The notes under the pieces were generated by a model. That model saw only the letters and a program-made list of their open reading frames with translations. It made no database searches and was not told the origin of the DNA. Shown here in pieces: positions 1 to 64,000 of a stretch of 64,000 bases of DNA. The stretch is taken from assembly GCA_021818955.1 (NCBI GenBank), contig JAKASR010000002.1, positions 9,169 to 73,168 of the forward strand, written 5' to 3'. The position numbers and the translations under genes were made by a program. This DNA is from Acidobacteriota bacterium (GTDB lineage: Bacteria > Acidobacteriota > Terriglobia > Terriglobales > SCQP01). How positions within the stretch are numbered: position 1 is the stretch's first letter; every line of letters begins with the position of its first letter.

Positions 1-472
1 CGCCGCCGCCATTGCCGCCGCCGTTGTTGCTGGCGCCGATGGCGCCGCTAAACAGGCTATTCGAAATGGAAGCGCCGCTGAAGCCGCGCGCGGCGGCGCC
101 GGATTGGGTGCGAAGCACATCAATTTGCGCCTTCAGGCGATCGTAATTATCGGCCAGCAAATTGAGATTGTCGGCCAAGGTCAATTGCACCGCCTGGCGC
201 AGCGAGAGCGGCAACTTGCCGGTACGCTCGGCATAGGCCAGCACCGCCGGGTTGGCGCCGGGCAAGATCAGCGGCGGCAAGGGGCGGTAATCGTTCCAGA
301 AGGCGAAGGCACCGCCCCGATGCGGCAAGCGCGGCGGCGCGAGCTGGATATTCGGGGAATGATTCCGCGTTTGCGCCGAGGCCGGGGCCGATGGCGGCGG
401 CGCCGGCTGCTGCGCCCAAGCCAGCCACGGCAGCAGTCCCAGCAGCAGAGAAAAGAGCAGAACTTTACGCAT
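1..472 (-). CDS. TolC-family outer membrane efflux protein, 5' part (runs off window)
   Basis: Manual translation from ATG 472: signal peptide MRKVLLFSLLLGLLPWLAWA, then KLPLSLRQAVQLTLADNLNL resembling a TolC first helix; last gene of the efflux operon in view. Confidence 0.7.
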   Translation of the reverse strand, partial: MRKVLLFSLLLGLLPWLAWAQQPAPPPSAPASAQTRNHSPNIQLAPPRLPHRGGAFAFWNDYRPLPPLILPGANPAVLAYAERTGKLPLSLRQAVQLTLADNLNLLADNYDRLKAQIDVLRTQSGAAARGFSGASISNSLFSGAIGASNNGGGNGGG

Positions 473-485
473 GATGGCCATCCAT

Positions 486-1217
486 TTAAGAAATTGCGGC
501 GACGCCGCCCTGGGCGTGGCCGGGATTTGCGGCGGGCGGTTCGCCGCCGCGGGTTTCGCCCACGATCCAGCCATCGGCCATGCGAATGGTGCGCCGTCCA
601 TAGGCGGCATTGGTTTCCGAGTGGGTCACCTGCACGATGGTGACGCCGTCGCGATTGAGCCGGGTAAACAGCTCCATGATTTCGCGTCCCTGCTCGGAGT
701 GCAGGTTGCCGGTGGGCTCGTCGGCGAGGAGCAGCTTGGGCCGGGCGATCACAGCGCGGGCAATGGCCACCAATTGCTGCTGCCCGCCGGACAACTGGCT
801 GGGAAAGAGGTCTTTTTTGCCGACGATATGGAAACGGTCGAGGGTATCGGCCACCATGGCGGCGCGCTCGGAAGAGCGCAGATTGCGGTAGCTGAGCGGC
901 ACGTCGAGGTTTTCGTACACGGTCAGGTTGTCGAGCAGGTGATAACTCTGGAAGACGAAGCCGATGTTGCGCTTGTTCAGCTCGGCGCGCAGGCGCGGCT
1001 TGAGCCGGTGAACGGGCTGATCGTCAAACCAGTATTCGCCGTTCCATTCGGCATCGAGCATGCCGAGAATGCCCAGCAAGGTGGATTTGCCCGCGCCGGA
1101 GGGTCCCATGATGGTGACGAATTCGCCTTCGGCGATTGCGAGTTCAATGCGGCGCAAGACGAAGAAGCGCCCCCCGGCGAGGGGGTAGGATTTTTCAAGA
1201 TTGTTGAGCCGAATCAT
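486..1217 (-). CDS. ABC transporter ATP-binding protein (LolD/MacB-like)
   Basis: Walker A GPSGAGKST, signature LSGGQQQ, Walker B LLLADEPTGNL. Confidence 0.95.
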   Translation of the reverse strand: MIRLNNLEKSYPLAGGRFFVLRRIELAIAEGEFVTIMGPSGAGKSTLLGILGMLDAEWNGEYWFDDQPVHRLKPRLRAELNKRNIGFVFQSYHLLDNLTVYENLDVPLSYRNLRSSERAAMVADTLDRFHIVGKKDLFPSQLSGGQQQLVAIARAVIARPKLLLADEPTGNLHSEQGREIMELFTRLNRDGVTIVQVTHSETNAAYGRRTIRMADGWIVGETRGGEPPAANPGHAQGGVAAIS

Positions 1218-1336
1218 CCAACATTACCCCTTACCGCAGTTTCATTTCCGAACGGCGGCTGGCCGGGCCGGCGGCGAAATACACGTCCGGCGTTGAAGCA
1301 GCGAAGCGGAAACTCCAAGCCGGTGTACGAGCGGAA

Positions 1337-2044
<708 letters not shown>

Positions 2045-2065
2045 GGAATCGAAACTCTCCCCTCG

Positions 2066-3313
2066 TTAGCCGCCCACGCGGACGCGATTGTAGCGGTCCC
2101 AAGCGGACATATCGGACAAAATCACCTTATCTCCGGCGCGCAGGCCGCGCAGCACCTGCACCTTGCCCACCGAGGTCAAGCCGAGATCGACCCGCACCCG
2201 GACAGCGGTGCCGTCGGGCTGCACCCGGAACAAGCTGATGGTGCTGTTGCGGCGGGCTTCCGCCGGCCGCCCCACATAGAGCACATGGTGCAGGCTGGCC
2301 AGGCGGATGGTGCCTTCAACGCTGAGGTCGGGACGGGCGCCCGGGGGCAGCGGCCCATCGAGCGCGATATCGACCTGGACCGAGCCATTTTGCACCGCCG
2401 GATTGATGCGCATCACATGGCCGGGAATCAGGCCATTGTGAGTATCGATTGAAGCCGGCTGGCCGATGGCGACATCGCGCGCCTGGGTTTCGGCAATGTC
2501 AATTTGCGCTTTGAGCTGCTGCGGTTGCGCCACCTTGGCGAGGATGGCGCCGGCGGCGACCCATTGCCCGACCTGCACCGGCAGTTCCTGCAAGACACCC
2601 GTCGCGCCGGCAAAAACGGACAATTGACTGGCCTGAGTCCGCGCCAACCGGTCCAGCGCTTGCAGGGACTGCACCTTGGCCGCCTGCGCCGCCAACTGCG
2701 CCTGTTCGGAGTAACGCGTATTAGCCAACCCCTGCCGGCCGTTGTCCACCTGCTGGCGCAGCGAATCGGCCCGGCTTTGATCCTGCTGGGCATCGAAAGC
2801 GGCAATCAAGCCGCGGGCCAGCAGCTTGTTATCCGATGCGGCCTTGGCTTGCGCCTGCTGGTATTTGGCTTCCAGCTCGGCTTCGGTCGATTCCTGTTGC
2901 AGCAGTTGCGCCTGCAATTGCGCCTGCAGCTGGCGGTAGGTGGCTTGCGCCGCGACCAAATTAAAGCGCGCCGTCGCCGCATTTTGCTGCAACTGCGGGT
3001 TGGCCAACTGCAACAGCAGGGTGTGAGGACCCACCTGCGCGCCGGGCTGCAATAAACGCTTCATTACCCGGCCGTCGCTGGCCGCGGGAATAAAAAGGAT
3101 ATTTTTAGGCACCAGCTTACCCAACCCGCGCACGCGGATCACCAGATCGCCACGATGCACATGGCCCAACCAGGCGCCGGTGACGGTGGGGGGGGCGGGA
3201 CGCAAGCGGGAGACGGCGATGGTGACGCCGGCAATGGCCAACACGGTCAGCGCAGCCAGGAAGATACGGCGGCGGCGGCGTTTACGACTGAGGTCTGGGC
3301 GAGCAATATCCAT
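2066..3313 (-). CDS. Efflux periplasmic adaptor subunit (HlyD/MacA-like)
   Basis: N-terminal TM helix, lipoyl-like halves around a Gln/Ala coiled coil, C-terminal GLRAGDKVILSD. Confidence 0.9.
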   Translation of the reverse strand: MDIARPDLSRKRRRRRIFLAALTVLAIAGVTIAVSRLRPAPPTVTGAWLGHVHRGDLVIRVRGLGKLVPKNILFIPAASDGRVMKRLLQPGAQVGPHTLLLQLANPQLQQNAATARFNLVAAQATYRQLQAQLQAQLLQQESTEAELEAKYQQAQAKAASDNKLLARGLIAAFDAQQDQSRADSLRQQVDNGRQGLANTRYSEQAQLAAQAAKVQSLQALDRLARTQASQLSVFAGATGVLQELPVQVGQWVAAGAILAKVAQPQQLKAQIDIAETQARDVAIGQPASIDTHNGLIPGHVMRINPAVQNGSVQVDIALDGPLPPGARPDLSVEGTIRLASLHHVLYVGRPAEARRNSTISLFRVQPDGTAVRVRVDLGLTSVGKVQVLRGLRAGDKVILSDMSAWDRYNRVRVGG

Positions 3314-3335
3314 AAACGTTCCGACCTATCTTATA

Positions 3336-3352
3336 CGCACGCGGGGGGCCAA
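3336..3352 (-). promoter_or_regulatory. Putative sigma54 (-24/-12) promoter of the efflux operon
   Basis: Minus strand TTGGCCCCCCGCGTGCG gives GG-N10-GC, about 22 nt before the ATG at 3313. Confidence 0.55.
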
Positions 3353-3410
3353 GCGATCCGTGAAATAAAATCAAGTTTATCAGCAATTTAGCTAGATCAG
3401 GCGAGCAGCA

Positions 3411-3451
3411 GGGTGTTCGAATCCGGGACACGGGTGTAGCAAAACGCGACA
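3411..3451. promoter_or_regulatory. Tandem TGT-N11-ACA sites, putative enhancer-binding-protein sites
   Basis: gggTGTtcgaatccgggACA (3414-3430) and gggTGTagcaaaacgcgACA (3435-3451), 21 bp period, upstream of the sigma54-like site with an AT-rich spacer between. Confidence 0.5.
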
Positions 3452-3470
3452 GTTTGAAAATGGGGGGAAG

Positions 3471-3605
3471 GCGGCTCGGCCGCTTTTACTTTTAGGCGCT
3501 GACGCTTTCGCAAGGGTCCGGCCGAAACCGGACGCATTGCGAATACTTATCGCTACCGAAAGTTTATTGTCGTTAATAGACGCGGGACCTAATAGGAACC
3601 CCGCG
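3471..3605 (-). repeat. Intergenic structured repeat, copy 1 (long form)
   Basis: GCGGCTCGGCCGCTTTTACTTTTAGGCGCTGACGCTTTCG...GTCCGGCCGAAACCGGACGC core shared with 4564, 10375 and 12522; distal CGCGGGA...CCCCGCG hairpin shared with copy 3. Confidence 0.95.
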
Positions 3606-3659
3606 TTTCGGCCTGCGATTTCGGACGAAAACTACTGTCCGACTCGGCCGTTAACGCTT

Positions 3660-4511
3660 TTAGCGCAGCCAATCTTCTAAAGCAATGGCCTGGGTGGTTT
3701 TTTCATCGCGATATTTAACGATGACCGGAGTCGCAAGAGACAGTCCCCATTCGGGGCCTTTGCCGCGGACGACGGAGCGCGCGCCGGGGATCACCACGGC
3801 GCCTTCAGGAATTTCCAGCGGCGAATCGGCGGTGGCGCGATAGATGGTTTCCCGCACCAGGTCATAGACCGGAGTAGAGCGGGTCAAGATCACGCCGGCG
3901 CCGAGCACCGCGCCGGCGCCGACGCGGGTGCCTTCGTAAATGCCACAGTTTCCCCCGACCAGCACGTCATCTTCAATGACCACGGGGCGGGCATTGACCG
4001 GTTCCAGGACGCCGCCGACCTGGGCAGCGGCGCTGAGATGGACCCGGCGTCCGATCTGGGCGCAAGAGCCGACCAGGGCATGAGAATCGAGCATGGTGTC
4101 TTCCCCCACCCAGGCGCCGATGTTGACGAAGACCGGCGGCATGACAATGACGCCGGGAGCCAGATAAGCGCCGTCGCGGACACTAGAGCCCCCGGGAACG
4201 ATCCGCACGCGGTCGGTGGGCAGCCAGCGGCGGGTGGGAAGCGAGTCTTTATCGAAAAATTCCAGCGGCCCCGCCTGGCCGGCGGACTGCACCTTGCCCA
4301 GGCGGAAGCCCATCAGGATGCCCTCCTTGACCCAGTCATTCACCCGCCAATTTCCAGAGGCGGCGGGTTCGGCGGCGCGAATCGTGCCGCAGTTGAGCCC
4401 GGCACGCAATTGCTCGAAGGCGGCCCGCGCTTCCGGGCGCACCGAATCGAGATTGACGGCCTGATAGTACAAGTGCAGCCGCTGCGCCAGGGTTAAAGGC
4501 TGGGTGGCCAT
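3660..4511 (-). CDS. dapD: 2,3,4,5-tetrahydropyridine-2,6-dicarboxylate N-succinyltransferase
   Basis: [51 protein letters not shown], hexapeptide repeats. Confidence 0.95.
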
Positions 4512-4563
4512 GAGCGTTCCTCCGCCTCGATGGAATTTTACTGCATCGACCCAGATTCAGAGA

Positions 4564-4664
4564 GCGGCTCGGCCGCTTTTACTTTTAGGCGCTGACGCTT
4601 TCGCCAAGGTCCGGCCGAAACCGGACGCAGGGCAAACACTCATGGATGCCGAAAGTTTATCGTC
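4564..4664 (-). repeat. Intergenic structured repeat, copy 2
   Basis: Near-identical to the copy 4 core; lies between divergent dapD and padR. Confidence 0.95.
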
Positions 4665-4694
4665 ATGCCGGCGCGATAGACCCGCCTCTCGCCC

Positions 4695-4741
4695 CTCCTT
4701 GACAACTTAGGAGAGCCGCACTATCCTAAGCCGCATAGGAG
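4695..4741 (+). promoter_or_regulatory. padR promoter with two overlapping palindromic operators
   Basis: -35 TTGACA 4699-4704, 17 bp, -10 TATCCT 4722-4727; inverted repeats CTCCT-N9-AGGAG (4695-4713) and TCCTA-N7-TAGGA (4724-4740). Confidence 0.65.
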
Positions 4742-4749
4742 AACAGCGA

Positions 4750-5091
4750 ATGAACGACGCGGCTAAAATCCTGCCCGGCACGCTGGACTTGCTGATCTTG
4801 AAAGCGGTATCGCTGGGGCCGCAGCACGGTTACGGCGTGTTGTTGCGTATCCAGCAGATTTCGCGCGGGGCGCTGACGATCGAGCAGGGGGCGCTGTATC
4901 CGGCGCTGTACCGCCTGGAAAAAAACAAAGAGCTGGCGGCGGAGTGGGGCACTTCGGAAAATAACCGCCGCGCGCGGTTTTACCGGCTGACGGCCGCGGG
5001 ACGCCGGCGGCTGGAACACGAGGAAGACAGTTGGCGGCGGCTGGCGGCGGCGATGGGCGCGGCCTTGAAGGCGCGTCCGGAAGAAGTCTGA
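4750..5091 (+). CDS. PadR-family transcriptional regulator (acidobacterial type)
   Basis: GTLDLLILK, HGYG, GALYPALYRLE, WGTSENNRRARFYRLT. Confidence 0.95.
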   Translation: MNDAAKILPGTLDLLILKAVSLGPQHGYGVLLRIQQISRGALTIEQGALYPALYRLEKNKELAAEWGTSENNRRARFYRLTAAGRRRLEHEEDSWRRLAAAMGAALKARPEEV

Positions 5092-5104
5092 GGAGTACGC
5101 AACC

Positions 5105-7702
5105 ATGTGGGGCAAGCGGAGGCGGAAGGAAGGGGAGATTGCCGAGGAACTGGCCGGTCACCTGGAGCGCCGGCAGGCGGACCTGATGGCGGCGGGACTC
5201 GACGCGGAAGCGGCGCGACGGCAGGCGCGGCTGGAATTCGGCTCAACCGACAACTACCGCGAGGAGGCGCGCGCGGCGCTAGGCTGGGCGCGATGGGATG
5301 CGCTGCGGCAGGACCTGCGCGACGCGCTGCGGCAGATGCGCCGCGCGCCGGGTCTGGCGGCCACGGTGGTGCTGACTTTGGCACTGGCGATGGGCGCCAA
5401 TACGGCGCTGTTCAGCATGCTCGACGCGGTGCTGCTGCGGCCGCTGAATTATCCGCATCCGGAACGGATTTTAATTGAAAACAACAGCCTCTCCTATCCA
5501 ATCTTCAAGCAATTCCAGGCGCGGCTTACATCCTTGGAATCGATTGCGGCTCAAAGCGGATATTCCTTCACGCTTTTAGGACAAGGCGCGCCGGCGCGAA
5601 TTTGGGCGACCCAAACCACGCCAGGATATTTCAAGGTATTTGACACCGCGCCCATTCTCGGCCAGGTATTCACGCGCGCCGAACTCGATCGCGGCGATCG
5701 GAATGTGGCCGTGCTCGATTATCAGTTCTGGCGGCAGAAGTTGAACGGCCGGCGGAACGTGATTGGCAAAAGCTTAAATTTGGACGGCAAATTATTCCGG
5801 ATCCTAGGCGTCATGCCACCGGGTTTCAACCTTTCCCGCAGTGTTCAGTTTCGTGCCGCAGTCTGGGTGCCATTGCAATTAAAACCGGCACAACGAACCA
5901 ATAATTTTGCTTCCTTATTCATTTTGGGCCGGCTCAAACCGGGCTTCACTCGGCGTCAATTCCAATCCCAACTCAGCGCCATCTGGAAGTCCAAAGGATT
6001 TCCAGCAAAAAATTATCTGCCCCCGAACCTTCAATGGAGAACCTATCGCTCTTCGCTGGTCGGCAACTATCATCAGCCGCTCTGGCTGCTGATCAGCGCC
6101 AGCGGATTACTCCTGCTGCTGGCCTGCCTGAACATCGCCGGCCTGCTGCTGGCGCGCAATGCCGGGCGCCGGGCGGAAATCGCGATGCGGGCGGTGCTGG
6201 GCGCCAGCCGGCGACGGATTCTGCGGCAACTGCTGGCGGAAAGCGCATTGTCAGGAATTGCCGGAGGTGGCTTAGGGCTGCTCTTGGGCGCCTGGATGCT
6301 TGCCGGGCTGCGCGCCGCCGCCGTGGCCGCCGGGCTGCCGCGCATGCAGCATGTCACGATTTCCGGCATCAGCCTGGCATTTAGCGGTGGGCTGCTAATT
6401 TTGACCGTACTGATATTTGGCCTGCTGCCGGCTTGGGAAGCCTCACGGGTGAATCTCAATCATGCCGCCAACCAGGCCCGCCGCGGCACGCCATCCCGTT
6501 CCAGCCGGAGAATCCTCGAAACCTTGGTCGTCGGCGAGTTGGCGTTTGCCGTGGCGCTCGCCTTCGGCGCCAGCCTGCTGCTGCGCAGCTATGCCCAATT
6601 GACCTCGCTGCCGCTGGGCTTCAACCCCCACCACCTTTTAATGTTCTCGACCGATATGCCACCTGGCCCGGCACAAGAGTCAAACCATGATCGCCAGCGG
6701 CGGGCTGAGCTTTTCATTCAGCAAGCATTGCATCGGCTTCGGGTATTGCCCGGGATTCAATCGGCGGGTTTTATCGGGATGCCGCCGTTTTATGGACTAA
6801 TGATGCTCGAAGTACAGCGGCGAAACTCTCCCCATTATTTTGACACGCTCGAAAATGTGACCAGTCCAGGATTGCTGCGAACTTTGGGAGTGCCGCTTCT
6901 TCAAGGACGCGATTTCACCGCGGCTGATAACTCACACGCGCCCAAGGTCGCGCTTGTCAGCCAAGCGCTGGCGGAAGAACTATGGCCGCATCAATACCCC
7001 ATCGGCCGCGTATTTTTAATTGGCGGAAAAAAGAAAACCGCTTATCGCGTCATCGGCGAAACGGGCAATGCCATGCAGTATGGCCCCTTTGGGTCGAGAG
7101 CCGAAGGCATCAACATGCTTGCCCAGCCCACAATCTATTTGCCTTATACCCAAGCGAATATTCCGATGTACACCTTTATAGCGCGCACCACGATGCCGCC
7201 GCTGAGCCTGGCGCCGGAGATACGGCGGATCTTCAACCAAATCAACCCCACCGAGCCGGTGAACGATATGCAAAGCTTCCAGCAACTATTCGCTTCCCTG
7301 CTCGCCAGTCGCCGTCTGTATCTCGATCTGCTTTCGGCGATGGCCGGCCTGGCGCTGCTTTTGGTGATGGCCGGGGTCTTTGGCGTGTCGCGTTTCATGG
7401 CCGCCGCCCGCACCGGCGAAATCGGCATTCGCAAAGCGCTGGGCGCGGAAAATGCGGCGGTGCTGCGGCTGCTGCTGCGGCGAACCGCGATTTTAGCCTT
7501 GAGCGGCGCAACTCTGGGCGCGGGCCTGGGCTTATTGCTGGCGCGGCTGCTGACCCGCCTGCTCTATGGCGTCACGCCCACGGACGCGGCGACTTTGATC
7601 GCGGTGGCGGCGCTGGCGATGGCAACGGCGTTGATAGCGGCCTGGCTGCCGGCGCGACGCGCGGCGCGGCTCGATCCGCTCGCGGTGCTGCGCTACGAAT
7701 GA
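5105..7702 (+). CDS. ADOP-type duplicated ABC permease (MacB periplasmic + FtsX, twice)
   Basis: Permease-prefix N-terminus (EELAGHLE...RLEFG), LALAMGANTALFS, EIGIRKALGA, ends PARRAARLDPLAVLRYE; follows padR. Confidence 0.92.
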   Translation: MWGKRRRKEGEIAEELAGHLERRQADLMAAGLDAEAARRQARLEFGSTDNYREEARAALGWARWDALRQDLRDALRQMRRAPGLAATVVLTLALAMGANTALFSMLDAVLLRPLNYPHPERILIENNSLSYPIFKQFQARLTSLESIAAQSGYSFTLLGQGAPARIWATQTTPGYFKVFDTAPILGQVFTRAELDRGDRNVAVLDYQFWRQKLNGRRNVIGKSLNLDGKLFRILGVMPPGFNLSRSVQFRAAVWVPLQLKPAQRTNNFASLFILGRLKPGFTRRQFQSQLSAIWKSKGFPAKNYLPPNLQWRTYRSSLVGNYHQPLWLLISASGLLLLLACLNIAGLLLARNAGRRAEIAMRAVLGASRRRILRQLLAESALSGIAGGGLGLLLGAWMLAGLRAAAVAAGLPRMQHVTISGISLAFSGGLLILTVLIFGLLPAWEASRVNLNHAANQARRGTPSRSSRRILETLVVGELAFAVALAFGASLLLRSYAQLTSLPLGFNPHHLLMFSTDMPPGPAQESNHDRQRRAELFIQQALHRLRVLPGIQSAGFIGMPPFYGLMMLEVQRRNSPHYFDTLENVTSPGLLRTLGVPLLQGRDFTAADNSHAPKVALVSQALAEELWPHQYPIGRVFLIGGKKKTAYRVIGETGNAMQYGPFGSRAEGINMLAQPTIYLPYTQANIPMYTFIARTTMPPLSLAPEIRRIFNQINPTEPVNDMQSFQQLFASLLASRRLYLDLLSAMAGLALLLVMAGVFGVSRFMAAARTGEIGIRKALGAENAAVLRLLLRRTAILALSGATLGAGLGLLLARLLTRLLYGVTPTDAATLIAVAALAMATALIAAWLPARRAARLDPLAVLRYE

Positions 7703-7711
7703 AAGCAGGCG

Positions 7712-7762
7712 CTAGCAGCATAAACGGGCGCGGCCTTGAAAGCGCGTCCGGAAGAAGTCTGA
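7712..7762 (+). pseudogene. Remnant of the padR 3' end carried by a tandem duplication
   Basis: 7726-7762 matches padR 5055-5091 at 36/37 nt (GAALKARPEEV*); decayed L-A-A-stop codons upstream. Confidence 0.85.
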
Positions 7763-7774
7763 GGAGGATGCACC

Positions 7775-10372
7775 ATGCGGGGCAAGCGGCGGCGGCGGGA
7801 AGCGGAGATCACGGAAGAACTGGCCGGGCACTTGGAGCGCCGGCAGGCGGACCTGATGGCGGCGGGACTCGACGCGGAAGCGGCGCGGCGGCAGGCGCGG
7901 CTGGAATTCGGCTCAACCGACAACTACCGCGAGGAGGCGCGCGCGGCGCTAGGCTGGGCGCGCTGGGATAATTTCCGGCAGGACCTGCGCGACGCGCTGC
8001 GGCAGATGCGCCGCGCGCCGGGGCTGGCGATTGCCGTGGTGCTGACCCTGGCGCTGGCGATGGGCGCCAACACGGCGCTGTTCAGCATGCTCTACGCGGT
8101 GCTGCTGCGGCCGCTGAATTATCGCCACCCGAACCGGATTGTCATTCTGCAAGCTCAACTTACCTATCCGGAATTGCGCGCGCTGCAGACCCGGCTCACC
8201 GCCTTTCAAACCCTGGCCGCCCAAAGATGGGCCGATGAATTCACCTTGTTGGACCAGGGGGCGCCGCGAAGAATATCCGCCCTGGCGGTTACCCCGGAAT
8301 TTTTCCAGGTCTTGAGCGCCGCCCCGATTTCCGGCCAGGTTTTTACCCGCGCCGAGTACGATCGCGGCGACCGGAACGTGATTGTGCTCGCATACAGCTT
8401 TTGGCAGCGCATCTTCGCCGGCCGGAGCGAGGTGCTGGGACGAAATCTCAATCTGGACGGCAAGCTGTTTCGCATCCAAGGCATCATGCCGCGCGGATAT
8501 GCGAACCTCAACCGTTCCCAGGACGCCAGTTTTGCCGGTTGGATTCCGCTGCAACTGACGCCGGCGCAGCGAATCGCCCACAATTTTGACCTGTTTTTAC
8601 TGGGACGGCTCAAGCCCGGCAGAAAACTCCGCCAGGCGAATCTTCAAACCCGAACCATCGGGAATCAACCCGAGTTTCGCCAACCCATATCGAAACCGAT
8701 GCAATGGGTCCGCTATCGCGCCGCCATCACGAAAAAATATGACCAGCCGATCTGGCTGCTGAATGCCGCCGCCGGGCTGATGCTGCTGCTGGCCTGCCTG
8801 AATATCGCCGGACTGCTGCTGGCCCGCAATGCCGGGCGGCGGACAGAGATCGCCATGCGAGCGGTGCTGGGCGCCAGCCGCGGGCGGATTCTGCGGCAAC
8901 TGCTGGCGGAAAGCGGGCTGCTGGGCATTGCCGGCTGCGGCCTGGGAATGCTCGCAGGCGCCTGGATGTTTGCCGGGCTGCGCGCCGCGGCGGTGGCCGC
9001 CGGCCTGCCGCGGATGCAGCATGCCGGCATCGCCGGCGCCAGTCTCGCGTTGAGCGCCGCGCTGCTGGTTTTGGCCATACTTTTATTCGGCCTGTTGCCG
9101 GCCTGGGAAGCCTCGCGGGTGAACTTAAACAGCGCCGCCAACCAGACCCGCCGCGGCACGCCATCCCGTTCCAGCCGGAGAATCCTTGAAACTTTAGTCA
9201 TTGGCGAACTGGCGTTTGCCGTAGCGCTGGCCTTCGGCGCCGGCCTGCTGCTGCGCAGCTACGCCCAATTGACCTCCCTGCCGCTGGGCTTCAACCCGCA
9301 TCATCTGCTGATGTTTTCCACCGAACTTCCATCCCCGGCGGCCCAGCCATCAACCCCCGCCAGCCGGCAGCGGTCCGATCTTTTCATTCAGCAAGCTTTG
9401 CAAAGACTGCAAGCCCTGCCCGGAGTGCGATCGGCGGGCTTTGTCGAATTATCGCCGTTTAATGGACTGATCTACATGAATATACAGCGGCGGAATGATC
9501 CTCATTTGTTTCACACGCTGGTGAATGTAGCCGGTCCCCACTTCATGCGAACTCTGGGCGTGCCCATCCTGCGCGGGCGGAATTTCCGCGCGGACGACGG
9601 CTTCAACTCGCCCAAAGTCGCCCTGGTCAACCGGGCACTGGCGGAAGAGCTATGGCCGCATCAAAATCCCATCGGCCAGGAATTAATCTTCGGAGGAAGC
9701 CGGCCCACCGCTTATCGCGTCATCGGCGAAGCGGGCAATTTCATGCAGTATGGTCCCTTTTGGATGAGAGCCAAAGGCATGAAGGTACTGGCCCAGGCCA
9801 CCGTTTATTTTCCTTATACGCAAGCTCATCCTCAAATGTATTCATTTTTGGTGCGCACCCGCGTGCCGCCAGCGAGCCTGGAGGCGGAGGTACGGCGGAT
9901 TTTCAGCCAGATCAATCCCACCGAGCCGTTGACCAACTTTCAAACGTTCCAGCAGCGGTTCACGGCGTTGCTTGTCCGCCGCCGCCTCTATCTCGACCTG
10001 CTGGCCGCGATGGCGGGGCTGGCGCTGATACTGGTGCTGGCCGGCGTTTATGGAGTGGCCAACTTCATGGCCGGAGCGCGCACGGGCGAAATCGGCATCC
10101 GCAAAGCGCTGGGCGCGGAAAATGCCGCGGTGCTGCGTTTATTACTGTGGCGAACCGCGGTTTTGTCGTTGATCGGCGCGGCTCTGGGCGCGGGCCTGGG
10201 CTTGATGCTGGCGCGGCTGCTGACCAGCCTGTTATACGGCGTGCAAGCTAGCGATCCGGCCACGCTGGCCGGGGTAGCGGCCTTCGCGCTGGCCACGGCG
10301 GTGGCGGGCGCCTGGGTGCCGGCGCGGCGGGCGGCGCGGCTCGATCCGCTCGCGATGCTGCGCTACGAATGA
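7775..10372 (+). CDS. ADOP-type duplicated ABC permease, paralog of 5105-7702
   Basis: Same length (865 aa) and architecture; near-identical N-terminus and TM segments. Confidence 0.92.
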   Translation: MRGKRRRREAEITEELAGHLERRQADLMAAGLDAEAARRQARLEFGSTDNYREEARAALGWARWDNFRQDLRDALRQMRRAPGLAIAVVLTLALAMGANTALFSMLYAVLLRPLNYRHPNRIVILQAQLTYPELRALQTRLTAFQTLAAQRWADEFTLLDQGAPRRISALAVTPEFFQVLSAAPISGQVFTRAEYDRGDRNVIVLAYSFWQRIFAGRSEVLGRNLNLDGKLFRIQGIMPRGYANLNRSQDASFAGWIPLQLTPAQRIAHNFDLFLLGRLKPGRKLRQANLQTRTIGNQPEFRQPISKPMQWVRYRAAITKKYDQPIWLLNAAAGLMLLLACLNIAGLLLARNAGRRTEIAMRAVLGASRGRILRQLLAESGLLGIAGCGLGMLAGAWMFAGLRAAAVAAGLPRMQHAGIAGASLALSAALLVLAILLFGLLPAWEASRVNLNSAANQTRRGTPSRSSRRILETLVIGELAFAVALAFGAGLLLRSYAQLTSLPLGFNPHHLLMFSTELPSPAAQPSTPASRQRSDLFIQQALQRLQALPGVRSAGFVELSPFNGLIYMNIQRRNDPHLFHTLVNVAGPHFMRTLGVPILRGRNFRADDGFNSPKVALVNRALAEELWPHQNPIGQELIFGGSRPTAYRVIGEAGNFMQYGPFWMRAKGMKVLAQATVYFPYTQAHPQMYSFLVRTRVPPASLEAEVRRIFSQINPTEPLTNFQTFQQRFTALLVRRRLYLDLLAAMAGLALILVLAGVYGVANFMAGARTGEIGIRKALGAENAAVLRLLLWRTAVLSLIGAALGAGLGLMLARLLTSLLYGVQASDPATLAGVAAFALATAVAGAWVPARRAARLDPLAMLRYE

Positions 10373-10374
10373 AA

Positions 10375-10571
10375 GCGGCTCGGCCACTTTTACTTTTAGG
10401 CGCTGACGCTTTCGCAAACGTCCGGCCGAAGCCGGACGCTTGGCGAAAACTCATGGTTGCCAGGCATTGCCGGGCGCAATTCCCGCGGAATTGCCGGCAT
10501 GCTTGATGCAATTCCTGCGGAATTGCTTTGGATTGTCGTTCCCAGGCGCGGGATCTAACAGGAACCCCGCG
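10375..10571 (-). repeat. Intergenic structured repeat, copy 3 (long form with internal palindromes)
   Basis: Core as in other copies; internal GCAATTCC-NGC-GGAATTGC twice (10476-10494, 10508-10526); distal hairpin shared with copy 1. Confidence 0.92.
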
Positions 10572-10603
10572 CGCCCGATCAAAGCCCGCCCGGCGGTCGC
10601 TGA

Positions 10604-11416
10604 TTAAAAAGCGTAATGGAAGCCGGCGGCGATGATGGGATACCACTTGAAGATTTTGACGTCATTTTCCAAACGGGTCTGTTCGGCCTGCACATTGGCC
10701 TGAACGGAGGGATTGGAGGTGCTCTGGCAGTTGGCGCCATTGGGGTCGCAGACGTCGCCTTGAAGCGCCAGGGCCACCTGCGGAGTTCCCTGATAAGCCG
10801 CGCCGATTTCGAAACTGATGCCGAAATGTTTATTGCGCGGCACCAGATTGCCGATGCCCACAGTGATCATGGGCGCGACCTTGTGGCTGGTGTTGAGCAG
10901 CAAGTTTCCGCTCACCGGATTGGCGGTCGAGCTGGTATAGGTCGTTCCGCCCAGGGTAAATTGGTCGCCGCCGGGGACGGCAGCGTTTCCCGTAATCTTG
11001 TTGCCGTCATAAAGCAGCACGCCGGGGCTGAGATGCAACGGCCCCCAGAAAAACCAGTCGGCATGCGCCTCGACCGAACGCAGGGAAAGATGGCCGGTAT
11101 AGCCGATGCCGTCTTTATTGAGGTTATGGCTTAAAGAAAAATCGTTAAAGCCGACGCGAAAATTCAGTTTAGGCAAGACGCGCGCGGCAAACTGCACTCC
11201 GGGGCCCAGCGTCGAGGCCTGAATGCCGATGCCAAAGCGGTGGCTGGATGAATAGGCAGCCGGCAACGCGGGGGGCGCGGCGGCTTGACCATTCACGGAG
11301 CCGGCAGCGTAAGCGGGGTTGGCAGGCGGCGTCTGCGCCGCCAGTCCCAAGCCGAACAGCAGTGCGGCCAAACACGAAGCCACCCATCCCAAGCCATGCG
11401 AAAAAGCCTGGCGCAT
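10604..11416 (-). CDS. Hypothetical outer-membrane beta-barrel protein
   Basis: Signal peptide from ATG 11416 (SD GAGGGA), amphipathic beta strands, C-terminal GFHYAF ending in Phe. Confidence 0.7.
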   Translation of the reverse strand: MRQAFSHGLGWVASCLAALLFGLGLAAQTPPANPAYAAGSVNGQAAAPPALPAAYSSSHRFGIGIQASTLGPGVQFAARVLPKLNFRVGFNDFSLSHNLNKDGIGYTGHLSLRSVEAHADWFFWGPLHLSPGVLLYDGNKITGNAAVPGGDQFTLGGTTYTSSTANPVSGNLLLNTSHKVAPMITVGIGNLVPRNKHFGISFEIGAAYQGTPQVALALQGDVCDPNGANCQSTSNPSVQANVQAEQTRLENDVKIFKWYPIIAAGFHYAF

Positions 11417-11600
11417 AATTTTTCCCTCAATCCTTGTGGAAATAGCGTGCGTGGGCAAGCACGGAATTGCCCGCCCGAAGTCACATTGTGACTGATCCGA
11501 CACACATAAGTCTATCTACCAAGGGAAATAGATATTTAGAACACGGATACCATACTGCAAGGATGCCCCCCGCCGCTTCCGGCCATGCCCGTCTGGAGTT

Positions 11601-12509
11601 TTAGATCAGGCCGGCTTTTTCCAAGGCTTTTTCCAACTGGCGGCGCGAGGCCTCGGCGAGCGGTTCGAGCGGCAGGCGGTAAACTTCCTGGCACAAGCCC
11701 ATGCGCGCCAGCGCGGCCTTGACCGGAATCGGGTTGGATTCGATGAAGTTCGCCTGCATCAGGTCCAGATACTTGAAGTGGAGTTCGCGGGCGGCGGCGA
11801 AGTCGCCTTGCAGGCCATGCCGCACCAGATCGGCCATGGCGCGGGGAATTTCGTTGGAGGCCACGCTGATCAAGCCATGACCGCCCAGGGCCAGCAGCGG
11901 CAAGGTCAGGGCATCATCGCCCGAGAGCACGCGGAAGCCGGGCAAAGCGGCCAGGATCTCGGCCATTTGCAAAATGTTGCCGCTGGCCTCTTTCACCCCG
12001 ACCACGCCGGGAATGCGCGCCAGCAGCGCCAGGGTGGCGGGAGTAATGTTGCTGCCGGTGCGTCCGGGCACGTTATAAACCACCAGCGGCAGCGGCACCG
12101 CCTGGGTAATGGCGGTGTAATGCGCCACCAGGCCGGCGGGATTGGGCTTGTTGTAATAGGGCGAGACCGAAAGGAGGCCATCGGCGCCGGCTTCGGCCAG
12201 GCGGTGGGCCAGATCGATCACGTGCGCGGTGTGGTTGCCGCCGGCGCCGGCCAGCACGGCAACCCGGCGCGGGGCGCGGCGGGCCTCCTCCACCGTAATC
12301 GCCACCACGCGCGCGTGTTCGGCGACGGATAAGGTCGGGGTTTCGCCGGTCGTGCCTCCCGGGACGAGAAAATCAATGCCTTCCTGTATCTGAAAGCGCA
12401 CCAGCAGGCGCAAGGCATTTTCATCGAGGGCGCGATCGGCGGTGAAAGGGGTAATCAGGGCGGTGCCGCAACCGCGCAGCCAAGCGGGAGGGGGGGTGCT
12501 CATAGCCAT
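11601..12509 (-). CDS. dapA: 4-hydroxy-tetrahydrodipicolinate synthase
   Basis: GCGTALITPF, GTTGE, SPYYNKP, YNVPGRTG, GVKEASG, ESNPIPVK; start may be ATG 12503. Confidence 0.95.
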   Translation of the reverse strand: MAMSTPPPAWLRGCGTALITPFTADRALDENALRLLVRFQIQEGIDFLVPGGTTGETPTLSVAEHARVVAITVEEARRAPRRVAVLAGAGGNHTAHVIDLAHRLAEAGADGLLSVSPYYNKPNPAGLVAHYTAITQAVPLPLVVYNVPGRTGSNITPATLALLARIPGVVGVKEASGNILQMAEILAALPGFRVLSGDDALTLPLLALGGHGLISVASNEIPRAMADLVRHGLQGDFAAARELHFKYLDLMQANFIESNPIPVKAALARMGLCQEVYRLPLEPLAEASRRQLEKALEKAGLI

Positions 12510-12521
12510 TTCATTATAGGT

Positions 12522-12617
12522 GCGGCTCGGCCGCTTTTACTTTTAGGCGCTGACGCTTTCGCCAAGGTCCGGCCGAAACCGGACGCAGGGCGAATACTCA
12601 TGGATACCGAAAGTTTA
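12522..12617 (-). repeat. Intergenic structured repeat, copy 4
   Basis: Near-identical to copy 2; immediately upstream of dapA. Confidence 0.95.
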
Positions 12618-12696
12618 AAATGGCGCGACAATATTTCGGCACTCGCATGGGACCTCCGGCCGCATTTCCGGACAATTGCCAATTCGGAACCGGCAA

Positions 12697-12708
12697 ATTG
12701 TATACAAT
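12697..12708. promoter_or_regulatory. Perfect palindrome ATTGTATACAAT, probable GntR-family (HypR-like) operator
   Basis: 12 bp perfect palindrome 44 nt upstream of the hydroxyproline operon; TTGT-NN-ACAA is typical of GntR-family operators. Confidence 0.65.
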
Positions 12709-12752
12709 GTTGAGTTCAAAAAATATTACCCGCTCACGAGCGCGCCACCACT

Positions 12753-13733
12753 ATGCCGGAAAAAGCTGATAACCCGCCTGCCGCACTGCCCGGCCGGGCT
12801 TCCAGAATCCACGTCGTCGATTCGCATACTGCCGGCGAGCCGACGCGGGTAGTGATTGCCGGCGGGCCGGAGTTGGGGAATGGCTCGATGGCCGAGCGGC
12901 TGGATCGGTTCCGGCGCGAGCATGACCGTTTTCGTTCCGCCGTGGTCAACGAGCCGCGCGGCTCCGACGCCCTGGTGGGGGCGCTACTATGCGCGCCCTG
13001 CGACCCCACCTGCGCCGCGGGCGTAATTTTTTTTAATAATGTCGGCTATCTCGGCATGTGCGGGCACGGCACCATCGGCTTGATGGCGACGCTGGAATGG
13101 CTGGGGCGCTTAACGCCCGGCAAGCACCGCATCGAGACCCCGGTAGGCGAAGTCACGGCGGAACTGCATGGCGGGGGCACGGTCACGGTCAGCAATGTTC
13201 CGAGTTATCGCTTTCGCCAGGGTGTAGAGGTCGAAGCGCCCGGCGTGGGGCGGGTGCGGGGCGATATCGCCTGGGGGGGCAACTGGTTTTTCCTGGTCGA
13301 AGGCCACGGGCAAAAGCTGGATTATCGAAGCCTGGATGCGCTGACCGAATACGCCTGGCAAATACGGCAAGGGCTGGAACATGCCGGGATTCGCGGGGCG
13401 AACGGAGCGGAGATCGACCACATCGAGCTGGTGGGGGCGGCGCACAACGGAGGGCCTGCGCGAAATTTTGTGCTTTGTCCGGGCAAAGCCTACGACCGCT
13501 CCCCCTGCGGCACCGGCACCAGCGCCAAGCTGGCCTGCCTGCACGCCGACGGCAAATTGCAGCCGGGCGAAACCTGGCGGCAGGAAGGCATTTTGGGCAC
13601 CTCGTTCGAAGGCCGCATCACGCTGCACGATGGGAAAATCGAGCCGCACATCACCGGCAGCGCCTATGTGACCGGAGAAGCCGAACTGGTGCTGGACGAA
13701 CGCGATCCCTTCTGTTGGGGCATCCGTGCCTAA
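12753..13733 (+). CDS. lhpA: 4-hydroxyproline 2-epimerase (proline racemase family)
   Basis: [10 protein letters not shown]; catalytic Cys pair in MCGHGTIG and [11 protein letters not shown]; operon context. Confidence 0.92.
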
Positions 13734-14859
13734 TTCCCCGGTTTGGGATATAGCCATTATCGGCGCCGGGATCGTCGGTTGCGCCTGCGCGGCGGCGGCA
13801 GCCGCAGCCGGACTGCGCACGGCGGTGATCGAGTCCCAAACGCCGGGAGGCGGCACTACGGCCGCGGGCATGGGCCATATCGTGGTCATGGACGATTCTC
13901 CGGCGCAGTTTGCGCTGACGCGCTATTCGCAACTGCTTTGGCAGGAATGGGCGCCGGAGCTGCCGCAAGGGGTGGAATATTCGCGCTGCGGCACGCTTTG
14001 GCTGGCCCGCGACGAAACGGAGTTGCGCCTGGCCGTGGCGAAGCAGCAGGCGTATCGCTCGCAAGGAGTTCCGGCGGAGATGCTCGATGCGGGGGCGCTG
14101 GCCGCGGCCGAGCCGAAATTGCGTCCCGGCCTGGCCGGCGCCATGCTGGCGGCGGAAGACGCGGTGTTGTATCCGCCGGCGGCGGCTAAGTTTTTTCTCG
14201 ACCGGGCGCGGGCGCAAGGCGCCTGCCTGATCCAGGGAGAATGCGCTGCGCTGGCAGAAGGCGGGATCAAGCTACGGGACGGCAGGCGCGTTGCGGCCGG
14301 CGAGATTGTCCTTGCCGCCGGCGCGCAGTCCACGGGGTTCATGCCGGGGCTGCCGATCGCGCCGCGCAAAGGGCACCTGCTGATCACCGATCGCTATCCC
14401 GGCTGGCTGCATCATCAGGTGGTGGAACTCGGATATCTGCGCAGCGCGCATTCGCTGGCGGAGGATTCGGTGGCCTGCAATCTGCAACCGCGCCTTAGCG
14501 GGCAGATCCTGATCGGCTCGTCGCGCCAATACGGCGCGACCAGCGCCGCAGTGGAACCGGGCATGCTGGCGCGCATGCTACAACGCGCGATGGACTACAT
14601 GCCGGAACTGGCGCAACTATCCTCCATCCGGGCGTGGACGGGTTTTCGCGCCGCCACGCCGGATAAGCTGCCGCTGATCGGTGCAGCGGAAGGCCATCCG
14701 CATGTCTGGCTGGCCACCGGGCATGAGGGACTGGGCATTACCACCGCGCCCGCCACCGCCGCGCTGCTGCTGGCGCAGATGACGGGAACACCGGCGGCGA
14801 TTCCGGCGGCGCCTTACCTGCCAGACCGGCAACCGGAAACGGGAGAAGCGCATGCCTGA
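13726..14859 (+). CDS. lhpB: D-hydroxyproline dehydrogenase beta subunit (DAO-family FAD oxidoreductase)
   Basis: [31 protein letters not shown]; operon context. Confidence 0.85.
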
Positions 14860-15097
14860 GCGCGTGCGGGTAAAGGTGAATGGGCGCGAGTTGGAGATGC
14901 CGGCGGAGGCCAGCGTGGCGGCGGCGCTGATGAGCGCCGGCGTCAGCGGCTTGCGCCGCTCGCGCACGGGCGAACCCCGCGGTCCGGTCTGCGGCATGGG
15001 AGTTTGCATGGAATGCCGCGTCCGCGTCGATGGCCGGGCGCACCAGCGCGCCTGTCAATTCAGTTGCCGGGAAGGCATGGAGATCGAGTGCCGGTGA
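14852..15097 (+). CDS. 2Fe-2S protein, D-hydroxyproline dehydrogenase gamma subunit
   Basis: CGMGVCMEC...RAC; overlaps both neighbours. Confidence 0.88.
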   Translation: MPERVRVKVNGRELEMPAEASVAAALMSAGVSGLRRSRTGEPRGPVCGMGVCMECRVRVDGRAHQRACQFSCREGMEIECR

Positions 15098-16368
15098 AGG
15101 CTGCAGCACAAATCGTAGTCGTGGGCGGCGGGCCGGCCGGCCTGGCGGCGGCGGCCAGCGCCGCCGAATGCGGCAAGCGCGTGCTGCTGCTGGATGAAAA
15201 TCCGCTTCCCGGCGGCCAAATCTGGCGGGCGAAAAATGGAACGATCACGGCGGAAGCCGAGGGCTGGCGCCAGAGAGCGCAGGCGGCAGGCGTGGAATGG
15301 CGGGGAGGGCGCCAGGCGGTGGCGGCGGCGACGGGCCAGTTATGGCTGGAGCACGCCGGCGGGGTCGAGGTGGCGGCCTGGGAAGAATTGATTTTGGCGA
15401 CAGGAGCGCGGGAACTGCTGCTCCCGTTTCCGGGCTGGACCTTGCCGAATTGCTGTGGCGCCGGCGGGTTGCAAGCTTTAGTCAAAGCCGGCCTGGAAAT
15501 TCGTGACAAACGCGTGCTGGTCGCCGGCAGCGGTCCGCTGCTGATGGCGGTGGCCGCCTTTTTACGCCAGCAGGGCGCGCGCGTGCTCCTGATCGCCGAA
15601 CAGGCGCCGGCCGGCCAGGTGGCCGCCGCGGCGCTGCATCTGCCGCCGGCCAAGCTGCGGCAGGCCTGGCAATTACGCCGCGCCACGCGCGGCGTTCCCT
15701 TCCTGGCCGGCTGCTGGGTGGAAGCGGCGGAAGGCAGGCAACAGTTGGAACGAGTCCGGCTGCGGCGCGGCGTCCGGCGCTGGAGCCTGGAGTGCGATTA
15801 TCTGGCTTGCGGCTTCGGCCTGACGCCGAATAGCGAACTGGGACAGTTGCTGGGATGTGCGCTCACAGCCGAGGCCGGCATCGCGGTGAATCGCTGGCAG
15901 CAGACTAGCGTAGAGCACATCTGGTGCGCCGGCGAAGCCGCGGGCATTGCCGGCGTGGAGGCGGCGTGGCGATCCGGCGAAATTGCCGGCTATGCCGCCG
16001 CCGGCAGGCAGGAACGGACAGCGCCGCTGCTGGCCCGGCGCGATCGGGAGCAACAATCCAGCCAGCGCCTGCTGCGCCGGCTGGCGCCGCGTGCGGAATT
16101 GCGAGCGCTGGCTCAGGATACGACCTGGCTGTGCCGCTGCGAAGACGTCACCGTCGGCGAGGCCCGCCCCTATGCCAACTGGCGGGAGGCAAAACTGCAA
16201 ACGCGCTGCGGCATGGGCGCCTGCCAGGGCAGAATCTGCGGCGCGGCGGCACGATTTCTCTGGGGCTGGCAAATCAACGCGGCGCGTCCGCCGATTTTAC
16301 CGGCGCGCGTGGGCACGCTGGCGCAGGCGGCTCCGGCACCGTCAATATCAACTGAGGTTACGGTATGA
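15094..16368 (+). CDS. FAD/NAD oxidoreductase with BFD-like Fe-S domain, D-hydroxyproline dehydrogenase alpha subunit
   Basis: GTG start overlaps upstream TGA; GGGPAG, ATGARE, CRCEDV, RCGMGACQGRICG. Confidence 0.85.
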   Translation: MKAAAQIVVVGGGPAGLAAAASAAECGKRVLLLDENPLPGGQIWRAKNGTITAEAEGWRQRAQAAGVEWRGGRQAVAAATGQLWLEHAGGVEVAAWEELILATGARELLLPFPGWTLPNCCGAGGLQALVKAGLEIRDKRVLVAGSGPLLMAVAAFLRQQGARVLLIAEQAPAGQVAAAALHLPPAKLRQAWQLRRATRGVPFLAGCWVEAAEGRQQLERVRLRRGVRRWSLECDYLACGFGLTPNSELGQLLGCALTAEAGIAVNRWQQTSVEHIWCAGEAAGIAGVEAAWRSGEIAGYAAAGRQERTAPLLARRDREQQSSQRLLRRLAPRAELRALAQDTTWLCRCEDVTVGEARPYANWREAKLQTRCGMGACQGRICGAAARFLWGWQINAARPPILPARVGTLAQAAPAPSISTEVTV

Positions 16369-17291
16369 ATATGCAATGGCGCGGCGTCATGCCCGCAATC
16401 ACCACGCCCTTCAATGCGGATTTATCGGTGGACTATGCGGCGCTCGGCCAGCGCTGCCAGCGCCTGATCGCGGCCGGCTGCACGGGCGTGGTGGCGCTGG
16501 GCTCGCTGGGCGAAGGCGCCACCCTCGAAGCGGAAGAAAAGCGGCGGATTCTGGCGGCTTGCGTGGCGGCGCTGCAAGGCAAAGCGCCGGTGGTGGCGGG
16601 GATTTCCGCCTTGAGCACCGCCCAGGCGGTGGCGCTGGCGCGGGTGGCGGAAGCCAGCGGCTGCGATGGCATCATGGCGCTTCCGCCCTATGTGTATGCG
16701 GGCGATTGGGGGGAAATGAAGGCGCATATCGCCGCCATTTTGAATGCCACCCGGCTGCCGGCCATGCTGTATAACAACCCCATTGCCTACGGCACCGATT
16801 TTTTGCCGGCGCAGATTGCCGAGCTGGCGAAAGCGTTTCCGCAGCTGGCGGCGGTGAAAGAATCAAGCGGCGATGCGCGGCGGATCGCGGCCCTCCGCGC
16901 CCTGATGGGCGAGCGGCTGGCGCTGCTAGTGGGCCTGGACGATTGCATTGTGGAAGGCGTGATGATGGGCGCGCAGGGCTGGATAGCCGGCCTGGCCAAT
17001 GCCTTGCCGCAGGAATCGGTGGCGCTGTTCGAGGCGGCGCGCGAGCACCGCGCGGAAGCGTTTGAACTCTACCGCTGGTTTCTGCCGCTTTTGCGCATGG
17101 ATACCGTGCCGAAATTCGTGCAACTCATCAAGCTGGCTGAAGAGATCTGCGGGGTGGGCAGCCCGCGGGTGCGTCCGCCGCGGCTGGAACTGACCGGAGA
17201 AGAGCGGGAAACGGCGCGCGCGACGATACAGGCCGCGCTGGCAAGCCGACCGACACGGCACCCGGCAGGCGCGCCGGCCGGCAAAAACTGA
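16365..17291 (+). CDS. lhpC: Delta1-pyrroline-4-hydroxy-2-carboxylate deaminase (DHDPS family)
   Basis: DHDPS fold with GSLGE instead of GTTGE, YNNP, VKESSGD; inside the hydroxyproline operon. Confidence 0.82.
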   Translation: MNMQWRGVMPAITTPFNADLSVDYAALGQRCQRLIAAGCTGVVALGSLGEGATLEAEEKRRILAACVAALQGKAPVVAGISALSTAQAVALARVAEASGCDGIMALPPYVYAGDWGEMKAHIAAILNATRLPAMLYNNPIAYGTDFLPAQIAELAKAFPQLAAVKESSGDARRIAALRALMGERLALLVGLDDCIVEGVMMGAQGWIAGLANALPQESVALFEAAREHRAEAFELYRWFLPLLRMDTVPKFVQLIKLAEEICGVGSPRVRPPRLELTGEERETARATIQAALASRPTRHPAGAPAGKN

Positions 17292-17308
17292 ATGCAACCG
17301 TTCGGCTC

Positions 17309-18910
17309 ATGAAAACGGAAAAGATTATGGAAATCAGCGGGTGCTCGATCATTGGCTACGCGCGCGGGGCAATCCATCCGCCCCTGGGAGCCGGCATTAA
17401 CCCAGCCACCGGCGCGCGGCTGAAGCCGGAATTCGCCACCGCCAGCCCGGCCGAAGTGGCGCGGGCTACCGCGCTGGCGCACTCCGCATTTGGGGCATAC
17501 CGGAAGCTGCCGCCGGTGAAGCGGGCGGAATTTTTGCGCGCGATTGCGGCGGAACTGGAAGGCCTGGGCGAGGCCTGGCTGGAGCGGGCGCAGACGGAGA
17601 CCGCGCTGCCGCGCGCGCGCCTGGCGGGCGAGCGCGGGCGCACCTGCGGGCAATTGCGGCTGATGGCGGAATGCATCGAAGAAGGCTCCTGGGTGGAGGC
17701 GCGCATCGATCATGGCGATGCGGCGCGCCAGCCGCAACCCAAGCCGGACGTGCGCTCGATGCTGCGCCCGCTGGGACCGGTCGCGGTATTTTGCGCGGCC
17801 AATTTTCCCATGGCCTTTTCGGTGGCCGGCGGCGACACGGCCGCGGCGCTGGCGGCGGGCTGCCCGGTGGTGGTGATGGCGCACAGCGCGCATCCGGGCA
17901 CGGCGGAGATGGCGGGGCTGGCGATCGAGCAGGCGGCGAAGCGATTGGCGATGCCGGAGGGCGTCTTTTCGCTATTGTTCGGCGCAGGTTATGAAACCGG
18001 GCAGCGGCTGGTCGAAGCGCCGGAGATTGAAGCGGTGGCGTTTACCGGCTCGCGCCGGGGCGGCACGGCGCTGGCGCGGCTGGCCGCCGCGCGTCCAAAA
18101 CCGATTCCGATTTATGCCGAGATGAGCAGCGTCAATCCGGTGTTCCTGCTCGAAGAAGCCGTGGCCACGCGCGCCGAGGCGCTGGCGGCGGGCCTGACCG
18201 CGTCGGTGACGCTGAGCGTGGGCCAATTCTGCACCAATCCGGGCATTGTGGTGTTGCCCGCGGGCGAGGCCGGCGACCGGCTGGCGGAAAAGCTGGCGGA
18301 AAAAATGCGCGCGGCCACACCGGGAATCATGCTGAACCCGGATATCCACGCCGCCTATTGGCAGGCGCTCAAGGGGAAAAAAAGCGATCCGGAACTGCGC
18401 TGGCTGACCGCGCCCGCCGAAGCCAGCCGGAACGGGGAATGCCTGGCCGGCGCAGCCTTACTCGAAGCCGATGCCGCCACCCTGCGCCGGCGTCCGGAAT
18501 TGCAGCAGGAAATTTTCGGGCCGGCCACCCTGCTGGTGCGCGTCCGAGACCGGAGCGAAATGCTGGAACTGGCGCGCGCGCTGGAAGGCAACCTCACCGC
18601 CAGCGTGCATGGCGCCGAAGGCGAGCTGGCCGGAGCGGGCGAGCTGCTGGCCGAACTGGAGCGCCGCGCGGGCCGGTTGATCATAAATGGCTACCCGACC
18701 GGCGTCGAAGTAACCCATGCCATGGTGCACGGCGGTCCGTGGCCGGCGACCACGGACGCGCGCAGCACCTCGGTGGGCACGCGCTCGCTGGCGCGGTTCG
18801 CGCGTCCGGTATGTTTTCAAGACTGGCCGGATGCGCTGCTGCCGGAAGAACTGCAGGAAGCCAATCCGCGACACCTCTGGCGGCTGGTGGATGGAAGCTG
18901 GAAGCAATAA
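17309..18910 (+). CDS. lhpG: Alpha-ketoglutaric semialdehyde dehydrogenase (NADP+)
   Basis: NFPMAFSVAGGDTA, FTGS, EMSSVNP, GQFCTNPG, EIFGP, HGGPWPATT. Confidence 0.88.
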   Translation: MKTEKIMEISGCSIIGYARGAIHPPLGAGINPATGARLKPEFATASPAEVARATALAHSAFGAYRKLPPVKRAEFLRAIAAELEGLGEAWLERAQTETALPRARLAGERGRTCGQLRLMAECIEEGSWVEARIDHGDAARQPQPKPDVRSMLRPLGPVAVFCAANFPMAFSVAGGDTAAALAAGCPVVVMAHSAHPGTAEMAGLAIEQAAKRLAMPEGVFSLLFGAGYETGQRLVEAPEIEAVAFTGSRRGGTALARLAAARPKPIPIYAEMSSVNPVFLLEEAVATRAEALAAGLTASVTLSVGQFCTNPGIVVLPAGEAGDRLAEKLAEKMRAATPGIMLNPDIHAAYWQALKGKKSDPELRWLTAPAEASRNGECLAGAALLEADAATLRRRPELQQEIFGPATLLVRVRDRSEMLELARALEGNLTASVHGAEGELAGAGELLAELERRAGRLIINGYPTGVEVTHAMVHGGPWPATTDARSTSVGTRSLARFARPVCFQDWPDALLPEELQEANPRHLWRLVDGSWKQ

Positions 18911-19194
18911 GCCGGGGAATCGTGGCCGTTTTCCGCGCGATTCCCGAGCGCGCAGCCGTTCAGGCAACCTCGAGCGGAGCGCACGCATGGTTTCTAGGAC
19001 TTCGGGAATCCTGGTATTTCTATCGTCCCTGCGAGCATTGACCTCCTGAAAGCGCGCATATCTGAACGCAAATCATCCAAGCGATTGTTATAAAGAATGT
19101 CGCCGACCATCGATGGCCAAAGCGTGGCGATGATCGCGATGGTTTAGGGGTCGCGTCAACCCAACTCGCTTTCACCAAAAAGGCGCGCTCCGGG

Positions 19195-19863
19195 CTAATC
19201 CGCGGTATCCAGCAATTCACCGAACTCGTGCAGGCCGCGGCGGCCGAGAATCCACTGCGCCGCCGCCAGCGCGCCCGCAGCAAAGCCGCGGCGGGAGCGG
19301 GCAGCGTGGGTCAGGCTGAGGCTGTCGTCGGCGGATTCAAAGCCGGCGGTATGCGTGCCGGGAACGGCGCCGGCGCGCACGCTGGCGATAGAAACCGGCG
19401 CATGCCCGGCGGCGGCCAGCAGCGCTTCCATTTCGCGGGCGGTGCCGGAGGGGGCATCGCGCTTTTGGCGGTGATGGGTTTCGATAATGTACGACTCGTA
19501 GCCGCCGGGCATGCGGCGCGCGGCTTCGGCCAGGATGCGGTAAAACCACTGCACCCCGATCGAGAAGTTGGCGCCATAGACGACGCCCACCGAGGCCGCA
19601 TCCGCCAGTTGGCGCACACGGTCCATGTGGTCTTGCCATCCGGTGGTGCCGAGCACCACCGGAATACCGGCGCCCAGAGCGCGCTCCAGGTTTTCCACCA
19701 CGGCGTGGGGAACGCTGAAATCGATGGCGACCAGGCCGGGCGACCAGCCCTGATTCCAATCGTCCACGCGGCGAATGACGCGCGCGATGGCATGGCCCTG
19801 CTCCCGGGCAAGGGTCTCCACCAGGCGATTCATTTTGCCGTAACCGATCAGGATCAATTGCAT
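19195..19863 (-). CDS. dapB: 4-hydroxy-tetrahydrodipicolinate reductase
   Basis: GYGKM, AIDFS, GTTGW, NFSIG, ETHHRQKRDAPSGTA, RRGFAAGA. Confidence 0.93.
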   Translation of the reverse strand: MQLILIGYGKMNRLVETLAREQGHAIARVIRRVDDWNQGWSPGLVAIDFSVPHAVVENLERALGAGIPVVLGTTGWQDHMDRVRQLADAASVGVVYGANFSIGVQWFYRILAEAARRMPGGYESYIIETHHRQKRDAPSGTAREMEALLAAAGHAPVSIASVRAGAVPGTHTAGFESADDSLSLTHAARSRRGFAAGALAAAQWILGRRGLHEFGELLDTAD

Positions 19864-19902
19864 GGAGTTAATCGAGGCGCGGGGGGATGGGCATAAGCAG
19901 GC

Positions 19903-20319
19903 TCAATCCAGCGCCGGGGCGGGGCGGACATGGCCCTGGATGAACTCGATGATCTCGCGCATCGAAGTGCCCGGGGGAAAGACGGCGGCGACGCCGGCCT
20001 GCTTGAGCGCGGCCGTATCGGCATCCGGAATGATGCCGCCGATCACCACCAGCACGTCTTCCAGCCCGCGTTCGCGCAGCAGCACCATCAGGCGCGGCAC
20101 CAGGGCATTGTGCGCGCCGCTGAGAATGGAAAGCCCGATGCAATCGACATCTTCCTGCAAGGCGGCGGCGGCAATCATTTCCGGCGTTTGCCGCAAGCCG
20201 GTGTAGATGACTTCCATGCCGGCATCGCGCAAGCCGCGGGCCACCACCTTGGCGCCGCGATCGTGGCCATCCAACCCGGGCTTGGCCACCAGCACCCGAA
20301 TTTTTCTCTCCGCCGCCAC
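19903..20319 (-). CDS. Acyl-CoA mutase small subunit, cobalamin-binding domain (IcmB-like)
   Basis: [10 protein letters not shown] (DxHxxG), GLSILSG, GGIIP. Confidence 0.93.
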
Positions 20320-20337
20320 GTTTCGATTATGTACCCA

Positions 20338-22095
<1,758 letters not shown>

Positions 22096-22351
22096 GCGCG
22101 GCCTCTTAATCGAGTGTATGCAAGGCGTACAGCGCGAGCAACTGAACGAGCGGTCGGGGGGAGGCATGAGCCGCGTGGCATGGGCAAACTGAGGCTGTCG
22201 GCGAGTTGCAGGCAAAAACGGCCCGCCTGCAGCTAGAAGGCAAAGAAATAAGGCCGCTTAGCCATGCGGCACTGTCGGCAATTTGAAGCAATACGGTTGC
22301 GCTAAGGTTCGCGGCGCAGAAGTTAGCCGATTCGAAACTTTCGCCGTGGCC

Positions 22352-23656
22352 TCAAGAGGCCGTGGCGGTTTCTTCCGGCAGCCGGCTGGCGGCGGCCCAA
22401 AGTCCGAGCGAGGGGCTATGGACAAAGTACGCCGCATCCCCGTCCGGCCAGCGGTGCGGTCCCGGCTCCAGCCGGGTGGGATCGTAGCGCGCCAGCAGGG
22501 ATTTGGCCTCGGCCCAGGAAAAGCAGACGCCTTCAATTTCCGCCTGGCTGAGGCCACCGGCGGCATAGCGGATGGTGAAGCGTCCCTCGGAGGAGCCGTT
22601 CATCAGATGGGCGGCGGCATGGCCGAGATCGCGCAAGTCGGCATTGCGGCGGTAGAGATCGAGCACCCGCGGCGTGCCGCAATAGCCATAGCGGCGAATC
22701 AGGGCATCCACCTCGGGCTGCTCGCCAAAACGCTCGACGCCGGGCGCCAGCACCAGCAATTCGCCGCCTTCGGCGATAGCCATGCGGGTGCGATAGATCG
22801 CCTTGTTGGCCACCCAGGTGCTGCGGAACTCATCGGGCTGCATGTAGGCGACCACGCGCGCGAGCGGTTGCGCCAGGCGATGCACGTTCCAGCGCCGGCT
22901 GGCGCGGGCGGCGGCCAGATAAGTTTCCAGATCGTCGCCAACATAAATGCCGCAGGTGACCGGCGAGCCGTCGGGCAGCGCGCGCATCACGATCAGCAGA
23001 TAAACATCGGGCAGATGCGACAGGTATTGCTCTTCCGCCCAATTGAAACAGGCGCGCAAGGGGGTAATCAAGCGGCCGAGATTGTTTTCGATGCCCCAGG
23101 CGGCGGCGGCCATATGGGAGGCGCAAAGCGTATCTTTCCCGCCCACGCCGATGAAGTAATTTTTATTATGGCTGGCAAAGCCCAGCACTTCATGCGGCAC
23201 GACATGGCCGACATGGACAATCAAGTCCCAAGGCTCATCCACCACCATGCGGTTAAGGTCAAGGGGAATCTCCCAATCGGCGCGGCCCTGGCTAAGTTCG
23301 GCAACTCGGGCGGCGGGCACGGCGCCGAGGCGGCGCACCCCGCCGCGCCAATCGTGGGCGTGAATGCGGTCATTGGGAATCGCGCCAAACATGCGGCGAT
23401 TCTCCGCGGGGGTATGCGGGCGATGCTGGCCGAGCGTGGGGATGACCTGCGTATCGCAAGCCTCGCCCAACTGGCGATATAAGGATTCGGTCAAGCCGCC
23501 GGCGCCGCTATGCATGCGGGTCAGATCGGGAGGCAGCAGCAGCGCGCGGCGCGGCCGGCGGTGAAAACGGGCGGCGGCTTCCTCCAGCAGCCGGGCGGTC
23601 AGGCGCTCCAGCGTCGCCGGAGAGATGCTGTCTTCTTCATGAATAAACCAGGGCAT
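22352..23656 (-). CDS. Lactate racemase (LarA) domain protein
   Basis: PPDLTRMHSG, TLGQHRPH, VVPHEVLGFASHNK, NKAIY; LarA N-terminal-like motifs. Confidence 0.72.
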   Translation of the reverse strand: MPWFIHEEDSISPATLERLTARLLEEAAARFHRRPRRALLLPPDLTRMHSGAGGLTESLYRQLGEACDTQVIPTLGQHRPHTPAENRRMFGAIPNDRIHAHDWRGGVRRLGAVPAARVAELSQGRADWEIPLDLNRMVVDEPWDLIVHVGHVVPHEVLGFASHNKNYFIGVGGKDTLCASHMAAAAWGIENNLGRLITPLRACFNWAEEQYLSHLPDVYLLIVMRALPDGSPVTCGIYVGDDLETYLAAARASRRWNVHRLAQPLARVVAYMQPDEFRSTWVANKAIYRTRMAIAEGGELLVLAPGVERFGEQPEVDALIRRYGYCGTPRVLDLYRRNADLRDLGHAAAHLMNGSSEGRFTIRYAAGGLSQAEIEGVCFSWAEAKSLLARYDPTRLEPGPHRWPDGDAAYFVHSPSLGLWAAASRLPEETATAS

Positions 23657-23689
23657 ATTCCGAATCCAGGGGCCAATCCAGTTTAGCGT

Positions 23690-24931
23690 TCAGTCCGGAA
23701 GGCGCGAAAGCACCAGGGCCGAGTTTTTCGAGCCAAAGCCAATACAATTACACAGCGCATGCTGAATTTGGCACGGGCGGCCGCGCAGCGGAACATAATC
23801 GAGGTCGCACTCCGGATCGGGACATTCCAAATTGACAGTTGGCGGCAGCCAGCCATCCCGCATGGCCAACAGGCTGGCCGCCACCCCGGCTGCGCCGGAA
23901 GCGCCCTGGGGGTGGCCGATCAGCGATTTCAGCGCGGAGGCGGGAACGGCATAGGCCGATTTCCCCAGCGCCAGTTTCAAGGCGCGGGTTTCAATGCGGT
24001 CATTGAGCACGGTCGAAGTGCCGTGCAGGTTGACGTAACCGACGCGGTCCGGGCCGATGCCGGCCTCCTCAAGCGCCAATCGCATGGCGCGCGCCGGCTC
24101 CTCGCCGCTGGTTTCGAGCCGCACGCGATGAAAGGCCTCGCAGGTGGACCCGTAGCCGGTAATTTCCGCATAAATGCGGGCGCCGCGGGCGCGGGCGCCG
24201 CGCAAGCTTTCCAGCGCAAAAATCCAGGCGCCTTCGCCCAGCACGAAGCCGTCGCGATCGGCGGAAAAAGGGCGGGAAGCTTTTTCCGGCTGCTGATTCC
24301 AGGAAGTGGTCAGGATCCTCATCAGCATGAAAGCGCGAATGATGAGCGGGGCCAGCGGCGCATCGGCGCCGCCGCAGAGCAGATGCCCGATTTTGCCGGA
24401 TGCAATCAGCAAGCGGGCATAGCCGAGCGCGTCAGTGGATGAAGTACAGCCGGTGGAGAGCAGATGGCTGCACCCGCGCAGCCCGAAGCGCATGGAAATC
24501 TCGCTCGCCAGCGTGCCCGGCGTGGCGGAAGGGATGGTATAGACGCTGCAGCGGCGATCGTGTCCGCTGAAGTAGGTGGAAAACTGATTTTCGACGAAAG
24601 CCAACGCCGCGCCGCCGCTGCCCAGCACCACTCCCCAGTCGCGCCGCTCAGACAAGGAGAAGCGGGCCGTGTCCCAACCCGCATCGGCCAGCGCTTCTTC
24701 CGCCGCCGCTAAAGCCAGCGGCACGACCCGGCCGACGTGCGCCAGCTCATGCCTTTCCATGTGGCGGCCCGGGTCGAAGGCTTCGGCATACCCGCCGATA
24801 CGAACATTCAAATCGGCCGGCAGCAGGGCATCAATCCGGCGCACGCCGCTTTTCCCGGCACGAGTTGAAGCCCAGAACACTTCGCGGCCCACCCCGTTGG
24901 GGCTGACCGCGCCAATTCCGGTTATGACCAC
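23690..24931 (-). CDS. Beta-ketoacyl-ACP synthase (FabF/KS-alpha-like)
   Basis: VVITGIG, STGCTS (catalytic Cys), NLHGTST, KSLIGH, GFGSKN; start could be CTG 24940. Confidence 0.9.
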   Translation of the reverse strand: MVITGIGAVSPNGVGREVFWASTRAGKSGVRRIDALLPADLNVRIGGYAEAFDPGRHMERHELAHVGRVVPLALAAAEEALADAGWDTARFSLSERRDWGVVLGSGGAALAFVENQFSTYFSGHDRRCSVYTIPSATPGTLASEISMRFGLRGCSHLLSTGCTSSTDALGYARLLIASGKIGHLLCGGADAPLAPLIIRAFMLMRILTTSWNQQPEKASRPFSADRDGFVLGEGAWIFALESLRGARARGARIYAEITGYGSTCEAFHRVRLETSGEEPARAMRLALEEAGIGPDRVGYVNLHGTSTVLNDRIETRALKLALGKSAYAVPASALKSLIGHPQGASGAAGVAASLLAMRDGWLPPTVNLECPDPECDLDYVPLRGRPCQIQHALCNCIGFGSKNSALVLSRLPD

Positions 24932-25020
24932 CCGCTCCAGCGAAGCGCTCCCGGCGCGCCGGCATGACGCGCTGGAATCATCTTATCGTCAATTCGCCAG
25001 CGGACGTTTTACGACCGGTT

Positions 25021-25500
25021 TTAGAAGGATTTACTGATGCCGATCGTGAAACGGCTTAAGCCGTCACCGGCGATCCGCACTTCCGGCCGTATCGAAAAGC
25101 CTCCCGACAACGGGAAAAAAGCGCCGAACCCGACAATGGGCGAGCCATGCGTTTTGCCCCCGAATTGCGCCAAGCCCACGCCGCCTAGCGCGTAAGGACG
25201 AACGCGCGTATCGGAAAGATGGAATACATATTCAAAACTGCCATCGAGCGAGAAAACGCCTTCCGAGCCCGCGCGGCCGAAGGCGATGGTGGGCTCAAAG
25301 AAAACGTTGTTGGTGATTCCCATCCCCAACCCGCCGCCCATCTCAAAACCGGAAGGGCTGAATAGCGCGCCACCGAATAAAGTCCAGTTGTTGGGGTGCT
25401 GCGCCTGAGCCGGCAAAACGCCGGCGGAAAAAAAGAGCATCGATGCCCCAAGCACGCTCAGGGCAAAACGCACAATTTTGCGGTGCACGCAAAAGTTCAT
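25021..25500 (-). CDS. Small outer-membrane beta-barrel protein
   Basis: SD GGAGA, signal peptide ending AQA, PYALGGVG strand, C-terminal GISKSF. Confidence 0.75.
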   Translation of the reverse strand: MNFCVHRKIVRFALSVLGASMLFFSAGVLPAQAQHPNNWTLFGGALFSPSGFEMGGGLGMGITNNVFFEPTIAFGRAGSEGVFSLDGSFEYVFHLSDTRVRPYALGGVGLAQFGGKTHGSPIVGFGAFFPLSGGFSIRPEVRIAGDGLSRFTIGISKSF

Positions 25501-25544
25501 CTTGCAATCTCCAGGTCTGTTTTGAAGGTTCAAGGCAAGATAAG

Positions 25545-25560
25545 AGCAATCGAATTGCCA
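25545..25560 (-). promoter_or_regulatory. Sigma54 (-24/-12) promoter of the beta-barrel gene
   Basis: TGGCAATTCGATTGCT matches TGGCA-N6-TTGC. Confidence 0.65.
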
Positions 25561-25737
25561 GATGGAACTGCGCGGCATTCCAGTATTTATGCGGGTTAGC
25601 CTTGATTGGATTTATGCAGAAGCCTGCAGCTTCTGCCCCTGGAAGGTAATTTTTCCAGCCAGCCCGGGATAAAGTTGAAACCGCTCCCAGCCAGCGCCAC
25701 TTTCAAGCTAAATAGCTGCTGGTAAAATGAAGTTGGG

Positions 25738-27141
25738 ATGGGCAAGACACTTTTTCGCAAGATTTGGGACCGTCATCGGGTGCATGAAGAGCCGGGCAAA
25801 CCAGTCTTGCTCTATATCGATTTGCACCTGATTCATGAAGTGACCTCGCCGCAAGCCTTTGAAGCCTTGCGGAAAGCCGGTCGCCGAGTCCGGCGCCCGG
25901 AACGCACCTATGCGACGATGGACCACAATGTTCCGACCGATCCGAGGCCGATTAAAATTCAAGATGCTAACTCCGCCCGGCAAATTGAGGTGCTGGCGGC
26001 CAACTGCAAGGCATTCGGCATACAACTTTTCGATCTCGACAGCCCGCATCAGGGCATTGTTCATGTCATTGGGCCGGAACTGGGCCTGACCCAGCCCGGC
26101 ATGACCATCGTCTGCGGCGATAGCCATACGGCCACGCATGGCGCCCTGGGAGCGCTGGCCTTTGGTATTGGCACCAGCGAAGTGGAGCATGTGCTGGCGA
26201 CGCAATGTTTATGGCAGCGCCAGCCGAAAACCATGCAAATTCGGGTGGATGGCCAGCTTCCCGCCGGGGTTTCAGCCAAGGATTTGATCCTTTATGTCAT
26301 TGGTCAAATTGGGGTGAGCGGAGCCACCGGCTGTGTGATTGAATACGCCGGAGATACGATTCGGGCGCTCTCGATGGAAGAGCGCATGACGGTCTGCAAC
26401 ATGTCAATTGAAGCCGGTGGACGGGCCGGCATGATCGCGCCCGATCAGGTAACGTTTCTGTTGTTGCGCGGCCGTCCGCATGCGCCCCTAGGCGCGGCGT
26501 TCGAGCGCGCGGTACGGGACTGGGAAACGCTGGCCAGCGATCCGGATGCGGAGTTCGATCAACGGGTGGCATTTCGCGCCGGGGAGATTGCGCCCCAAGT
26601 GAGCTGGGGCACCAATCCCGGCATGGTGACTTCCATTTCGGAGCGCGTTCCCGACCCGGCAACGATCCAGGACTCCGTGGCGAGGCGCTCCACGGAATTG
26701 GCGCTACAGTACATGGATTTGCGCCCCGGAATGAGATTGCAAGGCTTGGCTATCGATCGCGTCTTTATCGGCTCCTGCACGAACTCGCGGTTGAGCGATC
26801 TGGAAATCGCCGCCCGATACGTAGCCGGACACAAAGTCGCCGCCGGAGTGCGGGCCATGGTCGTCCCCGGGTCGCGCCAGGTCAAGGCGGAAGCGGAAAA
26901 ACGTGGCCTGGATAAGATTTTTCGCGAGGCGGGATTCGAATGGCGGGAGTCCGGCTGCAGCATGTGCCTGGGCATGAATCCCGATATCCTGCAGCCAGGC
27001 GAACGCTGCGCCTCGACCAGCAATCGCAATTTCGAAGGCCGGCAGGGCCGGCTGGGACGGACCCATCTGGTCAGCCCGGCGATGGCCGCGGCTGCCGCCA
27101 TCGCCGGGCATTTCGTCGATGTCCGCGAATGGCCACACTGA
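25738..27141 (+). CDS. leuC: 3-isopropylmalate dehydratase large subunit
   Basis: [44 protein letters not shown]. Confidence 0.97.
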
Positions 27142-27151
27142 ACTGCTTACC

Positions 27152-27736
27152 ATGCAACCTTTTCGCCAACTCACCGCCATAGCCGTTCCCCTCGACCGGG
27201 CGAATGTGGATACGGACCAGATTATTCCCAAGCAATTTCTAAAAAACGTGCTGCGCTCCGGCTTGGGTAAGGGCTTGTTTTTCGACTGGCGCTATTTGCC
27301 CGATGGCGATCCCAATCCCGAGTTCGTGCTCAACCGGCCCGAATATCGCGGCGCCGGCATCCTGCTGGCGAGGGAGAATTTTGGCTGTGGCAGCTCGCGC
27401 GAACATGCGCCCTGGGCGCTGAAGGATTTTGGCATCCAGGCTTTAATCGCACCCTCATTTGCCGATATTTTCTACAACAATTGCCTGCAAAACGGAATGC
27501 TGCCGATTAGCTTGCCGGGAGCCGAGGTGGACCGTTTGTTTCAGGTGGTTTCCGCCGCTCCGGGAACCCAGCTCAGCATTAATTTAGAAAAGCAACACGT
27601 CAGCACGCCGCATGGCGAAACCTTCGCATTCGAGCTAGATGCCTACCAAAAACAATGCCTGCTGGAAGGCTGGGACTCGATTGCGCTGACGTTACGGCAT
27701 GAAGACGAAATCGCAGCCTTTGAAGCGAGAGGTTGA
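27152..27736 (+). CDS. leuD: 3-isopropylmalate dehydratase small subunit
   Basis: [36 protein letters not shown]. Confidence 0.97.
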
Positions 27737-27906
27737 ACACGCTATTCTCCCGTTGCCTTCTCAGTTTTTGTACTTTGGTTTCATTTTCAACATTGATTGA
27801 ATCCGTAGGCGTCCATAAAGCCAGCTAAAAGATTCCAAGAAAATCAGAATTGCCGCGAGCCGAAATGCGGCCCGGCCAAAAGTTTCAACTTCGGCCGCGC
27901 GTTCGC

Positions 27907-29058
27907 ATGAAACGCTCACCTATCGACATTAGCTTGCCCTCCACACTAGCCCATAGTTTTTCTCCTGTTCTGGCTCTAATTTGCTCTTGCGGGCGCACGG
28001 TTCAAATCGCGCTCAACCATACAGATGAGAACAGCGAGCGCGCGAACCAGGGGCCGCGGCCGTTGCATTGCGAATGCGGTAGAAGTCTAGGCAATCAGGA
28101 AAGCGGCTTGCTTCGCCTGGGATCGGCGTTGCCGTATTGGGGCGAAATCGACGAAGCTCGCATGCGACAAATATTAAGATTGGCCGAGGAGCGCGGATGG
28201 CGGCCGGCGGTAGGGCAGTCTTTGCCCGGCTCCCTTACCCAATATGTGGAAAGTAACGGACGAGGCGGGTTCAAAGATATTTTGCCCTGGCATCCCGGCA
28301 GCCGCATTCTCGACGTGGGCAGCGGGTGGGGCGCCATCAGCGCCGAACTGGCGCGGGAATACACGGTCATCTCATTGGAAGGGGTCGAAGAACGGGCTCG
28401 CTTTATAGCTTTACGCGCACGGCAGGATAGGCTGGCGAATCTTTATTCCGTTCGTGCAGTCCTGCCGTTTTTACGGCTGGGCGCGGAACAGTTCGACGGA
28501 ATCGTCCTGAACGGAGTTCTCGAATGGGTGGGCGTTTGGCAACCTTCGATAAATCCCCGGACGGCGCAGGTGGAATTTTTGCGGGAAATGCGCCGGCTGC
28601 TGCGCCCGGGAGGATCGGTCTATCTGGCCATTGAAAACCGTTTTGGTTGGCCGGAATTGCGGGGCGCCATTGACCATAGCGGGCTTCCCTATACCAGCCT
28701 ATTGCCGCGCTTTCTAGCCCGTTGGGTCGTTGCCGGCCAAAGTTTATATCGCTCGCAAGCCAATAGCGGATATCGCACTTATACCTATACGCTACAAGGG
28801 TACCGAAAGTTGTTTCGCGCCGCCGGCTTGCGCAGCCGCGAGATCTGGATTTGTCCCAGCGGTTACAACCAACCTCATGAAATTCTGCCCCTGCAACAGT
28901 CTGCGATTCGCTATTTCGTCAACCGCCACGAGCTGAGCCGCGCCGGCCATTGGCGTCATTGGATGAAGCACAGGGTGAAGCAGATGTTGGGACAGGAATG
29001 GCTATGGCGAACTTTCGGCTCAGATTTCCTGTTTATTCTGGAGCCGGCCGATGCATGA
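27907..29058 (+). CDS. Class I SAM-dependent methyltransferase with putative N-terminal Cys ribbon
   Basis: ILDVGSGWG, FDGIVLNGVLEW, LRPGG, IENRFG; CSCG...CECG near the N-terminus; start uncertain. Confidence 0.85.
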   Translation: MKRSPIDISLPSTLAHSFSPVLALICSCGRTVQIALNHTDENSERANQGPRPLHCECGRSLGNQESGLLRLGSALPYWGEIDEARMRQILRLAEERGWRPAVGQSLPGSLTQYVESNGRGGFKDILPWHPGSRILDVGSGWGAISAELAREYTVISLEGVEERARFIALRARQDRLANLYSVRAVLPFLRLGAEQFDGIVLNGVLEWVGVWQPSINPRTAQVEFLREMRRLLRPGGSVYLAIENRFGWPELRGAIDHSGLPYTSLLPRFLARWVVAGQSLYRSQANSGYRTYTYTLQGYRKLFRAAGLRSREIWICPSGYNQPHEILPLQQSAIRYFVNRHELSRAGHWRHWMKHRVKQMLGQEWLWRTFGSDFLFILEPADA

Positions 29059-29974
29059 TTGCGTGCGGCGCTGGCACAAGCAGACCGGCGGCCGGCTATT
29101 GCGGATGATTACCGGCACGCAAATGGCCTTAATCGCCTGTTTTGGGAAGAAGCCGGTTCCGTTATGGCTGGCAAAGATCAGCCCCAATCCCATCTGCGAT
29201 GAATTGTTACGCCAGGAATATACCGCCTTGCTCTACCTCAAGCCCTGGGCTGAGAGTTTAGGCATCCCCCAGGTTTGGGATTGGGAACAGAGCGCGCAAG
29301 GTACTTGCCTGATTCAACAGGGCATGCCGGGAAAAAATCCAGCGGACTTCCGGCTTGGCGGCACGGCGCTGAACCAGGCGATCGGCTGGCTGGAAACTTT
29401 CCAGCGCATGGTGCCACCCGCGGCACTGTTCACTATGCCTGATCTCATACTCCGAGATTGGGACCGCAGCCAACGGGAGCCTGATCCCTTCAGATTAAGC
29501 GGGTTGCTGCTGGAGATGCTGCGGCAACAATCCGCGCCGGCGCTGCCGGTCACGGCCAGCCATGGCGATTTCTGGTACGGCAACATTTTATATGCGGACA
29601 GCGGCATTCGCGTAGTGGATTGGCAATGCATGGGATCGCGCCCACCGGTTGAAGATCTGCTGACGCTTCTGCTGAAGTCCGAATACCGGTCTTCGCTGGC
29701 CGGCCGGGGAGATTTGGAATCGTTCCTGCAGTTCTGGCATGCGCCCTGGATCGCGGCTTGCTGGCGCCATTACCTGGCCCAGTTGGGGTGGACGGAAGCG
29801 GCAGGCAAACTGGGATTTTATCTTTACCTGGCGCGCCGCATACGCTGGGAAAGCGGGATGGAGGGCCAATTCCGCAGTCCCGCCGAACGCCTGGCGGCAA
29901 ATATGCGCTGGAGCGGGATCGTCGAATGGCTGGCGGCGCGGCGCTTCCCGATGCCATTTACAACCAGAAGCTGA
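29051..29974 (+). CDS. APH/choline-kinase-like phosphotransferase
   Basis: HGDFWYGNI and VVDW motifs; overlaps the methyltransferase stop. Confidence 0.82.
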   Translation: MHDCVRRWHKQTGGRLLRMITGTQMALIACFGKKPVPLWLAKISPNPICDELLRQEYTALLYLKPWAESLGIPQVWDWEQSAQGTCLIQQGMPGKNPADFRLGGTALNQAIGWLETFQRMVPPAALFTMPDLILRDWDRSQREPDPFRLSGLLLEMLRQQSAPALPVTASHGDFWYGNILYADSGIRVVDWQCMGSRPPVEDLLTLLLKSEYRSSLAGRGDLESFLQFWHAPWIAACWRHYLAQLGWTEAAGKLGFYLYLARRIRWESGMEGQFRSPAERLAANMRWSGIVEWLAARRFPMPFTTRS

Positions 29975-30051
29975 CCCGGTATCGGCCGATAATTGACAGG
30001 ATGCGCGGCGCATGCCATCTTGCTTGAGTCGGCGTAATCGCCCGGGCAGTC

Positions 30052-30510
30052 ATGGTGCATTCCTATCATGAAGTGCTGCGCTTAGAGAGCCGCCTGGAAA
30101 GCGTGGACCGGGCGCAATCGCAAGCCCAGCTATTCGCCCTTGAAGCCGGCTTCGACGAAACGGGCCGCCATCAGGTGGCCATGGCGGTGCGTGAAATCGT
30201 CATCAACGCCATTGCGCACGGCAATGCCTACGATCCGGCCAAGCGGGTTAAGCTGGAATTTGAGCTCACGCCCGCGGAACTTATCATCTTCATTCAGGAC
30301 GAAGGCTCCGGTTTTGACCCCTCACATCAGCCGGATCCGCTGTCTCCGGAAAACCTGCTGAGGCAATCCGGGCGCGGCATGTTATTAGCCCGGGCTTTCA
30401 TGGATCAGATTGATTTCCAACCCACCCCGCATGGCACCAGCGTCAGAATGTGCAAGCACCGCCCCGGGAGCAACGGCCAGGGGAATGGCGATGCGGCGCC
30501 CAGGGCATGA
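30052..30510 (+). CDS. Anti-sigma factor Ser/Thr kinase (RsbW-like)
   Basis: EIVINAIAHGN, DEGSGFD, SGRGMLL. Confidence 0.92.
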   Translation: MVHSYHEVLRLESRLESVDRAQSQAQLFALEAGFDETGRHQVAMAVREIVINAIAHGNAYDPAKRVKLEFELTPAELIIFIQDEGSGFDPSHQPDPLSPENLLRQSGRGMLLARAFMDQIDFQPTPHGTSVRMCKHRPGSNGQGNGDAAPRA

Positions 30511-30854
30511 ATACCCTCCACATACAAACCCGTCAAGTCGATGAAGTGGATGTTCTCGATCTGGCAGGCCGCATTACGCTGGGAGAAGGCAGCTTGCGTT
30601 TACGCGAGTCGTTGCAGGTCTATTCGCAGCAGCCGCGCGCCCGGGTGTTGTTGAATTTTTCCGAGGTGCAATACATTGACAGCTCGGGTTTGGGCGAGCT
30701 AGTCAGCGCGTTTGCCGCCATTCGCCGCCAGGGCGGCGAATTAAAACTCTTGCGGCTGACCCGTAAAGTGCACGATTTGCTGCAGATCACGAAACTTTAT
30801 ACTGTCTTCGATATTCACGAAGATGAAGCCGACGCGATTGCCGCTTTTGTCTAA
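30507..30854 (+). CDS. Anti-sigma factor antagonist (STAS, RsbV-like)
   Basis: YIDSSGLGEL; ATGA overlap with rsbW. Confidence 0.93.
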   Translation: MNTLHIQTRQVDEVDVLDLAGRITLGEGSLRLRESLQVYSQQPRARVLLNFSEVQYIDSSGLGELVSAFAAIRRQGGELKLLRLTRKVHDLLQITKLYTVFDIHEDEADAIAAFV

Positions 30855-30880
30855 TTGAGCGCAAGGAGACACCATAGCCG

Positions 30881-31717
30881 ATGGGATCCGCCTGGCACGA
30901 AATCGGGCTGAGTCTGCACCACCTGACTCCCTTGGCGGTATTGGATATTGTGCTGGTGGCGGTGGTGCTTTATCAATGCCTGCTGCTGGTGCGTGGCACG
31001 CGCGCCAGCCAGGTTTTGCTGGGCATTTTTCTGCTGGTACTGGCCTATTACGGCTCCGAGTGGGGCGGATTGACCATGCTGCACTGGCTGTTAAGCTCGG
31101 CGCTTCCCTATCTGTTTATCGCGATACTGGTCATCTTTCAGGCAGAAATCCGCAATGGATTGGCCAAGATAGGACGCGGCACTCTCGGACTGGCCCGCGA
31201 TCACGGTTCCGGGGAAAGCTATGAGGATATCGTGCTGGCGGCGAATTTTTTTTCAAGCCGCAAGTTGGGAGCGCTGATGGTGATCGAACGCCAGACCGGG
31301 CTGCGCACATATATCGAAAGCGGCGTGCCCTTGCAGGCGCACCTCAGCTACGACCTGCTCATTACCATCTTCCGCCCGGGAGCGCCGCTGCATGATGGCG
31401 CGGTGGTGATTCAGGGCAATCGCATCGCGGCGGCAGCCTGTTTTCTGCCGATCTCCACCAACCCGCTGCTCTCGCCGCAGTGGGGCACCCGGCATCGCGC
31501 CGCCATCGGCATTACGGAAGAAACCGACGCGGTGGCGATTGCGGTCAGCGAGGCGCATGGCGGCATTAGCCTCGCGGTCGGCGGCAAACTGGAGCCGGAC
31601 TTGAGCGTGGAGCGCCTGCGCCAACGCCTGGGTGAATTATTCCGGCAATATTTGCCCCCACTGGTCTTGCCCACCAGTTCCGCGACTCCAGATTCCTCGC
31701 GCGAGATCTTTTCATGA
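30881..31717 (+). CDS. cdaA: Diadenylate cyclase
   Basis: Three N-terminal TM helices, FQAEIR, LHDGA, GTRHRAAIG. Confidence 0.95.
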   Translation: MGSAWHEIGLSLHHLTPLAVLDIVLVAVVLYQCLLLVRGTRASQVLLGIFLLVLAYYGSEWGGLTMLHWLLSSALPYLFIAILVIFQAEIRNGLAKIGRGTLGLARDHGSGESYEDIVLAANFFSSRKLGALMVIERQTGLRTYIESGVPLQAHLSYDLLITIFRPGAPLHDGAVVIQGNRIAAAACFLPISTNPLLSPQWGTRHRAAIGITEETDAVAIAVSEAHGGISLAVGGKLEPDLSVERLRQRLGELFRQYLPPLVLPTSSATPDSSREIFS

Positions 31718-31790
31718 GCCCCTCGCCCATGTTCGCCGAAGGGCCTTTTTTCCTCCTTCTCCGGCTGGCTGAGACGAGGGAGGCCCGGAC

Positions 31791-32513
31791 ATGAAGTATT
31801 TTGGACAGCGGCTACTTCGGCATTGGAATTTAAAAATGCTGGCGCTGGGGCTAAGCCTATTGCTTTATCTGGCAATATCGGGCCAGCCGCGTTCCGAAGT
31901 CGGGCTCACCGCACCGATTGTATTTCGCAATTTGCCCGCCGGCATGGAGATCACCAATAGCCATTTGCATCGGGTGGAAGTCCGGCTGATTGGTCCCGCC
32001 GACCTGGTGACACGCGCGGCATACACGGCCATTAGCGTCAGCATTGATTTAAGCCAGGCGACAATCGGACGTCATCCGGTATATCTGACGCAGGCCAATG
32101 TCAGCACACCCTTTGAACTGCACGTGGCCAGCATTCGCCCCAACCGGTTGATGCTCGATCTGGAGCGCGTGCTGACGCAGCGCTTACAACTCCGGCCCGA
32201 GCCGATTGGAACTCCCGCGCCCGGATACCATTGGCAGGGAGCCCGGCTCTATCCGGCCTGGGTTCAAGCCACGGGCCCGGAACCCAATCTGGCCAAGTTG
32301 CATGGCCGCTTGCCGGTGGCACTGGAAGTGAGTGGCCTGCGAGCCAGCCGGAAAATCCCGTTCCTGCTCTCCAGCCCCGACCCATCCATCCGCTTGACAC
32401 TCCCACCCGGCGCATACGCGGAAGTAGAGATCGGCCGCTTGCCTGGTAAGCCTCCGGCAAAACTCCATAGCCCTTCGAAAACAGCCTCGGCTCATCCGGC
32501 TGAACGCGGGTGA
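31791..32513 (+). CDS. cdaR: CdaR/YbbR-domain protein
   Basis: NLKMLALGLSLLLY TM anchor, beta-rich repeats, between cdaA and glmM. Confidence 0.8.
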   Translation: MKYFGQRLLRHWNLKMLALGLSLLLYLAISGQPRSEVGLTAPIVFRNLPAGMEITNSHLHRVEVRLIGPADLVTRAAYTAISVSIDLSQATIGRHPVYLTQANVSTPFELHVASIRPNRLMLDLERVLTQRLQLRPEPIGTPAPGYHWQGARLYPAWVQATGPEPNLAKLHGRLPVALEVSGLRASRKIPFLLSSPDPSIRLTLPPGAYAEVEIGRLPGKPPAKLHSPSKTASAHPAERG

Positions 32514-32564
32514 TGCCAGAGTGGCCTGATAAACTAACTTCATCATCAACTGGAATCGGCAAAC

Positions 32565-33905
32565 ATGAAGAATTACTTCGGAACCGATGGCATACGCGGG
32601 GTGGCGGGAAAGTTTCCGCTCGATATTCCCACGGTTTATGCCATTGGCGTGGCGCTGGGGGGCTGGTTGCACGACCGCCGGCTCTCCGGCCCAGTGGTGG
32701 TTGGGCAGGACACCCGCGAAAGCGGGCGCTGGATCGCCGAAACTTTGGCCGGAGGGCTGCGCAGCCAGGAGCGCGAATCCAGCTTCGCTGGAATCATCAC
32801 CACTCCGGGCATTGCTTTTCTATCGCGGCGCAACGGCGTCAAAGCCGGGGTCATGATTTCGGCCTCTCACAATCATTACCTCGATAACGGCATTAAAATT
32901 TTTGGACATGACGGCTACAAGCTGCCTGATGAGGTGGAAGGCGAACTGGAAAACCGAATTCAAGCAGAGCTGGCGCGAGTTGCCCAGCCACAGCCGGAAT
33001 CGCTCGAAGAAAACGCAAGCGGGCGGGAAGCCTATCTGGAATACCTGGCCGGACGCTTAGGCGGCCAAAAATTAGCTGCTTTGCACGTCGTGCTCGATTG
33101 CGCGCATGGCGCGGCGAGCGAATTGGCGCCGGCTTTATTTCGCCGCTTAGGCTGCAAGATAACGGTGCTGAACGCCGCGCCGGATGGACGCAATATCAAC
33201 GCGGTATGCGGCTCATTGCATCCGGAAGCCATGGCGGCGGCGGTGGTGGCGAATGGCGCCGATTGTGGCCTGGCTTTCGATGGCGATGCCGATCGGGTGA
33301 TCTTCGCCGATCATCAGGGCCGGATAATGGATGGAGACGAAGTCCTGCTGGTGCTTGCGCGCGCGCTAAAACTGCGGCGCCAGCTCGATCCGCCGCTGGT
33401 CATTGCCACAGTGATGTCGAATTTAGCCTTGGAACTGGTGCTGCGGGCCGAAAACATTGATTTCCAACGCACATCGGTGGGCGATAAATACGTGCTTGAG
33501 GCGATGTTGCAAACAGGCGCCCAATTGGGCGGCGAGCCTTCCGGACATATCATTTGCCTGGCCGACGCGACGACGGGCGACGGCTTGCTTACCGGCCTAC
33601 GGGTGCTGGAGGTGATTGCCGGTGGAATACCGTTGGCTGAGTTGCGCTCCGGCTACACAGCTTTCCCCCAGCAAATCGTGAATGTGCGCGTACGGGAAAA
33701 ACTGCCGATGGAGCAATTGCCCGCAGTGCGCCGGGTAATCGCCGAAGCGGAGCAATTTTTCCAGGGACGCGGACGCGTCCTGGTACGCTATTCCGGCACC
33801 GAGCCGCTGGCGCGAGTGATGGTGGAAGCCAGCAATGATGCCGAAGTACGGCATCACGCCGCCTCGATTGCCCATGCCATCCGAGACGCTATAGGCCAAT
33901 CTTAA
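32565..33905 (+). CDS. glmM: Phosphoglucosamine mutase
   Basis: YFGTDGIRG, ISASHN, DGDADR, GGEPSGH, VRYSGTEP. Confidence 0.96.
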   Translation: MKNYFGTDGIRGVAGKFPLDIPTVYAIGVALGGWLHDRRLSGPVVVGQDTRESGRWIAETLAGGLRSQERESSFAGIITTPGIAFLSRRNGVKAGVMISASHNHYLDNGIKIFGHDGYKLPDEVEGELENRIQAELARVAQPQPESLEENASGREAYLEYLAGRLGGQKLAALHVVLDCAHGAASELAPALFRRLGCKITVLNAAPDGRNINAVCGSLHPEAMAAAVVANGADCGLAFDGDADRVIFADHQGRIMDGDEVLLVLARALKLRRQLDPPLVIATVMSNLALELVLRAENIDFQRTSVGDKYVLEAMLQTGAQLGGEPSGHIICLADATTGDGLLTGLRVLEVIAGGIPLAELRSGYTAFPQQIVNVRVREKLPMEQLPAVRRVIAEAEQFFQGRGRVLVRYSGTEPLARVMVEASNDAEVRHHAASIAHAIRDAIGQS

Positions 33906-34036
33906 AAAGACTTTCGGTTGCGCCAGGCTTGCCAAGGCGAGCACAGCCTTGCAAGTCAAATCATTCAACCCGTTCTGCCAATGCTGAATTGGCAGAACGG
34001 GGATCAAGTGCCGCGGGCTTTCAACGGCTCGGGCTC

Positions 34037-35845
34037 TCAATGCGTGATATCGGACGTATCGGAGGATGGAGTCGCCGACACCGAGCCTGTTGCCGCCATT
34101 TGGAACTGATTCCTTTGCAGATACGGCCGCTGCGGCGTCACCTGGAACGGCATTTTTTCCGCCGCCGATAACAAGGTCACGGGAGGCGCCTTGAACATCT
34201 CCACCTGGTCTAACCAGGGTTGTACCTGAAGGCGGCTGCCTAGCGGCAGCGCTTCGATTTGCTTTACGTTGGCGAACTGCAACTTCGGCGCATTGCGCAG
34301 CAACGGCCCCAGGCCCTGGACCTTACCATTGTGAATTAATGGATTGCCAATAAAGTTGGGGCCCATCAGATGAGGCAGCACCTGGGCGCGGGCATTCATT
34401 GCTTCCAGGAACAATCCCACCGAAGCCAGCTTGGATTCATACGGTGAATTTTGCATCAATTGCACCGTCTCGGTGTTGATCAGGGTTTCTTGTTTGGGCG
34501 TATGCTGCAGACGGAATTGGGTAAACACCTTGTCGTCGGGAATCAACATGCGATCGTAAAAGGCGAATTTGGTGTCGATGGGCATGCCTTTGACGATCGC
34601 CGCCAGGCCGTGGGCCAGCATCGTCGCCAGGGTCGCTTCGTTCGGCAGCACGTCAACCAAGCCCCGGCTGATGACGATCGTGTGGCCGATATTAAACACC
34701 ACCATTGGCGTGACCAGCAGCACCCGGCAGCGCACGTGCGGCTGGATGTTGAGATGGTTGGTGATCTCGAGATTATTGACGACTTGTTCCAGCGTTTTAT
34801 CCACCGGGCCCGGAGGCGCCAACAATCCGGCCTTTTGCATGCGATGCAAGACATTATCTTCGGCTTCACGCTGCCACATGCGTTCCGCCACTACGGGCGA
34901 ATAAGCATCGGCGCCGCTGCTGCGGTCCTGAACAGCGCCTTCCACGATCATCTGCGAAGCGGTGGAGGCGTGGTGGGCGATTTCCAGGCCATAGCCCCAG
35001 ATGCGGGTTTCCGCGCCGAAACGGGTATGCCCGGCCAGGCCGAACATGGTCGAGCCTTTGATGTCGGATTCCTCGCTGTACACAAATGCCGGCACCCATA
35101 AGCCGGGACGGGCATTGATTCGCCAACTATCGAAGTGAAAATACCGGCTGAACAAAGGCTGCGGCACAAAGGTTCCATTAAAGCGCACCAGGTGCTTCTG
35201 CCGCGCCTCCACCCAGATGCGGCCTAAAAACGCGCCATGCACGCCAGGTTTGGGACGCACGTTAAAAACGTAACACCGCACGTTGCCTAAAAAATCCTGC
35301 CGCAAATATTTGAAATAGTAGTGGGCGCGATCAAAACGCATGGGATCGGGAAACAACATGTCCACAAAGCCCGCGGACAGGTAATGCAGCGAATAAAAAT
35401 GACTGACGGCGCTGAGGATGCCCATGCCCCAGCCGGGATGGTTAAGATACGTTTGATCTTGCGCATACCCATGACTGTAATCCAGTTGGCCGAGGTAATA
35501 ATGATCGCTAATCGGGACGTCCCCTAATACCGGGTCCAGGCGAAAGTCCTGGATATAGGTTTCGACCACAGGATGGTAGCTCTTCATCATCTGATAGAGC
35601 TGTTTTTCCTGGCGCGCCATCGTATCAATGATGGCGGCCGCGGTAAGACCTGGTCCCGAAGCGGCCGCTCCGGCCGCAGGAGCTGCCGGGGTAGAGCTGG
35701 CCGATGCCGGGCCGGGCGGGTGCTGCGTGGCCGAACGAGGCGGGGCAGTGGTTTTCGCGGCGGGCGCCTGCGCGTACAGAAACAACCCTGGCCATAACCC
35801 GAGCAAAACCAGATAGCGAAGTGCAGAAGATCGCAGCATGATCAC
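34037..35845 (-). CDS. Secreted protein with degenerate M48 peptidase-like domain
   Basis: Signal peptide; IVISRGLVDVLPNEATLATMLAHGLA resembles the M48 context but HExxH is lost. Confidence 0.6.
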   Translation of the reverse strand: MIMLRSSALRYLVLLGLWPGLFLYAQAPAAKTTAPPRSATQHPPGPASASSTPAAPAAGAAASGPGLTAAAIIDTMARQEKQLYQMMKSYHPVVETYIQDFRLDPVLGDVPISDHYYLGQLDYSHGYAQDQTYLNHPGWGMGILSAVSHFYSLHYLSAGFVDMLFPDPMRFDRAHYYFKYLRQDFLGNVRCYVFNVRPKPGVHGAFLGRIWVEARQKHLVRFNGTFVPQPLFSRYFHFDSWRINARPGLWVPAFVYSEESDIKGSTMFGLAGHTRFGAETRIWGYGLEIAHHASTASQMIVEGAVQDRSSGADAYSPVVAERMWQREAEDNVLHRMQKAGLLAPPGPVDKTLEQVVNNLEITNHLNIQPHVRCRVLLVTPMVVFNIGHTIVISRGLVDVLPNEATLATMLAHGLAAIVKGMPIDTKFAFYDRMLIPDDKVFTQFRLQHTPKQETLINTETVQLMQNSPYESKLASVGLFLEAMNARAQVLPHLMGPNFIGNPLIHNGKVQGLGPLLRNAPKLQFANVKQIEALPLGSRLQVQPWLDQVEMFKAPPVTLLSAAEKMPFQVTPQRPYLQRNQFQMAATGSVSATPSSDTSDITH

Positions 35846-35849
35846 CTCT

Positions 35850-36974
35850 TCAATGCGCCAAGCGGAAACGAATTCGAATCCGGGCGGGATAGTTTACGGG
35901 TGAGCCGCCACGCAAAGCAGGTTGGAAACGGATACCCTGCGCGGCAGCTATGGCGGCTTGATCCAAACCACCGCCTAAGCCCTGAACCACGTGCAAGACT
36001 TTGACCTGGCCGGAAGCCAGGAAGATGACCGATAGCCAGACGTCACCTTGCAGATGTTGGGCGCGCGCCGTGGCGGTGTATTGCGGATGCGGCTTATAAA
36101 GAATGACCACCGAACGGGTTTGGGGTTGCACCGGAGCCGCCGCTCGCCGCGCTGGCGTAGCGGATTCCGTTTGTCCGAAACCGGCACTTTGTACGGAGCC
36201 GGAAGGCCCGCTAGCCACTCCACCATTCTCGCCGCTGCCAAATCCGATCCGGGCGATGGCTCCAGCGGCGCCATGCCGTCCGCCGGAGCCATTGCCTTGA
36301 CCTGGACCTTCGGGTAAACCGAACGAGCCCACATGCATGACGTTCCCATGCTTGGCATATCGGGGCCCGTGAACCCCATTCGGATCGCCGAAACCGCCGG
36401 TTTGCACCTTTTTCGGATCCAACTGCCGCTTCGGTCCGACGTGCGGCGCGCCGAAAAATGCGCCGGTATGAACTTGCGCCGCGGGCCGGCGCACCACATT
36501 CTTCACCACCGAGTTGAAATTGGCCATGCGCACGATCCGCTGGGGCTTGGGCAGGACGATTTTCGGCAGCCGCAACGGATCGCGCAGCAGCACCGTTTTG
36601 GGCTTCGGCAAAGCTTGCGGTTTCGGCCGATGCAGGCGCGGAGGGGTCGGCGGCGGCGGGGTTTTCATCTCCACCAGATGCCGTAACGCCCGCGGCATGC
36701 GCATTGGATGAATTTTGGGCGGCGGTTGCGGCGGCTGCATCGGGTACAACAGCGTCTCATAGCGCGGATGAAAAATTTTCTGCGCGCCGACTCTGAAGCC
36801 AAACGCAATCAGCAACGCCATGAGAATGCACTGCACCACAAAGCCGACCCCATAACTGCTCCAGGGCACTTTGCCGGGGACAAGGCTGTGGAATTGTGGC
36901 ACCCGAGTATCCGGCGGCGCGGCATCTTTCCGCGTCGTCTTCTCCGGCTTTGGCATGAGCTGTAGTTCCACCAT
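35850..36974 (-). CDS. TonB-family energy transducer
   Basis: TM helix, Pro-rich then Gly-rich linker, TonB C-terminal PQYTATAR...LQGDV...FQPA. Confidence 0.88.
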   Translation of the reverse strand: MVELQLMPKPEKTTRKDAAPPDTRVPQFHSLVPGKVPWSSYGVGFVVQCILMALLIAFGFRVGAQKIFHPRYETLLYPMQPPQPPPKIHPMRMPRALRHLVEMKTPPPPTPPRLHRPKPQALPKPKTVLLRDPLRLPKIVLPKPQRIVRMANFNSVVKNVVRRPAAQVHTGAFFGAPHVGPKRQLDPKKVQTGGFGDPNGVHGPRYAKHGNVMHVGSFGLPEGPGQGNGSGGRHGAAGAIARIGFGSGENGGVASGPSGSVQSAGFGQTESATPARRAAAPVQPQTRSVVILYKPHPQYTATARAQHLQGDVWLSVIFLASGQVKVLHVVQGLGGGLDQAAIAAAQGIRFQPALRGGSPVNYPARIRIRFRLAH

Positions 36975-37304
36975 TTTTTTCTCTTTCGGTGCACGTTCAG
37001 CGCCATTGCAACCAGCTCGTGCGCTTTCTTTCTAAATTCTTGAAAGCGGAGAATTAAACCCTTGAGATTGCGCGATTTAAATGGGCCTGCCGAATCCAGC
37101 TCAGGCGACGCCGTGGAAACGAACTTCACCCTGTGGCGCCGAAGCAGGTAAAAGCGTCGTTAACCTGCAGTTTTTTATTACCTGCCTTCATAAGTGCATT
37201 CGAGAGTTGTCCTGTGCAAAGATTCCGAGATGAGCGCCGGCCGAAACTGCAAAAATTTGCACAAGCCGCGCGCGCCCTTTCCGGCACAATGCTTAGTAAG
37301 CAGC

Positions 37305-38219
37305 ATGCGGATCAGGGAACTCAGGCAAAGCGCGCGGGAGCATTTGCGGCAAGCGGCAAGCAGCCAGCCCGAAGCCAGCGCGGATATATTGCTGGCGCGC
37401 GCGCTCGGCCAAAACATCGCCTGGCTCTATGCCCATCCCGAAGCGGAAATCGAGCCGGATAAATTGCGCATTTTCGAAAGCTGGTTGCACCGGCGCGCTA
37501 CCGGCCAGCCCACGCAATATATTACCGGGGTGCAGGAATTTTATGGACGCGAGTTTCACGTCAATCCTGCCGTACTGGTCCCGCGGCCAGAAACAGAGAT
37601 ATTGATCGAAGCCGCTCTCGAGCGAGCCCTGCAGTTTCCCGCGCCGCGCATCGCCGATATCGGGACAGGTTCGGGATGCATCGCGATCACACTGGCACTG
37701 GAGCTGGCCGCTCGACATCATGCCGCTCAAGTTTGGGGAGTGGATATTTCCGCCCCGGCTTTGGCCGTGGCGCAAGCGAATGCCCGAAATTTACGCGCCC
37801 CTGTACAGTGGCTACAAGGAGACCTGCTGGAGCCCTGGCGGCGCGAACTCTCAGACTTCGAGGCGGTGAACGCGCCAGAGCATTTGGACATGATCGTCTC
37901 GAACCCGCCTTATATCGCCGAAACCGAACTCGAATCCTTGCAAAAGGAAGTGCGCGAGCATGAACCGCGGCTAGCGCTGATTGCCGGGCCAACCGGTATG
38001 GAGGCCTACGACCGGCTACTTCCCCAAGCTCGAGAGCTTTTACATGAAGGCGGTTGGCTGATTTTGGAATTGGGGCATGCGACCGCCTGGCAGATTTTGC
38101 CGGTATTGCAGAATCCGGACTGGAATGCATTGGAAATTCGCAAGGATCTTCAGGGCATTCCGCGCGTATTAATCGCTCGACGCGCCCATGATCGGGAACT
38201 ATCCAGGCAGGCAAAATAA
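37305..38219 (+). CDS. prmC: Release factor glutamine methyltransferase
   Basis: PTQYITG, VLVPRPETE, DIGTGSG, SNPPY. Confidence 0.95.
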   Translation: MRIRELRQSAREHLRQAASSQPEASADILLARALGQNIAWLYAHPEAEIEPDKLRIFESWLHRRATGQPTQYITGVQEFYGREFHVNPAVLVPRPETEILIEAALERALQFPAPRIADIGTGSGCIAITLALELAARHHAAQVWGVDISAPALAVAQANARNLRAPVQWLQGDLLEPWRRELSDFEAVNAPEHLDMIVSNPPYIAETELESLQKEVREHEPRLALIAGPTGMEAYDRLLPQARELLHEGGWLILELGHATAWQILPVLQNPDWNALEIRKDLQGIPRVLIARRAHDRELSRQAK

Positions 38220-38326
38220 AAAATGTCCACGATCACAATCAACCGCCCTCGCGCCCGCATCTGGCGTGGATTGCAAGGCAGTGATAGCCTGTTGACAGCC
38301 CTTTTACGGGCCGCAAGGGCGGCATT

Positions 38327-38647
38327 GTGGCAAACAAAACTGAAATCTCCAAAGCTGATCTGAATTCCCAAATCCTGCATTTGATTGCTGAAGAAATGGC
38401 AATCGAAGAGGCGGAACTTTCGCCTGATGTCTCATTTACCGATGATTTGAACCTGGATGAAATCGATATCGCCGAGCTTTTAATGCAAGCGGAACGCCAG
38501 TTGGGCGCGCGGGAGTTCAGTGACGCGGAATGGGAAGAGGTTCGCACCGTAGGCGATTATCTACAACTGGTCGAACAACATCTGGAGCGCAAGCCCAAAA
38601 CCAAAACTCATGCCAAGCCGGCCACGGCCAAGAAAAAGAAAAAATAG
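38327..38647 (+). CDS. Acyl-carrier-protein-like protein lacking the phosphopantetheine Ser
   Basis: SFTDDLNLDEIDIAELLM...VRTVGD aligns with ACP, but DSLD reads DEID; Lys-rich tail. Confidence 0.75.
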   Translation: MANKTEISKADLNSQILHLIAEEMAIEEAELSPDVSFTDDLNLDEIDIAELLMQAERQLGAREFSDAEWEEVRTVGDYLQLVEQHLERKPKTKTHAKPATAKKKKK

Positions 38648-38728
38648 GTTAAGTCATTGAAAATAAAGGCTAAATAATTTTCCGGCCCGGCGTTTGTGCG
38701 CGCTCCAACCGGCCGGCGTGAATAAGGT

Positions 38729-38757
38729 TTGTCCTTGGCTCTTTTTCCTGTTAGTCT
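38729..38757 (+). promoter_or_regulatory. Sigma70-type promoter of dprA, probably giving leaderless mRNA
   Basis: TTGTCC, 17 bp, TG-n-TAGTCT, 7 nt before ATG 38765; no SD. Confidence 0.5.
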
Positions 38758-38764
38758 CGCCGCG

Positions 38765-39916
38765 ATGAATCCCGCACCCTCCCCCGCCGATTCGCGCATT
38801 CTTTGGCTGGGGCTACATCTGACGCCCAATTTGGGAGCGCGAGGCATCGAGCGCCTGATGGAAAATTTCGGCGCAATTGAGGCAATCTATCAAGCCAGCT
38901 TGACTGAATTGGAAGCTTGCCAGATCGCCCCCGCCGCCGCTCAGTATATTCATGACGGGCGTGCTTTAGCCGAAGGTGAAAGAGAATTTCAAGCCGCCTC
39001 CCTATTGGGAATTGAAATACTGACCCGTGGCGATCATGCCTACCCACCATTGCTGGCCGAAATCCCGGATCCGCCGTTTGTAATGTATGTACGCGGTTCA
39101 GCCGCGAAGCTGCAGGAATTGAGCATAGCCGTAGTGGGCACTCGCCACCCCACGCCGTATGGGCGGTTGATGACGGAACGGTTGGGAGCAGGTCTGGCGC
39201 AATCGGGGCTGGCCGTGGTCAGCGGGTTGGCACGGGGTATTGACTCATTGGCGCAAAAAGCCTGCCTGGATGCGGGAGGACTGACCATAGCGGTTTTAGG
39301 CACCGGAGTGGATGTGATCTACCCACGCGAGAACACCGCTTTAGCCAATGCAATTTTAGAAAAAGGAGGGGTGCTATTATCAGAATTCGCATTGGGAACG
39401 CCGGCAACCCCGCAAAATTTTCCTATCCGCAATCGACTGATCAGCGGTTTAAGTTTAGGCGTGCTTGTAGTGGAAGGTGGCGAGCATAGCGGCTCGCGTA
39501 TTACCGCGCGGTTGGCTTTGGAACAGAATCGGGATCTATACGCCATCCCAGGCCTGGTGACACAAAAGCAAGCCTGGCTGCCCAATCACCTGATCCGCGA
39601 AGGCGGCAAGCTTGTTCGCATGGCGGAGGATATCCTGGAGGAGTTGCCCACTTGGGTAAAGCAGCGATTGCAGCCATTACCGGGTAGTAGAAACACCGGG
39701 GAGCCAACAAATGTACCGGCTCGCTCCAGCCTGGCCGAACCTGCGCGCCGGGTATTATCGGCGCTTCGTTTGGAAGAAGCGACCCAACTTGAAGTCCTGC
39801 AGGATCGCCTCGGCGGGGACTTCACTCCAGCCAAACTGCTGGCCTTATTATTTGAACTGGAATTGTCCGGTTGGGTCCGCCAGATGCCAGGGCAATTTTA
39901 TGTCCGGGCGCATTAG
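38765..39916 (+). CDS. dprA: DNA-processing protein DprA
   Basis: YPPLLAEIPDPP, AVVGTR, VSGLARGID, FPIRNRLISG; directly upstream of topA. Confidence 0.95.
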   Translation: MNPAPSPADSRILWLGLHLTPNLGARGIERLMENFGAIEAIYQASLTELEACQIAPAAAQYIHDGRALAEGEREFQAASLLGIEILTRGDHAYPPLLAEIPDPPFVMYVRGSAAKLQELSIAVVGTRHPTPYGRLMTERLGAGLAQSGLAVVSGLARGIDSLAQKACLDAGGLTIAVLGTGVDVIYPRENTALANAILEKGGVLLSEFALGTPATPQNFPIRNRLISGLSLGVLVVEGGEHSGSRITARLALEQNRDLYAIPGLVTQKQAWLPNHLIREGGKLVRMAEDILEELPTWVKQRLQPLPGSRNTGEPTNVPARSSLAEPARRVLSALRLEEATQLEVLQDRLGGDFTPAKLLALLFELELSGWVRQMPGQFYVRAH

Positions 39917-40139
39917 AGTGCGGAATGGGAGCAAGCCTTGATGCATCCGATTGAAATTTAAGAAGTTGTATCCTTCTCCTGGCGGGAAGCATCAGCTTTA
40001 TGACTACCGCTTCCGGTGCTGCTACGCACGCAATGCACCGGATATGTTACGCTCCCAAAAAGACTGACCCCCCGCAGGCCGGACCTGATCGCCGGAAGTT
40101 ATTTAACTGGCGCAAAGGAAAAAAGGGTAGAGCGAAGCA

Positions 40140-42605
40140 ATGCCTAAAAAGAAAGCCATCGTCATTGTCGAATCACCGGCGAAGGCGAAAACCATTACCA
40201 AGTACCTTGGCCCCGGATTTGACGTGCTTGCGTCGCTAGGGCATATCAAAGATCTGCCCAAGCGTGACCTGGGGGTGGATATCGAGCATGATTTTGAGCC
40301 CACTTACACCGTGATCCCGGGTAAAGAAAAAGTTTTGGCTCAACTCAAAAAATCCGCCAAGGGAGCAGATTTCATCTATCTGGCCGCCGACCCCGACCGC
40401 GAAGGCGAAGCCATATGCCAGCACCTGGCCGAGGAGCTGGCCGATGGCGGCAAACGCACAATTCAGCGGGTCAGTTTCAATGAAATCACCCGCCATGGCG
40501 TGGAACATGGGTTTGCCCACCCGACGGAAATTGATCGCAACCTGGTGAATGCGCAACAGGCGCGCCGGGTCCTGGACCGGCTGGTCGGATATCAGATTTC
40601 GCCGCTGTTGTGGGACCGTGTACGGCGGGGCATCTCCGCCGGGCGCGTGCAAACGGTGGCATTACGCCTGGTGGTGGAGCGCGAACGCGAAATCCGCGCG
40701 TTCATCAAACGCGAGTACTGGACGCTGGATGCCCACCTCTCCGCCGGCAAGCCGCCTTACTTCGATGCCCGGCTGGTGCGCCGGCTGCAGGCGGACGGCT
40801 CGCCGGAAAAAGACGAATTGGCCGTCAGCGATGCGGTCCAGGCCGAACAATTACAGCAGGCGCTGCAGGCGGCATCGTATCGCGTTCATTCGGTTGAAAC
40901 CCGGGAGCGCCGCCGCAATGCCCCCCCGCCATTCATCACCAGCAAACTGCAGCAAGACGCGGGACGCAAGCTGCGCTTCAGCGTCAAGCGCACGATGATG
41001 CTGGCCCAACGGCTCTATGAAGGCAAGGAACTGGGCTCGGAAGGCCTGGTCGGCTTGATCACCTACATGCGCACCGATTCCACCCGCGTTTCCGACGAAG
41101 CCTTGAGCGAGGTGCGGCAATATCTGCAGGGGCAATTCGGCGCCCATTATCTGCCGGAACAACCCAACCGGCATCCCAGCAAGAAAGGCGCCCAGGACGC
41201 ACACGAAGCCATTCGCCCCACCTCCGTCGTGCGCGATCCGGAATCCATCAAAGCCTACCTGGCCGAGGACGAATACAAAATTTATAAGCTGATCTGGCAG
41301 CGTTTCGTCGCCTCGCAAATGCCCGCCGCGGTCTTCGATCAGACCGTGGTTGAAATTGACGCCCAGCCTCAAGATGGCGCTTTGGGCTATCGCTTGCGTG
41401 TAACCGGCTCGGTCCCGAAATTCGACGGTTTTCTCCGTGTCTATGAAGAAAGCAAAGAGAAAGAGGATGAAGAGGACGACGCCCTTAAGCACAAGCTGCC
41501 GCCGCTGGAAACCGGCCAAGCGCTCAAATTGCTGGAACTCAAACCCGAACAGCACTTCACCGAACCCCCTGCGCGCTACACGGAAGCCGCCTTGGTCAAG
41601 ATGCTGGAAGAGAAAGGCATCGGCCGGCCCTCGACCTATGCCACCATCCTGACCACCATCCAGGAGCGCGGTTACGCCAACAAACAAGGCGGAAAGTTTA
41701 TTCCTACCGAGCTGGGCTTCGTGGTGAACGATCTGCTGGTGGAAAATTTTCAGGATATTTTCGACACCGCTTATACCGCCCGGCTGGAAGAAAAGCTCGA
41801 TGACATCGAGGACGGCCGCGAACGCTGGACGGAAACGCTGGCTGATTTCTATCAAAAGTTCTCCCGCAACCTGGCTTATGCCGAGCGCCACATGCCCGAC
41901 ATCAAGCGCATGGAGCGCCCGACCGAACTGGTTTGCGAGAAATGCGGCAAGCCGATGGTCGTCCGCTGGGGCAAGCACGGCTCGTTCCTGGGTTGCAGCG
42001 GCTACCCGGAATGCACGAACACGCGCGAATTGGCCGTCGACCTGCCCGACCTGGACCAAGCTGAACTCACCGAACAAAATCAGGACGAATACTGCGAAAA
42101 CTGCGGACGCCCGATGGCGCTCAAGCGCGGCCGTTTTGGCCAGTTCCTCGCCTGCACCGGTTACCCGGAATGTAAAACCACGCGCCGCCTCGATTCTTCC
42201 GGACAAAAACAGCCCGATGTGGCACTTACCGAAACTTGCCCGCAGTGCGGCCGCAACCTGATCATCAAGCATGGCCGCTACGGCGAGTTCACTTCCTGCA
42301 GCGGCTATCCCGAATGCAAATACATCAAACAAAACTTCATCGGCATGAAATGTCCCGAATGCGGCGAAGGCGAGTTGATTGAAAAACGCTCGCGGCGCGG
42401 CAAGGTGTTCTATGGCTGCAATCGCTACCCGAAATGCAAATTCAGCAAATGGCAGCGCCCGGTTCCTGAACCCTGTCCGGAATGCAAAACACCTTATTTG
42501 ATTCGGAAATTTTCCAAGTCTGGATCGAAGCTGGTGTGCGAAAACGAAGCCTGCAGCTATGAGCGGCCGATTGAAGACGACCAGCCTGCGCCCAAAAGCG
42601 CCTGA
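40140..42605 (+). CDS. topA: DNA topoisomerase I
   Basis: IVESPAKAKTI, DPDREGE, SAGRVQ, ITYMRTDS, five C-terminal C4 zinc ribbons. Confidence 0.98.
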   Translation: MPKKKAIVIVESPAKAKTITKYLGPGFDVLASLGHIKDLPKRDLGVDIEHDFEPTYTVIPGKEKVLAQLKKSAKGADFIYLAADPDREGEAICQHLAEELADGGKRTIQRVSFNEITRHGVEHGFAHPTEIDRNLVNAQQARRVLDRLVGYQISPLLWDRVRRGISAGRVQTVALRLVVEREREIRAFIKREYWTLDAHLSAGKPPYFDARLVRRLQADGSPEKDELAVSDAVQAEQLQQALQAASYRVHSVETRERRRNAPPPFITSKLQQDAGRKLRFSVKRTMMLAQRLYEGKELGSEGLVGLITYMRTDSTRVSDEALSEVRQYLQGQFGAHYLPEQPNRHPSKKGAQDAHEAIRPTSVVRDPESIKAYLAEDEYKIYKLIWQRFVASQMPAAVFDQTVVEIDAQPQDGALGYRLRVTGSVPKFDGFLRVYEESKEKEDEEDDALKHKLPPLETGQALKLLELKPEQHFTEPPARYTEAALVKMLEEKGIGRPSTYATILTTIQERGYANKQGGKFIPTELGFVVNDLLVENFQDIFDTAYTARLEEKLDDIEDGRERWTETLADFYQKFSRNLAYAERHMPDIKRMERPTELVCEKCGKPMVVRWGKHGSFLGCSGYPECTNTRELAVDLPDLDQAELTEQNQDEYCENCGRPMALKRGRFGQFLACTGYPECKTTRRLDSSGQKQPDVALTETCPQCGRNLIIKHGRYGEFTSCSGYPECKYIKQNFIGMKCPECGEGELIEKRSRRGKVFYGCNRYPKCKFSKWQRPVPEPCPECKTPYLIRKFSKSGSKLVCENEACSYERPIEDDQPAPKSA

Positions 42606-42796
42606 GTCGCCCATTTGGTTAACCAGCCGCGCTTATACCAAAATTGGAATTTTCGCGATTCCGGTTCTATGAAAATCTACACTTACCTTCGGGAAGCAAC
42701 TTACAACTCTATTTGCATCAATACTTTATCTGCTGTTCTGATCGGTTTGAAAATTGCTGGATAGGTTGCAAGGTCAGTGGGAAAAGTTAGCCAAAC

Positions 42797-42838
42797 AAAA
42801 AGGTAGCCAACCGGTCGAGTGTGTGGCTACCTTTTTTT
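42797..42838. terminator. Intrinsic terminator-like hairpin, possibly bidirectional
   Basis: AAAAAGGTAGCCA-loop-TGGCTACCTTTTTTT. Confidence 0.7.
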
Positions 42839-42898
42839 GTGGCGCGGTCAGCGGTTTAAAATAGAGATGCACCGGACGGTTCCGGCAGCCCCCCAGAT

Positions 42899-43351
42899 AT
42901 GCTTAGCGAACGTATTCAACAGGATCTCGTGGCGGCGATGCGCGCCCGGGAAGAATTGCGCCTCTCGACCTTGCGCATGGCCAAGGCGGCTTTCAAGAAC
43001 AAAGAAATTGAAAAACGGCGCCCCTTGGAAGAATCCGAGGTGCAACAAGTGCTGGCCAACCTGATCAAGCAGCGCGAAGATTCGATTGCGCAATTTCTTC
43101 AGGGCGGGCGGCGGGACCTGGCGGATAAAGAAAAAGCCGAAATCGCGATTCTGGAGGCGTACCTGCCTCGCCAGCTATCCGCCGAAGAGATGGCGGCCGT
43201 GGTGGATGCGGTGATCGCGGACACCGGCGCCAAAAACGCGCGCGAAATGGGACCGGTCATGAAGGCCGCTATGGCCCGGTTTCAAGCCCAGGGGGCGCGG
43301 GTGGACGGCAAACAACTCAGCGAACTGGTGCGCCGGCGCCTGAACGGCTAG
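42899..43351 (+). CDS. GatB/YqeY domain protein
   Basis: AAMRARE...LSTLRM, KQREDSIAQF, YLPRQLS, MGPVMK. Confidence 0.93.
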   Translation: MLSERIQQDLVAAMRAREELRLSTLRMAKAAFKNKEIEKRRPLEESEVQQVLANLIKQREDSIAQFLQGGRRDLADKEKAEIAILEAYLPRQLSAEEMAAVVDAVIADTGAKNAREMGPVMKAAMARFQAQGARVDGKQLSELVRRRLNG

Positions 43352-43427
43352 CAGTGTTCCGAAAGCCCGCGGAATACGGAAGACAAGCCGCAGCTCTTCA
43401 GCGATGAATACGGATTGGTTTTTTCAG

Positions 43428-44258
43428 TCAATTGCCAAACCCTGGCGCCGCAAACACGAAATAAAGGGATTGTCCATCGGTGCGCCCGGCGGGTTGCCAT
43501 CGCCGCCATAGCACCTGCCCGCCTGCATACTCCACCATCGCGTCCAGGTTATGTATATAACTGCAATCGGCGCCTATTTCGGAACCTTTCAGCGAAGCAT
43601 TATCGCATTGCCGGTGCGCCGGCCCAGAAAGCGCCAGCAATTGCAGGGTATGCCGCAGCAGCCGGGCAACTATGCCGGCCGCATGCTCGGCATTGAAAAA
43701 GCGCAGCACCCCGGCGCACAGCACCAGATCGAACGCCTGCTCGCCTATCCAGTCGGACATATGGCAGAGATCACCCCGGCGCAGGCGTATTTGCGACCCG
43801 GCGGCGGCCAATCGACGCTCTCCCGCGCGTAAGGCCCGAGCGTCAATATCCACTCCCAGCCAGGTCGCATTCTGCAGGCTCAGGCTGAGTTCCAGATGGC
43901 GTAAAAAATGCCCATCGGCGCAGCCGGCATCCAGCACGCGCTTAGGCGACAGTTTCCGGGATTCGAGTACCGCCATCAAATCCCGGGCCAACAACATGCG
44001 GCTGGCGGATAATTGGCCGGAAAGCAGGCCGTGCGCGCGTTCGTATTCGGCTGCGCGCCCGAGATGATGGCTCCAAATCAAGCGCTGGAAGTTTTCCGGC
44101 TGCCGGCGCGCGAAATCTTCCAATAGCCGCGTGGCGTACCAATGCCGTTTCGAGAGCGGCGTATAACCAGCCAGCGCGAGCGCCAGCGGCTTGCGAACCC
44201 TCAGCGGAAGCGCGTAGGCGCAGTTCCATCCTGCCCGGCGCAGACTGCTGAACCACAT
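43428..44258 (-). CDS. Class I SAM-dependent methyltransferase
   Basis: VLDAGCADG, GVDID, FDLVLCAGVL. Confidence 0.8.
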   Translation of the reverse strand: MWFSSLRRAGWNCAYALPLRVRKPLALALAGYTPLSKRHWYATRLLEDFARRQPENFQRLIWSHHLGRAAEYERAHGLLSGQLSASRMLLARDLMAVLESRKLSPKRVLDAGCADGHFLRHLELSLSLQNATWLGVDIDARALRAGERRLAAAGSQIRLRRGDLCHMSDWIGEQAFDLVLCAGVLRFFNAEHAAGIVARLLRHTLQLLALSGPAHRQCDNASLKGSEIGADCSYIHNLDAMVEYAGGQVLWRRWQPAGRTDGQSLYFVFAAPGFGN

Positions 44259-44348
44259 CGGTTCGGAGGATGCAATGCTCCTTTTCCAGCGTTGGCTTTT
44301 CCGGCCGGCGGCGCCCTGCCCGCCGCCGAAATCGCCTTTAGGCCCAGG

Positions 44349-45221
44349 TTACGCTTCGGCCAGCCGCGCTTGCCGTTCCATCAGCCCGAGCGTGGCGGCA
44401 TAATCCTGATCGCCCAACCCCTGGCGCATCGCCCGCGCATAAATGGTTTCGACCGTCGTTAGCGCGGGCAACTCGAGGTTCAGGCTGCGGGCATGCTCCA
44501 ACATCAGCCGAATGTCTTTCCACATCAGGCGCAGCGGAAAATTCGGGCTGTAATCGCGCGCGCGTATGAATGGAGCCTTGTATTCGACCACGCCCGAACG
44601 CAGCATGGTCGCGCCGATGATTTCCAGCATCTGCTCGGCGCTCAGACCCGATTTTTCCGCCAGCACCAGGCCCTCGCAGAAGCCCTCGTAAATGAGGGCA
44701 ATATTCAAATTCATGGCTAGCTTGGCGGATAAACCCATGCCGTTGCCGCCCATAAGGAAGACGCGCTGCCCCATGGTTTGAAATAAAGGCTGCAGCCGGG
44801 CGGCGGCCTCCGCCGGGCCGCCCACAATGAAAATCAGCTTGCCGGCTTCGGCACCCTGCTTGGAGCCGGTTACCGGACAATCGAGGAAGACGGCGCCGCG
44901 CGAAGCCAGGCGTTCGGCGATACGGCGGCTGGCCTCGGGCGAAATTGTCGAGGAATCGGCAATGACCATGCCCGGACGCGCGGCGGCTAGCACGCCATCC
45001 TCGGCCAGAAAAACTCGCTCACTGGCGGCCGTATCGTTGACGCAGGCCCATACCACGTCGGCGCCTTCGGCCGCTTGCGCCGGCGTGGCGGCGGTGCGCG
45101 CGCCCGGCAAGCCGGCGCGAGCCGCAGTGCGGTTCCAAACCGTCACTGCATGACCGGCCTCCACCAGCTTGGCCGCCATCGGCCGGCCCATGATGCCCAA
45201 TCCCAAAAACGCGATATTCAT
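44349..45221 (-). CDS. NAD(P)-dependent beta-hydroxyacid dehydrogenase
   Basis: FLGLGIMG, DSSTISP, FLDCPVTGS, KLAMN, KDI. Confidence 0.92.
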   Translation of the reverse strand: MNIAFLGLGIMGRPMAAKLVEAGHAVTVWNRTAARAGLPGARTAATPAQAAEGADVVWACVNDTAASERVFLAEDGVLAAARPGMVIADSSTISPEASRRIAERLASRGAVFLDCPVTGSKQGAEAGKLIFIVGGPAEAAARLQPLFQTMGQRVFLMGGNGMGLSAKLAMNLNIALIYEGFCEGLVLAEKSGLSAEQMLEIIGATMLRSGVVEYKAPFIRARDYSPNFPLRLMWKDIRLMLEHARSLNLELPALTTVETIYARAMRQGLGDQDYAATLGLMERQARLAEA

Positions 45222-45358
45222 GTTTGGCTCCGTTTCCGTAGTGTATGCGTCTCTCCAATTATGGAAGTCGGATAAAAAAAACGGAACGAGTCTCCATGCG
45301 CGCGGTCTTTACGTGTTGCAGTAGGGCCGATTACCATGATAAGAACCCCTGGTTCCAC

Positions 45359-46225
45359 ATGAAAACTGAAGCCCCAATCCCGGCGGGCGCCACTCCACCC
45401 GCTATCTTTCTGCGCCAGATTCTGGAGCGGCGGCGCGAGCGCGTGCGCCAGGCTCAGTCTCGGCAGCACGAAGCCGAGCTGCGGCGTCTGGCCAAACGGC
45501 GGCAGCCGCGTGATTTTATCGCCGCCCTCCGGCGCGGCGGCACAACCGCCGCGCCGGCCATCATCGCGGAGCTGAAGCGGGCTTCGCCATCCCGCGGGCT
45601 GCTGCGCGCCGACTATCATGTCGCCTCGCTCGCCGCCGCCTATGCCCGCGCCGGCGCGACCGCGCTCTCGGTGCTCACGGAAGAAGATTTTTTCCAGGGC
45701 GAACTGGAACATCTTCGCCAGGCGCATCAAGCGGTCGAACTGCCGCTGTTGCGCAAGGATTTTATATTCTGCGCCTATCAAATCTGGGAAGCCGCCGCGG
45801 CGGGCGCCGACGCCGTGCTGCTGATCGCGGCCATGCTCGACGACGCCGCGCTGCGCGAATTGCAAGCCGCCGCCGCCGCCGCGGGGCTCGCAGCCCTGGT
45901 GGAAGTGCACGATGCGGCGGAGCTGCGGCGCGCTTGCGAAGCCGGCGCCCAACTGATTGGGGTGAATAATCGCGACCTGCGCAGTTTTCAAGTGGATGCC
46001 GGGCTTTGCCTGCGGCTGGCGCCATCCCTTCCACCCGCGGTGACGTGTATTGCCGAGAGCGGCATTGGCTCGCCCGCCATGCTCGCCCGCCTCCGCGCCG
46101 CCGGATACCATGCCGCCCTGATTGGCGAACATTTCATGCAGGCGGCTGACCCGGGCGCGGCGCTGGCGGCGCTGCTGGACGGCCTTGCCTCGGCTGCCAC
46201 CGCGCCTCCGGGAGCATCCGGATGA
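45359..46225 (+). CDS. trpC: Indole-3-glycerol phosphate synthase
   Basis: IAELKRASPSRG, LSVLTE, LRKDF, GVNNRDL, AESGI. Confidence 0.96.
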   Translation: MKTEAPIPAGATPPAIFLRQILERRRERVRQAQSRQHEAELRRLAKRRQPRDFIAALRRGGTTAAPAIIAELKRASPSRGLLRADYHVASLAAAYARAGATALSVLTEEDFFQGELEHLRQAHQAVELPLLRKDFIFCAYQIWEAAAAGADAVLLIAAMLDDAALRELQAAAAAAGLAALVEVHDAAELRRACEAGAQLIGVNNRDLRSFQVDAGLCLRLAPSLPPAVTCIAESGIGSPAMLARLRAAGYHAALIGEHFMQAADPGAALAALLDGLASAATAPPGASG

Positions 46226-47013
46226 GGACGCCCGGCGTCAATTTATCCGCACCTTTCCGCCTGCCGGCCGCTTCGCAGCCGGGCTGGATCAAAATTTGCG
46301 GCATAACCCGCGTCGAAGACGCCTTGCTGGCGGCCGAATGCGGCGCCCATGCCATCGGCTTTATCTTCGCCCCCTCGCCCCGCCGCCTCTCGCCCGAGGC
46401 CGCGCGCGCGATTATCGAAAAACTGCCGGCCGAAGTCCTGCCCGTTGGTGTTTTCGTCAATGCTTCGGCTGAAGAAATGCTTGAGGTGGCTCGCCGCTCC
46501 GGCGTGCGCGCGCTGCAACTGCACGGACATGAAGACGCTGGTATTGCCGCCGATTGCCAAAATTTCCTGTGCATAAAAAGCTTGTTGATTCCACCCGAGG
46601 TACGGATTGCCTTTCGTCGCCCGCCGGTTCCGGATCTACCCTCCGATACCGATAAGACGCCGGATTTTGAACATTATCCTGAGCTCAAGCGCGATTATCT
46701 GGGCTGGCGCGATCGGGCCGACGCTTTCCTTTATGAACAAAAACGGGATTCCCGCGCGGGCGCAGCCGGCGAAACCTTCCCGGCCACGCGGCGATGGATC
46801 TACGCCGGCCGATTGTTCGCTGAAAGCGCCGCCGGCATCATTCGAACGCTCCATCCCTGGGGAGTGGATGTCTCTTCCGGCATCGAATCCAGCCCGGGCG
46901 TGAAAGATCCGGGCAAGCTGCGCGCTTTCATAGCCAATGCCCGCGCCGCGTTTCAAGCAATGACGAACACGCCGGCGGAATTCACCGCCGCGACCCGAAA
47001 AGTATCCTCATGA
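46222..47013 (+). CDS. trpF: Phosphoribosylanthranilate isomerase (divergent)
   Basis: [28 protein letters not shown]; between trpC and trpB. Confidence 0.88.
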
Positions 47014-48203
47014 GCACAGAATCCGCACTTCTGTCCGCCGGCCGTTTTGGCCCTTATGGCGGGCGCTATGTTCCCGAAACACTGGTCGCGCCGCTGGATG
47101 AACTGGCCGCGGCTTATGCAACCGCGCGCCGCGATCCGGCCTTTCAAGCCGAATTCCAATCGCTGCTGAAAAACTACGCCGGCCGCCCGACGCCACTGAC
47201 CTTAGCCGGCCGGTTATCGGAAGAGCTGGGCGGGGCCCGCATTTATCTGAAACGCGAAGACCTGTTGCACACCGGCGCCCATAAAATCAACAACTGCCTG
47301 GGACAGGGGCTACTGGCGCGGCGCATGGGCAAGCGCCGCATCATCGCTGAAACCGGCGCCGGCCAGCATGGCGTCGCCACCGCCACCGTCTGCGCGCTCT
47401 TCGGCTTCGATTGCGTCGTCTATATGGGCGAAGCCGATATGGCGCGCCAGGCGCTGAATGTGGCCCGCATGCGCCTGCTCGGCGCCGAAGTCCGCCCGGT
47501 CGCTTCCGGCAGCCGTACCCTCAAAGACGCCATCAACGAAGCCATGCGCGACTGGGTCGCAAACTGCGAAACCACGCATTATTTGCTGGGCTCGGTGCTC
47601 GGCGCGCATCCGTATCCTCGGATGGTCCGCGATTTTCATGCCGAGATTGGCGAAGAAGCGCGGCGGCAATATCTGGAAGTCCGCGGCCGCCTTCCGGAAA
47701 TGTTGATCGCCTGCGTCGGCGGCGGTTCGAATGCCATTGGCCTGTTTACCGCCTTTCTGGGCGACGGCGAGGTCAAGCTGGTCGGGGTGGAAGCCGGCGG
47801 CCGCGGCGCCGCCTTGGGCGAGCACGCCGCCCGCTTCCAAGGCGGCAGCCCCGGAGTTTTGCAGGGCACTTTCACTTATGTGCTGCAAGACGCCTGGGGG
47901 CAGATCGCCGGCACGCACTCGGTGTCCGCCGGTCTGGATTATCCCTCGATCGGCCCTGAACACGCCATGCTGCACGATACCGGACGGGCGGAATATGTCT
48001 CCGCCGGCGATGCCGCCGCCCTGGAAGCCTGTCGCCGGCTGGCGCGCAGCGAAGGCATCATCCCGGCGCTGGAATCGGCGCATGCGGTCGCCGAAGCCTG
48101 CGTGCGCGCCCCGACCATGCCTCGCGACGCCGGCATGATCGTAAATATCTCCGGACGCGGCGATAAAGACATGGAAATCCTGCGGCGCGAGTTGCAACTG
48201 TAA
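47010..48203 (+). CDS. trpB: Tryptophan synthase beta chain
   Basis: [30 protein letters not shown]. Confidence 0.98.
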
Positions 48204-48209
48204 ACCTCC

Positions 48210-48449
48210 ATGAATGCCTTGAATTTATTTGGGTTGTTCGCCGTCAGCCTGATGCTGATCTTCTACGCGCTCGAAGCTCGCCATGCCGGCTTCATTTTGG
48301 CCTTCGCGCTGGCCTGCCTGCTGGCTTCCGCTTATGGTTTTCTACAAGGCGCCTGGCCCTTTGGACTGGTGGAAATGATCTGGTCCGCGGTCGCCCTGCG
48401 CCGATTCCTGAAAACCCGAAACGCAATTGCCGCTGCGTCCACTCCTTGA
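48210..48449 (+). CDS. Small three-TM membrane protein
   Basis: Hydrophobic 79 aa ORF (YGFLQGAWPFGLVEMIW) filling the trpB-trpA gap. Confidence 0.75.
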   Translation: MNALNLFGLFAVSLMLIFYALEARHAGFILAFALACLLASAYGFLQGAWPFGLVEMIWSAVALRRFLKTRNAIAAASTP

Positions 48450-48452
48450 TCT

Positions 48453-49280
48453 ATGAGTCGCTTCGCTTCCATCTTTGCCCGCGCCCGCGCCGAAAGCCGC
48501 TGTGCGCTGATTCCCTATCTCACCGCCGGCGATCCCACGGCCGGCGCCACGCTGGCCGCCTGCGAGGCGATGGCCGCGGCCGGCGCCGATATCATCGAGC
48601 TCGGCATTCCGTTCAGCGATCCGCTGGCCGATGGCCCGGTGATTCAGGCCGCCAGCGAGCGCGCCCTGGCGCAGGGCATGACCTTGGAAGGGGTATTGAA
48701 ACTGGCGGCGATGCTGCGCCAGGCCGCACCCGCATTGGGCATCTTGCTGTTTGGGTATTACAACCCCCTCCTGCGCTACGGCCTCGAAGCTTTTGCCGCG
48801 GCCGCGGCCCGCGCCGGCGCCGATGGAGTGCTGGTTACCGATCTGATTCCGGAAGAGGCGGAGGCTTATTGCGCCGCCCTCGCCGCCCGCCAACTCGATC
48901 CGGTTTTTCTCGCCGCACCCACCAGCCCGGATGAACGCCTGGGGCGGATTGCCGCCGCCAGCCGCGGCTTTATCTATGCCGTGTCGCGCACCGGCGTTAC
49001 CGGAGCGCGCCGCCAGGTGCCGGAGGGCGCGCACACTCTCGTCGCCCGGCTGCGCCGGCATACCGCACTGCCGCTGGCTCTGGGCTTTGGCATTTCCACC
49101 CCGGAGCAGGCGCGCGAGGTCGCCGGCTTCGCCGACGGCGTAGTGGTCGGCACTGCCCTGGTGGAACGCATGGCTGCCGCCGTGAAGCAAAACGGCCCCC
49201 AGGCCGCCGCCGGCGCCGCCGCCGAATTCATACGCTCGCTGCGCGCCGGCATTGCCCTTGCGGCTCCCGGGCGCGCTTAA
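48453..49280 (+). CDS. trpA: Tryptophan synthase alpha chain
   Basis: YLTAGDP, ELGIPFSDPLADGPVIQ, SRTGVTG, GFGIS. Confidence 0.97.
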   Translation: MSRFASIFARARAESRCALIPYLTAGDPTAGATLAACEAMAAAGADIIELGIPFSDPLADGPVIQAASERALAQGMTLEGVLKLAAMLRQAAPALGILLFGYYNPLLRYGLEAFAAAAARAGADGVLVTDLIPEEAEAYCAALAARQLDPVFLAAPTSPDERLGRIAAASRGFIYAVSRTGVTGARRQVPEGAHTLVARLRRHTALPLALGFGISTPEQAREVAGFADGVVVGTALVERMAAAVKQNGPQAAAGAAAEFIRSLRAGIALAAPGRA

Positions 49281-49330
49281 TCTCCGGCTCTCTGCGGGAC
49301 GAGCGCCGGCGCGCTTATAATAAAAATTCC

Positions 49331-49654
49331 ATGGAAATTGCGGAATGGCGGGTAAAAATTGACGCACTTGACCGTCAACTGGTCGAGTTATTGAACCAGC
49401 GCTGTCGCTGCGCCATGGAAATCGGCATGCTTAAGCGTGGCAGCGACCTGCCGATTTATGAGCCTATACGCGAAAAGCAGGTGCTGGCCCAGGTGGCGGA
49501 AGCCAACGCTGGCCCCTTGAGCGACCGCGCGCTGCAGCATATTTTCGAACGCATTATTGACGAAATGCGCGCCATACAAAAAACGAAAGCGTTGGGAGAT
49601 CAACCGGCCCGCCGGGATGGCTATTCGCCGGTTTTTCCCGACGATCGGGATTAA
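49331..49654 (+). CDS. Chorismate mutase (AroQ type)
   Basis: WRVKIDALDRQLVELLNQR, IG..K, YEPIRE. Confidence 0.9.
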   Translation: MEIAEWRVKIDALDRQLVELLNQRCRCAMEIGMLKRGSDLPIYEPIREKQVLAQVAEANAGPLSDRALQHIFERIIDEMRAIQKTKALGDQPARRDGYSPVFPDDRD

Positions 49655-49679
49655 GAATTAAGACGGTACGGGAATTTTT

Positions 49680-50729
49680 ATGATTGTAGTCATGCAGGCC
49701 GGAGCCACGGACGAACAGATCCAGCAGGTGATCGACCGCCTGGTGGCGCTCGGCTTCGATATTCACCGCTCGACCGGGGTCGAGCACACGGTATTGGGTT
49801 GCGTGGGACGCGCGATAGATTTCGATGTCCGTGATATCGAATTGCTGCCGGGAGTGGCCGAGGCACACCGCATTTCCGCCCCCTATAAACTGGTCGGGCG
49901 GCACTTCCGCCCGGGCGGCACCAAGCTGCAAATTGGGGACATGCAGGTGGGCGGCGAGGAGGTCGCGGTGATCGCCGGCCCCTGCTCGGTGGAATCCGAG
50001 TCGCAACTCGACCGCATTGCCGAAGCAGTCGCCGCCGCCGGCGCTCGCGGCCTGCGCGGCGGCGCGTTTAAGCCGCGCACTTCACCTTATAGCTTTCAAG
50101 GCCTGGGCGAAGAAGGACTGAAAATTCTGCGCCGCGTCTGCGACCGCCACCATCTGGTCGCGGTCAGCGAGGTGATGTCGGAAACCCAGATACCGATGAT
50201 GCTTGCTTATGTGGACGTGCTGCAGGTGGGCGCGCGCAACATGCAGAACTTCAACCTGCTGCGCGAGTTGGGTAAGCAACGCCACCCGGTGCTGCTCAAA
50301 CGCGGCATCTCCGCCACCATTGAAGAACTGCTGCTCTCCGCCGAATATCTGCTGGCCGGCGGCAACTACCAGGTCATGCTCTGCGAGCGCGGCATTCGCA
50401 CCTTCGAGAACTATACCCGCAACACTCTTGATCTTTCCGCCATTCCGGTGGTGCAAAAGCTCTCGCACCTGCCCATCCTGGCCGATCCCTCGCATGGCAC
50501 CGGGCGCCGTGACAAGGTGCCGTCCATGGCCCGTGCCGCCGTCGCCGCCGGCGCCGATGGCCTGCTGATGGAAGTACATTTTGACCCCGAACACGCGCTC
50601 AGCGATGGCGCGCAATCGCTCGATCTGCCGCAATTTGAATCGCTTATGCAGGAGCTGCGGCAAATCGCCGTTGCCGTACATCGCACGGTGGCGCCCACCG
50701 CCGCCCAGCCGCAGCGCGTTCACGCCTGA
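49680..50729 (+). CDS. aroF: DAHP synthase type I-beta with N-terminal regulatory domain
   Basis: IAGPCSVE, FKPRTSPY, GARNMQN, CERGIR, DPSH, SDG. Confidence 0.95.
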   Translation: MIVVMQAGATDEQIQQVIDRLVALGFDIHRSTGVEHTVLGCVGRAIDFDVRDIELLPGVAEAHRISAPYKLVGRHFRPGGTKLQIGDMQVGGEEVAVIAGPCSVESESQLDRIAEAVAAAGARGLRGGAFKPRTSPYSFQGLGEEGLKILRRVCDRHHLVAVSEVMSETQIPMMLAYVDVLQVGARNMQNFNLLRELGKQRHPVLLKRGISATIEELLLSAEYLLAGGNYQVMLCERGIRTFENYTRNTLDLSAIPVVQKLSHLPILADPSHGTGRRDKVPSMARAAVAAGADGLLMEVHFDPEHALSDGAQSLDLPQFESLMQELRQIAVAVHRTVAPTAAQPQRVHA

Positions 50730-50864
50730 GGCTGAAATGCGCCCTTCTGCGCCCAGCGTTGCGGACTAAGCCAGCACCAAGGCGCGAGTTGTCCAAAGGC
50801 TTTTTTTCATATTGCCTCCATGCCCTACAGCCGGCATTTGACTTAAAACTATTCGGCAGCTTAC

Positions 50865-50893
50865 GGTTGTAGGCAAATTTTTTGCCTACAGCC
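50865..50893. terminator. Inverted repeat between convergent aroF and RND pump genes
   Basis: GGTTGTAGGCAAA-TTT-TTTGCCTACAGCC; no clear U-tract. Confidence 0.45.
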
Positions 50894-50925
50894 CCGCTCA
50901 ATTGCAAAGCCTCGCACGACTCGTT

Positions 50926-53900
50926 TCAAATTCCGATGGCTTGCGGTTTTTCAAAACGGCCAAAGCGCCGCGCCAGCGCCGGCAGCACCAGCAGGTTGAG
51001 CGCGGTCGAGGTGATCAGCCCGCCCAAAATCACCACCGCCATCGGACCTTCGATTTCCAGCCCTGGCGCGCCCCGCCGCAAGGCCAGCGGCAGCAATCCC
51101 AAGCCGGTGATCGAGGCGGTCATCAGGATCGGCGCCAGCCGCTCCGAGGCCCCGCGCAGCGCCGCTTCCTTTCCCCAACTCATGCCTTCCTCGCTGACCA
51201 GGTGCTCGTAATGCGAAATCAGCATCATTGAATTACGTATGGTGATGCCGAACAGGGTAATGAAGCCCACCATCGGCCCGAGCGAGAGCCGCCCACCCAG
51301 CCACCAGACCGCGAGCACGCCGCCCACCAGCGCGAAGGGGATGTTGGCCAGCACCAGCAGCAGATTCCGCCCGTTCATCATCACGATGGAAAGCAGCAGC
51401 AGGATTCCGATCAAGGCGAAACCGGAGTACAGCAGCAACTCGTGCCGCGACCGGGCCGCGGCCGCGGCCGCGCCGGCATATTGGAGGTACACTCCCGGGG
51501 GCAGCGGAATTTGGGCGATCGCGGCGCGCGCTGCGGCCATGAATCGCCCCAGCGAGATTCCGTGCAGGTTGGTGGTGACGGTCTGCGCCCGCCGCCCGCC
51601 TTCGTGCAATATCGTTTCCGGACCCGAGCTTTCAGTGATCCTGGCCAAACTCTTCAGTGGCACGTAGTTTCCGCCGGGAGTGCGCACCGGCAACTGCCGC
51701 AGGGCCGCTATCCCGCCTTGCCGGATCCGGGGAGGCAAAATCACGCGCAAATTGAAAACTTCCTCGCCCTGGTAAATCTGCCCTACCCTGACGCCGCGGA
51801 ACCCGGCGCTCACATCCTGCAGCACGCTGACCGGATCCAATCCCCAGCGCGCGATCTGGCGCGGGCGCAGTTGGATATGGATGTGCGGTTCGCCGGCCGG
51901 CGCCTGAATCCGCACTCCGGTCGCGCCATGAATTTTTCCCAGCACGCCGGCGATTTGGGCCGCGGTGGCGTTGACCGCCTCCAATTTCGGTCCGAAGACA
52001 TTGATCACCACCGGCGAGGTAAAGCCGGAAATCGTCTCCGACATGCGCTCGGCCAAAAAAGTGTTGAGCTCGAACGTGGCGCCGAAAAAAGGACGCAGCG
52101 CATGGCGGATCTGCGCGCCAATTTTAGTATTGGCCGGCCCGGAAAGATGGGGCTCCAGGTCAATGCCGATTTCCGAGCCTTCCGGACCGCGCGCTTCGCC
52201 CATGGTAGCGCGCCCGATACGGGCGCTGAGCGAGCGTATGCCCGCAATCGGACGCAAAGCCTGGAGGACCCGGTTATCGATGCGCGTGGTTTCGTCGAGG
52301 GAGGTCCCCGGCGCCGTGTGCTCGTGCAGGATGAAATGCCCTTCCTTGAAGGAGGGTAAAAAGCTGGTGTGAAATGAAAGCAGCAGCAGGACACCCAGCA
52401 CGGCCAAACCGGCCGGAAGCAGTACGGCCAAGGCATATAACCGTTCCACCCCTTCCAGGATCGGCCGGTAAAAGCGAATCAAGGCGCGGACCAGCGGCGG
52501 CTGCTGCTCGCGCAATGGATGCGCCTGTCGCGCCAGCAGGTAATAAGCCATGGCGGGCGTGACGGTGAGCGCGACTCCGAGCGAGGCCAGAATGGAAAAG
52601 ATATACGCCAGCGCCAGCGGCGAGAACAGGCGGCCGGCAACGCCGGAAAGCCCCAGGATCGGCAAAAAGATTAAAATCACCGCAAAGGTGGCATAGACCA
52701 CCGCCGAGCGCACCTCGACCGAAGCGTCCAGCACCACCCGCAAGGCCGGGCGCGGCGCCGCCGACCTGCCATTCTCGCGCAAGCGCCGGGCGATATTTTC
52801 CACGTCGATAACCGCATCGTCCACCACCTCGCCAATCGCGATGGCCAGCCCGCCCAGGCTCATGATATTGAGGGAATACCCCAACCGCGTCAGCACGATC
52901 ACCGCCGTCAGCAACGATAGCGGGATCGCCGTAAATGAAATCGCCGCGGTATGAAAGTCGAAAAGGAAAAGAAATAAGATCGCCACCACCAGGATGCCGC
53001 CCACGAGCAGCACCAAGCGCAAATGCTGAAGGGCGGTGTGGATGAATGCCGCCGGACGAAACAGGATATGCACCCGCACGCCCTCTTTTTTCAGTGCCGG
53101 CTCGATCTGATGCAGCGCCGATTCTACCGTATGGGTGACATCCAGCGTATTCGCGCCGTATTGCGATTTAACCGAGATGAGCACGCCCGGCCGGCCGGCA
53201 ATGATAGCGGCGCTGATGCGCGGTGCGGGCGCCAGGCGGAGATGAGCGACCTGTCCCAGGGTGACGTTGTGCCCGTTGTAGCGCGCCACCACCACCCCGG
53301 CCAGTTGCGGCAGGGCGAGCAACTGCCCGGTGGTTTCCAGCACCAGGCGCTGATTGGGCGTGTTCATAAAGCCTGCGCCTTTGATCGCCGTGACGCGCCG
53401 CGCCGCCGCAATCACTGGCTGCAGTCCGAGATGAAAGGCCATCAAACGGCTGGGGCGAAACTGGATTTGGTATTCCTCGACCTCGCCGCCGAAAATCAGC
53501 GTGCTGGCCACGCCCCGCGCGGCCAGCAGTTGCAACCGTAGCGGCCAATCGGCGATGGTCCGTAATTGCATCAGCGAGAGCCGATTCGAGGTCAACCCGA
53601 TCACCATCGCCGTCCCCGTGGCCGAGGTAAGCGGGGTCATCAGCGGCGGCCGCGCGCTCGTGGGCAAGTGCACCGTGGCCAGGCGCTCCGCCACCAATTG
53701 CCGCGCCCGGTACACATCGGTGCCGGAGCGGAAGGTAATCTTGACCACCGAAAGGCCTTGGATGGACTTGGAAAACACATTTTGCAATCCCGGCAATCCG
53801 ACCACCGAAACCTCGATCGGCGAAGTCACCAGCCGCTCAATCTGGCGCGGCGCCAGGCCAGGGGCAGCCGTCTGGATCGTCACCATGGGCGGGGCGAATT

Positions 53901-54021
53901 CGGGAAAAACGTCGTACTTTGCCTGGCTTAAAAAATACAGCCCCGCAGCGAATACAACTGCGGCCAGCGCCAGCACAATGACGCGGCGGCGGAGCGCGAA
54001 ACGTACGATGGCAGTCAGCAT
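50926..54021 (-). CDS. Heavy-metal efflux RND permease (CusA/CzcA family)
   Basis: DVFPEF, MSLGGLAIAIGEVVDDAVIDVENI, ERLAPILMT; 1031 aa. Confidence 0.95.
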   Translation of the reverse strand: MLTAIVRFALRRRVIVLALAAVVFAAGLYFLSQAKYDVFPEFAPPMVTIQTAAPGLAPRQIERLVTSPIEVSVVGLPGLQNVFSKSIQGLSVVKITFRSGTDVYRARQLVAERLATVHLPTSARPPLMTPLTSATGTAMVIGLTSNRLSLMQLRTIADWPLRLQLLAARGVASTLIFGGEVEEYQIQFRPSRLMAFHLGLQPVIAAARRVTAIKGAGFMNTPNQRLVLETTGQLLALPQLAGVVVARYNGHNVTLGQVAHLRLAPAPRISAAIIAGRPGVLISVKSQYGANTLDVTHTVESALHQIEPALKKEGVRVHILFRPAAFIHTALQHLRLVLLVGGILVVAILFLFLFDFHTAAISFTAIPLSLLTAVIVLTRLGYSLNIMSLGGLAIAIGEVVDDAVIDVENIARRLRENGRSAAPRPALRVVLDASVEVRSAVVYATFAVILIFLPILGLSGVAGRLFSPLALAYIFSILASLGVALTVTPAMAYYLLARQAHPLREQQPPLVRALIRFYRPILEGVERLYALAVLLPAGLAVLGVLLLLSFHTSFLPSFKEGHFILHEHTAPGTSLDETTRIDNRVLQALRPIAGIRSLSARIGRATMGEARGPEGSEIGIDLEPHLSGPANTKIGAQIRHALRPFFGATFELNTFLAERMSETISGFTSPVVINVFGPKLEAVNATAAQIAGVLGKIHGATGVRIQAPAGEPHIHIQLRPRQIARWGLDPVSVLQDVSAGFRGVRVGQIYQGEEVFNLRVILPPRIRQGGIAALRQLPVRTPGGNYVPLKSLARITESSGPETILHEGGRRAQTVTTNLHGISLGRFMAAARAAIAQIPLPPGVYLQYAGAAAAAARSRHELLLYSGFALIGILLLLSIVMMNGRNLLLVLANIPFALVGGVLAVWWLGGRLSLGPMVGFITLFGITIRNSMMLISHYEHLVSEEGMSWGKEAALRGASERLAPILMTASITGLGLLPLALRRGAPGLEIEGPMAVVILGGLITSTALNLLVLPALARRFGRFEKPQAIGI

Positions 54022-54037
54022 ATTGGATTAATCATCG

Positions 54038-55027
54038 TCATCGCCCGCCCGAGGGCGTCGCGGGCCCGGCTTGCCGCCGCAGCAATTGCGAGAAAAGCTG
54101 CTGCGCTCCGGTGGTCACTATTTCCCGGCCCGCAAGCGCGCGCTCCGGGATATAAGCTCCGGCGCGGCTGCTGAAGGCGGCATGCACCTGATGGAGTTGA
54201 AAGCGTCCCGGCCCCAGGCGAAGAAAAATCCAGGGCTCTCCCCGCCAGTACAACAAGGCAGCGCGCGGCGCCAGCACCCCGGCCTGCACCCGGCCGGCGC
54301 GCAGCGATGCCGTCAAGCTCAGGCCCGGCGCCAGCGCGGCGCGCGCCGGCGCCAGATACAGGTAGCCCGGCGCCTGCAGCCGCGGATTGATTTGGGGATA
54401 AGCGGAAAGGTACTGGCCGACAATGGGAGCGCCTCCGCCGGGCGGCTGGAATCGCGCCCTGCGCGGCGGGCGCGCGCCCGCGGGCGGGGTCAATTCGATC
54501 AAATATTCTTGCAACTGGAGCACCCGCGCCAAGTTCGGCGCCGGCGCCCCCTGCCGCGAAGCCGCCAGCCAGCCCGCCACTTTCGGGCCCCACCCCTGCG
54601 TCGCTTCGGCCACGATCAACCCCCATTGCGCGCGATCCGCTCCTGCCGCGCTGCGCCAATGAGTCACCTGTAGCGCGGCGGCTTGCAGCGCTTTCAGCGA
54701 AACGTTCTGGTGCTGGTGATAGAGCCGGCGCAATCGCCGGTGTTCCTGGCGGGCGTACTCCAGGCTGGCCCTATCCTGCTGCCATCGGGCGACAGCCGCC
54801 ACATACCGCTCGCGCAAGGTCACCAGCGGCTCGGCGGAAAGCACCATCCCCAGCGCGGCAACGCGCGCGCGGCGATGCAGTAAGCGCAGCGGTTGCCAAC
54901 GCACGCCATTGCGCCGCGCCTGTCCCGGCTGCAAGCGCAGCATCCGACCGGAAATCGCGGCTTGCGCGCGCGCCGCCGTTACGGCGGCTAACCCAAGCAT
55001 TGCAATCAGCCATATTTTTCGCCTCAT
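54038..55027 (-). CDS. RND membrane-fusion (adaptor) protein
   Basis: Signal peptide, coiled coil, C-terminal IVTTGAQQL; ATG overlaps the tolC stop. Confidence 0.8.
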   Translation of the reverse strand: MRRKIWLIAMLGLAAVTAARAQAAISGRMLRLQPGQARRNGVRWQPLRLLHRRARVAALGMVLSAEPLVTLRERYVAAVARWQQDRASLEYARQEHRRLRRLYHQHQNVSLKALQAAALQVTHWRSAAGADRAQWGLIVAEATQGWGPKVAGWLAASRQGAPAPNLARVLQLQEYLIELTPPAGARPPRRARFQPPGGGAPIVGQYLSAYPQINPRLQAPGYLYLAPARAALAPGLSLTASLRAGRVQAGVLAPRAALLYWRGEPWIFLRLGPGRFQLHQVHAAFSSRAGAYIPERALAGREIVTTGAQQLFSQLLRRQAGPATPSGGR

Positions 55028-56439
55028 GGCTTCCCCTTCTTCCCCGACAATTGCCAAGCCGGCGTCAGCGGCCGCTCGACGGCATCTTCCAATTGGCCGA
55101 GCGCGGCTTGCGCATTGGCCAACGCCCGCCAAGTGTTTTGACGGGCCAGATTCGATTGCGTCCGGGCGGCGTTATAGCTCAACTTGCCCGTCTCCCCCTG
55201 GCGCATGGCCTGTCCGGCGGCGGCCTGCACGCGCCCAGCCAGGCGTTCGTTGGCGAGGGCCGTATGCCAGGCATTCCAAGCGGCCCGGTAACCTTCCCAC
55301 GCATTCGCGGCGGCGGCGCGGTCCCGCGCCTGCAAGGCCATGAATGCCGCCGCAAGCTGATCTCGTTCCGCCTTGGCTTGCGCGATCGGCCCCTGGTTGT
55401 GATTAAATACCGGCAACACCAGCGACAGCGTCAGGCGGAGAACGCTTTGCGCTTCTTGGTAGCTGTAGCCGGGGCCCAGGTTCAGGTTGGGGTATTGCAG
55501 CGCGATCTGCGATTGCAAGTTCGCTTGCGCCACCGCATATTGGGCCAGCGCCTGGCGTAAATCCAGCCGGTTGATTTCCGCCCAACGCTCAAGTTGCGGC
55601 TTCGGCAGCGAAGCCGGGGCAGGCGGCTGCCCGAATCCGGGCCATTGCAAACGCCCCCCACGCAGGCTGGACGCCGGCACGCCAATGGCCGCCGCCAGCG
55701 TCAGCCGCGCTTGGCGAAACGCGCCCTGGGCTTGCTCCAGCGCCATTTGCGCCTGAATGCTGCGCCGCTCGGCGGCCAGATACGGCGGACGCGCCCACTC
55801 GCCCGCCTGGTAGCGCCGGCGCAATATTTGCGCCGCTTGCGCCGAGTTCCTGGCCGCCGCGCGCAAGAGCGCCAGCCGCCGGCGCGCGTTGAAAAACGCA
55901 AGCAGCGCCGCGCGCAACTGCGCTCGCACGTGCCAGGCGGCGCTGGCAATCTGGAATCGCACCATCTCGATTTGCCGTCGCGCCACGCGCATCCGCGCCG
56001 CGCGCTTGCCGGCCGTTTCGATGGGAAGCAGCCCGCCCAGGCGCAGTGTCCACGGGCTTACCGGAAAAGTCTCATAGCCGGGGCCTATGCCCAGGCTGGG
56101 GTTGGGCCGCTCCGCCGCGGTGGATAGTCCGGCTTGCGCGATTGCCATCCGCGCCCGCGCCGCCGCCAATTGCGGGTTGTAATAGAGCGCGGCCAGCGTC
56201 AGCCGCCGCGGCGTCCAGACGAGCAGCGGCCAATGCCGCAGCCGATGGCCCAGTGCATGTTCCAGGTAGGCGCGCAACACGGGGGCGCGCAGCGAGCGCG
56301 CGGCCAGACGCGCCGCCGTGACTTGCGGCTGCAGCGGCCGGGCCCGGTAATGTTCGAACCCACATCCGCCCAGGCTGACCAGCAGCCCCGGCAGCAGAAC
56401 ATACAAGGACGATTTGGCGAAAGCACCTCTGGCGGACAT
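55024..56439 (-). CDS. TolC-family outer-membrane lipoprotein
   Basis: Lipobox LGGC, ALYYNPQL, PNLNLGPGY, LPVFNHNQG. Confidence 0.9.
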   Translation of the reverse strand: MSARGAFAKSSLYVLLPGLLVSLGGCGFEHYRARPLQPQVTAARLAARSLRAPVLRAYLEHALGHRLRHWPLLVWTPRRLTLAALYYNPQLAAARARMAIAQAGLSTAAERPNPSLGIGPGYETFPVSPWTLRLGGLLPIETAGKRAARMRVARRQIEMVRFQIASAAWHVRAQLRAALLAFFNARRRLALLRAAARNSAQAAQILRRRYQAGEWARPPYLAAERRSIQAQMALEQAQGAFRQARLTLAAAIGVPASSLRGGRLQWPGFGQPPAPASLPKPQLERWAEINRLDLRQALAQYAVAQANLQSQIALQYPNLNLGPGYSYQEAQSVLRLTLSLVLPVFNHNQGPIAQAKAERDQLAAAFMALQARDRAAAANAWEGYRAAWNAWHTALANERLAGRVQAAAGQAMRQGETGKLSYNAARTQSNLARQNTWRALANAQAALGQLEDAVERPLTPAWQLSGKKGKP

Positions 56440-56444
56440 CGGAC

Positions 56445-56520
56445 CTCGCTGGATGACAAAAACGAATGGATGCCCGGGCGCAAGACGCGCCGGGCACAAT
56501 GCCGCATCATTCTCAGCGAG
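56445..56520 (-). promoter_or_regulatory. Long hairpin overlapping the tolC ribosome-binding site
   Basis: Minus strand CTCGCTG..ATGA...TGCCCGGCGC-loop-GCGCCCGGGCA...TCAT.CAGCGAG; the 3' arm includes GAG of the SD GAGGT. Confidence 0.55.
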
Positions 56521-56524
56521 AAGA

Positions 56525-56842
56525 CTAAATTCGCAGGGAAGCCAACGGTGGCGAGGGATCAAACCCCAGCAGTATGGCCGGTGCCAGCGCGATGCCGACG
56601 ACGCGGTTTTCGCCTGTCCAGATTCGCGTCTTTATGCCGCGCAATAAAATATCGGTCGCTTGCGCCATGATCGCCGCGGAACCGGCGGCGGCCAATACAA
56701 AACAGAGCGCCAGCTCGCAATCGTGCGCGTTCAGCGGGCGCGCCGCGCCCAAGCGGTCGGCGCACTGTTTCAGCGGCGCCAGCAGCAGGTAGGCTGCCGC
56801 CAGCGTGACCAGCAGCAACAGTATGGGGGAGCGGCGATGCAT
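56525..56842 (-). CDS. Small Cys/His-containing membrane or leader protein upstream of the metal efflux operon
   Basis: 105 aa; N-terminal hydrophobic helix, C...HDCE...C, ends PSPPLASLRI; TATGCT 8 nt before ATG. Confidence 0.6.
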   Translation of the reverse strand: MHRRSPILLLLVTLAAAYLLLAPLKQCADRLGAARPLNAHDCELALCFVLAAAGSAAIMAQATDILLRGIKTRIWTGENRVVGIALAPAILLGFDPSPPLASLRI

Positions 56843-57046
56843 CCAAACCCAGCATAGCGCAGATGGAATCACAGGAATGCAGGCAAGCGGACAAGCACCC
56901 CCATGCGAGATAATTTCCCGGTAAGTCGAGCTGGTAAAACATTTAGCGCATCCGGCATAGGTGAATTATTCCGGTTTCAATATACGCCATGACATGAAAA
57001 TAAATGCACCTGTCATGATGCCCTGCGAAAATTTCGACGCATTGAA

Positions 57047-57970
57047 TTATTTTCCCAGCCGCGCGCCGGGGGCTAAATGCGCGCCGCGCAGAAATTCTCC
57101 GCCGCTCATCCTTTTCCGCGCTTCCGGCTGCACTTCCAGTAATTCGAGCGCGCCTTGGCCGCAGGCGACGGACATCGTTTCAGCCGGCAACAGCGTTCCG
57201 GGCGCGCCGGAAGCAGGGGAAATGCGGCAGCGGGCGATCGCCAGCCGCGCGCCCTGCGCGAAGGTATAAATTCCCGGCCAGGGCTGAAAACCGCGCCAGC
57301 GGTTGTAGAGTTCGCGCGCCGGCAGCTTCCAATCCACCTCGCCATCTTCTTTTTTCAGCAGCGGCGCCAGGGTAGCCTGGGCATTTGCCTGCGGCACGGC
57401 CGCAATTGTGCCCGCCGCCAGCCCCAGCAAAGTCGCCGGCAAAAGCTCGGCGGCCAGGGCGGCCAGGCGGCGGCTCAACTCGGGCGCGGTTTCGTCTTCA
57501 CCAATGGCGATGCTTTGCCGCAGCAGCAGGTCGCCGGTATCCATGCCGGCGTTGATGCGCATGGTGGTCACGCCGGTTTCGCGCTCGCCGCGCGCGAGGG
57601 CCCATTGAATCGGCGCGGCGCCACGATAGCGGGGCAGCAGCGAAGCATGGGCGTTAATCGCGCCCAACGGCGGCAGCTCGAACACACGCCGCGGCAATAG
57701 TTGTCCGTAGGCGACCACCGCCAAGGCTTCCGGCCGGCGCTCCGCCAGCCATTGCACCCCCGCCTCGTCGCGAATTTTTTCCGGCTGGAACACTTCCAGT
57801 CCCCACCGTTGCGCCGCCAGCTTGACCGCCGGCGCCTGGAGGATTGCGCCGCGTCCCACCGGCCGGTCGGGCTGGCAGACCACCCCGCGCAGGCGAATGC
57901 CTTCGCTTTGCGCCAGGCGTTCCAGCGCGGGCACGGCAAATTCCGGCGTGCCGAGAAAGATAACGTCCAC
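57047..57970 (-). CDS. fmt: Methionyl-tRNA formyltransferase
   Basis: FLGTPEFA, QPDRP, NAHASLLPRYRGAAPIQ, MDTGD; GTG start. Confidence 0.96.
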   Translation of the reverse strand: MDVIFLGTPEFAVPALERLAQSEGIRLRGVVCQPDRPVGRGAILQAPAVKLAAQRWGLEVFQPEKIRDEAGVQWLAERRPEALAVVAYGQLLPRRVFELPPLGAINAHASLLPRYRGAAPIQWALARGERETGVTTMRINAGMDTGDLLLRQSIAIGEDETAPELSRRLAALAAELLPATLLGLAAGTIAAVPQANAQATLAPLLKKEDGEVDWKLPARELYNRWRGFQPWPGIYTFAQGARLAIARCRISPASGAPGTLLPAETMSVACGQGALELLEVQPEARKRMSGGEFLRGAHLAPGARLGK

Positions 57971-58015
57971 TCTGCGATTGTAGGCTGTGCGCGGTTTCGC
58001 GGCCAGTTTCATGCA

Positions 58016-59002
58016 ATGCAACCTCCGGCACGCTCTTACGGTTCAGAACTGATCGTGTGGCGGCTGCACACGCAAGCCGATCTCTCGTCCCTGGCCGCGC
58101 TCTGGCGCGCCGCCCCGGCCGAGCATATATTTCAGCGCTTCGAGATGGCCGCCGCCTGGGCGCGAGTCTTTGCCGGCCCCGGCGGCCCCTACCGCCCGCG
58201 GATCTGGTATTGCGAAAACCCGCCGCTGATTTTGCCGCTGGCCGAGCGCGAGGAGGTGCTGCGTTGGCTAGGTGACGGGCTGTGGGATTATTGCGATCCG
58301 TTGGGCGATGCCGCCGCTCCCGAATGGAGGCAGGCGCCGGTCGCGCAAGCCCCGGCGGCGCTGCATGGAATTCGCGAAAACTGCGGTTGGTGGACCTGGT
58401 TTCAATCGCAGCCCTGGAAGCTGGAGTATTTCGCCGACGCCCCCTTTTACCGCGCCGGCGCGCTGCCGCCGGAGGCGGCCGTCGCCGCGCTCGATGAGCG
58501 GCATCCGCGCATTACCGAGCGGCTCGATCACCTGCTGCGCGCCGGCGTCGAATTCGCCATGGTCACTGAACCGCTTGAACGCCAGCGCCTGCTGGCCTGG
58601 ACCTTGCGACAAAAGGCCGCGCGCATGGCCGCGCTCGGCCAGGCGAATGTGTTAGGCGGGTTGGAAGCCGCCTGGCTGGCGGAGATGGTGGCCTGCCATC
58701 CGGAATTTTGCGAATTGTGGCGGCTCGGGCCGGCGGATCGCCCTTGGGCGGCGCTGCTGACCTGGTCGCAACCCGGCCTGCGGCTCGGTTATACGCTCTC
58801 GTTCGATCCCGCCGTCGCCCGCCATTCGCCCGGCGTGAAGCTGCTCTATGCGGTCCTGCGCCGCACCGTGGCCGAGGGCCGCGGCTTTGATTTTCTCACC
58901 GGCAGCCAGCCCTTCAAGTTGCGCTTCGCCAGCGGCGCTCAGCGGCTGTGGCAGTGTCATTCTCCGGCGGCGGCCGCAATGTTAAACTGCAATCAGAACT
59001 GA
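58016..59002 (+). CDS. GNAT acetyltransferase (CelD/BcsL-like)
   Basis: IFQRFE, WDYCD, HSPGVKLL, FDFLTGSQPFKLRF. Confidence 0.78.
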   Translation: MQPPARSYGSELIVWRLHTQADLSSLAALWRAAPAEHIFQRFEMAAAWARVFAGPGGPYRPRIWYCENPPLILPLAEREEVLRWLGDGLWDYCDPLGDAAAPEWRQAPVAQAPAALHGIRENCGWWTWFQSQPWKLEYFADAPFYRAGALPPEAAVAALDERHPRITERLDHLLRAGVEFAMVTEPLERQRLLAWTLRQKAARMAALGQANVLGGLEAAWLAEMVACHPEFCELWRLGPADRPWAALLTWSQPGLRLGYTLSFDPAVARHSPGVKLLYAVLRRTVAEGRGFDFLTGSQPFKLRFASGAQRLWQCHSPAAAAMLNCNQN

Positions 59003-59829
59003 TGGCGGAATCTTCTCAAGCTCATTCACTTCCAGCCGACGCCGGCCGCGCCGATATCCATTGTCATATCCTCCCGGCCCTGGACGACGGCGCCGAAGAC
59101 CTCGAAATGTCGGTGGCCATGGCCCGGTTGGCGGCGGAAGACGGCACCACCGATTTAGCCGCCACGCCGCATGCGAATTACCAGTTCGCCTTTTCCCCGG
59201 AACGCAATCGCGAGCTGAAGGCTCAACTCGAAGCGCGGCTCGACGGGAAATTGCGCCTGCACCTGGGCTGCGATTTCCATCTTTCCATTGAAAACATCCA
59301 GGACGCCTTGCAAAATTTCGGCAAATACAGCCTCAATGGCGGACGCTATCTGCTGGTGGAATTTCCCGACCCGTTTCATCCCCCGGCTCACGAGCGCGGC
59401 CTGGCGCAGCTGATCGAAGCCGGCTATGTGCCGGTGCTCACTCACCCGGAACGCAATCGCGTATTTCAAACCCATACCCGGCTGATTTCCGATTTCATCC
59501 GGCTGGGCTGCATCGTGCAGGTCACCGGCGGCGCCTTCCTCGGCAGTTGGGGACGCGCCGCGCAAAAAAATGCGGAAGAGCTGCTGTCGCACGACCTGGT
59601 GCATGTTATCGCCTCCGACGGACATGCCCCTCGCAACCGCTCGCCGCGGCTGGCGGAAGCCGCCGCCCGGATTGCCGAATTGCGCGATGAAGCCGTGGCC
59701 AACGCGCTCAGCCGCGACAATCCCCAAGCCATACTGCGCAATCAGGAACTGGCCTATCATCCCCGTCCCGCCCCCGAGTCCAAAAAAACCAGCCTGCTCG
59801 CTCGCCTGGGCCTGGCCGGTCGCAGCTAA
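59002..59829 (+). CDS. PHP-family tyrosine-protein phosphatase (CpsB/YwqE-like)
   Basis: DIHCHILPALDDG, ATPH, THPERN, ASDGH. Confidence 0.92.
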   Translation: MAESSQAHSLPADAGRADIHCHILPALDDGAEDLEMSVAMARLAAEDGTTDLAATPHANYQFAFSPERNRELKAQLEARLDGKLRLHLGCDFHLSIENIQDALQNFGKYSLNGGRYLLVEFPDPFHPPAHERGLAQLIEAGYVPVLTHPERNRVFQTHTRLISDFIRLGCIVQVTGGAFLGSWGRAAQKNAEELLSHDLVHVIASDGHAPRNRSPRLAEAAARIAELRDEAVANALSRDNPQAILRNQELAYHPRPAPESKKTSLLARLGLAGRS

Positions 59830-60001
59830 CGCATCCCGCCTCGCGCGCCCCTGATGCAGGCTGCGCCTGAACCTTCGCCTGAGCGCGGCGTGCTTATAAA
59901 ATGAGGCATTCCCCCACCGCGCCGAGGTCTCCGTATATGCGATAATCACGTGCAGTTTCAGCAAGGCCGCTCAACGCCGCCCTTCAGGAATTGACCCGCG
60001 C

Positions 60002-61393
60002 ATGCCGTTTTACGAGCCCCCCCGCACGCATCGCCTTCGTAATTTTTTGCTGACGCTGCTCGCCTTGGCCATCGCGGCGCTGGCATTGGCCTGGTTGCGC
60101 GGCGGCCGGCCGCATCTGACCGCCTCCTGGCCGCCGGCGGTAGGCATGCACACCCATCTGCGCTTGCAGGCGCGCGCCGGCATGGGGCTTGCCTCGGCCC
60201 GCATTTGGTATGAACAGCATGGACGCCGGCTGCCGCTCCTGGCGCGGCATTGGCATGGCCGCAACTGGTGGCGATCGACGCGCCCGCGCCAGGTGGCTTT
60301 AAGCATTCCCGTCGGCCGCGGCGATGTCCCTGGCTTGCGCGATGGCGACGCCACCCTGGTGGCGCGTTTCACCACGGCCAACCTGCGCCGCTCCCGTCTG
60401 ACCGTGCGCCACCGCCTGGTGGTGCGCTCGGTCCCGCCTCGCCTGACGGCCTTGACCAGCCAGCAATATATCGTCCAAGGCGGAGCCGAATTGCTGGTCT
60501 ATCGCGCCTCCTCCGGCACGGTGCGCAGCGGCGTGCGGCTGGCGGGCGATTTTTTCCCTGGCCATCGCCTGCCGGGCGCCGGAAAAGGCATTTACTTCTG
60601 CCTCTTTGCCGAGCCTTGGAACGTCCGGCCGCCGCTTCATGCCCGGCTCTTCGGCGTGGATGATGCCGGCAATCGAACCCAAATCGCCTTTCCCCTGCAC
60701 GCCTTTGCCCAGCGCTTTCGCAAGCGTCCGCCGTTTCTGCTCACCCGCGAGGACTTGCAACGCCTGCTGCCGCCCATCCTGGCGCACGAACCGCAGTTGC
60801 ACGCCGGCGCCCATCTCGGCCCCAATTTCGTGCTGGTGGATCAGACGCTGGCGCAATCTCAACTGCGCCAACTGGCCAGGTTGAGCCGGCATAGCGTGCA
60901 CGGTTTCCTCTGGCATGGCGCCTTCGAGCCCCTGCCCCACGCCGCGCTCGAAGCCCGTTTCGCCGACCAGCGGCAGTTTGTCTATCGCGGCCATGTGCTC
61001 GACGACGAAGTCCACCTGGGCGACGATCTGGCCTCGGTGCGGCATACGCCGATTCCCGCCGCCAACGCCGGCCGGGTGATGATGGCCAGCTATTTCGGCA
61101 TCTATGGCAACGCCGTCGTGCTCGATCACGGCTACGGCCTGATGACGCTCTATGGCCACATGCACGACTTCGCCGTCAAGGTAGGCGAAACCGTCGCCAA
61201 AGGCCAACTGCTCGGCCATAGCGATTCCACCGGCCTGGCGCTAGGCGATCATGTCCATTTCAGCGTGATGGTGGATGGGGTTATGGTCAACCCGTTGGAA
61301 TGGTGGGATCCGCACTGGATCCAAGCGCACCTCTGGACCAAGCTGGCGAAATTCGGCAATACCCAGACCCAGCCGCGCCGGCGGCCGCAATAA
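60002..61393 (+). CDS. M23 family metallopeptidase
   Basis: TM anchor, HLGDD, YGNAVVLDHG, LYGH, GDHVHF. Confidence 0.92.
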   Translation: MPFYEPPRTHRLRNFLLTLLALAIAALALAWLRGGRPHLTASWPPAVGMHTHLRLQARAGMGLASARIWYEQHGRRLPLLARHWHGRNWWRSTRPRQVALSIPVGRGDVPGLRDGDATLVARFTTANLRRSRLTVRHRLVVRSVPPRLTALTSQQYIVQGGAELLVYRASSGTVRSGVRLAGDFFPGHRLPGAGKGIYFCLFAEPWNVRPPLHARLFGVDDAGNRTQIAFPLHAFAQRFRKRPPFLLTREDLQRLLPPILAHEPQLHAGAHLGPNFVLVDQTLAQSQLRQLARLSRHSVHGFLWHGAFEPLPHAALEARFADQRQFVYRGHVLDDEVHLGDDLASVRHTPIPAANAGRVMMASYFGIYGNAVVLDHGYGLMTLYGHMHDFAVKVGETVAKGQLLGHSDSTGLALGDHVHFSVMVDGVMVNPLEWWDPHWIQAHLWTKLAKFGNTQTQPRRRPQ

Positions 61394-61483
61394 GCCCAAC
61401 CCCGGGCAGCCCAGGCCTCAGGCGCGGGCGGCTGGGAGCAGGCGGCATCACGCCGCGCGGCAGGCCCGCGGCGCGAGGCCGGC

Positions 61484-61540
61484 TTGACGGTCCGCCCGGG
61501 GCTGATGTATAAATATTCATTTAATGATTATTTATTCATG
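61484..61540 (+). promoter_or_regulatory. argR operon promoter with tandem ARG boxes
   Basis: TTGACG 61484-61489, TATAAA 61508-61513; ATGTATAAATATTCAT (61505-61520) and ATGATTATTTATTCAT (61524-61539) match the TGAAT-N4-ATTCA ARG-box pattern. Confidence 0.85.
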
Positions 61541-61570
61541 GTCGGGCCTGAGCGGCCGCGGCGGCCCCGC

Positions 61571-62032
61571 ATGAGCAAAGCCTACCGGCATGAGCAGATT
61601 CTCAAGCTGATCCGCTCCCGGCCGCTGCATTCGCAAACGGAACTGGCCGCCGCGCTCGAACGCCGCGGCTTGCACATCAGCCAGGTGACGCTGTCGCGCG
61701 ATTTGCGCGATCTCGGCTTGGTGAAATCTGCCGCCGGCTATGTCGTGGCCCCGCCCGCGGGCGATGCCGCCGCCGCGCGCGAGTCCGGGCCGGCGACGGA
61801 ACTGGGCAGGATCTTGCGCGAGTTTGTGCGCGACCTGCGTCCGGCGCAAAACCTGGTGGTCATTAAGACCGAGCCCGGCGCCGCGCCCACCGTGGCGGCG
61901 GCGCTGGACGCGGAAAACTGGCGCGAGGTCGTCGGCTCGCTGGCCGGCGACGATACCGTGCTGCTGATTTCGGCCGATGCCGCCGCCGGCCGGCGCCTGC
62001 TGCGCCATCTGCGCGATATCCTGGCCGCCTGA
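61571..62032 (+). CDS. argR: Arginine repressor
   Basis: SQTEL, QVTLSRDL, VIKTEPG, GSLAGDDT. Confidence 0.95.
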   Translation: MSKAYRHEQILKLIRSRPLHSQTELAAALERRGLHISQVTLSRDLRDLGLVKSAAGYVVAPPAGDAAAARESGPATELGRILREFVRDLRPAQNLVVIKTEPGAAPTVAAALDAENWREVVGSLAGDDTVLLISADAAAGRRLLRHLRDILAA

Positions 62033-63138
62033 TGCCCTCTGCCGGGAAAGGAAGCAAGCTGGACCTTATGACCTCGCCTCCCCTGCTCGCCTCGCCAGCG
62101 CGCGTCAAGCGCAACGGCGCCGCCCGGCTCCGCCCGGCCGCGGCTCCCCCCGCCCCACGCCCGCATACGCCCAATGGCGCGAAAGCCATCCTGCCCCGCC
62201 TTGCCGTCGGCGATTTCCTCGATATTGCCGACCTCCGGCGGGAGGACTTTTTCCGCCTGCTCGACCTCGCCACCACGCTGAAAGCCGGACGCGCCCGCTA
62301 TCGCCGCCTGCTCGAAGGCCGCGGCCTGGCGATGATCTTCGAGAAGCCCTCGCTCCGCACCCGGGTCACCTTCGACGTGGCCATGCAGGAATTGGGCGGG
62401 TATGCCGTCTTCCTCGATTTCACCGACTCGCCCCTGGGCGAGCGCGAAGACATTGTGGACGTCGCGCGCAATCTCGAACTCTGGCTGCACGGCATCGTCG
62501 CCCGCACCTTCGAGCACGCTTCCATCCAGTTACTCGCCGATTCCGCCCACATTCCGGTGATCAACGGCCTCAGCGATCTGAGCCATCCCTGCCAGGCGCT
62601 CGCCGACTTTCTCACCTTGCGGGAAACTTTTGGCGATTTCCGCGCCGGCCGCCGCGCTCTCAAACTGGCCTATGTCGGGGACGGCAACAATACCTTGCAT
62701 TCGCTGATGCAAGCGGCCGCGCTCGCCGGCATCGAGATGAGCGTGGCCACCCCCGCCGGTTACGAGCCGCAGCCGGCGATTGTTCAAGCCTGCCAGGAAG
62801 TCGGCCGCACCACCGGCGCGCGGCTTGAACTGCACAATAAAGTCGCGCCCGCGGTGCGCCGCGCCGCCGCCATTTACACCGATACCTGGGCCAGCATGGG
62901 CCAGGAGGCCGAAGCCACCCAGCGCGCGCGCGATTTCGCCGACTTTCAAGTCAACGAAGCGGTGATGGCCAAGGCCGCTGCCGGCGCCCGTTTTATGCAT
63001 TGCCTGCCGGCTCACCGCGGCCAGGAAGTCACCAGCGGGGTCATCGATTCGCCGCAATCGCTGGTCTATCGGCAGGCGGAAAACCGCCTGCACGCCCAAA
63101 AAGCCATCCTCGCCGCCCTGCTCGGCGCCGGCGCCTGA
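62032..63138 (+). CDS. argF: Ornithine carbamoyltransferase
   Basis: FEKPSLRTR, HPCQ, DTWASMG, HCLP, QAENR; start may be ATG 62068. Confidence 0.93.
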   Translation: MPSAGKGSKLDLMTSPPLLASPARVKRNGAARLRPAAAPPAPRPHTPNGAKAILPRLAVGDFLDIADLRREDFFRLLDLATTLKAGRARYRRLLEGRGLAMIFEKPSLRTRVTFDVAMQELGGYAVFLDFTDSPLGEREDIVDVARNLELWLHGIVARTFEHASIQLLADSAHIPVINGLSDLSHPCQALADFLTLRETFGDFRAGRRALKLAYVGDGNNTLHSLMQAAALAGIEMSVATPAGYEPQPAIVQACQEVGRTTGARLELHNKVAPAVRRAAAIYTDTWASMGQEAEATQRARDFADFQVNEAVMAKAAAGARFMHCLPAHRGQEVTSGVIDSPQSLVYRQAENRLHAQKAILAALLGAGA

Positions 63139-63167
63139 TTCCAATCTCATTCCCAAAGGACGTTTTC

Positions 63168-64000
<833 letters not shown>

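Follow-up and report, generated by a model that had tools for sequence, protein, structure and literature searches.

A lineage-restricted family of small hairpin-bearing repeats, probably non-autonomous mobile DNA, in an acidobacterial genome

Element copies at the locus and across the genome

The window, the whole 64,000-nt stretch of DNA analysed here, contains four direct copies of one repeat family close to genes of unrelated functions (an RND adaptor, dapD, padR and ADOP permeases, a porin-like gene, dapA and a hydroxyproline epimerase). A repeat finder placed all four on the + strand, at 3471-3566, 4564-4659, 10375-10470 and 12522-12617, with 83-100% identity to the reference copy, and a profile search of the entire window recovered no fifth copy; the two methods thus agree with the original prediction on number and orientation within the window, and the hairpins it described are present in our folds. 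The four starts also held. The outlines of ~95-200 bp were replaced by unit boundaries drawn from alignments of 50 and 132 copies, which resolve copy 1 as a 189-nt unit, copies 2 and 4 as short forms and copy 3 as a composite (Table 1).

Table 1 Features of the four element copies, in window coordinates
Feature	Position	Strand	Description
Copy 1	3471-3659	+	Full-length 189-nt unit; nhmmer profile positions 1-187, E 1.3e-63
Copy 1, hairpin H1 (left end)	3471-3483	+	GCGGC-TCG-GCCGC
Copy 1, T-rich tract	3484-3493	+	
Copy 1, hairpin H2	3507-3543	+	Two-tier hairpin (fold)
Copy 1, hairpin H3	3580-3606	+	Fold
Copy 1, hairpin H4	3621-3642	+	Fold
Copy 1, right end	3643-3659	+	Terminates ...CTCGGCCGTTAACGCTT
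Copy 2	4564-4667	+	Short form, profile positions 1-104; left end and H2, no right end
Copy 3, left module	10375-10461	+	Profile positions 1-87
Insertion inside copy 3	10462-10531	+	~70 nt; a different small hairpin module (GCAATTCCnGCGGAATTGC), present twice
Copy 3, middle module (H3)	10532-10572	+	Profile positions 96-136; nhmmer E 3.7e-05; a repeat-finder family of its own
Copy 4	12522-12627	+	Short form, profile positions 1-114

The right end of copy 1 is followed immediately by the dapD stop codon (3660-3662), and copy 2 lies between the start of dapD, on the minus strand, and the padR gene on the plus strand. Copy 3 begins 3 nt past the stop of the second ADOP permease gene and carries the C-G closed variant of the H2 tetraloop (genome-wide, the loop-closing pair reads C-G in 79 cases versus C.A in 252). 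The hairpin module inserted into it recurs throughout the genome within or beside many element copies, and no canonical right end follows its middle module. Copy 4 is placed 13 nt upstream of the start of dapA, which runs on the opposite strand, and its left-end hairpin and T-run score as terminator-like on the + strand.

The element had been described as four-copy, with a genome-wide BLAST proposed as a check. A blastn search with the four copies returned 1796 HSPs that merged into 456 loci of the 3.80-Mb genome, and nhmmer returned 513 hits that chained into ~441 loci, 134 of them contiguous and full-length; element DNA amounts to 57,180 bp, or ~1.5% of the genome. The full unit of ~189 nt is modular, consisting of a left end (with H1 at unit positions 1-13), H2, a middle module with H3, H4 (which stops 17 nt short of the right terminus) and a right end. 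Its termini are fixed (5'-GCGGCnCGGCCGCTTTT... and ...CTCGGCCGTTAACGCTT-3') and both are retained in miniature forms with internal deletions and in insertion variants. A fuzzy motif search located 395 left ends and 340 right ends, with 218 paired within 400 nt and ~177 left-only and ~122 right-only orphans. Copies are ~94% identical to their consensus, many are decayed, truncated or nested, and their spacing is irregular, with none on 8 of the 47 contigs.

Orientation, insertion sites and hairpin conservation

Neighbouring loci were co-oriented in 356 cases and opposed in 46 (89%, p 2e-60), and even neighbours more than 5 kb apart were co-oriented in 113 cases versus 27. Co-orientation extends over tens to hundreds of kb, with 38 same-orientation runs spanning 2.0 Mb. 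Furthermore, element orientation follows an asymmetry between strands in third-codon-position composition. Between genes running with the element and genes running against it, the half-difference was +0.037 for GC3 skew (p 1e-16) and +0.083 for AT3 skew (p 2e-57), with the sign agreeing in 21 of 23 blocks for AT3 and 16 of 23 for GC3. No bias relative to the blocks was seen for gene strand (593 same, 608 opposite) or tRNA strand (12 versus 12). The element + direction is opposed by the rRNA operon, by rpoB and by atpD (the last assigned by local skew and its nearest block) and shared by dnaA and gyrB, and one and the same strand shows both G>C and A>T; in this assembly of 47 contigs with origin and terminus unmapped, the markers conflict over which strand leads.

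The flanks of 132 full copies revealed no target-site duplication above control level. A flank match of at least 4 nt was lacking in 110 of these copies, 4- and 5-nt matches numbered 15 and 5 (versus 8.9 and 1.95 in the shuffled control) and longer matches were confined to two outliers of 12 and 14 nt. Nor was a fixed 4-5-nt target found adjoining the 395 left ends, where A is weakly preferred (45% at -2, 39% at -1); the one strong signal in the flanks lies on the other side, where 90% of 340 right ends have a G at the fourth base beyond the terminus. In one case a copy is nested within another, with TTAA of the host copy directly on one side and TAGG directly on the other. The element is mostly intergenic, regardless of the direction of neighbouring genes: among 387 copies with a left end, crude gene calls placed 309 between genes, divided over the four flank configurations as 69/94/82/64, whereas 56 shared over 20 nt with a called gene and contig edges accounted for 22.

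In an alignment of 14 sequences from four genomes, pairing was retained in 89.3% of cells and two-sided changes were found in 17 cells belonging to 6 pairs, for a score of 0.120. Neither this count nor this score was equalled in any of 500 shuffles, and no slid control scored above 0.049. H1 is invariant, whereas H3 and H4 keep their pairing through double changes between genera. Within the studied genome, stems are conserved only, their positions mutating less than loops. The sequence comparison thus supports selection on structure at the single-strand level, as originally predicted, by way of H3 and H4 and not through the evidence drawn from the window. A compensatory swap claimed for copy 1 dissolved in the 513 aligned hits, in which the pair reads AG 163, AT 89, CG 43 and CT 14 times, so that its two sides vary almost independently. 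Likewise, the reported asymmetry, by which variants form G-U pairs on the minus strand and C-A mismatches on the plus strand, is inconsistent across helices and runs in the same direction as the mutation bias of unpaired positions (G>A 6.3%, C>T 3.7%). The unpaired T-rich tract, described as invariant, is nearly so only within this genome; the sister species and another genus have different versions of it. Between-genera compensation in H3 and H4 cannot separate RNA from single-stranded DNA.

Relatives and the search for a mobilising enzyme

The syntenic region of a sister species (G001) is without copies 1 and 4; relative to it, copy 4 is an insertion, with its left junction immediately after ...TATAGGT. 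Matches number 19 in G001 and 11 in genome G005 versus hundreds in the studied genome, a ~20-fold difference in copy number between two species of one genus, and most genera of the acidobacterial family examined hold no copies. A related variant in another genus (G004) yielded 241 candidates, of which 40 were scored; on its 11 contigs with at least two copies, 29 copies share the majority orientation and 4 run against it. The left-end hairpin and T-run form the most conserved part across the four genomes.

Profile searches of the assembly, which is 96.3% complete, so that the absence of an enzyme gene is not proven, gave no match to PF01797 (Y1 HUH), PF07282 (TnpB), PF01548 (IS110), PF00239 (serine recombinase) or PF04986 (IS91), the control for the last of these likewise matching nowhere. 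The assembly also contains no multi-copy IS-sized repeat and none of the HUH/RAYT or IS200/IS605 transposases flanked by the same hairpin that the original prediction had suggested seeking. No protein was common to the 22 intervals (34 proteins) between left and right ends lying 0.7-5 kb apart, or to the copy flanks in relatives. Element ends were absent from the vicinity of the single RAYT-like gene of G001, of which the studied genome has no homologue (tblastn E at least 5.4), and from that of the Y1 genes of G001 and G004. The sole reverse transcriptase found is an RT-Cas1 fusion adjoining CRISPR-type genes. The genes between inverted neighbouring copies appear housekeeping-like, as judged by reading.

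Origin of the family and comparison with known systems

We consider it reasonably probable that the four copies represent a new family, restricted to this lineage, of small mobile DNA elements that are non-autonomous and inserted single-stranded at replication forks. The original prediction had offered three options, and its non-autonomous (REP/PATE-like) element fits the hundreds of dispersed copies, defined ends, deletion derivatives and empty orthologous sites. Its ncRNA and cis-regulatory RNA fit poorly with unrelated neighbour genes, all four flank configurations and the lack of an Rfam match, and we conclude that the element is not an RNA gene or riboswitch. If the orientation blocks correspond to replication strands, they would point to strand-specific insertion at replication forks. 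The hairpins would then be recognised in single-stranded DNA during insertion, by a route as in IS200/IS605 elements and their gene-less derivatives, and the enzyme may have been lost, left unassembled or be of an unrecognised kind. A burst of copies probably followed the split from the sister species, the copies being ~94% identical to their consensus. Each copy's terminator-like hairpin and T-run could affect neighbouring transcripts. A bolder form of this proposal, which we regard as rather unlikely, is that the mover is a new enzyme (an unrecognised transposase) or the host replication or repair machinery acting on the single-strand terminal hairpin; this would constitute a new replication-coupled class of mobile DNA, in which hairpin and T-run might double as a host polar signal.

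The extreme co-orientation (356 versus 46, and seen in two genera) could also be expected of a polar chromosome element recruited by the host and kept for strand-specific use, with spread secondary; examples would be hairpin sites on one replication strand, polar segregation or repair signals, or protective terminators. The strong conservation of the terminator-like left end across four genomes, the compensatory changes that preserve hairpins and the failure to find a transposase agree with such a role. The ~20-fold copy difference within the genus and the absence from most genera of the family are unlike a needed signal, however, and the many decayed, truncated and nested copies, irregular spacing and empty contigs speak against it as well; we judge this explanation unlikely. 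Little credence is given to a cut-and-paste MITE, the deletion derivative of a DDE-type IS, recognised by terminal inverted repeats that are imperfect (GCGnnnCGGCCG at each end). The ends can indeed be read as such repeats, pairing in the fold of either strand, and both are kept in internal-deletion derivatives, but DDE transposition of double-stranded DNA does not explain why 89% of neighbours are co-oriented. The flanks also lack a target-site duplication (110 of 132 without a match, the remainder at control level), no multi-copy IS is present in the assembly and genus g5 shows an uncompensated change at the left-end position expected to pair with the right end.

A structured RNA, with a minus-strand transcript serving as an ncRNA or cis-regulatory leader, would account for the position of copies 1, 2 and 4 upstream of minus-strand genes, for the conserved hairpins with some compensatory change and for the UUCG-type tetraloop of H2 on the minus strand. 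It is very improbable given ~441 loci in every orientation to neighbouring genes of unrelated function, the position of copy 3 between two convergent genes, copies that are insertions relative to the sister species, and predicted covariation that was not upheld, its wobble asymmetry tracking mutation bias. Moreover, nothing in the window reached an Rfam gathering score. Acido-1 and Acido-Lenti-1, from the same phylum as the host and named in the original prediction, were absent from 3200-13000 even at E up to 10, where three sub-threshold hits were obtained; the best over a copy was BcKCsr2 (17.9 bits versus a threshold of 40). The excess of left over right ends (395 versus 340) and the many left-end-only forms of varied length would suit a SINE-like element whose RNA, ending in the left-end hairpin, was copied into DNA. 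We find this scarcely credible, as right-only orphans are nearly as common (~122 versus ~177), the only reverse transcriptase is the RT-Cas1 fusion beside CRISPR-type genes and variable-length target duplications are absent except in 2 of 132 copies.

Among known systems, the favoured non-autonomous, single-strand element resembles the gene-less IS200/IS605 derivatives (palindrome-associated transposable elements), which are short, bear hairpins at or near both ends, make no target duplication and depend for their movement on a Y1 HUH transposase that acts on single-stranded DNA; IS200 itself has a terminator-like hairpin at its left end, as is the case here. The strong orientation bias tied to strand asymmetry is a further likeness, a bias relative to replication being documented for IS200 and IS200/IS605, and also for IS607, IS91, IS110 and ISL3 (PMC3971601). 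The family departs from IS200/IS605 in several respects: neither a Y1 nor a TnpB gene was detected in the assembly, nor was a full-length partner sharing its ends; the sequence adjoining the left end contains no fixed tetra- or pentanucleotide target; the left hairpin occupies the terminus itself rather than a subterminal position; and the unit is built as a mosaic from several hairpin modules. REP, BIME and REPIN sequences share the hundreds of intergenic hairpin-forming copies, module mosaics, lineage specificity and ~1% share of the genome. REPs are 20-40 nt and typically inverted doublets, in contrast to the ~190-nt co-oriented units described here, and the REP/RAYT pairing has no counterpart, with no RAYT gene found and a sister-species RAYT-like gene that lacks flanking element ends. 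The hairpins of Acidobacteria class 3 Y1 proteins are reported to have a 'CnGA' foot (PMC6006769).

Bacterial MITEs, among them Correia, ERIC, RUP and Nezha, are similarly 100-200 nt, non-coding, numerous, foldable and able to alter neighbouring transcription. Those families differ in their clear terminal inverted repeats and duplicated targets and are not known to show replication-strand polarity, whereas the present family shows no duplication and strong polarity. Integron attC sites are likewise imperfect hairpins used as single strands in one orientation, with a semi-variable short 3' core (here C-TT-NNN-G); the family differs in that its copies are scattered, on nearly all contigs, and do not form a cassette array, and its ends, by inspection, are not readable as an R''/R' core pair (RYYYAAC ... 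GTTRRRY).

Repeat families numbering hundreds of copies are commonplace in bacteria; near-uniform chromosomal orientation is known mainly from transposons that move as single strands and encode or require a Y1 HUH enzyme. Here polarity, hairpin ends and absence of duplication are present, yet the five enzyme families of IS200/IS605, IS607, IS91 and IS110, the known IS types in which orientation bias goes together with a lack of target duplication, were not found. This behaviour recurs in a second genus, and the family therefore provides a concrete system in which to seek a new mobilising activity. Small 'covarying' intergenic motifs from one window may be mobile DNA, a caution for similar predictions. 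The family could also mark replication direction and inversions in draft genomes of this uncultured acidobacterial family.

Anatomy and copy number of the repeat

The element represents a new repeat family that is restricted to its lineage, non-autonomous, modular and rich in hairpins; it is present in about 440 copies after an expansion in this species, and its nature as a family of mobile repeats is near certain. The four copies on which the original prediction was built were recovered by a repeat finder as one direct family, all on the plus strand (83–100% identity over 96 nt), the hairpins described there are readable in their sequence, and a profile search of the 64-kb window returned these copies and a second piece of copy 3 only, in agreement with the claim that the element occurs nowhere else in this stretch. 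As a count for the genome, four was far too low: blastn with the four copies against the source assembly (G000; 3.80 Mb, 47 contigs, 62% G+C), in which the window occupies C28:9169-73168, gave 1796 HSPs, merging to 456 loci.

Alignment of 50 long copies revealed a sharply bounded unit that starts with GCGGCnCGGCCGC and ends with ...CCGACTCGGCCGTTAACGC, followed by TT. Genome-wide, a 187-position profile produced 513 matches (286 plus, 227 minus) chaining to 441 loci, 134 of which are contiguous full-length units and ~99 a short form ending near position 80–90; window copies 2 and 4 resemble the short form but extend to profile positions 104 and 114, respectively. The remaining loci are truncations, units with inserted extra hairpin modules (for example, copy 3) and mini-elements made of the two ends only. 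By fuzzy motif search, left ends number 395 and right ends 340, with 218 pairing within 400 nt. Element matches cover 57,180 bp (1.5% of the genome), and full copies show a median identity of 93.6% to the consensus and 89.6% among each other. Predicted folds of the two strands are clearly more stable than those of shuffled controls (z −3.5 and −4.8).

Coordinates and description of the repeat copies, their hairpins and associated features (window positions unless a contig is named)
Feature	Position	Strand	Description
Copy 1	3471-3659	+	
Copy 2	4564-4667	+	
Copy 3	10375-10572	+	
Copy 3, left module	10375-10461		
Copy 3, inserted modules	10462-10531		example of other small hairpin modules, GCAATTCCnGCGGAATTGC and GGCAATTTCTTCGAAATTGCC, also abundant genome-wide
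Copy 3, middle module	10532-10572		second piece in profile search
Copy 4	12522-12627	+	
H1			terminal hairpin of the unit, GCGGC-nnn-GCCGC, then T-rich tract
H2			two-tier hairpin already seen in the original prediction
H3			middle hairpin of the unit
H4			hairpin set back 17 nt from the right end
padR-permease block	4750-10372		padR gene plus a tandem pair of genes for 865-aa ADOP permeases, ~7 kb between copies 2 and 3
TATAAT-like box	12485-12534	-	upstream of dapA, conserved in the sister species
End joint	3470-3661		right end to left end; many such joints, here and at other left ends, in DNA runs X1-X3
L014	G000:C28:104801-105406		698-aa reverse transcriptase-Cas1 fusion, outside the window; sole RVT_1 match in the source genome; adjoins a 369-aa gene, family unassigned
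L048	G001:C40:1061-1819	-	252-aa RAYT-like Y1 gene of the sister species, adjoining a primase-like gene

A left end is present in 387 copies, of which 56 share >20 nt with crude gene calls and 22 lie at contig edges; the other 309 are intergenic, between divergent (69), tandem (94 and 82) or convergent (64) genes, a spread that is roughly what the intergenic space offers. Genes next to the window copies (RND adaptor, dapD, an acidobacterial-type padR, two ADOP permeases, a porin-like gene, dapA and hydroxyproline epimerase) are functionally unrelated; two of the families, ADOP and padR, are indicative of Acidobacteriota. The two tandem permease genes lie 2670 nt apart and share 74–91% identity in parts.

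Hairpin conservation

Stems are nearly uniform within the source genome; their few variants are one-sided mismatches, and they mutate less than the loops. The compensatory swap originally proposed from copy 1 dissolved in the larger sample, where the pair reads AG 163, AT 89, CG 43 and CT 14 and thus shows no covariation. A second argument had been that variants form G-U wobbles on the minus strand and C-A mismatches on the plus strand. Minus-strand wobbles are more frequent in the inner part of H2 and in H4 and are not so in H1, the outer part of H2 or helix H5; because unpaired positions carry the same excess (G>A 6.3% versus C>T 3.7%), this asymmetry reflects mutation bias and subfamily structure and is no proof of strand.

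Across genera the hairpins gain genuine support. In an alignment that draws 14 sequences from four genomes, pairing holds in 89.3% of cells, and 17 cells in six pairs are changed on both sides; neither the cross-genus score (0.120) nor the observed number of cells was reached in any of 500 shuffles, and slid controls stayed at or below 0.049. Compensatory pairs fall in H4 (GC 7, CG 4, AU 2, UG 1; a second pair CG 8, UA 5) and H3 (CG 7, UA 2), with H1, H2 and H5 invariant or merely mismatched. In a second alignment, of left modules, one H2 pair reads by eye as T-A in the source genome and C-G in one related genus (g5). On a small tree, these between-genera changes trace back to a few independent events. 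Selection of structure at the single-strand level, as originally claimed, draws its support from the H3 and H4 changes between genera and not from the variants first cited for it; these changes show that folding of a single strand into the hairpins matters, DNA and RNA being indistinguishable in this respect. Two further candidates were rejected: a conserved helix pairing the left with the right end is unsupported across genera, and genus g5 does not conserve H1b, a small hairpin that follows the T-tract.

Insertion sites, relatives and candidate enzymes

No target-site duplication accompanies insertion: 110 of 132 full copies lack any flank match, matches of 4–5 nt occur at the shuffled rate, and two copies carry duplications of 12 and 14 nt. 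In one nested case, the host copy is interrupted precisely between its TTAA and TAGG. The left flank shows a weak preference for A at −2 and −1; beyond the right-end ...GCTT, three variable bases are followed by G in 90% of 340 ends, as in most copies of the sister species and genus g5, and this G is either part of the element or a preferred target. Among the sequencing runs listed as containing the window wholly or partly, there are five DNA runs from two studies and no RNA run. Metagenome contigs from four DNA runs break at every copy, so that empty-site alleles are unreadable there, and depth over element bins is ~5800 versus ~25 beside them. Right-to-left end joints are almost missing from the source assembly (one at 5 nt, four at 33–37 nt); those in the metagenome contigs might represent circular forms or tandem arrays that escaped assembly.

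Flanking genes in the sister species are syntenic with the window at 76–81% identity, and the comparison exposes differences: copy 1 is absent there, leaving an 18-nt stretch resembling fused ends, copy 4 is absent with an exact left junction, and the padR-permease block has no counterpart. In the source genome the left end of copy 4 takes the place of the would-be −35 box of dapA, and its insertion may thus have changed this promoter. With 40 relatives searched by BLAST, matches were confined to the sister species (19), two genomes of genus g5 (11 and 1) and genus g4, which carries a variant of its own; none occurred in the remaining 36. When 150 more genomes, covering 13 other families of the class, were searched with a left-module covariance model, no match emerged among the 31 candidates scored per genome. 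Rfam, proposed as a check in the original prediction, yielded no family at gathering score, and a search at E up to 10 added only sub-threshold hits. A 23-nt left-end word (half-hairpin plus T-tract) is absent from a viral-contig collection and has at least one exact locus in a genome-contig collection (L015), a terminator-like site that follows a gene in a MAG labelled as a beta-proteobacterium; of its four loci in metagenome contigs, three are short contigs with a left module from a relative and the fourth (L059) is the same terminator-like site. This may be chance, or the left end may derive from an intrinsic terminator.

Insertion-sequence families that are orientation-biased and also lack target duplication include IS200/IS605, IS607, IS91 and IS110. 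Profiles for the enzymes of these families (PF01797, PF07282, PF00239, PF04986 and PF01548) had no match in the whole source genome, which is 96.3% complete, and an HUH or IS200/IS605 transposase, raised as a possible partner in the original prediction, was accordingly not found; the blank for IS91 (PF04986) is weak, since the IS91 control had no match in any control genome. Searches centered on the copies were equally negative. Left and right ends 0.7–5 kb apart delimit 22 intervals with 34 proteins, no two alike; by inspection, none of the 21 proteins listed between inverted neighboring copies is transposase-like; and ORFs beside copies in relatives match only through the element itself or from overlapping loci (L016/L024). 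The source genome holds no multi-copy repeat of IS size, its large repeats being prophage-like genes only. Y1 genes are widespread in the order, with 25 of 41 genomes positive (one unpublished genome is included in the tally); they are absent from the source genome and genus g5, and no element ends lie near the RAYT-like gene of the sister species or two Y1 loci in genus g4. The sister-species gene (L048) has no counterpart in the source genome, and the few multi-copy genes of the latter are relatives of its primase-like neighbor. A class of Y1 proteins with atypical hairpins is described in Acidobacteria (PMC6006769); none was detectable in the source genome.

Orientation polarity and mode of spread

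Copies are co-oriented within contigs (for example, 31/0 on C6, 0/30 on C45 and 0/17 on C22). Adjacent loci share orientation in 356 cases versus 46, neighbors >5 kb apart in 113 versus 27, and right-end orphans point the same way as the closest distant left end in 284 versus 48. Element orientation is independent of gene direction: the fraction of genes co-oriented with copies in ±20-kb windows is 0.50, and within the orientation blocks 593 genes are co-oriented with the element and 608 opposed to it. The same polarity repeats in the g4 variant, where, with 40 of 241 candidates scored, 11 contigs with at least two copies hold 29 in the majority orientation and 4 not.

Comparison of third codon positions between co-oriented and opposite genes, which removes transcription effects, isolated a strand component with a GC skew of +0.037 (p = 1e-16) and an AT skew of +0.083 (p = 2e-57), consistent in sign across 16 and 21 of 23 blocks, respectively; inverted blocks within a contig show inverted skew, and raw GC skew per contig correlates weakly with orientation. 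Since replication is the simplest cause of strand asymmetry at such a scale, we infer from this 47-contig assembly that the blocks are replication strands. No tRNA-strand or gene-strand bias relative to them was found in the source genome. Marker genes and tRNAs give conflicting answers as to which strand leads: excess of G over C at third codon positions, dnaA and gyrB designate the element's plus strand; excess of A over T, the rRNA operon and rpoB designate the opposite one, and atpD sides with the latter group as judged from local skew, because it is placed between oppositely oriented copies. At third codon positions of this genome, G exceeds C and A exceeds T on one and the same strand.

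Several IS families are reported to be biased in orientation with respect to replication (PMC3971601). The most unusual property of the present family is its strand polarity without any recognizable single-strand transposase. The most likely mechanism, in which we have moderate confidence, would be strand-specific insertion of a single-stranded form of the element at replication forks. IS200/IS605-derived elements behave similarly, but neither the fixed target nor the cognate enzyme that defines them was found here, and the family is therefore not filed among them.

Other accounts carry less weight. That polar copies are put to use by the host seems unlikely, and an ordinary MITE, with the flanks and polarity described, is rather improbable. 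A structured RNA would accommodate hairpins that matter in a single strand, but copies occupy all four flank configurations beside unrelated genes and match no Rfam family, making this explanation very improbable; mobilization through a reverse-transcribed copy is scarcely credible. Skew of 8-mers across the orientation blocks is marginal: the observed maximum |z| of 11.1 is only just above the null maximum of 10.2, and the top words, such as AGCGCAGA (170 versus 22), seem to derive from other co-oriented repeats. A GCGCAGA-type heptamer word, of which this is an example, is abundant and strongly co-oriented with the main element, and polarity seems common to several repeat families.
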